Shown: in pieces, positions 1-64,000 of the stretch | Layout of the letters: the number at the start of each line of letters is the position of its first letter | Numbering within the stretch: position 1 is the first letter of the stretch | DNA from: Mobula hypostoma | Lineage: Eukaryota | Assembly: GCF_963921235.1 (NCBI RefSeq) | Contig: NC_086097.1 | Location: 169,944,001 to 170,008,000 of the forward strand | DNA: 64,000 nucleotides | Reading direction: 5' to 3' | Translations under genes and position numbers: made by a program | Notes under the pieces: generated by a model | The model's database searches: none | Seen by the model: only the letters and a program-made list of their open reading frames with translations | Told to the model about the DNA's origin: nothing

Positions 1-200
1 TGCTGGAAATCCAGAGCAACACACAGAAAATGCTGGAGGAACTCAGCAGGCCAGGCAGCATCCATGGAAAAGAGTACAGTTGATGTTTCAGGCTGAGACC
101 CTTCTGTCCTGCTGAAGGGTCTCAGCACAAAACATTGACTACTCCATTCCGTAGATGCTGCCTGGCCTGCTGAGTTCCTCCAGCGTTTTGTGAGTGTTAC
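1..200. mobile_element. Penelope-derived fold-back (palindromic) mini-element, left end cut by window edge
   Basis: Inverted arms tgctggaggaactcagcaggccaggcagcatc...gagacccttc / gaagggtctc...gatgctgcctggcctgctgagttcctccagc with axis near 109; arms resemble the termini of the Penelope-like element at 29141-31189. Confidence 0.8.
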
Positions 201-289
201 TTCCATTCATAAAGAGTTGTTTGTTTTTATTCAACATTTCCATGATCAATTTTTACTATGTTGACATTTTATTTTAGTATTATTAAATT

Positions 290-395
290 ATTTGAACTTA
301 ATTCCCTAGATGCCATGGTGGGATTGGAACTCATGTCTCCAGATCAATAGCCCAGGCCCGCAGACAATATTTCAGTGTCATAATCATTATGCTCT
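290..395 (-). mobile_element. Old tRNA-derived SINE head fragment
   Basis: Minus strand carries a B-box-like gagttccaatccc in a tRNA-like context; degraded. Confidence 0.4.
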
Positions 396-1199
396 CATAT
401 CCCAAGCATAAGTAGCAGAAAATGAATTGCATGGATGCTACGTTATGAAGGTGACGAAACAGAATGGAGAAAGGATAATAAGGATATTTATACTGGACAA
501 TAAAACGAGAGAAAACTTGCCTAGTCGTATATGGTAGCATGGATCAGTTGGGCCGAATGGCCTTTTGCCTGGCTGTACATGTTGTGTGATGGACAGCATG
601 CAATTGCAGGAGGAGGGTTGCTGAGAAGCACAAATGGTTTCCACAAATGGAAATGGTTCACCTGCCCTTTCAACTACATGCAATGACAAATGATAAAGTG
701 CATGGGAGGTGTACGGGGGGTAGGGGGGAAGGATTCGCTGGTACTCAGGTGTAAACCTCATACACGTGGGCACATATAATTCAGGTCATCCATCATTTTT
801 TTTGATAAATGTCCTTGAGTTGATTTTGACCACAAGTCAGAAAATACACAAATATCACCTGATATGGTACCTGTTACACTGTTGCAATAAATAGTTATCA
901 AAAGCACATAAGACTGATAAGAACAATTACTAAAAGTGAACAGAGAAGAAGCTCACTCCGTTACTCGTAGGAATGAATGTATGTGTGGAAGTTAGACTTT
1001 TGAATTGAAGTCGTAGATTTATACAGCACAGAAATGGCCCTTTGATCCAACTCATCCATGCCAACTAAGTTGTCTATCTGAACTAGTCCCAGTTGGCCTA
1101 TATTTCTCCATACCTTTCCTATCCATTATTTGTCCCAAGGTCTTTCAATTGTATTCACCTCTACCACTTCCACTAGTAGCTTGTTCCATAGTAAATAGG

Positions 1200-1960
1200 T
1201 GATTTTTAAACGATGCCCCATAGAAAGTACTCCATCTGGATGTATAATGGCTTGGTAATTCTGCTCTGCACATGACTACAAGAAACTGCAGAGGGCTGTG
1301 GACAGAGCTCAGCGCGTCACAGGAAACAGCCTCCCCTTAATGGACCCTGCCTATACTTCTCACTGCCTCAGTAAAGCAGCCAGAATAATCAACGACTCCA
1401 CCCACCCAGATATTCTGTCTTCTGCCCTTTCTCATTGGGCAGACTCAAGGACAGCTTCTATCCTACTTTTAACTTTTATTTTTACTTTTATCTGTCGAAT
1501 GCTCTGTTACATACTCCGGTGGAGGCGAAGTCCGTATGTGTATTTAAGGTGGAAGTTGATAGTTTCCTGATCAGTCAGGGCATCAAAGGATATGGTGAGA
1601 AGGCAGGTGCATGGGGTTGAGTGGGTTCTGGGATCTGGGATCAGCCATGATGGAATGACGGAGCCGACTCCATGGGCTGAATGGCCTAATTCTGCTCCTG
1701 TGTCTTATGGTCTTATCGGACTCTTGAAAGAACCTCATAGGATATTACCGACATGGCCTCACAATCTAACTTGTTATGATCTTGCACTTCAAAATTTACC
1801 TGCACTGCACCTTGTTGGTAGTTTTTAAACTTTAGTAGTTTAAAAAGTTTTTAAACTCTACATTGTAATTGTTTTAATTTATTCAAGCTCAGTGCACTGT
1901 ATAATGATTAGTGCAAGAAAAGTTTTTCACTTTATCCTGGTGCATGTGACAAAAATAAAC
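1200..1960 (+). mobile_element. Rex1/Babar-type LINE 3' fragment, interrupted by a CR1 3' end
   Basis: Degenerate ESILSGCITAWYG...KKLQRVV...KAARIIND..HP coding remnant (ORF 1298-1570) and 3' UTR ending gtgacaaaaataaacca. Confidence 0.7.
1505..1716 (+). mobile_element. CR1 LINE 3' end nested in Rex1 fragment
   Basis: VEAKSVCVFKVEVDSFLISQGIKGYGEKAG ORF2 C-terminus followed by CR1 3' UTR and gtcttatggtcttat tail. Confidence 0.8.
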
Positions 1961-2299
1961 CAACACCTCTGTATTGTGATAGAGTGGAGAGGCACCAAGG
2001 CTGGGGAAAGTAAGGAGACAACATAAATCAGGAAATAGGAACCTTGAGTTGTGAAGCCCTTGGAGGTTGTGGGAAGAAGGGCAGAATGCAGGAGATAAAG
2101 GGTCACATGAAATGGTGCTGGCAGCAGACTGAAGGATGGGTTCAGATTGCAACACAGCCGTGACGCATGTGGAGAAATGTTGTGGAGGCTAACAGCACCA
2201 GGGTTTGTTTTCAGAGCACAAGTACTCACATTAGTTTTCAGGGGATGGGATGGGGTGTTGGTAGAGCAGTGGGCTATTGTTTATTAACATGTAAAGTCC

Positions 2300-2590
2300 T
2301 TTTCTCATGGCTGGGGAATCACAAACTAGAGGACATAGATTTAGGGTGAGAGGGGAAAGATGTTCCAAGGGGTGACATTTTCCCCAGACGACGGCCCTCA
2401 TGTGGACTCAGCTGCCGGAGGAAATGGTGGGAGCACAGACATTAATGTTTACTATATAGTTGGAAAGGTAGTTAGATAAGAAATGCTTAGAGGGACATGG
2501 ACCAAACATGGGCAAGTGGGATGAGCTTAGATGGAAACCTTGGTTGCTATGGACCTGTTAGGTTCATTTTAGTGTTGTATGACTCTTGAT
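2300..2590 (+). mobile_element. CR1 LINE 3' fragment
   Basis: ctagaggacatagatttagggtgagagggg...gtgttgtatgactct, a typical CR1 ORF2 end and 3' UTR. Confidence 0.65.
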
Positions 2591-3257
2591 CCAACATGGA
2601 CCACTTACAAATGAAAATGTGATATCCAAGTAAAAAAAGGCAACATTCTGATTTTGAAGTCAATACTCTGAATTTAAAGCAAGTAGGATTTGCCCAGCTG
2701 ATCATAATTCTGCTCCTCCAGTCAAGAGTATTTGTGGTCACTGTTGTAATGTAGGGGAGATGGCAGCCAGGCAGGGCACAGCAACTCTCAGAAACAGCAA
2801 TGAGTTTAATGATCTGTTTTGCTGGAGGGCGGTTACTGGCTAGGCTGTTGGTGAGAAGTCCCATGCTGGTTTTGGAAACAGAGCCATGGGGTCTTTTACA
2901 TGCTCTAATAGGCAGGCTGGACCTTAGTCTGCTGTCCCACGGCGTTGTCCCTTTCAACATAAGGGTTCCTTTTGGAAAGCGCTTATAGTTCCCTTAACTA
3001 AAAAAACCTGAACACCAAGTGTTCATATGCACTCAGCCAAATTCTAATCTAAACATTTAAAGTCCAAAGTAAATTTATTATCAAAGCACGTATATGTCAC
3101 CATATACAATCCTGAGACGCATTTTCTTCCAGGCACTCACAGTAAAAACAAAGAAATACAATAGAATCAATAAAGACCGCACCCATCAAGACAAACAACC
3201 AACGTGCAAAAGTCAACAGACTGTGCAAATACACAAATAATAATAATAATTTAACCA

Positions 3258-3800
3258 GAGGATCTGAGTTATAAGGAAAGATTGAATAGGTTAGAACCTT
3301 ATTCCTAAAACATAGAACATTGAGGGGAACGCAGCAGGCCAGGCAGCATCTGATGTTCACCAGCAACTTTTATGTGTGTTGCTTGAAATTCCAGCATCTG
3401 CAGATTTCCTCGTGTTTGCGAGATTGAAGGGAGATTTGATAGAGGTATACAAAATTATGAGGGGTCTCGATAGGGTAAATGCAAGCAGGCTTTTTCCATT
3501 GAGGTTGGGTGAGACTACAACTAGTGGTCATAGGTTAAGGGTGAAAGGTAAAATGTTTAAGGGGAACATGAGGGGAAACTTCTTCACAGTGGATAGTGAG
3601 AGTGTGGAATGAGCTGCCAACTCAAGTGGTGGATGCCAGCTCGATTTCAATGATTAAGAGAAGTTTAGATGGATACATGGATGGGAGGGGTATGGAGAGC
3701 TATGGTCTGGTGCAGGTCCATGGGATTAGGCAGTTTAAATGGTTCAGCATGGACTATATGGACCGAATGGCCAGTTTGTGCTTTAGTTTTCTATGACTCC
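3258..3800 (+). mobile_element. CR1 LINE 3' fragment inserted in a minus-strand Rex1 3' UTR (about 3055-3870)
   Basis: ORFs 3376-3612 and 3596-3796: RLKGDLIEVYKIMRGLDRV...GNFFT...VWNELP; tail ttctatgactc. Confidence 0.8.
3328..3419. mobile_element. Collapsed Penelope-derived fold-back remnant inserted in CR1
   Basis: gaacgcagcaggccaggcagcatc joined to gttcaccagcaacttttatgtgtgttgcttgaaattccagcatctgcag, the two opposite Penelope termini. Confidence 0.7.
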
Positions 3801-4880
3801 AACAACAAATCAGCAATAAGTACCAAAAACATGAGATGAAGGGTCCTTGAAAGTGAGTCGGTAGGTTAGAAGTGGGAGGATCTCCGTCCCAGAGAGAATG
3901 GCAAGGAGAAAAGTAACATACCGAGCCTTTCCATAAACAGAGAAATATCGCGACAAGTTTAGAGCTGACAGAAGATAAAGGATTACCAGTCAGCGAGGAT
4001 TTGCACTGATCAGACTGGTATTGAAAAAGCTCAGTGACGAAATCAGTCCTCAACGTTGAGAGTGCGCTTTATAGCAACTGCCTCAGAGCACAACTGGTGC
4101 GTCTCTATTACTGAATCTCTCGAAAGTTCCTCAAACTCAGTAAAACAGGAACAAAACTCAGTACCTTGCATTGCTTTGCGGAAGTCCTCTCGTTCTTTAT
4201 CTGAATCCATCGGCGATGATTTTTGCCAAGATAAGTTTTAAGCGCCAAGACGTAATTCCTCGGGACTCCGTACACCAGCCTGGGTCAATAACAATGAACA
4301 GGCTGACAGTGAAATAAATGATGACGCTTCGTGCAATGTGAAAATGATAAGAGCGGAAAAGCTATGTAAACAGCCTCTCCATGGGGGCTCTGTAGACCTT
4401 GTGATTTTACGTCCTTCCCATTCTCGTCGACAAGAGTCAATAAATCAGCCATGGGACCACAGCTCCCGGATCCCATTGCCTTTTCATTCACAATGATTTT
4501 ACAGGAAAATAGTTAAGTACTTTTCTGATCAACTAGCTACTTTGGAAGTTCATGGCCACCGACCCCTTCAGGTGCCGTCTGTCTCTCTGGTCAAGGTGTT
4601 GGCCGAAACTCTGGGGTCAAAATTTGTCTGCGGTTTTCGTGCAATAATAGGACGGTGAGACTGAAAGTGCGTGCATGTGGCTTGCGTTGCACTGGTATCC
4701 ACAATCACTGTTCAGACCGACCGTTTAATATGTGTGATTAATTGTAGAATCACTGTTAAAATCGCTGAAGAAAAAGTCTGCTTCCTTTCAATTGCCTTAC
4801 CTGAGATAGCAAACATGCTCAGAACAACACACAGGAAATACATGCTGTTCTTAAAGGAGAAGTGTACTGAAATAACTCCA

Positions 4881-6148
4881 TAAGACCACATGACATAGGA
4901 ACAGGGTCAGGCCATTTGGTCCATTGAGTCTGCTCTGCCACTCAATCATGGTTAATCCCTTTTTTCCCCTCCCCAGCGCCACTTCCTGGCCTGGACTCTG
5001 TAGCTGCCTGTGGTAATAAATTCCACAAATTCACCACCTTCTGGCTAAAGAAATTTCTTCGCATCTCTGTTTTAAGTGGGCGCCCCTCTATCCTGGGCTT
5101 ATGCCCTCTTGTCCTAGACTCCCCCATCATGGGAAATATACTTTTCACAGCTACTCTGTCTAGGTCTTTCAACATTTGAATGGTTTCAATGAGCAACCTT
5201 CTAAAGACCAGCGAGTATAGACCCAGAGCTATCAAACTTTCCTTGTATGATAACCCTTACATTCTGGAATCATCCTTCTGAATCTCCTCTGGACCCTCTC
5301 CAATGCCAGCACATCTTTTTTTAGATGTGGAGCCCAAAACTGTTCACAATACTCAAGGTGAGGCCTCACCAGTGCCTTATAAAGCCTCAGCAGCACATCC
5401 CTGCTCTTGTATGCTGGACCTCTTGAATTGATTGCTACCATTGCATTTGTCTTCCTCACCACCGACCTGACCTGCAAGTTATCCTTTGGGGTGTTCTGCA
5501 TAAGGATTCCCATCCCAAGTCCCTTTGCATCTCAGATTTTTGGATTTTATCCCCATTTAGAAAATAGTCCGCACATTTATTTCTTCTACCATGAAGTGCA
5601 TGACCTTGCATTTTCTAACATTGTATTTCATTTGCCACTCTCTTGCCCATTCTGCTAATCTGTCTAAGTCCTTCTGCAGCCTACATCTTTCCTCAACACT
5701 AACTGCCCCTCCACCAATCTTCGTATTATCTGCAAATTTGGCAACAAAGTCATCTATTCCATCATCTAAATCATTGATATACAGCATAAAAAGAAATGGT
5801 CCTAACACCAACCCCTGTGGAACACCACTAGTCACTGGTGGCCAGCCAGAAAAGGATCCTTTTATTCCAACTCGCTGCCTCCTACCAATCAGCCAATGCT
5901 CTAATCATGGCAGTAACTTTCCTGTAATACCATGATAGGCAGCATCATGTGTGGCACTTTGTCAAAGGCCTTCTGAAAGTCTAAATGTACAACATCTTCT
6001 GAATCCCCTTTATCTATCCTACTTGTAATCTCCTCAAAGAATTCCAACAGGTTCATCAGGCAGGATTTTCCCTGTAGGAAACCATGTTGACTTTGTCCTA
6101 TCTTGTCCTTTGTCACCAAGTACTCCATCACCTCATCCTTAGCAATTA
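4881..6148 (-). mobile_element. CR1 LINE, 5'-truncated, frameshifted RT
   Basis: ORFs 5901-6131 (SQHGFLQGKSC...LDFQKAFDKVPH), 5557-5835 (SGVPQG...FADNTKIGG), 5232-5513 (LYKALVRPHLEYC), 4942-5235. Confidence 0.92.
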
Positions 6149-6389
6149 ATGTAATTGGATGACATCAGATCCACCCTCCCATTCCTAACCAATTTAGTCT
6201 CCTTTGACAGTGCGTCTGGATTGATGATCACTTGTTTCTACTCTGATTTTGTGGGATCTGAGGTGAATGATAAGAGGTCATAGAGTCATAGAACCTACAG
6301 CACAGAAACAGGCCCTTCAGCCCATTTAGCCACTGCTGAACTATAATTCTGCTTAGTCCCATTAACCTGCACCTGGACAGTAGCCCTCC

Positions 6390-7380
6390 ATAATGGTGGA
6401 TCTATATGCTTGTGGGCAGGTTTTCTAGAACTCTCAGGAAGGGCTAAAACTAATTTGGCAAGGGGATGGGAACCAGAGTGATAGGGCCGAGGATGGGGCA
6501 ATTGGTATACAAACAGATGCAGTGTGAGTGAGACTGTGAGGAAGGACGTGCAGATGATAGGGCAAAATTGCAGTTAGTGGTATGACATGAAGTATAACAT
6601 GCAAGGAAAATCAAAAAGGATGATGAATTCAGGACTGAAATGATGCATTTGAATGCATGCAGTATATTGAATAAGGTAAATGATCATTTAGTGCAGTTAG
6701 AGATTGACAGGTATGGTGTTATGGGCATCACTGAGTCATGGCTGAAAGAAGTTTGTACTTGGGAGCTGAATATCCAAAGATACATGTTGTATCAAAAGAA
6801 TAGGCAGGGAGGCAGAGGGGTTGAGATGGTTCTGTAGGTAACAAGTGAAATCAAATCCTTAGCAAGAAGTAACATGGGATCAGAAGATGTAGAATCCTTT
6901 TGGGTATGGTCGAGAAACAGCAAGGCCATGAAAGGGTAAAAAGACCTTGATGGGAGTTATATACAGGCCTCCAAACAGTAGTCAGAATGTGGAATATAAA
7001 TTAGAATGGGAGATAGAAAAGGCATGTAAAAAGGGCAATGTTACGATCCTCATGGCAGATTTCAGTATGTAGGTAGATTGGGAAAATTAGGTTGTAGCTG
7101 GATCCTAAGTGAGGGAATTTGTAGAGTGTTTATTAGTTGGCTTTTTAGGGGAGCTTGTGGAAAGGCAATTCTGGATTGGGTGCAATGAAACAGATTTGTT
7201 TAGGGAACTTAAGGTAAGGGAAACCTTAGGAGTTAGTGATCATAATGTGATAGAATTCACCCTGTAGTTTGAGAAGGAGAAGCTAAAATTGAATGATTTG
7301 GTATTACGGTGGAATAAACAGAATTACAGATGCATAAGGGAGGAGCTGGCCTGGATAATGGCGGAACAGCAGTGGCTGGA
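6390..7380 (+). mobile_element. CR1 LINE internal fragment: ORF1 end and APE endonuclease region
   Basis: ORF 6640-6837 HLNACSILNKV...GITESWL (AP-endonuclease N-terminus); downstream degenerate YRPP, GDF and SDH motifs. Confidence 0.8.
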
Positions 7381-7534
7381 GATTGTGAGGGCACATTGAT
7401 CCTTCCAGTGAACTTGGAACTTTATATGCTACCTTTCAGTGCTTATTATCCGGGTCTCAGAAGCACATGGGATGGTAGACTGCTTCCTTATAGACCATGT
7501 TTGGTGCCAAGTTTGAACTCGTAATGTCCTACTG

Positions 7535-7905
7535 CAGGATTCCTAAATGGTTAACTTGCAGGTTGAGGTGGTAGCAAGGGAAGTAGTAAATGCAATATTA
7601 GCATTTATTTTGAGAGGACTAGAACGTAAATGCAAAGATGTCATGCTGGGGCTTCAGTAGGCATTGGTCAGATTACAGTGAGCAGTTTCAAGTCCTGTAT
7701 CTAAGAAAGGATGTGCTGGCACTGGAGAGGATCCAGAGGAGGTTCACAAGAATGATTATGGGAACGAAAGGGTTAATGGATGAGGATGTCAAAGGTTACA
7801 GGGAGTAGGCAAGAGAATAGTATTGAGTTGGAAAATAAATCAGCCATGATGGAATGGTAAAGGAGGTTCGATGAATCTACTTCAGTATATTATAGTCTTA
7901 TGTTC
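7535..7905 (+). mobile_element. CR1 LINE 3' fragment
   Basis: gcattggtcagattac...aaggatgtgctggcactggagaggatccagaggaggttcacaagaatg and CR1-type 3' UTR. Confidence 0.7.
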
Positions 7906-8166
7906 AAACACCTGTTCTTCAGCCAAGCAAAGGCTGTCCTGATACACTGAAGGCAGTGAAGACTATTTACCTTCACTTGGAGGTATCTCCAGAGATACAG
8001 GTAGTCCAGATTTTGCAGGGTCTTGATATGAACTTTTATAGTCAGGATGCAGTGGGCTGAGGTCTTTCTGTTGTAGATATTGAATGTAAGTCATGTCTTA
8101 TTTTTGGCTGAAGTGAACCAATATTTCAGAAACAGAATAAGAATTAGGTTTATTGCCACTAACATA

Positions 8167-10155
8167 CAGTGTCCACTTTATTAGGTACACTTGTGGTGGA
8201 AACTCAGTGTATTAAAGCATGAAGTCATGGGTAAGAGATTCTGTTGTTGTTCAGACCAACCATCAGTATGGGGAAGAAATGTGATCTAAATGACTTTGAC
8301 TGTGAAATGATTGTTGGTGTCAGATGGGGTGGTTTGAGTATTTCAGAAGCGGCTGACCTCCTGGGATTTTCATGCACAACAGTCTCTAGAATTTACAGAG
8401 AATGGTACAAAAAACAAAATCTACTGAGTGGAGTTCTCTGGGTGAAAATGCATTACCAATGAGAGAGATCAGAGGAGAATGGCCAGAGTGGTTCAAGCTG
8501 ACAGGAAGGTGACAGTAACGCAAATAGCCACGTGTTTCAACAGTTCAAAGTTCAAAGTTCAGAGTATATGTATTATTGTAGTACATATCTGTTAACATAT
8601 ACAACCTGGAGATTTGTTTTCTTGTGGACATGCACAGTAAATCCAAGAAACACAACTGAATCGATGAAAGACTGTACCCAACAGGACGGACAAACAACAA
8701 CTATGCGATAGACATCAAATTGGTGCAAGCATGAAAGAGATTAATAATAATAATAATAATAAAATAGTTAAGCAATAAGTATCAAGAACATGAGATTAAG
8801 CATCCTTGAAAGTGAGTCCATAGATTGTGGGAACAGTTCAGTGAAGTTAAGTGAAGGTATCCACCCTGGTTCAAGAACCTGATGGTTGAGGGGTAATAGC
8901 TGCTCCTGAACATCGTGGTGTGGGTCCTGTGGCTCCAGTACTTCCTACCTGATGGCAGCAGTGAGGAGGGAGTGTGACCTGGGTGGTGGGGGCAATAGAT
9001 AATGGATGCTTCTTTTCTGCAACAGTGCTCCACGTACATGTGCTCAATGGAGAGGAGGGCTCAATGATGGACTGGGCTGTATTCAGTACTTTCTGTAGGA
9101 TTTTCCATTTAAGGACATTGGTTTTTCCATAGCAGCCTGTGATGCAACCAGTCAATATACTCTGCACCACACATCTATGGAAGTTTGTGGAAGTTTTGGA
9201 AGCCATGCAAAAACCTTGCAAGCTTATAAGAATTAGAGGTGCTGCTGTGCTTTCTTTGTAATTGCACTTACATGCTGGGTCCAGGACAGACCCTCTGAAG
9301 TAACACCGAGGAGTTTAAAGTTGCCAAACCTCTTCACCTCTGATCCCCCCCAATGAGGATTGGCTCATGGTCCTCCAGTTTCCACCTCCTGAAGTTGATA
9401 ATCAGCTCCTTGTTCTTGCTGACATTGGGTAAGAGGTTGTTGTTGTGGACCCACTCAGCAGATTTTCAATCTTCTTCCAAAATGCTGATATGTCACCACC
9501 TTTGATTCAGCACTACAGAGAGTTTATCATGAAACACAGACCCCCATCTTTTGCCTTTTTCAAATGAGCAGTTCTGTGTATCGAGAAGCCCTCATGTCTG
9601 ATCTCCAAATCTGGTGTATTTGGAGTGAGCCATGTCTCCGTGAAACACAGAATGCAGCAATTCCTCATTTCCCTCCGATACAGCAATCTTGCCCTTTGAT
9701 CCTCAGTCTTGTACACCAGTGACTGTACACTTGCTAACATAATGCTGGGAAGATGAACTTCAGTTACTCGGCATTTCAGTCTGGCTTGCAGTCCTTCTGG
9801 CTATGGTGACGTACCTTCATCTGCTTAAAGATGTGTACCTGCATGCACAATCTTGTGAAGGACTTGGCAGTGTTAAGTCCTTCAGGAGATCTGAAATCAC
9901 TAGCTTATTGAGATGGCTGAAAGGTACGTTGTTTAAAGGGAAATTGAAGGCTGCAGAGAGTATAATTCAGAAGAGATATTTAGATATTTTGTAAGCAGCC
10001 CACAACACTTCACAGTGGTTCACTGATGCCCTTTTGGCTTTGGTATGCAGAAGAGTATCCCTGAATGCACAACACATTGAACCTTGAAGTGGATGGGCTA
10101 CAGCAGCAGAAGACCATGAATATCTACTCAGTGGCCACTATATTAGCTATAGAAG
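8167..10155 (+). mobile_element. Tc1-like DNA transposon remnant, split into 8167-8543 and 10041-10155 by a LINE insertion
   Basis: TA + TIR cagtgtccactttattaggtacac; ORF 8244-8462 MGKKCDLNDFDCEMIVG...LSISEAADLLGFSCTTVSRIYREW (Tc1 N-terminal HTH); sequence resumes tggtatgcagaagag at 10041. Confidence 0.85.
8544..10040 (-). mobile_element. Rex1/Babar-type LINE, internally deleted, retaining both ends
   Basis: ORF 9513-9740 LASVQSL...CCILCFTETWL (AP endonuclease); ORF 8871-9221 NFHRCVVQSILTGCITGCYG; (actttga)n tail at the 8544 end. Confidence 0.85.
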
Positions 10156-10169
10156 GTATGTGGAATTTT

Positions 10170-10620
10170 TTGTTTTATGGAATAGTACATAAAAATGACT
10201 ATAAGTTACAAAAAGGAATATATACAATAAATAAAAAGTTCAAAAAAGAGCAAAATAGTGAGGTAGTGTTTATGGGTTTATGGACAGTTCAGAAGTCTGA
10301 TGGTGGAGGGGAAGAAGCTGTTTCTGAATTGTCAAGTGTTGGTCTTTAGGTTCCTGTGCCTCCTCCCTGTTGGTTGTAATAAGAAGGCTTGTTCTGAATA
10401 GTGAGGGTCCTTAACGATGGATACTTTTTAAGATACTACATTTTATAGATTCCCCGATGGCGGGGAGGGTTTTGCCCATGATGGAGCCAGCTGAGTTTAC
10501 AATCCTCTGAAGCCTTTTTTGATTCTGTGCATTGGAGCCTCAATATCAGTATGTGATACAACCAGTCAGAATGTTCCCCAAGATACAGTATATCTTTAGA
10601 AACTTACCAGAATCTTGGAA
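10170..10620 (-). mobile_element. Rex1/Babar-type LINE 3' fragment
   Basis: Similar to other Rex1 copies here (tctgatggtggaggggaagaagctgtttctgaa; caaccagtcagaatg). Confidence 0.7.
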
Positions 10621-11279
10621 CACTGCCTTTGAATTAGTGCAGAACCACATCCTGTGTGAATACTGCAGCCCAGCTACTGTATGTCAGAATGACCTTAGTT
10701 CTGGAGCGTGGCCAATGCAGGTTGAACCCTTCTCCTTCAGCTCCACTCCCATGGGAAGTTTGAGAAGGGCAAGTTGAAACATTGCAGTGAGAAAGATTCA
10801 GAATCTTTGTTTGACTCCTCTTTCTTCCCATTTATCCTGTAATTTAAGTGCAAACTCTGCTAATGGACTCAATTACTATTTGCAATTCTTTCTCTGGAGT
10901 GATGTCATGGAATATATCGTATATTCAAAGGAGGCACTGGCAGAATTTGGAGGAGTCAGGCGTTAAGGGGGCCAGGAAGGAAAGATGATCTGTGTTCAGC
11001 TATGATCTTACCAAAGGGTTGAGCAAGCTGAGTTGTGTGTGTCCACCCACTCCTGGTTCTTTATGTACTGATGTTCTTCCTTCTTGGAGTAAGTTATTAA
11101 CGATCCTAAATATTTTGTATGATTCTGTGTCATAGAGTCACAAAACACTTAGTCTCAACAAACATCTACTGGAGGAACTCAGTGGGTTGAGCAGCATCTG
11201 TGGTGGGAGTTGAGGGGGTGGGTGGTGGTGGTGAAAGAATTGTTGATATTTTGGTCGAACCTTTACACTAGGACTTGAC

Positions 11280-11608
11280 CTGACAGAACATAAATGTGGC
11301 CTATGGCCCACTGAGTCCATATTGATTGTCAAGCACACATTTACAGTAATCCCATTTTATAGTATTGTCTCATTGTACACCTCTCAAATTCTATCACTCA
11401 GCTACACACTAGTAGCAATTTACTATGCCCAATTGATGAATAAACCAACGTGCTTTTGGGATGTGGAAGGAAACCGGAACAGTCAGAGGAAGCCCATGTG
11501 GTCACAAGGAGGGAAGGAGGACGTGCACAAACCACACTGCAGGTCAGGATTGAAGCCAGGCGACTGTGGCATAGAGACAGTCTACAAACTGCCCCACTCT
11601 GTTGCCCC
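11280..11608 (-). mobile_element. tRNA-derived V-domain SINE (HE1-like)
   Basis: V-core complement tgtggaaggaaaccggaacagtcagaggaagcccatgtggtcaca, B-box complement ggattgaagcc, LINE-like tail toward 11280. Confidence 0.7.
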
Positions 11609-11629
11609 TTTTACTACATTTCTTATAAT

Positions 11630-11930
11630 GCGTAGAAGGCCATTTAGCCCATCATTTCTATGTTGGCTCTCCCATCTGTCCCACTCCCCACTTATTTTCT
11701 CATGAACACCCCCTTTAATTCTCCTCCTGCCCAACTACACTAATGTGAATTTACAGCGGCTGCCGCAGGGCCACCCAACAAGTCAGAGATGTAGGAGGAA
11801 GGTGGGGCAGTGGAGGAAACCCAAATGGCTGCTGGGAGAATGTGAAAAACTGTGCCTCAGGTTAGGATCAAACCTGGGTCACTGGAGTTCTGAGGCAGCA
11901 ACACTAACTGTTTCAGCTCTGTGCCGCCCT
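11630..11930 (-). mobile_element. Second tRNA-derived V-domain SINE (HE1-like)
   Basis: tgtaggaggaaggtggggcagtggaggaaacccaaatgg core and B-box complement ggatcaaacc. Confidence 0.65.
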
Positions 11931-12509
11931 TTCTCATGAAGCTCACGTGAGAAGGTCACAGAATTGTTGCTTGAGGCCAGAGCTGAACATATTAGTAACA
12001 TCAGTCCGCCTATCTACAAATCAGCCCCCACACAAAATTTTTGCCAGAGCTAATGTTTTCTTGCATTCCCCATGGAACATTTTGGAGACAGTGGGAAAGA
12101 GCTGGGACAGCCAAAACCCTTCCCACAAATGCAAGGCTGCTTTGATATCTGTTTTTGGATTACAGCTTAAAACGTGGGAGGATTTTGTTCTTGAAGATGA
12201 GGGAGAGAGATCCTGTGCCATTATCCTCTGGCAGGAGAAACCTCTCTGCTACTAACATTTATCCTCAGGATGTAAAATGTTTCAGCCCATTGTGACTGTG
12301 CTGACCTTGATGCCAATTTTACTGATCCTATTTGCTTGCATATGGTCTTTAACCCTCTATTCCCTTGTTCATATATCTGTCTAAATGCCTTTTAAGAGCT
12401 GCTGCTACCATCTCCCCAGGAATGCATTCTAGACACCTACTACTCTCTGTGTTAAAAAAAGCACCTTGCCTCTCATATCTCTTTGAAACTTTCTCCTCTC
12501 AATTTCGGA

Positions 12510-12960
12510 ATCAGTATCAGATTTATTATCACTGATTTAAATTATGTGAAATTTCAGCAGGAGTACAACACAAAGACATAAAATGATGATAAATTACAAA
12601 AATAAATGAAAATTTCAAAATAAAAAAGGAAAAATTAGGAGGTATACATGTTCATGGAAATCTGATGCTGGAGGAGAAGAAGCTGTTTCTGAATCTTTGA
12701 GCGCACGTCTTCAGGTTCCAGTACCTTTTCTCCAAAGACTGTAACAGAAGAGGACACATCCCAGATTGTGAGTGTCCTTAATGATGGTATCACTGCCTTT
12801 AGAAGATGCCCTCAGTGGTGGGGAGATTTGTGCCTGTGGTGGTAGAACTGGATGAGTCTACATACCTTTGCGTCCTCGTGTGATCCTGTGCATTGGCGGA
12901 TCTATACCAGGTTGAATGAGTGCTATTCTGCCATACATCTGTAAAGTCTTTGGTGAAGTT
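12510..12960 (-). mobile_element. Rex1/Babar-type LINE 3' fragment
   Basis: gaatcagtatcagatttattatcactga tail; ORF 12799-12981 resembles WYGxxxAQD...LPTIEDIF. Confidence 0.7.
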
Positions 12961-13789
12961 GCTGTCAAAGCCACACACCATCCTGACTTAGAAATATACG
13001 AGCCATTAAATTATAGGAGGCATAGATGAGGTAGAGAGTCAGAATCTTCACCCAGATTAGAGATGGCAAGTAATAAAGTATGTGCATTTAGGGTGAGAGG
13101 TGAAAAGTTTAAAGGTGTTCGGGGCAATTTTTTTTTACACAGTGGGTCCCTGTTATGGTCTGCTTGAAGATGTGGTGGAATTGGATATGATTGTGGTATT
13201 TTAAGAGGCTGTTAGCTAGATACATGATACCGAGGCAGAAGTTTAGTTATATTTGACATTGTGTTCAGCGCATAAATCATGGACCAAAGAGCTGGTTCCT
13301 GTGCCTTTTTCTATATCATTATTCATTCACCATCGCTGGGTCAAAATCTGGGAACTCCCTCAGGTGCAAAATACTCAGGTGTGAGTATTTTGTACATTCA
13401 CACCCGAAGGGCGGCAACAGTTCAAGAAGACAGCTCACGTCTCTCTCTCAAGGGCGTCTAGGGCTGGGCAATGAAATGTTGGTTTAGCCTGTGAAAACCT
13501 GATCCCCTGAATGAACAGAAAGAGAAATGTTTGTTTCAATGGACCATGCTGCCTGACAAACACATTCCAATGTTGAAGTTGCACCTCCAGGGCCGACCAT
13601 TGAGGGGAGCTCGTGTTCAGTTTATGGTAAAAGACTGCAGATTGGCTCTGAATTGAACACAAGATGAATGGAAGAGCTCCACTTGGTGGAGGGAAATGGC
13701 AGTTGTTGGAATCCCCGAAATATTGGTCTTGCAAGGAACGAAAGAGTCATTTTAGTCTGGTATTGTTCATGGGGAATGGTAAGGAGGGC

Positions 13790-14865
13790 GGATGTGGGGG
13801 CATTACCGGAAGTTCGAGAAATTGATGTTCATGCCATCAGGTTGGAAACTACCTAGATGGAATATAAGGTGTTGCTCCTCCAGCCTGAGTGTAGCCTCAT
13901 CATGACAGTTGAGGAGGTCATGGATTGACATATCGGAATGGGAATGGGAAGTGGAATTAAGATGGGTGGCCACTGGGAGATCCTGCTTCTTCTGGTGGAT
14001 GGAGCATAGATGCTTGGCGAAACAGTCTCCCAATCTACATTGGATCTCACCGATATATAAGAGGCCACACCAGGAGCACCAGATACAGTAGATGACCTCA
14101 ACACACACACTCACAGGTGAAGTGCCACCTCATCTGGAAAGACTGTTTGGGGCTCTGAATGGTAGTGAGGGAGGTGTAGGGCAGGGGAAGCACTTGTTCT
14201 GCTTGCAAGGATAAGTGCCAGGAGGGAGATCAGTGGGGAGGGATGAATGGACAAGGGAGTCGCGTAGGGAGTAAACCCTATGGAAAGCAGAAAGTGGGGG
14301 GGGGGAGGGAAAGATGTGCTTTGTGGTGGGATCTCGTTGGTTGGAGATGGCAGTAATTCTGGAGAATTATGTGCTGGATGCGAAGGCTACTGGGATGGTA
14401 GGTGAGGACAAGAGGAATCCTATCCCTGGTAGGGTGGTGGGAAGATGGGGTAGGAGCAGATGTGTGTGAAATGGAAGAGATGCAGATGAGGGCAGCATTG
14501 ATGATGGAGGAGGGGAAGTTCTTTATTTTGAAAAAGGAGGACATCTCCTTCGTTCTGGAATGAAAAGTCTCATCCTGAGATCAGATAGGGGCCAGGGAAC
14601 TTGAAATCATTGAAAAGATACAGAGCACATGAAGTGTCATGGATGTAGGCAGGAAGGAACTGAGCTTGGGGGGATAAAACAGAGTCGAGGTATGCAGATA
14701 TGAGTTCAGTGGAGGAAGAACAAGTTGAAACAATGGTTCTACCTGGAAACGGGTTTGAGGGTCTTGGGTAGGAGGTAGAAACAGGAGGTGCCGGATGCTG
14801 GAACTAGGAGATTGGTGGCTGTGGATGTGTTTCCATCCCCAGAGCTAATAAGGTCAGTGACAGCA
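13790..14865 (-). mobile_element. Penelope-like retroelement fragment (RT C-terminus and GIY-YIG endonuclease)
   Basis: ORF 13803-14114 VIYCIWCSWCGLLYIGEIQCRLGDCFAKH...LEEQHLIFHLGSFQPDGMN; ORF 14278-14544 RDRIPLVLTYHP. Confidence 0.9.
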
Positions 14866-14994
14866 TGTGTAGATATTTGATTACAGTATGATTGAATTTT
14901 ATACAATGTAAGTTATGTCAGTCTGCAGCCAGCACCTAGGAAGGTGAAATGTGAGTTGTCTATGGTAGAGATGGAAGACACATTAAAAGATCAC

Positions 14995-15340
14995 TGTCAA
15001 ACAGTACAGAAACAGATCCTTTTGCTCAACTGGTCCTTATTGACCAAGATTCACATCTAAGCTAATCCTATTTGCCTGTGTTTACTCCATATCACTCTAA
15101 GCATTTCCTCTCCATACATCTGTCCAAACGTCTTTGAAATGTTGTTAATGTACCTTCTTCACCAACCTCCTCTGGCAACTAGTTCTATAGAAGGATACCC
15201 GCTGGGTGAAAAAATTGCCTATTAAATCTCTCTCCTTTCACCTTAAACTTACGTGCTCTAATTCTTGATTCCCCAGTCCTGGGGTAAAAAGACTGTACAT
15301 TCACCCTCTCTATGCCCCTCATGATTTTATATACCTCCTC
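14995..15340 (-). mobile_element. CR1 LINE 3' fragment
   Basis: ORF 15185-15373 EVYKIMRGIERVN...GESRIRARKFKVKGERF. Confidence 0.75.
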
Positions 15341-15645
15341 TGGGTGTGTGTGTGTGTGAAGTTGTCTGCACATACTTGAGCACTAGGATGTTGAAGAGGT
15401 GAGAGGTGGTGTCTGTCTATCCACTCTGCAGAATGGATGGCTAGTTCTCCTAGGCTGACACTCATACTGTAGCACTGGTGTGTCATTACATTTTTTCAGG
15501 ACTCTGACCCAGAGGGGTACTGAGTTTAGGGGATAGGATACTGAAGACCTGAGGGACAATGGTAGTAGTTTCATGCCAATGGCTCCTCTACCAAGCTCAA
15601 AGACACATGTCCAATCCCATGGCATGTCTTGCACTGAACAAGATT

Positions 15646-16320
15646 ATTAGATTATGAGGACACTCAGTCCTCATTTATTGTCATTTAGAAATGCATGCAC
15701 GCATTAAGAAATGATACAATGGTCCTCCAGAGTGATATCACAAAAAAAAGGACAAACCAAAGACCAGCACTGACAAGACCACATAATTATAACATATAGT
15801 TACAGCAGTCCAAAGCAATTCCATAATTTGATAAAGATCAGACCATGGGAAGGGTAAAAAAAGGCCTCAAAGTTCCGATCAACTCCTGATAGTCCCCGAT
15901 AGCAGGAGGCAGAAGGGAGAAACTCTCTCTGCCATAAACCACCAGGCACCGACAAATGACGATGCATTGGAAGCACCCAACTCCAGCCGACTCTGAGTCT
16001 GTCCGAAAACTTCGAGCCTCTGACCAGCCCTTCGACAGTGAGCACTGAGCACCATCTCTGCCGAGCGCTTTGATCCCATCCCGGCCGCTGAGCAACAAGC
16101 AAAGCCGAGGATTCGGGGCCTTCCCCTCTGGAGATTCAAAATCACACAGTAACAGCGGCAGCAAAAAAGGCATTTCAGAAGCGTCTCCAGATGTTCCTCC
16201 GTTCTCTCACATCTGTCTCCATCAAATCAGGATTATGCACGGCACCCTACTTGACAGATTACAGATATCTTTCACCGGAGTGGCCGTGCAAGCTGCGTCA
16301 CGCCACCATCTTCTCCTCCT
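15646..16320 (-). mobile_element. Non-coding (non-autonomous) retroposon with YY1-like 5' motif
   Basis: 5' end on minus strand aagatggtggcgtgacgcagc; CpG-rich body; 3' end tgacaataaatgaggactgagtgtcctcataatctaat resembles Rex1-type tails; no recognisable ORF. Confidence 0.6.
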
Positions 16321-16469
16321 CCTTATTGCAACAATACATCACCAGAAGGGTAAAATTAACCCGCTTCTCAACAGCATTCAATCATTTTGAATATCCTTGC
16401 CTTGGGATCAAGTCATTGCTCTATCAAGACCTGTAATTGCTCAAATTAGGGGGGAATTAGGGAAAAACC

Positions 16470-17512
16470 CTCCACTGGTTGCAATCAGACCTAACACAAA
16501 GGAAGATGGTTGTGGTGGTTGGAGGTCAATCATCTCATCCTCAGGACATTACTGCAGGAATTCCTCAGGGAAGTGTCCTAGGACCAACCATCTTCGGCGG
16601 CTGTTTCAATGATTTTCCTTCTGTCATAAGGTCAGAAGTGAGGATGTTCGCATTTGACTGCACAATGTTCTGCACCATTCATGACCCCTCAGACAGTGAA
16701 GCAGTTCATACGCAAATGCAGCAGGACCTGGACAATATCCAGGCTTGGGTTGACAACTGGCAAGTAACATTCGAGCCTCGCAAGTGCCAGGCAATGACCA
16801 TCTCCAACAAGATAGGCTCTAACCATCGTCCCTTGACATTCAGTGGCATCACTATCAACATCCTGGGGGTTACCGTTGGCAGGAAATTGAATTGGTCTAG
16901 CCATATAAACACCGTGGCTACTAGAGCAGGTCAAAGGCTAGGAATCCTGCAGCATGTAACTCACCTCCTGACTCACCAAAGCCTTCCACCATCTACAAGG
17001 CTCAGGTCAGGAGTGTAATGCCACTCGCCTGGGTGAGTGCAGCTCCATCAACACTCAAGATGCTTGACACCATCCAGTACAAGGCAACGTGCTTGATTGG
17101 TACCTCTTTCACAAGCATCCAATCCCTCCACCATTGACAGACAGTTCCAGCAGTGTGTACGATCTACAAGATGCACTGCAACAGCACACCAAAGTTCCTA
17201 AGGCAGCACCTTCCAGACCCATAACCACTACCATCTAGAAGACAAGAACATTAGATACCTGGGAACACCAGCACTTGGAAATCCCCCTCCAAGTCACTCA
17301 CCATCCTGATTTGGAAACAATATCGCTGTTCCTTCATCGTTGCTGTGTCAAAATCATGGAATTCCCTCCCTAACAGCACTGTGGGTGTACCTACACCTCA
17401 GGGACTGCAGCGGTTCAAGAAGGCAGTTCATCACCACCTTCTCAAGGGCAACTAGAGATGGGCAATAAATCCTGGCTTAGCTGGTGATGCCCACATCCCG
17501 TAAATGACTAAA
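16470..17512 (+). mobile_element. CR1/L2-clade LINE of a second lineage, 5'-truncated
   Basis: ORF 16479-17018 QRKMVVVVGGQSS...AGIPQGSVLGPTIF...MFAFDCT...MQQDLDNIQAW; 3' end ttcaagaaggcagttcatcaccaccttctcaagggcaactag. Confidence 0.85.
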
Positions 17513-18424
17513 TAAGAAAAGCAGAAGTAGTAGCAGGTGAAGACTCTTTTTTTCAGACCTTCTCAGATGGTCCAAGCCATTACCACTGACCGTGAGACTG
17601 CACAGTCCGCTGTGACCGAGTGTTTATCATTGCTTTATTTCATTCCTTGTGCCAACTCTGCACCATGAATTTATTCTCAAACTGTTTCCCAATTCATCTC
17701 CATCAAGATGAACAAACTAGAGCCGGGGATAAAACCAAGGAAGTGTTGCTAATGTATTATTGTTGCATCACCTAAAGTACAATTCTGAGCCACAGAAGAA
17801 TGAGGTCTGGCATATGTGAAAAGCAGAAAGAATGCTGTCTTGGTTGGTATATACAATAATATCTTGATTGAATAGACGTTGAAACATGCTTTTCATCATA
17901 TGAATAAGACTATCAGGATCTGCCAAATTTTGATGTAAAGAGCAACCTTTAGTGTGCGTAAATCGCTGCTTAACAGATTGAATTCAATTACTTCTGTAAA
18001 GAAATTGGAGGATAGCAAGCCTGTGCCGAGACAAAAATAAAGCTTTGAATGGTCTCTGTCAATGTTCAATGTGGAACAATTATTCTAGTTTATGGACAGC
18101 CATTAACCGCCTCTCTGTAATGTACCTTGCTCACTGAAACCTTGTCATGCTGCCTGACTGAAGTGGGTGAAAAGTTGCATTGTGACTTTGTCACACAGCA
18201 ATAACTTACCCAGAAATTGAGAGGAGCTTTTCAAGGGTCCATCACATTCAGGTACCATCAAAATGTAAGCAATTAGGAGCTGGAGTATGCCACTCAAATC
18301 TGCCCTGCCTTTCAGTGTTATCATGGTTGATCTGCCACAGATCTCATCTCTTTTGCGCCATTTCCCCACAACACTTGATTCTGTGATTTTTCAAAAATTC
18401 GTCTGCTTCCTCTTCAAGTCACCA

Positions 18425-18735
18425 TGACAATCTAGCCAATATCCCAACAATCTAGCAAATCTCTCCACTGATCTAGCAAACACCTCCAATGATCTTGCAA
18501 ATGTCCTCATTAATCTAACTAATACACACAATGATCTAGCCAAGTCTTCGGTGATACCAATGCCCAAATGATTTAGTCAATATCTTCAATGATATAACCA
18601 GTACCCTAATGACCTAGTCTATACCCCTAATGTTTAGCTAATACCCCACTTATATAGCCACTACCTCCAATGACCTAAAATACCCCAGTGATCTAGCCAA
18701 TACTCTACTTATACAGAAAATACCCCCTGATTAGG
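18425..18735. repeat. Degenerate minisatellite, about 21-bp unit (consensus near gatctagccaatacctccaat)
   Basis: Recurring atgatctagc/atgacctag/atctagcca motifs at about 20-21 bp spacing. Confidence 0.7.
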
Positions 18736-19269
18736 TAGCCTGAGGAAATATTCTTGATACTCTGGGTCAAACCCAGGAATCTGGGCTTACAATATTTCCG
18801 CTGTCTTACCTGTAATGCCCCTTCAGATCTATCTGACATTCCTGGGAATCACAGAGTAAAAAAGGCCATTCATCCCATCAATATCAATGCTATTTATCCT
18901 ATTCCTCCTCACCTCTATTTATCTGCCCCAGCGTAAGTCCTGCCTTTTCAAGTATATACCTACTTTCCAGTGTTGCAATTGAACCTATTTCTACCACCCT
19001 CCCAGGGTTACACTGCTCCTCATTTCTCTGCTTGGCTTCTTTCCCTGTAATGCTAAATCTGAATGCTCTGACACCTTCAGAGATTTGGATTTGTTTGCCT
19101 CAGGCTGCAAGCACAAGTCTCTCCCCATTTACTCCATCAAACTTTCATAATTTTGAAAAATGCGACCAAATTCACCAGCACTTCCAGTTAACTTAGATTC
19201 TTCATCTCAGGGACCATTTGTGGACATCCCCTCTGGATTTTGTTCAAGGTGATATGATACATGCTCCCT

Positions 19270-19640
19270 TGGAGGTTAGGAGAATGACAGTTGATCTTAC
19301 TACAAGGTACTGAGAGGACTTCAAGGGTAGATGTTAAAATCTTGTCACTAGTGGGAGAGCCTTGTTTCAAGATAAGGGGCAGATTTTTAAAAACTGAGGT
19401 ATGTAAAGATTTCTTCTCACCTAGTGTGGCAAGTTGCTGGAATTCTCTGCTCAGAAGGTGGTATAGGCCAGGTAGTTGGGGATACCTAAAGAAGGAATAG
19501 ACAGAATCACAATTAGGGAATTGAGGAGTATGGGAACTGGTGCAGAAAAGATGCCTGGACATGAGTCATGATCACGTAGAATAGAAGGGCAGACTTGAGA
19601 GGCTGAGTGGCTTGCTCCTGCTCCTATTTCTTCTTATTTT
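19270..19640 (+). mobile_element. CR1 LINE 3' fragment
   Basis: ORF 19291-19500 RVDVK...FKIRGRFLKTEVCKDFFS...CWNSL; CR1 3' UTR. Confidence 0.7.
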
Positions 19641-20199
19641 CGAATTAGTCATGCTTCAAAGTGGTCACGATAACATAATTGAAGACCCCCCCACAGCCCA
19701 GATATTTTCTCTCCTCTCCAACCCTTCCATCGGGCAGAACTTGAAACCATGATTCGTGAGGCTCAAGGACAACTTCAATCCTACTGTTGTAAGACCTTTG
19801 AATGAATCTCTTGTTTGATCAAGATGATCTTTTGATCTCATGGTTTAGCTCATCATGGCCATTTTTCTATCTGCACTGGACTTCCTCTGTAACCATAACA
19901 ATGTATTCTGCATTCTGTTACTATCCTTCCCTTTGTACTGCCTCAATGTACTTGTGTATGGAATGATCTGTCTAGATGGCAGGCAGAACAAAGTTTTTCA
20001 CCTTACCTTGGTAGAAATGACAATAATAAACCATTTGCCAGTTGAGGTTCAAGCAGTGTTCTATCAGTGACTAACAATTCTTTGTGGCTGTTACTATTAT
20101 TAATGAAACCTCCTTAAGGATCTAATCTATTCTTTAGAAGCACCTCAACGAGTTTTGTCATCTTCAAAGATTAATATCCATGGATGTCTAGCCTTCAGG

Positions 20200-20910
20200 C
20201 TCCCCTTTCCCTGAATCTCTGTTTGGAACTGTCTGCACTCTTCATTTCACCAATCCCCAGCTTTAATTTTCCCTGATCATCTCCAGCCTTGCTTTCCCCA
20301 ACCATAGTCTCTCAAATCTTCACTCAAAACCCTCAAACTCATGCCTTTTCGTCCATATACCAAAGTTCCTCCAGCCCCTTCCCCATTTCCTACCCCTCCC
20401 TCCCAATCTCTAGACCATCCCTAAATCACCAGCCTCTTCCCACCCAGACTTCTTTGTCCTCCACCTCTCTGATCTCCGGGCTCTTTCTACTCCCACCCCT
20501 CCAAACATCAATCTCTAACCTTTCCCTTAGACTTCAGATTTCCCCTCTCAATATCTCCAGACACCTGTTCTGCTGGTTTTTAGCCAACCCTTCCCCGATC
20601 TGTCTCCATCTTCCCCTTTACCCACCTTCCAGCTATCCCATCACCTGATCTCAGACTGTAGCCTTTTCTGCCTCAATCATCCCTGCCATATCTTCTCAAC
20701 CCAAGCCGCCTTTCCCTTGATTTCTTGCATTTCCCCCCCCCTGCCAGTCTCCAGTTCTCCCACATTTTCTGTCTTCTCCCCCCTTCCCTCCTCTCTTCTC
20801 ACTCTCCAGTCTCCCTTCCCTCCTGTATCCTCAGCCTTCAATATCACTCTTGAGCCTCCCCATGTCCCTCAGCCTCCAGCCTCCCTTCTCCTCCAGTTCA
20901 TTCACTTTCT
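20200..20910. repeat. Pyrimidine-rich low-complexity tract
   Basis: Plus strand strongly C/T-biased over about 700 bp; the Pro/Ser-rich ORFs here are compositional artefacts. Confidence 0.7.
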
Positions 20911-21794
20911 ATTTAGAGGCAAATTTGATCTTGGTTTCCATCACAGACATATCCCCTTCAATATATCAGCCTCCTAACAAAGACCCAGGGACAATCATGT
21001 CTGAAATGATTACAGAAAGACAATCCATTTGTAATATAGGAATATTGATCCATTAGACAACACAGTGAACTTTCCCATTCCACCTGTCATCAATATTGTA
21101 GCCATCAAATGTGAATTTATAATTTAGCTTCTAGTCACCCTGGCAATGGACAAATAAAGCATGGATGATTAGCACTTGAACTCTATTCAACAGCAAAAAT
21201 ACTGAGCCATTCAGAATTAATTAAAGCTCAGTGGAGAGCAAATTACCAGTACTTATAATTCGTATCTTTTCTTCATTGCTACTAACATTCTGAGCTATGC
21301 TTATCCAAACATTTAAGGAGAACAGTTGTTTGTTTTGAGAACTTTATTGTTTGGCAATATTACTTCATCGCATTGACACACTGGGCCAATTAGAGAGTTT
21401 AACCAAAGTGAGACAGTTCAGGCTGGAGGACAATTTCCTGTGGAGAGGGATGTTTTACTGCCTGTGTTGTCTAATGGATTGATACTCCTGTATTACAAAT
21501 GGGATTGTCTCTGTGTAATCATTTCAGACATGATTGTCACTGAGTCTTTGTTAGAGGCTGATATATCGAAGACGATGTGATGGAAACTAAAATTGACTAT
21601 GTCCTTGAATGGGAATATATTCGTGTTTTGCAAGATTTATGTGACTGATTAGTCAGTGCTACTTGCCTACAACAAAATCTCAGGCACTGGTATGGTACCT
21701 TCAATGCTGTCTCCATTAAGCTCTCCAAGCTTAGTGTAAGGGTGAGTGAACCAATATCAGTGTCCTCTCCCCAGCCAACATGTCCAACACTAAT

Positions 21795-21885
21795 ACCAGG
21801 AAATCTGCAGATGCTGGAATTTCAAGCAACACACATAAAAGTTGCTGCCTGGCCTGCTGCATTCACCAGCAACTTTTATATGTGT
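21795..21885. mobile_element. Collapsed Penelope-derived fold-back with 14-bp TSD
   Basis: TSD tgtccaacactaat at 21781-21794 and 21886-21899; content is the two opposite Penelope termini fused. Confidence 0.85.
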
Positions 21886-21968
21886 TGTCCAACACTAATG
21901 TCCTGGTTTCACCTACATAACTCCATTGGGCAAGCCAGGTTGTAAAACAGAGGACAGGAGTACAGGTA

Positions 21969-22495
21969 CAGGTTTCCCCTGCTATCCGAAAGTAGAGTGT
22001 TCCTATGAAACCGTTCGTAAGCCGAAATGGTGTAAAGCGAAGAAGCAATTACCATTAATTTATATGGGAATAATTTTAGAGCATTCCCAGACCCAAAAAA
22101 TAATCTAACAAATCATACCAAATAGCACATAAAACCTAAAATAACATTAACATATAGTGAAAACAGGAATGATATGATAAATACACAGCCTATATAAAGT
22201 AGAAATAATTTATGTACAGTGCAGTTTCACTTATCAGAATTGGGAAGGTTTAGCCAAAACAGATTTGTAGCAAAAAATCAGCACGGACACGCATGCGCAC
22301 ATACCTGCCCACGCAAGGCTTCACGGTCATGGTAGTCTTTCTCGGGGTAAACACAAGTTTAAAGTGGGCGCCTTTTTTCGTAAAAGCGAAAATCCTCTTT
22401 GGATTTCTTTCGGTTAGCGAAAACAGGTACTAATGTAGGTCTTTTGTAAAAGCGAAGTGGTGTAAAGCGAACGTTTGTAAAGCGGGGGACACCTG
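21969..22495. mobile_element. Tigger/pogo-type non-autonomous DNA transposon (MITE)
   Basis: TA-flanked TIRs caggtttcccctgct / agcgggggacacctg; ends homologous to the element at 61974-63570. Confidence 0.9.
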
Positions 22496-22509
22496 TAGAT
22501 GGTTCTGCA

Positions 22510-23200
22510 AAACTGGTGACGCAGATAAACAGGGTGGTGAAGAAATCTTTTGACACTCTGCCTCCCATCACTCAGGGTGCTGAGTATAAAAACTTGGAAA
22601 TTACATTACTGTTGTATAAGACATGGACGAAGCCACATTTGGAATATTGCCTTCAGTTTTGGTTACCGTGCTGTAGGAAAGGTGCTGTTAAGCTGGAATG
22701 ATCGCAGAGAAGACTTGTGAGGTTGTTGCCAGGACTTCTGGGACTGTGCTATGCAGACAAGTTGAGCAAGTTGGGACTGTTATAACTTTAAGAAAACAGG
22801 AAGACTCTATGGGGGAGGTGTTCCCAACCTTTTTTATGCCATTAACCCCTACCATTAACCGAGGGGTCCACGGACCCCAGGTTGGGAATTCTTGTATAGA
22901 GGTATATAAAATCACAAGGGGAATCAAGAACAAGAGCATAAGTTTAAGATAAGAGTGAAGAGATTTAATAGGAACCTGAGTGCCAACTTTTTCATCCAGA
23001 GGGTGGTAAATATATGCAATGAACTGCCGGAAGAAGTGGTTGAGGCAAGTACATTAACATCATTTAAAAGGTACTTGGACAGGTACATGGATAGAAAAGG
23101 ATTAATCGGATAAGGGCCAAATGCTGACTAATGGGACTAGCTTGGATGGTATGGATCACCTGGGCAAAATGACCTATTTCCAAGCTATGTTACTCAATAA
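22510..23200 (+). mobile_element. CR1 LINE 3' fragment
   Basis: ORF 22516-22701 LLLYKTWTKPHLEYCLQFW; later EVYKITRG and NELPEEVVEA remnants. Confidence 0.8.
22815..22894. mobile_element. Small hAT-type MITE nested in CR1
   Basis: TIR-like ends gaggtgttcccaacct / aggttgggaattcttg, about 80 bp. Confidence 0.6.
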
Positions 23201-23574
23201 ATTCCAGGTGGGCTGAAGAAAATATTGAAGGATGTGCATGAAGGTTCATTGAGAAAATGTAACTGTCCCCACTGACCTCTGGGAATCCCCAGCTTATGAC
23301 TACACATAGTGGAAGAGCATTCAGGACACTATTAAGGACTAGACTAGGAGCGTGTAGAGGTCCTGCATTAACAGCAGAAGGTGAGCATCATCTCCCAAAT
23401 GTCCCATCTACACATTTCTTCAGGCACCTTCTGCTCCATTTGCTTAAGGATCTGCAGGGGCCACACTGATTTCATCCACTAACTCCCAACTACCTGCACT
23501 GGAATTGGACCAAGTCACCCTTGAGTTTGCTCAAGAAGAAGAGCTTAGATCCAATGATCTAAATCCTAAAGGTT

Positions 23575-25455
23575 AACCTCTAGAAATGAATGCCAATATT
23601 GCATTCACCTTCTTCACCACCGACTCAACCTGGAGGTTAACCTTTTGGGTATTCTGCACAAGGACTCCCAAGTCCCTTTGCATCTCTGCATTTTGAATTC
23701 TCTCTCCTTCTAAATAATAGTCTGCCTGTTTATTCCTTCCACCAAAGTTCATGACCATACACTTTCCAACATTGTATTCATTTGCCACTTCTTTGCCCAT
23801 TCCCCTAAACTATCAAAGTCTCTCTGCAGGCTCTCAACACTACCTGCTCCTCCACACTTTCCTCAACACTACCTGCTCCTCCACCTATCTTTGTATCATC
23901 GACAAATTTAGCCACAAATCCATTAATCCCATTGTTCAAATCGTTGATATACATCGTAAAAAGCAGCGGTCCCAACACCGACCCCTGTGGAACTCCAATG
24001 GTAACTGGCAGCCAGCCAGAATAGGATCCCTTTATTCCTACTCTCTGTTTTCTGCCGTTCAGTCAATGCTCCAACCATGCTATTAACTTCCCTGTAATTC
24101 CATGGGCTCTTTTCTTGCTAAGCAGCCTCATGCACGGCACCTTGTCAAAAGCCTTCTGAAAATCCAAGTACACCACATCTACTGCATCTCCTTAGTCTAC
24201 CTTGCTTGTAATTTCCTCAAAAAATTGCTGTAGGTTAGTCAGGCAGGATTTTCCTTTCAGGAAACCATGCTGGCTTTGGCCTATCTTCTCATGTGCCTCC
24301 AGGTATTCCGTAATCTCATCCCCAACAATCGATTCCAACAACTTCCCAACCACTGATGTCAGGCTAATGGGTCTATAGTTTTCTTTCTGCTACCTCCCTT
24401 CAAGTACAGTCACTGCAGCCGAGACTGTCACTCCCATGTGGGCCTCTACAGCCACAACAGACACTGCTCTAACACAGACTGAAGTGAGACTTTCTAGGCG
24501 CAGATCCATGGTCTCGCGAGACTAACGGATGCCACCACCACCACCTCCCTTCTTAAATAGTGGGGTAACATTTGCAATTTTCCTGTCATCTGGTACAATG
24601 CCAGAATCTATCGATTCTTGAAAGACCATTGTTAATGCCTCCGCAGTCTCTTCAGCTACTTCCTTCAGAACCTGAGGGTGCATTCCATCAGGTCCAGGAG
24701 ATTTATCCACCCTCAGACCATTATGCTTCCTGAGCACCTTCTCAGTCATAATTTTCACTGCACAAACTTCACTTCCCTGACACTCTTGAAGGTCTGGTAT
24801 ATTGCAGATGTCTTCCACTGTGAAGACTGATGCACAATATGCATTCAGTTCCTCTGCCATCTCTGCATCTCTCATTACAATATCTCCAGTGTCATTTTCT
24901 ATTGGTCCTATATCTACCCTTAACTCTCTTTTACCCTTTATGTACTTAAAAAAGCTTTTAGTATCTTCTTTGCTATTAGTCGCCAGGTTCCTTTCATAAT
25001 TCATCTTTTCCTTCCTAATGACCTTCTTAGTTTCCTTCTACAAGTTCTCAAAAGCTTCCTAATCCTCTACCTTCCCACTAGCTTTGGCTTCCTTGTATGC
25101 CCTCTCTTTTGCTTTTACTTTGGCTCTGACTTCACTTGTCAGCTATGGTAGTGTCCTTCTTCCATTTGAAAATTTCTTCTTATTTGGAATATATCTGTCT
25201 TGCACTTTCCTCATTTTTCACAGAGACTCCAGCCATTGCTGCTCTGCTGTCCTTCCTGCTAGTGTCCCTTTCCAGTCAACTTTGGCCAGTTCCCCTCTCA
25301 TGCCATTGTAGTTTACTGTAATCCACTGAAATGCCAACACATTGGAAGTTAGTTTCTCCTTCTCAAATTTCAAAGTGAACTCAATCGTATTGTGATCACA
25401 GTTCCCAAAGGGTTCCTTAACCTTAAGCTCTCTTATCAACTCTGGATCATTGCAC
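23575..25455 (-). mobile_element. CR1 LINE internal fragment (endonuclease end through RT)
   Basis: ORFs 25218-25577 (DHNTIEF), 24522-25004 (KSPGPDGMHPQVLKEVA...ANVTPLFKKG), 23573-23800 (QRDLGVLV). Confidence 0.92.
24402..24542 (+). mobile_element. 5'-truncated RTE-clade LINE 3' end with 10-bp TSD, nested in CR1
   Basis: TSD acctcccttc at 24392-24401 and 24543-24552; encodes KYSHCSRDCHSHVGLYSHNRHCSNTD*; (cca)n tail. Confidence 0.75.
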
Positions 25456-25639
25456 CAGAAAATTATGGCCATGAAATGGAGAAATAACTTATAATGGACT
25501 ATCAAGGGAGGTGATTGAGATGTATTTCTTTTTAGAAAGTACTTTGGAAACTTGGAACTCTTCCTTTCCAAAAACATCTTGAGTCTGTGCGTATTTTGCT
25601 GATCAAGAAGTGAGAATTTTGTTTATTTTGATGAACAGA

Positions 25640-26295
25640 GAGCTCTTGGGGCCCAAGTCTATACATCCCTGAAAGTAAAAACGTAAATAGATACAGTGGT
25701 AAAGAAAGCATATGCCATGGTTGCCATCATCACTTTGGTTAAGCCTCACTTTGGAGTATTCTGTATAGTTCTGGGTCGTTCCATTATAAGAAGGATGTGA
25801 AGGTTTTGGAAAGGGTACACAAGATGTTTACTAGGATGCCACCTGAATTAGATGACCTTAGCTATAAGGAGAGGTTTGACAAAATTGGGTTGTTTTCTCC
25901 TGAGCATCAGAAGCTGAGGAGAGACCTGCGAGAAGTTTATAAAATTATGAGAGGCAGAGATAAAGTATATATTCAAAACCTTTTTCAGAGTAGAAATGTT
26001 AAATGTTAGAAGACAGATATTAAATAAGGGAAGGGGAAAGTTTAAAGGAGATGTGCAGGACAAGTTTATTGACACAGAGAGTGGCGGGTGTCGAACATAC
26101 TGTAAGAGGTGGTGCTGGAAGCAGATATGATAGCAGCGTTCAAGAGGTTTTTACAAACTTTGTACATAGACATGTGAATATGCAGAGAACAGAGGGGTAA
26201 GGATGATGTGCAGGCAGGTTAAACTTAGCATCACGTTCAGCGCAACATCATTTGCCACTGAGCCTGTTCCTGTGCTACACTAATCTATATTCTTA
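25640..26295 (+). mobile_element. CR1 LINE 3' fragment
   Basis: ORF 25797-26009 LERVHKMFTRMPP...LSYKERFDKIGLFS...LRRDLREVYKIMRG. Confidence 0.8.
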
Positions 26296-27049
26296 ATAAA
26301 ATTAAAGACTGTGGAATCAAAGATGGAGAAGTGGCCAGGATTGCATTGATAAGTGGGATAGTTTCAGGACTCCAATTGAAAATCTTTATCAGTCTTCCTT
26401 TCCAGATAAGGTGCAGGAGATTTTGGTGTCGGGATGGAAATAGTCTCGGAAAACTGAGAAGATGGATGTGAATTATGCAGGTAGAAGGGACTAGCTTATG
26501 TTTTTAATTACTAATTTAATTAGCTTGGCACTGCTTTATGGGCAGAAGGGCTGTACTGTTCTATGTTATATGTTCTATAAATGGAAGGCATGTTAAAGGC
26601 ATTCCTGTTTGAAGTGCTGATTTTAGCACATAAGTTGTGGACATAGTTGGTGATTACCATAAATTGAATCAGTTAAAGTTCTAGCCACTAAACTGCTGTT
26701 CATCTTCCTTAATGAGACAAAATTAAGTGGCAATCAGCTGCCTTTGCAAGCTTCGTTCCCAGTTCCTTCTCCTCAGCAATATCTTGCATTGAGCGCTGGC
26801 TGTGCTCTTGTTTTGGCCTTAGTTATTCCTTAAGTATTGAATATGTTGTGTCTCTGATTTTGTATGAACAGAAGAAAATAGGATAATCCTGTATTCCAAA
26901 TCCATTTTCTGTCCTGTGTCCTTATCTCCTGATTTCCTTAATGTTCAAAAACCTATCCAGCATAGCCTTGAATGGTCAAGCAAGCTAAGGTTTTTCTCCT
27001 TGGAGGGAAGGTGGATCAGAGGTGTCTTGATAGAAGTGTCTGAGATGAT

Positions 27050-27495
27050 AAGACATAGGGGCAGAATTAGGCCATTCAGCCCATCGAGTCTGCCCCACCA
27101 TTCCATCATGGCTGATCGCAGATCCCACTCAAGCCATACACCTGCCTTCTCGCCACATCCTTTGATGCCCTGACAGATCAGGAAACAATCGGCTTCTGCC
27201 TCACATATACGCACGGACTTGGCCTCCAGTGCAGTCTGTGGCACAGTATTCCACAGATTCACTACTCACTGGTTAAAAAAAAACCTCCTTACTTCTGTTC
27301 TAAAAGGTCGCCCCTCAGTTTTGAGGCTGTGCCCTCTAGTTCCGGATACCCCCACCACAGGAAACATCCTCTCCACATCCACCCTATCTAGTCCTTTCAA
27401 CATTCCGTAGGTTTCAATGAGATTCCCCCGCATTCTTCTAAATTCCAGTGAGTAGAGGCCCAAAGCTGCCAAACACTCCTCTTATGTTAACCCCA
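27050..27495 (-). mobile_element. CR1 LINE 3' end nested in a plus-strand CR1 fragment (about 26960-27800)
   Basis: ORF 27266-27472 LGLYSLEFRRMRGNLIETY...; ORF 26945-27262 C-terminus; tail ataagacatagg. Confidence 0.85.
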
Positions 27496-28094
27496 AATGA
27501 TAAGAGGCATAGAAAGGGTGAACAGCTAATGCCTTTATCCCAGGTGGAAATGGCATTATTTTGAGGTGATTGGAGGCAAGTATAGGTGGGATGGCAGAAG
27601 TAGACAGTGTGGGCGAGTGGAACACAATGCCAGGTTGGTGGTAGAAGCATATATTTAGGAATATTTAAATGGATGAAAGAAAAATACAGGGCTGTGTGGG
27701 AGGGAAGCGTAAAAATGATCTTAGAGTAGGTTAACAGGTGGGCATAACATCTTAGGCTGAAAGGCTTGTACTGTGTGTACTGTTCTGTGTTCTATGTTCT
27801 ATGTACAAACTGAGTTACAGAGCATCCCACTCCTCCAGGACAGAGAACTGTGAAGGTTCATTGCCCTCTGAGTAAGTAGGTTTTGCCTCATTGTTGCCGC
27901 AGATGTCAGCCCAAGACTATACAGTTTAGTTCCAAGGTCTCCAGCAAGGGGTAGCAACCATTCAGCAGGTACCCTGTCAACTCTTGTTTGTTTCAATCAG
28001 ATCAGCTACTTTTCTTTTAATATTTCTAAACCCTGTTGAGCATAACTCTACTTTGGTCTCCTTATCTAAGAAGATACAAAATAGCTATGAATAA

Positions 28095-28206
28095 ACTAGA
28101 CTGATTCAAGGGATAACAGTTTGTAGACAGTGGATTCACTAATCTGATTCAAAGGACAACAGCCTTTAGATCGTGGATTCACCAGTCTGATTCAAAGGAG
28201 AATCCC
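28095..28206. repeat. Tandem repeat, 43-bp period, about 2.6 copies
   Basis: Units start at 28095, 28138 and 28181, sharing ctgattcaa.gga and (first two) gtggattc. Confidence 0.75.
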
Positions 28207-28509
28207 TTGTGAATCATGTGATGAATCCACCCTGTACTGCTTCCAAGGCAAGTATACCCCCTCCTAGATAAAGAGTGAAAAATGTTTTGTTATGTATTTT
28301 CCATGCATTGAAAGTAAGAATGTCTGCACAGAGTGATGGGGTAACTCACAGATGATAAGTACAAGGAGTCTGCATTGTCAAGCCCCATCTGCATAGTTCC
28401 ACAAACATCGCACAATTAATTAGAACCTCAGGTGTTGCCTAATGCAATCCATGAATGTGCAATGATTTTTCCCAGATTTTGTTTGTTGAACTGTCAAATT
28501 TCAATCTAA

Positions 28510-28975
28510 ATTTATTATCAAAGTACACATATGTCATTATATATAACCCTGGAATTTGTTTTCTTGTGGGCATACTCAGTAAATTGAAGAAACATGATAG
28601 AATCATTGAAAGACTGCACCCAGCAGGATGAACAAAGAACCAATCTGCAAAAGAGAATAAATGGTACAAATACAAAAGTAAAAGAAGAAATAATAATAAT
28701 AAATAAATAAGCAATAAATATCGAGAACACAAGATGAAGAGTACTTGAGAGTGAGCCCATAGGTTGTGGGAACAGTTCAGTGATGGAGTGAGTGTAGTTA
28801 AGTGACGTTACCCCCACTGGTTCACCAGCTTGATGGTTGAGGGGTAACAACTGTTCCTGAACCTGGTGTTGTGGGTCCTAAGGCTCCTGTACCTACTTCC
28901 CGATGGCAGCAATGAGAAGAGAGCATGGCCTGGGTGGTGTGAGGTCCTAGGTGATGGATGCTGCTTTCCTGCGAT
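28510..28975 (-). mobile_element. Rex1/Babar-type LINE 3' fragment
   Basis: Closely parallels 8560-9020 (gaacctggtgttgtgggtcc...gatggcagc...gagcatggcctgggtggtg). Confidence 0.8.
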
Positions 28976-29194
28976 AGGAATTCTGGGTTGGAATTTATAA
29001 TGGCATGAATTCCTGCCATCAAATTTCGATATTCACTGTTATAGAGTCATAGTAATATAGCACTACAGCACAGAGACAGGCTCTTCAGCCCATCTTGTCC
29101 ATGCCAGCCCGATTTTCTACCTAGCCATCCACACCTCTCTCATCAAAGTTGCTGGTGAATGCAGCAGGCCAGGCAGCATCTCTAGGAAGAGGTA

Positions 29195-29232
29195 TAGTCG
29201 ACATTTCAGGCCGAGACCCTTCGTCAGGACTA
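29195..29232 (-). ncRNA. Minimal type I hammerhead ribozyme motif (left arm of Penelope element)
   Basis: Minus strand UAGUC-CUGACGA-AGGGUCUCGGCCU-GAAAUGUC-GACUA: stem I, intact core, stem II, GUC site; helix III tetramer is AUGU rather than ACGU. Confidence 0.7.
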
Positions 29233-29527
29233 ACTGAAGGAAGAGTTAGTCAGAGATTTGAAAGTGGGAGGGGGAGGGGGAGATACAAAATGATAGGAGA
29301 AGACAGGAGTGGGAGGGATGGAGCAAAGAGCTGGACAGGTGATTGGCAAAGGGGATATGAGAGGATCATGGGACAGGAGGTCCGGGGAGAAAGACGGGGG
29401 GGGGGGCGGAACCCAGAGGATGAGCAAGGGGTATAGTCAGAGGGACAGAGGGAGAAAAAGGAGAGTGAGAGAAAGAATGTGTGTATAAAAATAAATAACG
29501 GATGGGGTACGAGGGGGAGGTGGGGCA

Positions 29528-29842
29528 TTAGCGGAAGTTAGAGAAGTCGATGTTCATGCCATCGGGTTGGAGGCTACCCAGACAGAATATAAGGTGTTGT
29601 TCCTCCAACCTGAGTGTGGAGTAGAGGAGGCCGTGGATAGACATGTCAGAATGGGAATGGGATGTGGAATTAAAATGTGTGGCCACTGGGAGATCCTGCT
29701 TTCTCTGGCGGACAGAGCGTAGGTGTTCAGCAAAGCGGTCTCCCAGTCTGTGCCGGGTCTCGCCAATATATAGAAGGCCACATCGGGAGCACCGGACGCA
29801 GTATATCACCCCAGCCGACTCACAGGTGAAGTGTTGCCTCAC
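29528..29842 (-). pseudogene. GIY-YIG endonuclease domain of Penelope-like ORF (C-terminal fragment)
   Basis: VIYCVRCSRCGLLYIGETRHRLGDRFAEH...LEEQHLIFCLGSLQPDGMN; upstream RT part is frameshifted and 5'-truncated. Confidence 0.9.
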
Positions 29843-31055
29843 CTGGAAGGACTGTTTGGGGCCCTGAATGGTGGTAAGGGAGGAAGTGTAAGGGCATGTG
29901 TAGCACTTGTTCCGCTTACAAGGATAAGTGCCAGGAGGGAGATCAGTGGGGAGGGATGGGGGGGATGAATGGACAAGAGAGTCGCGTAGGGAGTGATCCC
30001 TGCGGAAAGCGGGGGGGGGGAGAGGGAAAGATGTGCTTAGTGGTGGGATCCCGTTGGAGGTGGCGGAAGTTACGGAGAATAATATGTTGGACCTGGAGGC
30101 TGGTGGGGTGGTAGGTGAGGACCAGGGGAACCCTATTCCTAGTGGGGTGGCGGGAGGATGGAGTGAGAGCAGATGTACGTGAAATGGGGGAGATGCGTTT
30201 GAGAGCAGAGTTGATGGGTGGAGGAAGGGAAGTCCCTTTCTTTAAAAAAGGAGGACATCTCCCTCATCCTGGAATGAAAAGCCTCATCCTGAGAGCAGAT
30301 GCGGCAGAGACGGAGGAACTGCAAGAAGGGGATGGCATTTTTGCAAGAGACAGGGTGAGAAGAGGAATAGTCCAGATAGCTGTGAGAGTCAGTAGGCTTA
30401 TAGTAGACATAAGCTGTCTCCAGAGACAGAGACAGAAAGATCTAGAAAGGGGAGGGAGGTGTTGGAAATGGACCAGGTAAACTTGAGGGCAGGGTGAAAG
30501 TTGGAGGCAAAGTTAATAAAGTCAATGAGCTCAGCATGCGTGCAGGAAGCAAAATCTCCCAGAGAATCTTCCTGCACAGAGAAAGCAGGATCTCCCAGTG
30601 GCCACACATTTTAATTCCACATCCCATTCCCATTCTGACATGTCTATTCACGGCCTCCTCTACTGTAAAGATGAAGCCACACTCAGGTTGGAGGAACAAC
30701 ACCTTATATTCCGTCTGGGTAGCCTCCAACCTGATGGCATGAACATCGACTTCTCTAACTTCCGCTAATGCCCCACCTCCCCCTCGTACCCCATCCGTTA
30801 TTTATTTTTATACACACATTCTTTCTCTCACTCTCCTTTTTCTCCCTCTGTCCCTCTGACTATACCCCTTGCCCATCCTCTGGGTTCTGCCCCCTCTTGT
30901 CTTTCTCCCCGGACCTCCTGTCCCATGATCCTCTCATATCCCCTTTGCCAATCACCTGTCCAGCTCTTGGCTCCATACCTCTCCCTCCTGTCTTCTCCTA
31001 TCATTTTGGATCTCCCCCTCCCACTTTCAAATCTCTTACTAACTCTTCCTTCAGT

Positions 31056-31093
31056 TAGTCTTGATGAAGGGTCTCGGCCTGAAACGTCGACTG
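31056..31093 (+). ncRNA. Minimal type I hammerhead ribozyme motif, core-mutated (right arm)
   Basis: UAGUC-UUGAUGA-AGGGUCUCGGCCU-GAAACGUC-GACUG; first core C replaced by U. Confidence 0.6.
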
Positions 31094-31200
31094 TACCTCT
31101 TCCTAGAGATGTTGCCTGGCCTGCTGCGTTCACCAGCAACTTTGATGTGCGTTGCTTGAATTTCCAGCATCTGCAGAATTCCTGTTGTTCACACCTCTCT

Positions 31201-32280
31201 TATTCTTGTTTCTATCCAAACTTCTCTTAAATGTTACAATTTACTACACTTACCACTTCCACTGGCAGCTCAATCCACTCTCACACTAGCCCGAGTGAAA
31301 AAGTTTCCCTTCAGATTCCAGTTAAATATTTCATCTTTCAGCCTGATTCAATGAACTCTAGTTCTAGTCTTACCCAACCTGAGGAGAAAAAGCCTGCATA
31401 CATTCACACTATCTATACCACACCTAATTTGCATAACTTTATAGGATCTTCCTTCCTTCTCCTGTGCTCCAGGGAATGAAGTCTTAACCTGTTCAACCAA
31501 TCCCTGTAACTCAGGTCCACAAGTCCCGGCAACATTAGTGTAAATTTTCTCTGCACTCCTTCAAGCTTATTGATATTTTTTTCCTGTAGGTAAGTGACTA
31601 GAACTGCACACAATACTCGACAATTGGCCTTGCCAACATCTTGATGTCTTGAAGAGTCTCGTTCCAAAGTGTCAACTGTTTATTCATTTACATGGATACT
31701 GCCTGACCATTTTATGTGTGTTGTTCTGGATTTCCAGCAACTGCAGAATTTCTTGTGCTTACCAATATCTTATACAATTTCAACATAACATCCCACTCAA
31801 TGCCCTGATTTATGAAGGCCAATGTGCCAAAAGCTCACTTTACCATCTCAGTGGCATTCTCATAGAATTATGGGTGCTTGGAAATAGGTACCGAGGGGAT
31901 GTCAGGGGTAAGTTTTTCACACAGAGAGTGGTGGGTGTGTGGAATGCACTGCCAGCGGTGGCGGTGGAAGTGGATACAATAGGGTCTTTTAACAGCCTCT
32001 TAGATAGGTACATGGAGTTTAGAAAAATAGAGGGCTATGCGGTAGGGTAATTCCAGGCAGTTTCTACAGTAGGTTAGCGTCCTGTAGATTTCTGTGTTCT
32101 ATGTTCTCAGGTCTCTTTGCTCTACCGCACACCCTAATGCCCTTTCATTCACTCTGTATGTCCTATCGTGGTTTGTCCTCTTAAAGTGCGACACTTCACA
32201 TTCACCTGCATTAAATTCCATCTGCCATTTTGCAGCCCATTTCCCCAGCTGGTTCAGACAATTTTACAAGCTTTGATAGG
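31201..32280. mobile_element. Cluster of CR1 fragments (minus-strand copy with a plus-strand 3' end at about 31870-32107)
   Basis: ORF 31413-31667 KLEGVQRKFTLMLPGL..LSYRDWLNRL; ORF 31649-32050 C-terminal KFFTQRVVGVWNALP. Confidence 0.75.
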
Positions 32281-32559
32281 AAAACCAAGCTTTATTAGTT
32301 GTCATATATTGCCTATACTGGTTGCTGTGGTCATACTGGGAATGGTGATTATGGTTTCCAACAAATTATAGAAATGTTTCCTCTTCTTGCTATCACATTA
32401 TCAGTTAAAATGAACTTTCAGCTTTGGTTGTCGAAGTACCAATTCAGCAAATGCTTTGGCTCATTCTTATGAAGGATCTCTGACCTAACATTTTTACTAT
32501 TTTTCTTTCTCCATAGATGCCACTTGACTTTCTGAGTGAACCAAGTGTGCATCAGAGGA

Positions 32560-33920
32560 TCTGTCCTGGGACCAGCACTTAAGTACTATTTCAAAGGGGG
32601 CAAGGCAGTGCCTCTATTTTCATAGAGATTCGCACAGACTCAGCATGTCATCTAAAAGCTGGCAGTCCATCCCAGGAAAAGCCCTCCCCACCATTGAGCA
32701 CATCCACAAGTAGATCTGCCACAAGAAAGCATCATCCATCTTCAAGGACCCTGACTGTCCAGTCTATGCTGTCTTCTCACTGCTGCTATCGGGAAGGAGG
32801 TATAGGAGCCTTAGCTCCCACACCACCAGGATCAGGAACAGTTATTACCCTTCAACGAGCCGGTTCCCAAACCAGCATAGATAACTTCACTCACCTCACG
32901 CTGAACCGTGGGCTCACTTTCAAGGACTCTACAACTCGTGTTCTTGGCATTATTTATTTATTTGTTAGTTAGTTAGTTAGTTAATTAATTAATTATTATT
33001 ATTTGTATTTCACAGTTCATCTTCTTTTGCATGTTGGTTGTTTGTCAGTCTTGGTGTGTAGTTTTTCATTGGTTCTATTATATTTCTTTGTTCTACTGAG
33101 AATGCCTGTAAGAAAATGAACCTCAGAGTAGTATATGGTGACATACACGTATGTAGTTTGAGAATAAATTTATTTTGAACTTTGAGTGTTCTTGGCATTT
33201 TTTTCCTTATTTCAGCCAATATAATATTGTGTTCCAATTAGCTTATTTATTGTAGGGTAGAGTAGTAGAGTAGTGATCACTCTTTGGCAGGGAAAAGGAA
33301 TTCAGGAGAACACTCGTCAAGCGGTCAGCAGTGGAAAGGGTGAGCAGCTTCAAGTTCCTGGGCATTAACATCTCGGAGGATCGATTCTGAGCCCAGTGCA
33401 TTGATGGAATCATGAAGAAGGCACGTGAGTGGCTATACTTCATTCGATGATTGAGGAGATTAGGATGTCACAAAAGACTCAAGCAAATTTCTGCATGGGT
33501 ATGGTGGAGAGCATTCTGAATGGTTGCCTCACTCCCTGGAGGCACCAATGCACAGGATTGAAAGTGGCCTGTTCCATCATGAGATCAATCCTCCCCACCA
33601 CCGAGGACACCTTAAAGATGTGGTGCCTCAGAAAGGAGCCATCCATCTCTAAGGACCCTCACCATTCAGGACATGCCCCCTTTTTATTACTACCATTGGG
33701 GAGGAGGAACAGGAGACTGAAGATTCACACTCAGTGATTCCGTCCATCATCAGGTTTCTGATGGACCATGAGCTCATGAACATTACTTCACTAGTCATTC
33801 CTCTTTTGGACTATTCTTTTGTAACTTATGTGCGCATAGTAATATTTTTTATGTCTTGCACTGTACTGCTGCAACAAAAAAATTCACAACATATGTCAGT
33901 GATAATAAACCTGATTCTAA
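32560..33920 (+). mobile_element. Two tandem Rex1/Babar-type LINE 3' fragments (about 32560-33185 and 33290-33920)
   Basis: ttttgaactttga tail near 33180; ORF 33429-33737 NFCMGMVESILNGCLT...SKDPHHSGHAPFLLLPLGRR; tail gataataaacctgattct. Confidence 0.8.
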
Positions 33921-34142
33921 AATAACTTCTTTGACTGTAAAATACTCTGGGGAATCCTGTGCTTGAGAAAGATAGGAAAGCAAGATTTCTGTTCTGATCA
34001 TATCCTGCCTACTACAGAGAGAGTTCAACTGTTTGCTGGATAGGATTAAAATGCAGAAGTATTGCTTTTGTAACTGTTCCCCCAAACCTTTGATGTGTTT
34101 TTGATGACTTACTTTGATAATGCTTTGATTTTCAAGTATTAC

Positions 34143-34242
34143 CTGGGTTGTGCTGATTTACTGTAGCAGCTGGGGACATCTGGTGAACATATGCAATAGT
34201 ATACCAGAACTGAGAGCCACAGTAATGCCTGCAGTCTAATAC
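34143..34242 (-). other. Candidate isolated 100-nt exon of an unidentified host gene
   Basis: Acceptor tttgtctctgctccag| and donor ccag|gtaata in non-repeat DNA; two frames open (VLDCRHYCGSQFWYTIAYVHQMSPAATVNQHNP; IRLQALLWLSVLVYYCICSPDVPSCYSKSAQP). Confidence 0.3.
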
Positions 34243-34551
34243 CTGGAGCAGAGACAAATGTATTGGTTAAAGAATACAAACGATGTGAAGAACCATTATA
34301 TCCCCTCAAGGGCACACACGTTGAGCACCCAAATATATCTGTAGTCAGTGTCACACTACGATGTAATGAATTCAGGATGTAATGAGTCTATTGTTTCTTG
34401 CCCTTGCAGATGACATTCACCTTATTGATTCTTTTTCTCATTTACTAATACAAAATTAACAGAATGTGATGAATAGCATTTAAATACATTCTGAAGAAAG
34501 ATACAAGGCGTACCTTTACAATAAGAAAGAATTCAACATTTCCTAAGGATA

Positions 34552-34773
34552 AACAACAGGAATTCTGCAGATGCTGGAAATTCAAGCAACACACATCAAA
34601 GTTGCTGGTGAACGCAGCAGGCCAAGCAGCATCTGTAGGAAGAGGTGCAGTCGGCGTTTCAGACCGAGACCCTTCGACAGTCCTGACGAAGGGTCTTGGC
34701 CTGAAACGTCGACTGCACCTCTTCCTACAGATGCTGCTTGGCCTGCTGCGTTCACCAGCAACTTTGATGTGTG
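34552..34773. mobile_element. Young Penelope-derived fold-back mini-element with 13-bp TSD
   Basis: TSD tttcctaaggata at 34539-34551 and 34774-34786; near-perfect inverted arms of about 90 bp; termini match 29141-31189. Confidence 0.92.
34678..34715 (+). ncRNA. Minimal type I hammerhead ribozyme motif with intact consensus
   Basis: CAGUC-CUGACGA-AGGGUCUUGGCCU-GAA-ACGU-C-GACUG: perfect 5-bp stem I, core boxes, stem II, palindromic ACGU, GUC cleavage triplet ending at 34710. Confidence 0.8.
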
Positions 34774-35064
34774 TTTCCTAAGGATACATCCTTTAACTTG
34801 GATTGAACCTTTTGTGCCAACTGATTTGTTTCCAAGTATTGGCTTGCTTCATTTTTAAATTATGTTACTTAAAAAACAATTATAAATAAGTGAGACTTCT
34901 AAAAGGGAGTAGGAGCGGAGGAAACAGAGTGTGTGGTTGCAAAATCAGTGACAGTGACAGGCAGGTTGAGAAAATGTTTAATAAACGACACAATTCTGAA
35001 CTTTATCAATAAAAGAATGGGGTATAAAAGTAGGGAACTTATGCTAAAACTTAATAAAACTGAG

Positions 35065-35620
35065 AGACAAGAGACTACAGAGCAATGTGAGATCTGCTGG
35101 AAGATAATTATGGATTAAGCAGCATCTGAGGGGGGAATGGAATTGTCAACAGTTCAGGTAGAAAGCCTGCATCAGGATTGAGAATGGAAAGAGAGGACGG
35201 CTAGTAGAAAGAGGAGAGGGTGAGTGATGAGACAGTAGTCCAAGCTGCTCGGTGGGCGCAGGAGGGTGATAGATGACAAGTAAGTTGTGCGAGGTAGGGG
35301 AGCAGAGTGGGGAAGAGCTGGGAGACGGAGGCAGGTGGCCGAAAGCTGGAGGCAAACTAAGAGAAGAAACAGAGGCAGATGAATTCATCGTGGGAGCGGG
35401 AAAGGTGAAGGATGGAGATAGCTGATAGATGGAGAAAAGCAGGAATACAAAAAGGCTACCTGCATTGGAACCTGATAAATGAAAGAGGTGATATTGGAAA
35501 CCATTAGGGGGGAGGCGAATGACAGATGGAACCAGGGCCAGATAGGGGTGGTGTCCATGAGTGAACTATGTGTATTGTGGGTGACTATAATCAGATGGGG
35601 AGGGGGTGAAAAGTGATGGT
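35065..35620 (-). mobile_element. Older Penelope-like terminal/3' UTR fragment
   Basis: Degenerate terminal arm (gcagcatctg...tcaggtagaaagcctgcatcaggat) followed by a purine-rich tract like 29240-29520. Confidence 0.5.
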
Positions 35621-36160
35621 GGGAGTGATAATATTTGTAAGACGTTGGACTGACATTTGGAGTATTGAATTGCTACAGTAAGAAAGATGTGAAGAAAGGT
35701 TTAAAAGGATCCAGATAAGATTAACAAGGAGGATTCCTGGGCTAAGGAATTCCATGTAAGGATGGATTAGAAAGACTAGGACTGGAACGGAGAAGGATGA
35801 GGGGAGATTAGATAGAATTATATAGGGTAGGGTCAGAGTGGATAGTTTGAGGCGGTACCCATTGGCAGATGGGTTGAAGACTATTAGTAGGTACAGGTAT
35901 AAAATAAATGGGAAGAAAATTAGGGATGTTATGAGGAAAAGTTTGTTTTAAGCAATACATGGTTGGGACTTGGACTGTACTGCATACAGATGTGGTAGAG
36001 GCTGGTTCCATTGTGTCCTTCAAGAAGGAATTAGATAATGATAAAGATGAGGTGGAGTAAGTTTGCAATGCTGTGAAGAAAGGGCCATTTGGTGGAACAA
36101 GCAGTCGAGAGCATGTAGAGACCTGATGGGCTGAATAGCTTGCTTCTGTCTTGTACCATT
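35620..36160 (+). mobile_element. Degraded CR1 3' fragment
   Basis: tttggagtattg...aaggatgaggggagattagatagaattatatagg...gtggtagaggctggttccatt. Confidence 0.6.
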
Positions 36161-39100
36161 ATGATTAAATCCTGTAATTTTTCATCACCTTTACTCAGCG
36201 CATTGTAAATTCTGAAGTAAACACCATGACCCTATGACTGCACTGAAAGTCCTCAAGCCCACAAGAACGATCTGGACATACACTGAAAGGAGCTGGGATA
36301 TTTATATTCAGTTAGTTAAATAATCTCAATTTTAAAAATTAGTAGCGGTGATATTGACCTTGAAACTACACTACTGTGATAGTGTAAAATCACATCTGGC
36401 TCACTAATGTCCTTTAGTACAAAGGATATTTACCATCTCCATCTGGTCTGGCCTATATATACGTAAAACCTTAGGCCACATTTGGAACATGTGCAATTCT
36501 GCATTATAGGAAGGGTGTGGAGGATTTGAAAAGGATGCCAAACTGATTCACTGGTGTCCTGATTCAGCATTTCAACCCAAAATGTTAACAATTCCTTTCT
36601 TCTCACAGATGCTACATCGTTCACTGAGATTGTTCGATGTTTTATGTTCGCCCTGCTTAGAGAATATGAGCTTTAAGCAGAGTATAGACAAATTTGGATT
36701 GTTTACTCTGGCGCTTCAGATATAGAGGATATGATAGGAGTTTATAAAATTCTGAGGGGCATAGATACAGTCAGTCTTTTTCCCAGTGAGAAAATATGTT
36801 TGCAAGATGGTGCTGGTGAGCCATGGCAAAGTTCTGCGGGCTACAGAGGACATTTCTAAATATACTCTCACTGCAATCTGCACCCTGTAATTTCCCTTTA
36901 AGCATCATCATCTTCATCATTACATGTCATGTCATATGGCAAAGGTGATCATGGTGACCAAGTTTGTTCCTGGCAACCCTAAGCAATGTACTTTTAAGTC
37001 AACACACACAAAGTGCTGGAGGACCTCAGCAGGCTGGGCAGCATCTATGGAAAAGAACAAACAGTCAATATTTTGGGCTGAGACCCTTCCTCAGGACAGA
37101 TTTTCTCATGTTTGTACTTTTAAATTAACTTAATGATCTACAGGTTTCACAGTCTTCTGAAGCTCTTGGTAGACCAAGGAGGTACGTCACTTTTAAACGG
37201 ATGGAAGTTCATTGCCATGGCTGGAAGTTAGGCAGGAGTGGGGTGACTCCAGACTCATGGTAATAATGTTGCCTCTTACCTGTCCTCCAAAGTAGCCCAG
37301 TGTCACTTTCCTTGAAGAAAATTAAGAAAGGGTGATAGCAAAAGGAAAGTACCGACATCCTGTGAATGATTAAAGGACCCAGAGATATTCAGACGCAACT
37401 CACTGTCCTATGGTAGATCCATTTATGGTAAAATCCACAGAGAATTGAAACACTTTATCACCTAGTGAATCCTTCCAGTGGCTGAACAATCTTTTCACTT
37501 TTGCTATAGTTAGTAGTTTTCACTGGGATCCTTGATGGTCAGTCCAATGCATTGATATTGAAGGGTGTATTCCTGGCTGTTTGGATTGATCATCTATAGC
37601 AAGTGAAAGGAAATTTATTGCATTTAATGAAAGAACTTTAAAACGAAACTATTTATAATGCTATCTGGCCATGACAAGAACAGGTCGTAAAATGGCTTGG
37701 GCGCCAATGCTTCTGAAAACATCCCTGACCTAACAATAAGTGACTATTAAGACTTTTAAATCATTATACTATGTCAGTGATTCATGACCCAGATGGATAG
37801 GAAGGCAAGTGGGTAGTACTGTTGTGTAACAGGTTTATAGACTAGGGCAATTACAGCATGCAACTGGAAAATCAAATGGCTCTTTTGTTAACTAAAGGAG
37901 AGGACATTCTATGCATCATCTGTAATTAATATAATGTAAATCAAATATATTACCAGCAGGCTAGCATTACAATCAATGAATTTGTAAACATTTTTATTTT
38001 AGCATTTACTAATCAAAACTAACCTAATCAAAGTGCAAAGTGTATCACGTTCAGATTTGTTTTCTTAACCTTCTGTTTTAGCAGAAGCATTATCTGCTTA
38101 TCAGAATGATGCCAGGCAGGTGGAAAAGGTCTCTTGGCCCCTACCTGATGAAAGATGGTAGATTCTTCCAATCCTAATCATGATCTTAAATTTGTTCAAT
38201 TAACATCTGTGTAGCCGATTCTACTTCAGCGGAAATAATCCCATTAATTTTGTTCAGAGTAGCTGCAGTATCGTTCACAAAATGCACTGTAACAACTCAC
38301 TGAGGCTTCTATGATAGCACTTCTGATGATCCCTACAACCCTGACTTTCAAGCTGGATGGTCAATCAATGTACCCATGCTCCCTGATAGAGAACAAAAGC
38401 AAATAACCTCACAGCTCCCATCCCAAGTAGCATCTTGTTGCACAGCCCTATGATACAAATAAATTGGTGAATTGGTAATTTGGTTTATTATTGTCAGATG
38501 TACCAAGGTACAGTGAAAAATTTAGCTTTGCATGCTGTTCATACAGATCATTTCATCACATCAAGTAGAGATACTATCAATCCCAATGACAATTAGGGCA
38601 AGCCACTCCTTTAAATAAATCTGATGTGAATGTCAAAGCAGGTTTTATATAAATTGTGAGGATATGCAGTTAAACAAGGTAGAACAAATTAAATGTTTAT
38701 GTCCAAGGGAGTTTTGACTTTGAATGCTTCATAAAACTCATCTGCGTTCATTTCTATTCTGGGTAGATAACAGCTGGAACATATCTGGAGGGTTTAATTG
38801 GAATCAGTTTAGCAGCAGCTAACAAGAAGATTTCCTTTTGCTCTGTTTAAGATGAACAGAAAATTCCAAAGAAACCGTTTATTTGAGGCTCCGTCATTGC
38901 AATAGTTCCTTTTGAATTGATAATAAATTAAGAGAATGTTTTCAGTGAAGGGCATCAGGATTATTATGGCGAAAGGGTATTGTGATGAAGTGCATTCCCA
39001 ATGTAGCTGCTTAGTGTCGAGAACTGCGTTTGGTGGTTCTTGTATCTTAGACCATAGGCCATAGCAGTAGACTTAGGCCATTCGGCCCGTCGAGTCTGCT

Positions 39101-40114
39101 CTGCAATTCCATCATGGCTGATTTGTTATCCCTCTCAATGCCATTCTCTTGCCTTCCCCCTGTAACCTTTGAATTGCCTTCTCCCATTTTTTAAAAATAA
39201 TGAGTAGCAGGATGTGAAAGATAGACCCAATGAAGAACTTAAGATCGAACCACTGTTATCACTTAAGATGCCTTGCCAGCCACGCAGCAAGATCCCACTT
39301 CAAGAATATAATAACAACAAGGCAATCCAATTTATATCAGGTTGCAAGATACTTGCAGTGAATGCAAGAGGAACAGGAGAGAACCAGAAAGGAGCTGAGA
39401 TTCTAAGAACAGACTGAAAGAATATGCACCATAGAAAGAGCTTGTCTGATACTCATGTCAATATGGGCTAGCTGGTGGAGAGATAAACCAGTAATGGTTA
39501 TTGCATGAGAGTATTAAATTGTTATTTTTCACATAGTTTAACTTTCCTGCTGTTTCCTTGTATTTTATATAATCATCTAATTATGTGTAATTGTTCAGTC
39601 ATTTTTGTAGTAGCTTTAGTATAGCTGCTTCTGTATTTTTCTAGAAGCTTCTTAGTTTTTCTGCAGTAGGTGAGACACCTCTTGAACTTGGCCTTTTCAT
39701 AGGCTATTTGTTTTCATGGATCCCTTGTTATCTTTATATTCTGAGGTATTTTTGTTTAAGACAACCACAACTTTGCTGTTCTTTCACATTTTCTTTTATG
39801 CTTCATTTTTCACTTCTGAAGAAACTCTGGAACACACAATCAAAAATGTTGGTTAGAAGGAAATGATTTTGTCCCTGATATTTGGGATGGGGAGAATAGT
39901 GATGACAGATACTTTTGTGTTACATATGGTGACATATTTGATAATGCTGCAGTATATCTACAGAAAATGGAAACTTACTATTATAGCTACTCAAAGAAAA
40001 GCTTTAACTTACATTAGAAAGCGATAGATACTTTCTCTCCAGTACTTTGACAGAAGGTCTTGCATGAATTCAGATTAACTGGAGAGTTGAAATTATTTTA
40101 TTATCCATTCTAAT

Positions 40115-40850
40115 TCTGTGTCTGGTGGTGTACCACAGGGATTGAGGCTGGGGCCTTTTCTGTCCATGATGTATGTTATTGACTTAAATGTGAATGTGGG
40201 AGGCATGATTAGTAAGTTTGTGGATGACTTGAAAATTGGTGATGTGGATGGTGAGGATGTTTGTCAAAGGTTACAGCAGGATATAGATCAGAAGAGTGCT
40301 GGCAGATGAAATTTAATCCCGACAAGTGTGAGGTGATGCATCTTGGAAAGTCAAATAGGGCTTGGACATATCCAGTAATTTGGAGGTGAATAAGAAATGT
40401 TATTCAACAGAGAGACCGAGGGGATTCAAGTCTACAGTTCCCTTAAAGTGACAACACAGGACAATATGGTGATAAAGAAGGCAAATGGCATGCTTGTCCT
40501 AAGTTGTGGAATAGAATGCAAGATTTGGGATGTTCTGTTACCAAGCACTGGTTAGGTCCCACGTGGAGTATTATGTGCAGTTCTAGTTGCCACATTGTAT
40601 GAAGATATGATTGCACTGGAGAGAATACACAGGCGATTCGCCAGTAGACTGCCTGGAAGACTTCAGTTATGGGAAGAGCTTGGGTAGACTGGGATCATTT
40701 TCCCTGGAGCAACAGAGGCCAAGTAGTGACCAGATAGAGACATACTGTATAAGATTGTGAGTACCTCAGATAAAGTAGACAGTCTGGATCCTTTATCCAA
40801 TAACAGGGATATCAAAAACAAGAGGACCATGTTTAAGTTGAGAGGATGAA
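40115..40850 (+). mobile_element. CR1 LINE RT/3' fragment (resumes after 41657)
   Basis: ORF 40118-40309 GVPQGLRLGPFL...ISKFVDDLKIG. Confidence 0.8.
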
Positions 40851-41657
40851 GGTGGAGCGGAGTGATGATGGCGCAAAACGGCGACTCTTGTGTCTTCAGA
40901 AACAGCTCTATTTCTAACTTTAATATCTTTATTTTTCCCTTTCATGATTCTTTTGAAGACCCTGACCTGGAGTTACACACTGACTACGGTTCTTTGCAGG
41001 AATGGGACCTGCTCTCAGGGTTTCAGGACCGGCCATTGTTGTCCGACATGCCAAGGCTCGGCCTAAGGGTCTGGCTCAGCTTTGGAAGCCTAGGATGTCG
41101 GGTCTCTGGAGACAGGCAGATCAAGGGTAGGTGTCACGGCAGGAGAACCGTGAGTTGTCAGGGGAGTTGGAATACCTGCAGCTGTGTGCCCAGAGACTCG
41201 TGATCGTGATCTTTGGGCACTGAACTCAAAAAAGGTGACAAGGCGGACTTTTAATATTGTAAACTAGCGAGTTGCTTGTTATGTTTCCCTGCTTGCTGTG
41301 AAAACGGAGGTACCTCTCATTAGGGAGAGAGAGAACCTGCAGTGCATCGAATGCCGGGTGAGCAATGTAATCTTTGGGGTAACTGCAAATCTGTGTCTTT
41401 ACAGTTGCTTTGCTCAAGCTTGAGTGCCTGGTGGCGGGTGCTGATGCTTTTTTTTGGCAGTGGGTGGAGGGGGTATTGGTGCTTGCTGCTGCTTATGTGT
41501 GGGGGGGAGCTGGGGGGAACTTTGGGGTTCTAACATTTGACTATCGTTCATTCTTTGGGGCACTCTGTTTTTGTGGATGGTTGCATGAAAAAGCATTTCA
41601 GGATGTATATTGTATACATTTCTCTGATGTTAAATTGTACCTTTGAAGCCTTTGAAA
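40850..41657 (+). mobile_element. Non-coding retroposon with YY1-like 5' motif inserted in CR1
   Basis: Begins ggtggagcggagtgatgatggcgc; ends cctttgaagcctttgaa; interrupts CR1 sequence gtttaagttgagagga...tttaaaggggatctg. Confidence 0.6.
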
Positions 41658-42572
41658 ACTTTAAAGGGGATCTGGGGGGTATGATTTTTTTCACATAGTG
41701 GGTGGCTGATATATCTGTGTTCTGTGTCACCAAGTAGTCCATCACCTTATCCTTAACAATCGACTCCAACATCTTCCCATGTACCTAGGCCAGGCTAATT
41801 GGTCTATAATTTCCTTTCTGCTGCCTTCCTTCTTTCTTAAAGAGTGGAGTGACATTTCCAATTTTCCAGTCCTCTGACACCATGCCGGAGTCCAATAAGT
41901 TTTGAAAGATCATTACTAATGCCTCCACAATCTCTACTGCTACCTCTTTCAGAACCCTAGGGTGCAGTTCATCTGGCCCTGGTGACTTGTGTACTCTTCG
42001 ATCTTTCAGCTTTTTGAGCACATTCTCCCTTGTAATGGTAACAGCACTCACTTCTCTTCCCTCACACCCTTCAACACCTGGCACACTGCTAGGGTCTTCT
42101 GCAATGAAGACTGATGTAAAATACTCATTTAGTTCATCAGCCATCTCCTTGTCCCCTGTTATTATTTCTCCAGCCTCATTTTCTAGTGATCTTACATCCA
42201 CTCTCAGCTCTCTTATTTTTTTTAAATACTTGAAATAGCTTTTACTATCCACCTTGATATTGTTTGCTAGCTTGCTTTCATATTTCATCTTTTCCTTCCT
42301 AATGATTCTTTTCATAGGTTTTTAAAAGCTTCCCAATCCTCCAGCTTCCCGCTAATGTTTGCTTTGTTGTATGCTCGCTCATTTGCTTTTACATTATCTT
42401 TGAATTCCATTGTTAGCTACTGTTGCTATTTCACTATTTGAATATTTCTTCATTTTTGGAATACATCTATCCTGAACTTTCCTCATTTTTCCCAGAAACT
42501 CATGCCATTGCTGCTCTGCTGTCATCCCTGCCACAATCTCTTTCCAATTTACTTTGGCCAACTCCTCTATCG

Positions 42573-43768
42573 CAGGGGTCCCCAACCTTTTTTGCACTGC
42601 GGACCGGTTTCATATTGACAATATTCTTGCAGACCGGCCGACTGGGGGCGGTGGGGGGGGGGAGGGAGGGTTGCCAACGGACAAGAGTAGCAATCAACTA
42701 CGCTGTTTACCCCGACACTACAATGACCATGAAGCCTTGCGCGAGCACCAGTGCGCATGCGTGATTTGCGCATGTGTGTACGTGTTACAAATCATTTTTG
42801 GCGATTCTGTTGGGGGGGGCTATTAATCACGACGGGAATATCGGTGATAAGTGACTAATACACTCAATTTCGTTTCTAAAAGGGTTGATCTAACAAATTT
42901 AATATTAAACACACAGCACACATTTTCCTTGCAGGAATATAGCGATAAGTCAATTATCAGGGGAGGACAGGGGAGCTTGAAGTGTTGAACGAACTTCCAG
43001 TAGAAGTGGTAGAGGCAGGTTTGATATTATCATTTAAAAGAAAAATCAGATAGGTGTATGAACAGGAAAGGAATGAAGGGTTATGGGCTGAGTGCAGGTC
43101 GGTGGGACTAGGTGAGAGTAGCGTTCGGCACGGACTAGAAGGGCAGAGATGGCCTGTTTTCGTGCTGTAATTGTTATATAAGTAAGTCAATAGCATCATA
43201 ACATTTTAAGTAACGTCTGGATATTAAACACACGGCACATATTTTCCCCGTATGAATATATAAAATCATTGCAACACACCAATATCGCTGAATCAGTGGG
43301 AGCCCTGGGCTTGTTTCCCTGCAACGAGACGGTCCCATTCGAGGGGTGACGGGAGACAGCGATACTCGAAGGGGGTTCCTTATGTCCAGTCTATTCCGCA
43401 ATTTAGTTTTCGTTGCATTCATTGCAGAGATATGTTGGAAATGGAAGCAACGTTTTCAGTGCTTTCCTGGCTATCTCAGGATATTTAGTCTTGACTTTGA
43501 TCCAGAATGCCGGCAGAGATGTTATGTCAGACATACTTTTTAGCCCGCCGTCATTTGCAAGCTCAAGGAGTTGATCTTCTTCCCGCGCTGACATGGATGA
43601 CGCGCGGGTAATGACTTTGCTTGCATTCAAGCTCAACAGTGGGCATGACAAGGAATGAGGAAAGGTGCAGCTGACTCCTATCGCCAAATCACATTGTTTC
43701 CTCGCTGCCCGGTAGCACATGCTCTGCGGCCCGGTACCGGTCCGCGGCCCGGTGGTTGGGGACCGCTG
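42573..43768 (-). mobile_element. hAT (Charlie/Buster-like) deletion derivative
   Basis: TIRs caggggtccccaacc / ggttggggaccgctg; C-terminal dimerisation-domain remnant EDQLLELANDGGLK...FWIKVKTKYPEIARKALKTLLPFPTYLC; 8-bp flanks ctctatcg / tcctattg match only 5 of 8. Confidence 0.88.
42955..43182 (+). mobile_element. CR1 3' end embedded within the hAT element
   Basis: aacgaacttccagtagaagtggtagaggcagg...ggcctgttttcgtgctgtaattgttatat; flanked by taagtcaat at 42946-42954 and 43183-43191. Confidence 0.7.
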
Positions 43769-46294
43769 TCCTATTGTACCACTGTAATTTGCTTTACTCC
43801 ACTGAAGTACTGCTACTTCGGACTTCACTTTCTCCCTATCAAATTTCAAGTTGAATTTAGTCATATTATGATCACTGTCTCCTAAGGGTTCTTTTACCTT
43901 AAGCTCCCTAACCACCTCCGGTTCATTACATAGCACCCAATCCAATATAGTTGACCCTCTCATAGGCTCAATGACAAACTGCTCTAAAAAGACGTCTTGT
44001 AGGCATTCAACAAACTCACTCTCTTGAGATCCATTACCAACCTGATTTTCCCCAATCGACCTGCATGTTAAAAACTCCCGAGACGATAATAACATTGCTC
44101 TTTTGATAAGCATTTTCTATTTCTCCGTGTAATCTGTGGTCCACATCCCAGTTACTGTTGGGAGGCCTGTATATAACTGTAATGATCTGATCTGTGTTCA
44201 ACAGAAATCTTTCATTGTATTTTGGTATATGTTATAATAATTAACCAATACTAATACATGTGACATTAATTTACCAATTTACCAATTTATCAGTGGCTCT
44301 TCACCACTTTCTGAAGGGCCCTTGGGTATGGCCTTCAAATACTGAAGCTGATAGTAATGTCCAGCACCCAAGACTGAATAAAAATAAATTACATTCTATC
44401 AAGGTATATAAAACGAAAGCACACCTTTTTCTAATTCTCTGTTTCCTCAGCGGTTGAGTTGGACTCGGCAAGACTTTCTAAAGATTGTGCCTGGAACATC
44501 TGTCATTACCTGGATAAGTTGCTCACGCTTTCGCCTTCTCAATGATAGCCTTAGGGCTCAACATCTGTGTCTCCTGAGAAGAGCTTGGGGAAGGCTGCAT
44601 CCAACAAAATAGACTATCGTGTGATATTGTGAGTGGAGAGTGTCCGCAGGTTGACATAAGGGCTTGTGAACCCTAATGAGAATATTATGTTTACAAAATG
44701 CTATGCTCTTACATTTATAGAAAGCCAGCATGCTCTTCTCTCCAGCAGGGAAGGTGTAGTAAGTCCAACTTCAGGACAAGGAGGGAATTAAGAAAACTAC
44801 CTCTGCTCTTTATACATTGTAGAAATACCATCATTTTTCTCTAAAGTTGGCTGAGTTTACAATATTTTTGTTCCTGTGTTTTTGGGTTTTGAAGGTTAAT
44901 TGTGACAGGCATAGGAGAAAGACAAACATTCTCTTGTTTGAATACCAGAAATCTAAAGGACACAGGAATGCACAATGAGAGCCCCTGCAGGCTAAAAAGC
45001 CTTGTAACTACAATTAAGTATTTTTAGTTTCTGTTATTAACATGCTACTATTTAAGTATGGTTCAGTGCCTGATCTTGAAAAGTGGAGGAAAAACACACA
45101 ATTTCTTTTGAGATGTATTGTGTAACATAATTTGCATTTGTAACAAATGCAATGTTCCCGAGACGATGGCACTGAATTAAACCCCTCTGGCTGAAACACA
45201 CAGAGGCAGTCAGAAAACGTCTTGTTCCTCTTTACTTCTTGTTTGGATAGGTAAATATTATTCTGCCCAAAACCATTCAAAATGTTAATACTTGAAGTGG
45301 TAGTTGGGCCATGGACTAATTAAGGTTGCATATTTTGTAAACCATATGCAGAAAGAATAATGGACAAGGCAGCATTAACTATTGTATTGAAAATGGGAAT
45401 TTTGTCTTCTTGGTTTTAGTTCTCTAGGCAAGTAATACAGTTAAATTCTGAAGTTAATTGGTTGAGGGGAGTGGAGTTATTTTGTGGGCTGGGTGCAAAA
45501 TTGGTCCTAAGTGTGCAATTTTTGGGCTGCAAAATGAGATCAATGCAGATGAATATCAGATCACAATGTCCTCTATCCAACCAATGGCTGGGATGAGGAC
45601 CCAGCCAAAAACTTTGATGTCTCTAATGCTCACCTCAAGAGTGAAAATATTTTTGCTGCAGCAATCCAATTTCCTAATTTTAATGAGCTCACCCTGAGAT
45701 AACTTTTTTTCTGGAGAAAAGCCTGTTTAGCTTTTTCTGTCATGAACCTCTGAATTTGCAAATAAAGTCTCATGTCTGATTTTGGCCCCTTGTATGGAAT
45801 TGGTCAAAATGAAATGGATCTTGGGCCTGAGACTCATAATTTTACTTCCACTGTGCTGTACCATGGTCATTGGGGGAGCTCAATTGACTGGCAAGGAGGA
45901 GGCTGGTTGACTATCTTAAATAATTTCTTGATGCTGCTGTATAAAACTTAGTCTAGGCCATACGTGGAGTATTGTAGTACATTTCAGATTGCTACATTAC
46001 AGAAAGGATGTGGATGTTTTGGAGAGGGTGCAGAAGAGCTTCACAAGGATGCTGCCTAGATTAGTTAAAAGGAAAGGTTGGATAAACTTGTGCTTCTTTC
46101 TCTGGAGCAATGGAGGAGTCCAGACCATTAGTAACACTCGCTAACTCTCTTCACACTACTTCACAGATCAGTGAACAAAGAACATGGAAAATGGAAAAGT
46201 GCAGCTCAGACACAGGCCCTTCAGTCCACAATGTCGATGCTGACCAGGGTGTCAATTTGAGCTGCACATCTGTCCGCACACGGTCTAGAATCTA

Positions 46295-46420
46295 GACACT
46301 GGATGAAGAGTCTTGACCCAAAACATCAACTGTCCATTTCCCTCCACAGATGCTGGCTGGCCCATTGAGTTTTTCCAGCAGTCTTTTCCCTAGATTACAG
46401 TGTTTGCAGTCTACTGTCTC
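46295..46420 (+). mobile_element. Degenerate Penelope terminal arm
   Basis: gatgaagagtcttgacccaaaacatcaactgtcc...agatgctggctggcccattgagtttttccagca. Confidence 0.6.
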
Positions 46421-46559
46421 TCCAATGTGAAACTTTTTCTTACATAGCATGTAAGAGCATTGGGCTCATGGTACAACTTTATAACATCTTGTTAAGGCCG
46501 AAGCTGTGGTATTACATACAGTTCTGGCCTCTACACAAAGAAAAGATATAGACTGTACA

Positions 46560-47350
46560 ATAGAATGTAGAGCAGTACAACACAGTACAGAGCTTTTGGT
46601 TCACGATGTTGCGCTGACTTTTTAATCTACTCCATTTTTTTGATCTAAGTGCCTACCTAAAAGTCTGTGAAATACTTCTATATATCTGCATTTACCACCA
46701 CCCCCAGCATTGTGTTCCATGCATTTACCACTCTCTTTGTAATAAAACTATCTCTGACATTACCCCCCGCCCCATGCTTTCCTCCAATCACCTTAAAATT
46801 ATGCCCTCTCTTATTAGCCATTGCTGCTCTAGGAAAAAGGCACCTGCTGTCTAATCTGTCCATGCCTCTTATCATCTTATACAGCTCTATCAAATTGTCT
46901 CTCATCCTTTGCTCCAAGGAGAGAAGCCCTAGCTTGGCCAACCTTTCCTCAATAGACATGCTCTCTAATCCAGGAAGCATCCTGGTAAACCTTCTCTGCG
47001 TCCTCCCTAAAGCTTTCACATCCTTTCAATAATGAGTCCACCAGAACTCCACAGTACTCCAGTGTGGTCTAACCAGTGCATAACTTTGTGACTCTTGAAC
47101 TCAGTCTCCCAGCTAATGAAAGTCAGCATGCCATAGGCCCTCTTAACCTCCCTATCAACTTACATGGCAACTGTGAGGGATCTATTGATCCCTTTGTTCT
47201 TCTGCACTGCTAAGAATCCTGCCATTAACTTTGTACTCTGCCTTCAAGTTTGACCTTCCGTAGTGTATCACCTCACACCTCCCCGGGTTCAATTCCATCT
47301 GTCACTTTTCAGCCCAGCTCTGCATCTATTTATGTCCGGTTGTAACCTAT
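46560..47350 (-). mobile_element. CR1 LINE 3' fragment
   Basis: ORF 46678-47019 QRRFTRMLPGLE...RDNLIELYKMIRGMDR...RVVNAWN. Confidence 0.85.
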
Positions 47351-47359
47351 GACAACAAT

Positions 47360-47790
47360 TCAATTGCTCTGGAGAGGATATACAGCAGATTCACAAGGAA
47401 GTTGCTGGGACAGGATTCATGAGAGTTTGGATGGCTGTATTTGAGGAGGTTGAGGTGGTGTACAAAACTGTGAGAGGAATATATAGGGTAGATAGCAGGA
47501 AACTTTTCTTCACGGCAATAGTACCTCAAACTAGAGGACATAACCTTAGGTAAGGAATCGGAGGATTAGAGCTGATCCAAGAAAAATTTTTATCATCTAG
47601 AGAATGGTTGCAATCTGGGTCACACTGCCTGGGAAGGAGGTGGAGGAGGGAGGTGCTCTCACAACATTTGAATAAGGACTTGAACTGCAAAGAGAATGTA
47701 AGCTGAGGACCAATTACTGGTAAATGGGATTGATGTAGATTTGTAGTTGATGGAGGGCGTGGGTATGATGAGTTGAAGGCCTACTCTATG
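47360..47790 (+). mobile_element. Degraded CR1 3' fragment
   Basis: ctctggagaggatatacagcagattcacaagg...actagaggacataacc. Confidence 0.6.
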
Positions 47791-49079
47791 AGATGTGTTT
47801 GCATGCACCAACAGAATTTAAAGCTATTTCTTGAACATTTTGTAGTGTCATCAATTGTCGTCCTTTGTGCTGGAATAGCCAACGATTGAGGATTATTCTT
47901 AGACATTTCTGCAGATGCTGTCCAACTTTTAACCATCAAAAGCCCCACCTCACTTTATGTTAATATTTTATGGATTGGTTTGGCTTGTTTTAATACTATT
48001 ATCAGATGTGTCCAGACACAGTGGAGGGTAGTTGTTTCTGTGCCATCCAGACAGAGTTTTTCATACATAAACACACAGAGTTAGTACAAAATGGAAAAGC
48101 AGAATGAAAAATACTGCTGCAATACCCTGATTTAGACCATGCTTTATTGTATTAAAGCAGTTATGCCGTTGGGTATTTTAATTTCTGCAGATTTTCTTGA
48201 AATGCAATGTGTTCCTTTAATTACATTGTACAATTGAGTATTTCTTTTTTACTGTTTAAAATAATATTTCAGTTGATTAAGTTAAGCTTGTTGTAATAGC
48301 TGATAGGATTTGTCTTGTTAACACTTTGTCCAATAAAATGCCCCAGAACATTCTAGAGGGATTGGGGGTAGCAATTTTCTGGAGCGAGTGCAGGAGTTTT
48401 GAGGAAGAAAAAGGAGAAGGAGAAAGAAGGAAAGAATGGAGACAGATGACAAACATGAGTAAAGAACATAGTGAAACTCTCACAGAAACCACCTGGAAGG
48501 ACAAATACTACTGTTGGAAAATTCTTATGCCGTCAATGGTCTCATGAAGAATGTACAGACAACTTCTAATTAGCTAATTATCACATGACCTTGAAGAATG
48601 TTCAGAATGTTTGATGCCTTGTCCTCAGACTTGGCATGTATATTTATTTATGTTTTGCTTGGACTGTGTTTTCAGGCAGAATTGTTCAATACTGTGAGTA
48701 AAGGAGGTGAAACAAACTGGATTAATGATGCACCAATGAGCTCCAACAATTATGTGCACACTGTAGGCTAATTAACGTATGTGTTATAGTTTAAAATACT
48801 TTGTCAATATAATTTCAATCTAAGTTTATATTTGCATGAGCGAAATTATTGCTTCCTGGCAAATAGTAAGTTTGCATGGGTGTGACAGTGTTCATACAAG
48901 TGGTAACTTCATTTTCCCTTAAAGGAACATTCAAACTTTAATGTTTTGTGTTTACCTGAATCATATTTACTCTAGACGTGTTTATTTTTTGGAAATGGTC
49001 TTTTCATTGTGATTCCTCATGTCTCGTAGAGTTATGTTACTGTTAATTTATATTTACGGTACCAGCTAACTCATTCAAG

Positions 49080-49510
49080 CCTACAATGAGAGGGTTACAC
49101 TACATGTACAGAGAAAGTACAGTGCTGGTAGGCAGCTCAGGTACCAGGGTCATGATGCGCTTGATTGGGAGGTAAGAGTTAAGTGTATTAGAGGTTTGTT
49201 CAAGAATCTTGTAACAACAGGACTTAAGCCTGGAGGTACATGTCCTCATATCTTCTACCCAACAGGAAGGGGCAGAAATTAGGGTGGGAGGGGTGCCTGA
49301 TTATATTGGCTGATCTCCTGAGGCAGCAGGAAGTATAGATGGAGTCAATGGTGAGAAGGCTGGTTTGCATGATGGACTAGGCTGCATTCCCAACTTTGCA
49401 ATTCCTTGTGGTCTTGGCAGAGCAGTTGCCATACCAAGCTATGATGCATCTGGGTAGCATGTTTTCTAAGATGCATCTGTAAAAATTAGAGAGAGTCTGC
49501 AGAAATGCCC
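49080..49510 (-). mobile_element. Rex1/Babar-type LINE 3' fragment
   Basis: ORF 49377-49580 NFYRCILENMLPRCIIAWYGNCSA. Confidence 0.75.
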
Positions 49511-50134
49511 ACGAGCAATCTTCAATCGCTGGATATTCCAGCACAAAAGAGGAGAGTTGACAACACAATGAAATGTTCAAGAAATTGCTTTAAATTATGT
49601 AACGAGCTCTAGGCAAACAAACTGGACCTGGGATCTTCAATCATTACAGTGCTGGTTTGTTCTAAGAAGGCAACAGTTTGGAGTTCCAATTTGAAGTATA
49701 ATTTGCCAATCATGTGTCTGTAATTTTCTATGCAAACTGCACTGTGGATGAAACCAGATAAACTACTCCCTCATATTACATCTTCAAGGTCAGAGTTTTG
49801 CAACTGGATTATAAAGCAAATGAAATGAAAGAAATCCAAACCAACAGAGCACCCAATGGGGTAACGCAGAGTTTCACAGCCAGTAATTATCACTGGATTT
49901 GCTGAATATACGACCCTTTATTAAACTGTTGCTGAGCTACAGTATCTAATATAGTGTCACCAGGATTCAATACAACCATTTCTCAATTTGCTTTGTCAAA
50001 TGGAATATGGTAAATTGCATGATAATTATAAATTAACATTATCGTCACTTCAGTTAAGTGACTTTACCCAAAATGTTGTAGATCTTAATCAGCTGAATTA
50101 AAAAGCCCTTTTTTCATATTCTGTGCCCAGGGAT

Positions 50135-50775
50135 TCATAGAACATAGAACACAGAACAGGCCTTGTGGTCATGATGTTGAGCTGAACTAATTGAATTAGT
50201 AATTAAACACCTAATTAAACCCTTCTGCCTGCATAAGGTCCAAACCCCTCCATTCTCTTCACATTCATGAGGCTCGGAAAGCCCCTATCATATTTACATC
50301 CACAACCATGCATTTCAAGCACACTGTACTGTGTAAAAAAAACTTGCAGCATGTATCTCCTTTGAATTTTCCCTCTGTCACCTTAAATGCTTGCCCTCTG
50401 GTATTAGATATTTTGAACCTGGGAAGATGATTCCAGTTGCCTATTTGATCTATGCCTCTCACAATCTTCTGTCAGGACTCCTCACAGCCTTTGCCACTCC
50501 AAGGAAAACAATTCAAGTTTGTCCAACCTCTCCTGATACCACATACCCACTAATCCAGGCTATATCCTGGTAATCGTCATCTGCATCATCTCCAAAACCT
50601 CCACATCCTTCTCATAAAGGGGCCAACAGAATTGCATACAATACTCCAGATGTGGCCAAGGCAGAATTTTAGAAAGCTACAACATAACTTTCTGACTCTT
50701 GAACTTGATGTCACAACTAATACAGGCAGGCGTACCATCTTTACCATCCTATCAGCTTGTGCAGCCACATTCAGA
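50135..50775 (-). mobile_element. CR1 LINE 3' fragment
   Basis: catagaacatagaaca tail; ORF 50265-50462 MRGIDQI...TRGQAFKVTEGKFKGD. Confidence 0.75.
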
Positions 50776-50916
50776 CCATTGCACTTAAATTGCTAATCTT
50801 TACATCAAAACTGATGATATGCACCCAATATATTTACTGTATGCATACTGAGGAAAATATATACAAAGAGATATTAGGAGATATTTATTGTAAAATGATG
50901 GTGAATGTAGGCAAGT

Positions 50917-51065
50917 ACAGTGGATTTTGGTTAATTGGGCCATTGGCTAATTGAGGCAGCCATTTATTTGGGACAACTCTTAAAGAGTAAAAACTAAATT
51001 GAGAAAGTTGGGGGAGGAGACTGTTGCCAAACTGTTTCTAACTAGCAACCGTTGCTCACACTTGT
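50917..51065. mobile_element. Tigger/pogo-like terminal fragment
   Basis: TA + cagtggattttggttaattgggcc TIR-like start; no matching other end seen. Confidence 0.4.
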
Positions 51066-52699
51066 ATCCTTTTACTTCACCACTGAGTTGTGGAAATCTG
51101 GCCTGTTTGTCGGCACCTCCATTTACTGTTTTGTCTAATTATCCTATTTAATCTAATTTGTATTTCGGCTCACTAGAAGGGGTGTTGTAATCCATCAATG
51201 GACCGATATTCCACTTTAAACAGAAACCTGTGATGGGAATGGAAATTCACCGTGAGTTGATAAAGCAGTAGCAGCCCTGTACTTTCACCCAATGTGCTGG
51301 TTGCAGATTGATGAATCCTTTTGCAATTATAAAGCTAGTCCCTGAAGCATGAAACAAAAGAAACTGAAAGACAAAGAACAGCTTGGGAAATCCTATTAAG
51401 ACAGACCTGAGGCCAATGCAGCGGAGAGTGGCTAAACCATCACATATCCAAGGTTGCCTTGGACCCAGAAATGAGTGTTCTCATTGCTTTGATATGTGTT
51501 ATGGCATTTCTTATCACCTGTACTGTTAGGCTTTCAACACACATAGCTGAAAAATGTGAGGGAGAGATTCAAATCAAACATTACTGTGCTAATGGCTTCC
51601 CAAGGAGTTACCTTGTGGCTATGTTCTCTTCTGACATAGAGTTTCATTTGGTCTGATCTCTTTCTGCAGTGATCAGAAAACCCATTTCTGATTTCAGTAA
51701 ACATGACCTTGTCTTTACTAAGTGGCATATGTTAGTTCACATCTCCTTTTATCTCAAAACACAGCATTAAATGCTATTTAAAACACTGGTGTCTTCAAAG
51801 ATGAATAGAACATAATGACAGATTAAAACAATGATTTGTTATGTAGAGAGTTTTGGTCTATTGGCCCTGTAATATTGTCTGAGGATTCAGTAAAAGTTTC
51901 AAGATGCTTCTGTCACTGTTGTTTCTGAGATATAATATGAGATGTTGATATTAATTTCCCTGCAACTTACAGCAATTGTTTTTGGAGGAAAAAAACCCAA
52001 TTTTTTTCCAGAGAAAAAAAAACAATTTTTTTTCCCTTCAGTACCTCAGTTACTTTTCCATTACGGCTAACGGCTTCCTGCAACATTGCTGGAGATTTGA
52101 TAATCATTCAAACTTTTGCTTTACGCCTGATGGGATAATCTTGTGCAATCAGTAGAAAATGGATGTTCAAAACTAAAGGCAAACCTAATGATGCAGAGGT
52201 AAGGTGAAACAATGAGGGAAACATATGGTCTGGTATGGGAATTAAGCTAACCCTGAAGTGGCCACTATTGATCTTCTGCATGGAATTACTGAGGACCTAC
52301 AGTCAGGTTGTAGGTTATTTCATCCATTTGCCAGCTTCAGTGCTCAGCATCATGACTCTCCTCTACACCCCTGATGTATATACCCTTCTGCAACACATTT
52401 CTTCCTTATTTCCAGTTATTTTAATGAAGTATCTAAGATTCTAAGATGTTCTGGTTGAGGGATCTAGAAATGTGGTTTTAGCTTCAGTGTAAAACCATCC
52501 CTATTTTAAGACAAGACGACGAGAAATTTCCTTTCCTCAAAGAGTTGTGAATCTTCTGATTCTTATTGTTGGAGAACCACGGAGTTGAAGTCATTATAGT
52601 CACAGCTAAGGTCTGAGGCGCAAACTGAATATAAAGCTGGGTGCCTAACACTTTTGCACAATACTGTATTTTGTAACATAGGGAATAGCTGTAATTGCT

Positions 52700-53290
52700 A
52701 ATTGGTTTTATTATATACTGAGATACAGTGAAAAACTTTGGTTTTGCATGCATTCAAGGCAGATCATTCCATACACAAGTACATTGAGGTAGTACCAATG
52801 GAAAATCAAAAACAGAATATAGTATTACAATTCAGAGAAAGTGCAGTGCATGGAAGGAAATAAGGTACAATAACCATAGTGAGATAGAATGTGTTATCAA
52901 AAGCTCACCTTTGTCATACAAGATGTCCATTCAAAAATCTTATAACAGCAGGATAGAAGCTGTCCTGGAGACTTCTGAACACAGCCAAGCCACTGGGAAG
53001 TTCAGATGCAGTCAATGGAGAGGAGGCTGGTTTTCAGATGGACTTGGCTGAGTTCACAAGTCTCTGCACTTTCTGCTGATCTTGGGTACAGCTATTGCCA
53101 TACCAAGCACTGATGCATCTGAATAGGATCCATGGTGATTCTGTAAAAATTGGTGATGGTCACTGGGGCATGTCTAATTTCCCTTGGCTTTTGAAGAATT
53201 TAAGGTACTGTATTGCTTTCTTGACCATCATGTCAATGTGACTGGACCATGTCAAGATATTGATGAAATGTGCACCTTGGAACTTACTGT
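52700..53290 (-). mobile_element. Rex1/Babar-type LINE 3' fragment
   Basis: ttggttttattat...gatacagtgaaaaactttg tail; ttgccataccaagc (AWYGN) remnant. Confidence 0.7.
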
Positions 53291-53397
53291 AATTATACAT
53301 AGTATTGGGAGTGACTGCTGTGGTTGCTTCAGAATCACTTCTTTAATTGTAGGGTCAGGTGATGGTAGCATGCTTGATTGCAACAGAGGAGTCAGTC

Positions 53398-53655
53398 TAG
53401 ACATAGATATAGACACACTTTATTGATCCCGAGGGAAATTGGGTTTCGTTACAGCTGCACCAACCAAGAATAGAGCATAAATATAGCAATACAAAAACCA
53501 CAAACAATCAAACAACAATATGCAAACTATGCCAGATGGAAATAAGTCCAGGACCAGCCTATTGGCTCAGGGTGTCTGACCCTCCACAGGAGGAGCTGCA
53601 AAGTTCGATGGCCACAGGCAGGAACAACCTCCCATGACGCCCAGCGTTACATCTA
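53398..53655 (-). mobile_element. Young short LINE 3' end (Rex1-like)
   Basis: gacatagatatagaca tail, tttattgatcccgagggaaatt hairpin region, gccacaggcaggaacaacc (SFLPVA-like) remnant. Confidence 0.55.
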
Positions 53656-54133
53656 GAGGAGCCAAAACAGAAAATATCAGAAATGCTCGGCAAGTTAGGT
53701 AGCATTCAGAGATAATGGACCTACATTTGGGGAGGACACGGAAACAAAGTCCACAAATTTAAAAAAATAACCTGATAAATCTGGTGAGGAATGGGGGGGG
53801 GGGGGGAAGAAATGGGAAGTTAGATTGTTAAGTTCAATACCACTTGGATTTATTAAGGCCAAGGTCTAAACATATGAGTTGACCTCCTGAGCCTACTCCA
53901 CCATTCTGCTGTTCTGATTTGTTGGCCTCTCTCAATATTCGCGCTGAATCCCTATGACCCTTGATTACTCTGATCTATCTGCCTGAACCTTGAATGTACT
54001 CAACGATTTGGCCTAACCAGTTCTCTGAGACAGGGTACTTCACAAATCCACAGTCTTGTGACACAATAAATTCCTCCTCATTTTGGTTTCAGGTATCCTT
54101 TCATCCTGAAATTATGTGTAGCTCCAAGCTTGA

Positions 54134-54359
54134 TACAAGAGACACTGCAGATGCTGGAAATCCAGACCAACACACAAGATGGTCCAGGAACTCATCAGGT
54201 CAGGCAGCGTCTACAGAGGGAAATGAACAGTTGACATTTCAGGCTGAGATGCTTCATCATTAATCCTGATGAAGTGTCTTGGCCCAAACCTCAACTGTTC
54301 ACTTTCCTCCATAGATGTTGCCTGAGCCATTGAATTCCTCCATCATTTTTTGTGTGTTT
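54134..54359. mobile_element. Penelope-derived fold-back mini-element (older)
   Basis: Inverted arms around cttcatca-ttaatcc-tgatgaag (axis near 54263); long left tail ctgcagatgctggaaatccag. Confidence 0.75.
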
Positions 54360-55059
54360 AGACCATAAATTTGTCATGTTGTATGGAAATGTAGTTAAAA
54401 TTATAGATTTCTAAACACATTATTCACCTATACAATAAAAGCTGTGGCATACTAACCATAGCAATAATTATCACTCGCTTTGATTGAGTTTAATTTTCTA
54501 CAGTACTCCACCAGACTTTCAGCTTCTGTTGATGGGATTGATGTCTTTTAAAAACCTACCGAGGGCCAAAGCCCACCTAACAAACATATTTCATTTGTGA
54601 CAAGGTGCTCCAGACATATAATTCTCGAGTTTAAGGAAACCATCTTAACTTCTGCCTGTAGCATTTAATGCAATGGTTTTGTGGAAAAAAGAGATTTATG
54701 ATGCAGTTTCAACTCTCTGTAGGATATTAGAGTCATAGAAGATATAGACCATTTGGCCCACAGTGCTTCTTCTGGGAAGGACCTCAGTTTATGAATCAAC
54801 ATGACTACAGTTAATCTACTATTCTATCTTAATGTTGAATCTTAATTTCAGATAACTTGCTCTTTCTTTCAGTGAGTATCTCTATCAGGACTACTCATTT
54901 TTGTTTGCTCTTATTTCTCTTTCATTTATATAACCAGGCCTGCTCAGCACTTCACAGTAGACCAGACAAAATGATGTCAGCCAAGACTTCACAGTGTTAG
55001 CAACAAACCACACAGACAATGAGCTCATCTGTCCGTTTCACCCTAGTAAAGATATTTTC

Positions 55060-56010
55060 CTTGATCCTTATTTATTGAATACGATATTCAAGTTTGCCCA
55101 TGACTCCACTGTCGTAGGTGCTGATGAATCAGCATACAGGAGGGAGATGAGGGGTGTAATAACAACAACTTCTTACTCAGTATCAGAAGACCAAGGAGTA
55201 GATTATAGACTTCAGGAGAAGGAAACAAGAGGTCCATTAGCCAGTCCTCATCATAGGATCAGAGGTGGAAAGGGTAACTCCCAGCAGTTATTATTTTGGA
55301 CGACCTGTCTTGGGCCCAGCAGGCAAGTGCCATCACAAAGAAAGCATGGCAGTGCCTGTACTTCCTTAGGAGTTTGCAGAGATTCAACCTGACGCCTAAA
55401 ACTTTGACAAACTTCTATTGATGAGTAGGGGAGAGTATATTGATTTCACGGCCCGGTATGGAAACACCAATGTCCTTGAGTGGAAAATCCTACAAAAAGT
55501 AATGGATCCAGCCCAGTCCATTATGGGTAAAGCTCTTACAACCCATTGAGCACATCTACATGAAAGCTTGTCGCAAGAAAGCAGTATCTATCATCAGGGA
55601 GCCCCGCCATCCAGACTACGTTCTCTTCTTGCTGCTGCCATCAGGGAGAAGATACAAGAACCTCAGTATTCATGCCACCAAGTTCAGGAACAGTTACTAC
55701 CTATCAGGCTCTTGAACCAGTGGGGATAACTTCACTCACTTCATCACAACCAATGGACTCACTTTCAAGGACTCTTCATCTGACGTTCTCGATATTTATT
55801 TATTATTGCTATTTCTTCTTTTTGTACTTGCAGTGTGTTGTCTTCTGCACTCTGGTTGAACACCCTAGTTGGGTGGTCTTTCATTGCTTCTATTATGGTT
55901 ATTATTCTATAGATTTATTGAGTATACCCACTAGAAAATGAATCTCAGGGTTGTATATGGTGACATACATGTACTTTGATGATAAAAATGTACTTTGAAC
56001 TTTGAACTTC
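55060..56010 (+). mobile_element. Rex1/Babar-type LINE, 5'-truncated
   Basis: IFKFAHDSTVVG..DESAYRREM (degenerate KFADD RT motif) in ORF 54994-55392; tail tactttgaactttgaactt. Confidence 0.85.
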
Positions 56011-56049
56011 ATTGCCCTTCCCTTAAGAATCTTCAGTGAGAAGAGGCCG

Positions 56050-58050
56050 AGACTAACATAAGTTTCTAGCAAGTTTTTTTCTTTGTTAATACATGCTTGG
56101 AACAGTGGGAATGAGAGGTGGGACAGTGGAGGGCTGCATTTGCAGGATGTAGTAAGTCAGGGAGACCTCCTGTCTCCCTGACGACTGAACCTGCAAGACT
56201 GCATCCAGTTGCAGCTTCTTACTGACTGTGTCAGAGAACTGGAGCTGGAGCTGGATGACCTTCAGATCATTCAGGAGACAGAGGGGTTGATTTATAGGAG
56301 TTAAAGGGAAGTATTTACATCTGAGATGCAGGATACAGGTAACTGGGTGACTGTCAAGCAAAGGGAAGGGGAAAGACAGCCAGTGCAGGGTATCCTTTTC
56401 TGTGACTGTTCCCCTCAATAGCAAGTAAAGTATATTGCTTGCCTGGAGGGGCATGATCCAGCAAAGGAAAGTCACAGCAGTCAGGTCTCTGGTACTGAGT
56501 CTGGCTCTGAATGGGGGAGATGAGGTGAGCAGTACTGATAGTGGATTCTTTGATTCTTGGAGCTGACAGGAGGCTTTGTGGACAAGAACATGACTCCTGC
56601 ATGGTATGTTGCCTCTCAGATGCCAGGGTCTGTGACTTCTCAGATCGAGGCCATAGCATTCTTAAGGGTGACGAGCTACAGGTCATGGTCCACAGGAAGT
56701 GTGACAAGGTCCTGAAAAGAGGTATTTAAAATGTCCTGAACCATGGAGAGGTGCCAGAGGACTGGAGGATATTGAATGTTGTTCAGTTCTTCAAGAAAAG
56801 CTCTAAGAATAGGCCAAGAAATTATAGTCTGGTGAGCCTGTCATCAGTATTAGGTAAATTATTCTAAGGGACAGGATATATAAGTATTCAGATAGACAGG
56901 GCCTGATTTGGGATAGTCAACATGGCTTTGTGTGTGGTAGGTCATGCCTAACCAATCTTACAGAGTTTTTTGAGGAAGTTACCAGGGAAGTTGATGAAGG
57001 CAAGGCAGTGGATGTTGTCTACATGGACTTTAGCAAGGCAGTTAACAAGGCCCTGCATGGGAGGCCGGTCAGGAAGTTTCAGTCACTTGGTATTGTTAAG
57101 ATGAGGTAGTAAATTGGATTAGACATTAGCTTTGTGGCAGAAGCCTGAGAGTGGTAGTAGATGATTGTTTTTCTGACTGGAGGTCTGCGACTAGTGGGGT
57201 AATGCAGGGATTGATACTGAGCCTGTTGTTTGTCATGTATATCAATGATAATGTGGTTAACCAGATCAGCCAGTTTGCAGATGACACTAACATTGGCGGT
57301 GTAGGGAAGACTATCAGAGCTTGCAGTTTAACAGCTGGAAAAATGGGCTAAAGATGGCAGATAGAATTTAATGCAGGGAAGTCTGATGTGGCACCTCTGT
57401 AGGACAAACCAGAGAAGGACTTACACAGTGAATGGTCGGGCACTGAGGACTGCAGTAGAACTCAGGGATTTGGGAATAGAGGTTCATAATTTCTTGAAAG
57501 TGGTATCACAGGTAGATAGGGTCATAAAGAAAGCTTTTGGCATATTGGCCGTCATAAATCATTTGTATTGAGTGCAGGAGTTGGGATGTTATGTTGATGT
57601 TATATAAAATGTTGATGAGGCCAAATTTAGTGTATTATGGTCACTAACCTCCAGGAAAGATATCAGTAAGATTGAACAAGTACAGAGAAAATTTATAAGG
57701 ATGCTGACAGTACTTGCAGACCTGAGTTATAGGGAAAGTTTGAATAAGTCAGGTTGTTTTTCACTGAGGTTGGGTGAGGTATAGGTCATAGGTTAAGGGT
57801 GAAAGGTGAAATATTTAAGGGAAACCTGAGGAAGAACTTCTTCACTCAGAGTGTGATGTGAGTGTGAAATGAGCTGCCGGCAGAAGTGGTTGATATGGGT
57901 TTGACTAGCATTTGAGAGAAATTTGGATAAATACATGAATGGGAGGGGAATGGAAGGTGTCGAGGAGACTAGGCAGAATAATGGTTCTTGATGGACTGGA
58001 TGCCAAAGGGCTTGTTTCTGTGTTGTGGTGCTCTGTGGCTCTATGACTCT
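56050..58050 (+). mobile_element. CR1 LINE with ORF1 (SGNH esterase-like) joined by internal deletion to the RT region
   Basis: ORF 56541-56729 DSLILGADRRLCG...MVCCLSDARVCD (GDS..RG esterase motif); junction near 56730; QHGF, DFSKA, SQFADDT remnants; ctctatgactct tail. Confidence 0.85.
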
Positions 58051-58450
58051 TTCTCTGCAACCTAACCTAGCCTGCTTCCTTTCTTTCTCAGTTCTGACTA
58101 CATCAAACATTACCTGTTTCTCTTTGCAAGGATGCGTTGAGTTTTTTTTAAGCATTTTCAGTTTTCATTTAAAATTTTTATCATCTGTAGTTTTTAATTG
58201 ATTCTCAAAGCTATTTGCCATTTTTCGTGGATGTATGAGCAATTTGCAACTTTGTGACTGGCCTTTAAGATCGAGAGGTTCTCAATTCCATCCTGAATGT
58301 CGTCCACATCTCTGAGTGGCATTTGCCAAAGATTCCTAGGAGCCACTGGGCATGTCTCAGTGAGCATGTCCTTGAAATCTTTTCTTTAACCACCTGTCAA
58401 CCCTTTCCCTCATTTATCTCAGAGTCAATTTTCCAAACACCAGTCCCATT

Positions 58451-60580
58451 TAGAAACATAGAAACACAGAAAATAGGTGCAGGAGTAGGCCATTCGGCCC
58501 TTCGAGCCTGCACCGCCATTTATTATGATCATGGCTGATCATCCAACTCAGAACCCCGCCCCAGCCTTCCCTCCATACCCCCTGACCCCCGTAGCCACAA
58601 GGGCCATATCTAACTCCCTCTTAAATATAGCCAATGAACTGGCCTCAACTGTTTCCTGTGGCAGAGAATTCCACAGATTCACCACTCTCTGTGTGAAGAA
58701 GTTTTTCCTAACCTCGGTCCTAAAAGGCTTCCCCTCTATCCTCAAACTGTGGCCCCTCATTTTGGACTTCCCCAACATCGGGAACAATCTTCCTGCATCT
58801 AGCCTGTCCAATCCCTTTAGGATCTTATACGTTTCAATCAGATCCCCCCTCAATCTTCTAAATTCCAACGAGTACAAGCCCAGTTCATCCAGTCTTTCTT
58901 CATATGAAAGTCCTACCATCCCAGGAATCAATCTGGTGAACCTTCTTTGTACTCCCTGTATGGCAAGGATGTCTTTCCTCAGATTAGGGGACCAAAACTG
59001 CACACAATACTCCAGGTGTGGTCTCACCAAGGCCTTGTACAACTGCAGTAGTACCTCCCTGCTCCTGTACTCGAATCCTCTCGCTATAAATGCCAGCATA
59101 CCATTCACCTTTTTCACCGCCTGCTGTACCTGCATGCCCACTTTCAATGACTGGTGTATAATGACACCCAGGTCTCGTTGCACCTCCCCTCTTCCTAATC
59201 GGCCACCATTCAGATAATAATCTGTTTTCCTATTTTTGCCACCAAAGTGGATAACTTCACATTTATCCACATTAAATTGCATCTGCCATGAATTTGCCCA
59301 CTCACCCAACCTATCCAAGTCACCCTGCATCCTCTTAGCATCCTCCTCACAGCTAACACTGCCACCCAGCTTCGTGTAATCCGCAAACTTGGAGATGCTG
59401 CATTTAATTCCCTCATCCAAGTCATTAATATATATTGTAAACAACTGGGGTCCCAGCACTGAGCCTTGCGGTACCCCACTAGTCACCGCCTGCCATTCTG
59501 AAAAGGTCCCGTTTATTCCCACTCTTTGCTTCCTGTCTGCTAACCAATTCTCCACCCACACCAATACCTTACCCCCAATACCGTGTGCTTTAAGTTTGCA
59601 CACTAATCTCCTGTGTGGGACCTTGTCAAAAGTCTTCTGAAAATCCAAATATACCACATCCACTGGTTCTCCCCTATCCACTCTACTAGTTACATCCTCA
59701 AAAAATTCCATGAGATTCGTCAGACATGATTTTCCTTTCACAAATCCATGCTGACTTTGTCTGATGATTTCACCGCTTTCCAAATGTGCTGTTATCACAT
59801 CTTTGATAACTGACTCCAGCAGTTTCCCCACCACCGACGTTAGGCTAACCGGTCTATAATTCCCCGGTTTCTCTCTCCCTCCTTTTTTAAAAAGTGGAGT
59901 TACATTAGCCACCCTCCAATCCTCAGGAACTAGTCCAGAATCTAACGAGTTTTGAAAAATTATCACTAATGCATCCACTATTTCTTGGGCTACTTCCTTA
60001 AGCACTCTAGGATGCAGACCATCTGGCCCTGGGGATTTATCTGCCTTCAATCCCTTCAATTTACCTAACACCACTTCCCTACTAACATGTATTTCGCTCA
60101 GTTCCTCCATCTCACTGGACCCTCTGTCCCCTACTATTTCTGGAAGATTATTTATGTCCTCCTTAGTGAAGACAGAACCAAAGTAATTATTCAATTGGTC
60201 TGCCATGTCCTTGCTCCCCATAATCAATTCACCTGTTTCTGTCTGCAGGGGACCTACATTTGTCTTTACCAGTCTTTTCCTTTTTACGTGTCTATAAAAG
60301 CTTTTACAGTCCGTTTTTATGTTCCCTGCCAGTTTTCTCTCATAATCTTTTTTCCCCTTCCTAATTAAGCCCTTTGTCCTCCTCTGCTGAACTCTGAATT
60401 TCTCCCAGTCCTCAGGTGAGCCACTTTCTCTGGCTAATTTGTATGCTTCTTCTTTAGAATTGATACTATCCCTAATTTCCCTTGTCAGCCACGGGTGCAC
60501 TACCTTCCTTGATTTATTCTTTTGCCAAACTGGGATGAACATTTGTTGTAGTTCATCCATGCAACCTTTAAATGCTTGCC
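58451..60580 (-). mobile_element. Young 5'-truncated CR1 LINE
   Basis: Uninterrupted ORF2 fragment, 3' UTR and (tttctatg)n-type tail at 58451-58472. Confidence 0.95.
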
Positions 60581-60584
60581 ACAT
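58548..60584 (-). pseudogene. CR1 ORF2 reverse transcriptase fragment (678 aa, no endonuclease, FADD changed to FADY)
   Basis: PGPDG, NYRPVSLTS, QHGF, LDFQKTFDKV, SGVPQGSVLGP, KFADYTKLGG, RDLGV, LVRPHLEYC motifs. Confidence 0.93.
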
Positions 60585-60609
60585 TAAATTCCAAATCTGC
60601 CGCTTTCTT

Positions 60610-61480
60610 GAGAATACTCATCTACTGAGCTTCCACAACTGGGAGTAATGTACTTGTAGAGATTGAGGACTAGTTAATGGACAGAAAACAGAGAGTAGGG
60701 CTAAAGGTTAATTTTTGTGTTGGGAATCGTGACTAGTAGGGTGCTGCAGAGACAATCACGTGTTCACAATCTAACTCAATGAGGGGATTAAGTGTAATAT
60801 ATTCAAGTTTGTGGATAATACAGGGCCAGATGGCAGTATAGACTGACAAGAAGATGTAGAGACACTTTAGGAGAATATGGACAGGTTATATGAAAGAGCA
60901 AAAATTGAATATATTGTGAAAAAATATGAGGTAATCCAGTTTGGTAGAAAAATGAGGAATATTGAGTTTTTTAAATGATAAAACATTGAGGGGGTGTTAG
61001 CATTTAGTGGAAGCTAGGCGATCTTGTCATCATCATCATCAGGTACCGTGCCCAGTTTGAGCTTTGACTGCCATGGCCCACATGCTGCTGTTTCGGGTCA
61101 AGTGGATCAATTCATTGGTGTTCATTTCCAGTTCTCTGGAAATCTTGTACATAAGTTATTAATAGTTAATGTACAAGTAAAGAGAGTAATTTAGAAGGGC
61201 TGTTTTGCAAGAGGATTTAATACAAAAGTAGAGATAATTTGCTGTAATTATATAGAGTTCTGGCGAGTCAGCTCCTGAACTATGGATTTGGTCTCTGCTC
61301 TCCCCACCTAAGGAAGTATATACATGCAACAGACAGAATGCTGTGAATATTGGCCACATTGATTCATACCATAGTGGATCTGCAGTGTGATTAAGGGGAC
61401 TGGTCATATATTCTGAGTTCAGGAAACTGAGAGGAGCCCTTATTGAAATGTATCCAATTAGAAGATTTTGTTGACACAGT
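60610..61480 (+). mobile_element. Degraded CR1 RT fragment
   Basis: acagaaaacagagagtagggcta...gtgactagtagggtgctgcag...attcaagtttgtggataatac. Confidence 0.65.
61028..61141 (-). mobile_element. Short LINE 3' end (RTE-like) with (gat)n tail and 7-bp TSD
   Basis: atcttgt at 61021-61027 and 61142-61148; catcatcatcatc at the tail end. Confidence 0.6.
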
Positions 61481-61504
61481 GGACAGTAATTAGTGCTGAT
61501 CTAG

Positions 61505-61820
61505 AGTCTCATAGATCATTACAGCACAGAAATAGGCCCTTCAGCCCAACCTATTCATGCTGACCATGTTGACAGACTGAGCTGATCCCATTTGCCCACA
61601 TTGGGACCACATCCCTCGTAACCTTTCCTATCCATGAACCTGTCCAAATGCTTTTTAAGTGTCATGATTGCACCAGTCTCTACCACTTCTCTGGCGGCTT
61701 GTTCCATATACACACTATCCTCTGTGTGAAAAACGTGCTTCTCAGGTCCCTTTTAAATCGCTTGCCTCTCACCTTAAACCTAGGCCCTCTAGTTTTGGAC
61801 TTCCCAACCCTGGGAAAGTG
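61505..61820 (-). mobile_element. CR1 LINE 3' end
   Basis: acagcacagaaataggcccttcagccca...ctctcaccttaaacctaggccctctagt. Confidence 0.75.
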
Positions 61821-61973
61821 AATGTAACTGTAGTAGCCAATGCTAACCAAATCAAATTACCACAGCTGGTGACCCCCACAGATTTGTTATACTTGTATGA
61901 TATGATCTCACTCCAATGATGGTTCCAAAAGTCAAAGGTATGTATTCTGTCTGTTATTAACAATTAGCACATA

Positions 61974-63570
61974 TAGGTTTCCCCCGCCATCTGAAGGTAG
62001 AGCGTTCCTATGAAATGGTTTGTAAGCCGAAAATTCGTAAAGCGAAGAAGCAATTACCATTTATTTATATGGGGAAAATTTGTGAGTGTTCGCAGACCCA
62101 AAAATAACCTACCAAATCATGCCAAATAACACATAAAACCTAAAATAACAGTAACATATAGTAAAAGCAGGAATGATATGATAAATACACAGCCTATATA
62201 AAGTAGAAATACTTTTCCACAATCATTACTGCACTGTTCTCCTTAGTGAAAATCTCACGCAAGCGCCGTCGGCAGAAAATCTCACGCAATCGCTGTTGGC
62301 AAAAACACGGCGCAAGCGCTCTCCAGTAACCTTTAAGCTATGAAGCTGCCAAATCATACCAAATAACACATAAAAATACACAGCCTATATAAAGTAGAAA
62401 TAATGTACGTACAGTGTAGTATCACTTACTGGAGTTGGTTCAGCGCCGAGCACACTGATGATGGTGTGTTAGACTGAGTCGTTGGAGTTTGGGTGGTGCA
62501 GTTGCTCCCACCCTCCAGGCCGCTGACCGATACATTGCCGCGAAGCATGCAGGAGTGCAGCGGTAGCCGGGAGGCACACAGCACATCTTTAAGAAAAAAG
62601 CCGAAATAAACATGCTAATTAATTAGGTGACGACCGGCATGTATTTGTCGGTCCAGATCAGAGACCATTTCCAATTGTGTCGTCTCTGATCTGGGCCGAC
62701 ATTTACGTGTTGGGCAGCACCTAATTAATTGGCTTGTTTACTTCGGCTTTTTTCTTAAAGATGTGCTGGGTGCCTCCCGGCTACCGCAGCATTCTCCGCG
62801 AATCGTGGGGTTTGTGGGACGCTGGGGTGTCATCTTGTCGTCTGTTTCCATTAGAGCAGGCAGCTCATCTTCTCCTATGACTGCCCACCTCAATGTCGAA
62901 GGTCGACGTTCGTCCTCTGCTGTGGCTGTTGTGGAAGGCTTGCTTGACTGCTGAGCCTTGCGCATTTTTCTATCATACAGTTCTTTGTAAAGACTCAAAC
63001 CATCCTGCAAATATCCCCTAAACCTAAGTACCCTTTCAAAATTAAATTCGTACTTTATCATTGCAGCGAAAATCTCATGCAGTTGCTTCACGTTCAGTTC
63101 CTGGACGACTTCACTTTCGGTCCGTTCGCTACTGCATTCGGTTTCAATTGTTATCCTTTCCTCTTCCAATTGCATCAGTTCTTCATCTATCAGTTCTTGG
63201 TCATGGGATGCCAAAACCTCTTCAACATCATGTTCGTCAGCTTCCACAAGCCCAACTCACTTTGTCCTTACTTCGTTCACCACGATCGAAACGCTTAATT
63301 ATGTCTAGTTTTACGCTAAGTGTAACACTCTTACGAGCTCTTTTAGGCTTTTCCAATACCTTAGAACTCACCTTGCAAATGGCTGCTGACAGGCACGTGT
63401 TTAAGCAATGCCGTTCCGAAGCCGGGGGAGAGCAGCTGATTTTCCCCATGCGCTGCTTTTTCTTCGTAACAGTGAAAACACGTTCTGAAAGCGAAAACAG
63501 GGTACTAATGTAGGTCTTTCGTAATAGTGAGGTTTCGTAAAGCGAACGTTCGAAAAGTGGGGGTCACCTG
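61974..63570 (-). mobile_element. Tigger/pogo-type DNA transposon, internal deletion derivative lacking the DDE domain
   Basis: TA-flanked TIRs taggtttcccccgc / gtgggggtcacctg; ORF 63237-63449 KRARKSVTLSVKLDIIKRFDRGE (pipsqueak/CENP-B-type N-terminus); ORF 62738-63247 acidic Tigger C-terminus DVEEVLASHDQELIDEELMQL. Confidence 0.9.
62560..62787. repeat. Long inverted repeat (arms about 105 bp) inside the Tigger element
   Basis: gcggtagccgggaggcac...ccagatcagagac / gtctctgatctgg...gtgcctcccggctaccgc with a loop of about 16 nt. Confidence 0.9.
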
Positions 63571-64000
63571 TATACAATCTTGAAGTGATGAAACTTAAAC
63601 AAATTTAAGTGTGATTGAGTGGTCAACAAAAGAGACAATCTCTGTTGCGCACCCCTCCCCCCCCCAGCTGCATACTGCACCGAGCAAAGCACGAATACGT
63701 AACTTGTTTCCTTTGCTTTTACCATGCTCCCACTCATGTGACTCCTTACCATAATAAACAGAATACAATGCCGGTGGAGAACAGATACATGGCTCCTACA
63801 GTAACCATCCATCTTACCTACAGTGCTCATAATTTTATTTGCCTCTACAAACTCACCTTTCAGCTTTCTATGCTCCAGGAAAATTAGTCCCAGCCCATCC
63901 ATTCTCTTCTCCTCTTATAAACCCAAGTGCACCAGCCACAGTAACATACTTGTAAATCTTTTTCTGCACCCTCTCCAGGTCAGTGACAATTTTGGTGAGC

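Follow-up and report, generated by a model that had tools for sequence, protein, structure and literature searches.

Insertions of endonuclease-positive PLEs are described as carrying an inverted, 5'-truncated copy of the element and a tail of 30–40 nt on one side (PMC8557442; PMC3846280, for Pen2a; PMC2377424), and an inverted truncated copy with a one-sided tail also appears as standard for PLEs in PMC8969392. How PLEs form tandem and inverted insertions is stated to be open in PMC8557442. A Cys-rich linker between the RT and the endonuclease marks the Neptune PLEs (PMC3846280, PMC8557442). For Poseidon PAc, cleavage and extension of both target strands are reported, two RT start sites delimit the tail, and hammerhead cleavage is not needed for insertion (PMC11167929). 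In Schistosoma, PLE remnants contain paired minimal hammerheads on opposite strands, 100–700 bp apart (PMC4209133).

The inverted copy and the one-sided tail found at the ray locus described here are this published PLE anatomy. Less ordinary are an apparent hot spot at the 5' edge of the hammerhead and a possible rule for the order of the two arms. Neither a stop at the hammerhead edge nor these ray repeats were found in the literature searched; Repbase, Dfam and supplements may describe the palindromes.

Fold-back insertions in the 64-kb window

The window is the whole stretch of DNA that was analysed (64 kb). A search with an arm profile gives 19 matches in the window and none on the reversed window. 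These matches correspond to 13 insertions with a 3' end (Table 1), of which seven are two-armed (A, B, D, E, G, I and K) and six are single arms (C, F, H, J, L and M). The sample in the earlier note was partial and omitted fold-backs B and D, the lopsided copy I and the six single arms. Positions within the element are counted from C3 of the CUGANGA box, which is set to 0.

Table 1. Positions of the PLE insertions and their parts in the window
Feature	Positions	Strand	Remarks
Copy A, fold-back, older subtype	1–200		axis near 105; tailed arm cut by window edge
Copy B, fold-back without hammerhead	3329–3420		arm ends +46, +67; TSD 12 bp with 2 mismatches
Copy C, old single arm to hammerhead edge	11156–11277	-	TSD not found; boundary by eye
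Copy D, fold-back without hammerhead	21795–21885		arm ends +73, ~+50; exact 14-bp TSD
Copy E, TSD	29130–29140 and 31190–31200		exact 11 bp
Copy E, whole insertion	29141–31189	-	5'-truncated, frameshifted PLE, putatively Neptune type
Copy E, body	29141–30551	-	RT C-terminal part, Cys linker, GIY-YIG
Copy E, 8-bp template hairpin	29228–29251	-	ends at -1 of hammerhead; mirrored at 31037–31060 with 7 bp
Copy E, inverted 3' copy with tail	~30577–31189	+	613 nt
Copy F, single tailed arm from hammerhead edge	31643–31757	+	TSD 14 bp with 2 mismatches
Copy L, old single arm from hammerhead edge	32463–32544	+	TSD not found
Copy G, left TSD	34539–34551	+	13 bp; exact match to 34774–34786
Copy G, PLE tail, one arm only	34552–34589	-	38 nt; unpaired in fold; matches copy E 31148–31189
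Copy G, antisense arm (PLE 3' end)	34590–34680	-	stops at C3 of damaged hammerhead (A6, U16.1 changed)
Copy G, axis	34679–34682	+	2-nt microhomology 34679–34680 and 2-nt centre; 5' strand of hammerhead stem I
Copy G, minimal type I hammerhead motif	34679–34714	+	intact; predicted cleavage after 34710
Copy G, sense arm, tail-less	34683–34773	+	
Copy G, right TSD	34774–34786	+	13 bp; exact match to 34539–34551
Copy H, old	35115–35331	-	~150 nt further into pyrimidine-rich UTR; counter-example
Copy M, old single arm from hammerhead edge	36555–36647	+	TSD not found
Copy I, lopsided	36998–37112	-	tail-less arm to -3, then last 15 nt of inverted tail; exact 11-bp TSD
Copy J, old single arm from hammerhead edge	46297–46410	+	TSD not found
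Copy K, fold-back, oldest of the three palindromes	54134–54359		axis 54260–54265; TSD not found

The coding copy E is itself a fold-back, with a 1.4-kb body, an inverted 3' copy and a tail on the inverted arm only. Its arms span 570 bp and are 96% alike, and its centre is a 25-nt filler copied in part from adjoining sequence. The coding frames on the minus strand are broken, and the truncation precedes the RT catalytic motif. This frame shares 92% identity with a predicted 422-aa Mobula hypostoma protein (C-terminal half of the RT and GIY-YIG), and the four protein matches are all from Mobula or Hypanus, which points to a ray as the probable host. A Cys-rich linker, C-x4-C-x2-C, lies directly before GIY-YIG in the frame at 29528–30241; the GIY-YIG match (Pfam E 0.0013, 19.4 bits) is under the cut-off of 22.6. 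Judged by linker and GIY-YIG in the sequence, copy E is classed as a putative endonuclease-positive PLE of Neptune type. The partial tandem (direct pLTR), a feature not needed in every copy, is absent among the 13 window insertions. Another ORF fragment of Neptune type lies at 13773–14800; its identity to copy E is 79%, and no hammerhead end was detected for it.

The three palindromes on which the earlier note was built (A, G and K) do consist of opposite Penelope 3' termini. They are head-to-head Neptune-type ends whose arms are 96% (G), 85% (A) and 74% (K) identical to one another. The window contains two sequence subtypes with 64–79% arm identity between them, and A and K belong to the second, so that the three palindromes are of different subtypes, as had been proposed. 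The tail is likewise confined to one arm; it measures about 35–42 nt in D, E, G and K.

In copy G, segments 34588–34680 and 34683–34775 are 96% complementary around a 2-nt centre. Its RNA fold is computed at -185.6 kcal/mol (z -27), a value that no shuffle out of 200 matched, and leaves the 38-nt 5' tail unpaired; the hammerhead would be buried in this long hairpin if the insertion were transcribed whole. None of 200 random window pairs scores as high as its 13-bp TSD. Both arms are 90–94% identical to the 3' end of copy E, and three bases common to both differ from both arms of copy E, which indicates that the two arms of copy G come from one template. Self-copying of a single cDNA was considered for this copy and rejected: the centre is what a folded-back tail-less strand would give, and such a strand could not contribute the tail.

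TSDs above chance are present in six of 11 insertions (B, D, E, F, G and I; A and H were left out). They measure 11, 11, 12, 13, 14 and 14 bp, and their sequences differ among the six insertions. No TSD was found for copy K (null fraction 0.5). The resemblance in TSD length that had been drawn between copy G and the coding element holds for that pair, both being exact (13 and 11 bp); a TSD is shown for one of the three palindromes, copy A being cut by the window edge.

The hammerhead core is present in the arm that begins at 34683 and fits the minimal type I form as given in PMC4209133; the features used were the core, an extra base after A9 and a palindromic 15.2–16.2. In an alignment of six hammerhead sequences, 93.6% of the cells are paired and there are two compensatory pairs, both from the single outgroup L119. 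An Rfam search gives no hammerhead family at E up to 1, and only sub-threshold miRNA hairpins. The outgroup is a Neptune-like element with a minimal hammerhead (L119, 43–1300) on a contig of an Endozoicomonas MAG; the contig is probably animal host DNA in the bin.

Several other features lie in the window. A palindrome at 62553–62794 has 113-nt arms (87%) and a 16-nt spacer, and the frames beside it (62738–63563) look like a Tigger/pogo transposase. Inverted 121-nt arms at 47811–47931 and 49480–49600 are 80% alike and 1548 nt apart. A 689-aa open frame at 58548–60617, with several older copies elsewhere in the window, resembles a CR1-type LINE RT. The frame at 43403–44116 ends in a stretch similar to the C-terminus of a hAT transposase, which would be an insertion within a LINE fragment.

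Clustering of arm ends at the hammerhead edge

The 5' edge of the hammerhead is the stop in nine of the 13 insertions, namely three palindromes (A, G and K), the lopsided copy I and five single arms. In the remaining copies, B and D fold 45–75 nt further 3' and lack the hammerhead, and E and H run further 5'. The arm ends of copy G are at 0/+2 and -2/-4, those of copy A at +5 and -3, and those of copy K at +1 and at -4 to -6 as judged by eye (local alignment gives -10). The axes of all three palindromes are thus near the CUGANGA box and stem I, with arm ends about 6 nt or less from C3 apart from the local alignment of K, in agreement with the earlier note. The wider idea that the axis sits at the hammerhead is borne out as a cluster among all insertions; it fails as a rule for two-armed copies, of which four in seven are at the edge and B, D and E fold elsewhere.

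The clustering of 9/13 has a scan-test p of 1e-4 or less under four null models. When two-armed copies only are counted (4/7), p is 0.003–0.08, with 0.07–0.08 under exponential truncation. Four of the nine edge copies (C, J, L and M) are old and TSD-less and had their limits set by eye, and the edge is where the search profile began, which is a source of ascertainment. The 60 nt upstream of these four copies have a pyrimidine fraction of 0.38–0.52 versus 0.77–0.82 in UTR-bearing arms, which argues against pure ascertainment. Since single arms also end at the edge, the edge is a stop site and not a property of palindromes. The clustering holds within the window without being universal.

Public contigs of four runs, comprising three DNA-type runs from three organisms and run X10, were aligned to 29708–31207. 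Run X1, which may be the source sample, has 339,335 contig pieces that match the copy E region, so the PLE family is very abundant. All four runs have position 31057, which is -4 and the first base of stem I, among the few loose-end places listed. For the three DNA-type runs, the loose ends there have a median of 93–121 nt and an agreement of 0.38–0.40. For comparison, those at the true 3' end in X10 have 212–255 nt and 0.44–0.51, and those at a subfamily switch at 31094 have 28–33 nt and 0.65–0.67. The loose ends at 31057 resemble the true 3' end more than the subfamily switch. Their consensus is a pyrimidine tract of another subfamily, and part of the signal is therefore subfamily divergence. 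With this mixed signal, they lend modest support to the edge stop.

At 31058 the summed depth shows a step, which is 2.1–2.6-fold for the three DNA-type runs and reaches 5-fold in X10; this step was not used because it is not copy number and a second subfamily joins there. None of the 15 joints listed, out of 2589, is a fold-back at the hammerhead. A joint from 31093 to 31057 in X1, with a depth of 129, connects the 3' strand of stem I to its 5' strand; a tandem hammerhead core or an exchange of stem-I strands would account for it, and several loci may be involved. The joints of X5 were set aside since they contain GATC insertions, likely from proximity ligation. Scans with exact patterns found nothing in metagenome, viral or bacterial contigs. 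A looser pattern gave 118 chance matches in metagenomes, and none of 119 loci fits the arm profile. A protein scan gave no relatives in viral contigs and one in genome contigs.

Proposed two-cDNA joining and alternative readings

With moderate confidence, the mini-elements are read as dead-on-arrival insertions of an abundant Neptune-type PLE, made anew each time by the joining of two cDNAs at the hammerhead edge. The GIY-YIG endonuclease would nick both target strands 11–14 bp apart, a spacing taken from the TSDs. Each target 3' end would then prime the RT near the 3' end of the element RNA, as the in vitro results for PAc suggest. An outer RT start would give the tailed arm, and a start about 35–42 nt further in would give the tail-less arm. 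The two antisense cDNAs would grow toward each other and be united by microhomology end joining. Junction overlaps are 2–7 nt, and copy E has templated filler. Repair of the polymerase-theta type may play a role in the joining. The outcome would be an almost perfect palindrome in which the hammerheads are unable to fold.

Two features of the template may explain why both cDNAs tend to end 2–6 nt 5' of C3. One is the template hairpin, which ends there: an RT travelling in the 5' direction would run into its 8-bp stem, whose 3' strand reaches to -1. Among the 30-nt cDNA windows along the 567-nt arm (mean -1.2 kcal/mol, sd 1.3), those of lowest energy, at -5.6 kcal/mol, have their centres from -15 to -9, and the 86-nt region around the hairpin folds no better than shuffles (z -1.3). 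This evidence covers the young subtype only. The other is a tract of about 100 nt of pure pyrimidine beyond the edge, which may make the edge the final site at which two antisense cDNAs are able to pair. In the bin from -20 to 0 there are 13 near-symmetric microhomologies, against zero or one per bin from -120 to -20. The joins in B and D are also at short self-complementary words of the template. Ribozyme cleavage was considered as the cause of the boundary and rejected. The predicted cut, at +27 and not -4, lies about 24 nt downstream of the edge, and cleavage itself therefore does not fix the boundary.

In none of the seven two-armed insertions does the tailed arm reach further 5' than the tail-less one (1/128 by hand, post hoc), the difference in arm length in A, G and K being only a few bases. 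An outer RT moving behind the inner one along one RNA would be expected to produce this order, since the tailed cDNA would trail the tail-less one and never overtake it.

The earlier note left two options, a self-propagating non-autonomous family or recurrent RT fold-back or deletion at the ribozyme. Recurrent formation at a stop or annealing hot spot is favoured, and the family finds no support in the window. The junctions of the three palindromes all differ: G has a 2-nt overlap, and the left arm ends at +1 in K and +5 in A. Some of these differences could be later decay in the old copies. Two exonised copies, P0005 and P0006, read 10–20 nt past the edge into the UTR and have the G-diagnostic residues at two of three sites each (at protein level, at two loci), from which it follows that the G haplotype exists in longer elements. 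No variants private to the mini form were found, G's bases being matched in P0005 and P0006. The differing junctions, the G haplotype in longer copies and the single arm F together favour recurrent formation.

The antisense tailed arm at 34552–34680 appears as an exon in gene models P0005, P0006, P0007, P0009 and P0011, and P0007 seems to represent the same gene as P0005. One of these models is named as a Tim8A isoform of Mobula hypostoma; the exons may be real exonisation or a prediction artefact. A search for the junction through such spurious proteins gave these five exonised antisense arms and no junction (seven matches, two unrelated).

The self-propagating family is one of several other readings, and we regard it as unlikely. 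Here, a palindromic copy would be transcribed, the PLE protein would prime both cDNAs on the tailed end, and the cDNAs would cross the axis and anneal over their full length, which would rebuild the same junction and one tail. The geometry would be self-consistent, and a density of three palindromes per 64 kb suits such a family, as does the observation that the tail-less arms of A and I end on the same base and continue with the same three bases. The three window junctions differ, however, the G-diagnostic residues are present in UTR-bearing copies, and the match between A and I is equally explained by the tail's own sequence. The joint from 31093 to 31057 stands out in X1 (depth 129 versus 6–59 for the eight X1 pieces listed), but may be tandem or inverted. 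A hairpin of -186 kcal/mol would also probably mask the protein-binding site and attract RNA silencing. If true, this reading would mean that MITE look-alikes spread by reverse transcription in rays and sharks. Mobilisation of a MITE by a DNA transposase has practically no credence, since size and palindromic shape are all that speak for it. The arms match a retroelement 3' end (90–94% identity to that of copy E), the tail makes the terminal inverted repeats asymmetric, and the TSDs are variable at 11–14 bp with no fixed 2- or 8-bp length among them. The variable long TSDs refute the MITE reading, unless a family with a fixed TSD exists genome-wide, and the earlier attribution to retroelement products is sustained.

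Other readings place the edge in the template or in later events. The RNA might have its 5' end at about -4, through an internal start or processing, so that the cDNAs run off and a SINE-like hammerhead-to-tail unit results. The tail-less arms of edge copies end within about 2 nt of -4, and single arms share the boundary, F with a TSD. We nonetheless hold a short template to be quite unlikely: the start site in D. virilis is described as preceding the intron rather than lying at the hammerhead (PMC2377424, PMC4209133), and E, H and five of five exonised copies (a biased set) extend further. Loss of the centre of long E-like fold-backs by hairpin or cruciform deletion after insertion, with a fragile purine/pyrimidine UTR, is very improbable. 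Copy E does hold 570-bp arms that are 96% alike and copy I resembles a deleted palindrome, but such collapse fails to explain the single arm F, whose TSD is called intact, or the arm order in 7/7 copies. Still less credible is that splicing sets the edge, with a 3' splice site before stem I and, on the antisense arm, a cryptic donor to which the hammerhead would be joined. A branch-point-like heptamer is present there, as are a pyrimidine tract and, at -8 to -3, two AGs (31037–31058, plus strand; 29230–29251, minus strand), and the intron of D. virilis Penelope is reported to end at the 5' end of helix I (PMC4209133). Copy G lacks a GT donor after the end of the left arm, the single arms have no upstream exon in common, one AG simply belongs to stem I, and an AG is missing at this place from the distant Neptune in L119. 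The acceptor-like bases could serve a PLE intron, as their counterpart does in D. virilis, or could be no more than hairpin and stem I.

The joining of two cDNAs at the edge remains the preferred reading. A model with two primers and one RNA makes two concrete predictions, a fixed stop at the edge and the order of the arms, and both are checkable on a very large set of copies and in the PAc in vitro system. Such copies risk annotation as MITEs or miRNA hairpins; otherwise they are ordinary PLE debris.

Comparison with known systems

In L1 twin priming, two target-primed cDNAs are joined by microhomology, which leads to an inversion. The L1 cDNAs cover different parts of the RNA, whereas both ray arms copy the same 3' end. 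The ray copies share with non-LTR retrozymes that they are short, non-coding, hammerhead-bearing and PLE-derived (bioRxiv 10.64898/2026.07.22.740005). As described there, however, the retrozymes are direct tandem repeats that can form dimeric ribozymes, and the ray copies are inverted and mask the ribozyme. Direct tandem hammerhead units were not found in the window, where all paired motifs are inverted.

The two RT starts proposed for the ray copies have a parallel in Anolis Poseidon PAc, for which both strands are nicked and extended in vitro. PAc belongs to a different clade, and second-strand joining and 5' truncation are outside that study as presented (PMC11167929). The ray insertions resemble the PLE insertions described in the publications cited at the outset in their head-to-head 3' ends, the tail on one arm, the microhomology at the junction and the hammerhead in the terminal repeat. 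Their TSDs of 11–14 bp compare with about 8–14 bp in those accounts. They differ in that the ray arms are often about 95–130 nt long, with no ORF between them and one stop site; the published insertions are described with variable lengths, and a hot spot is absent from those descriptions. Like the Schistosoma pairs, the ray palindromes have two opposite minimal type I motifs, which in Schistosoma are ascribed to truncated PLEs; unlike those pairs, the ray motifs abut (0–8 nt) or one of them is clipped (PMC4209133).
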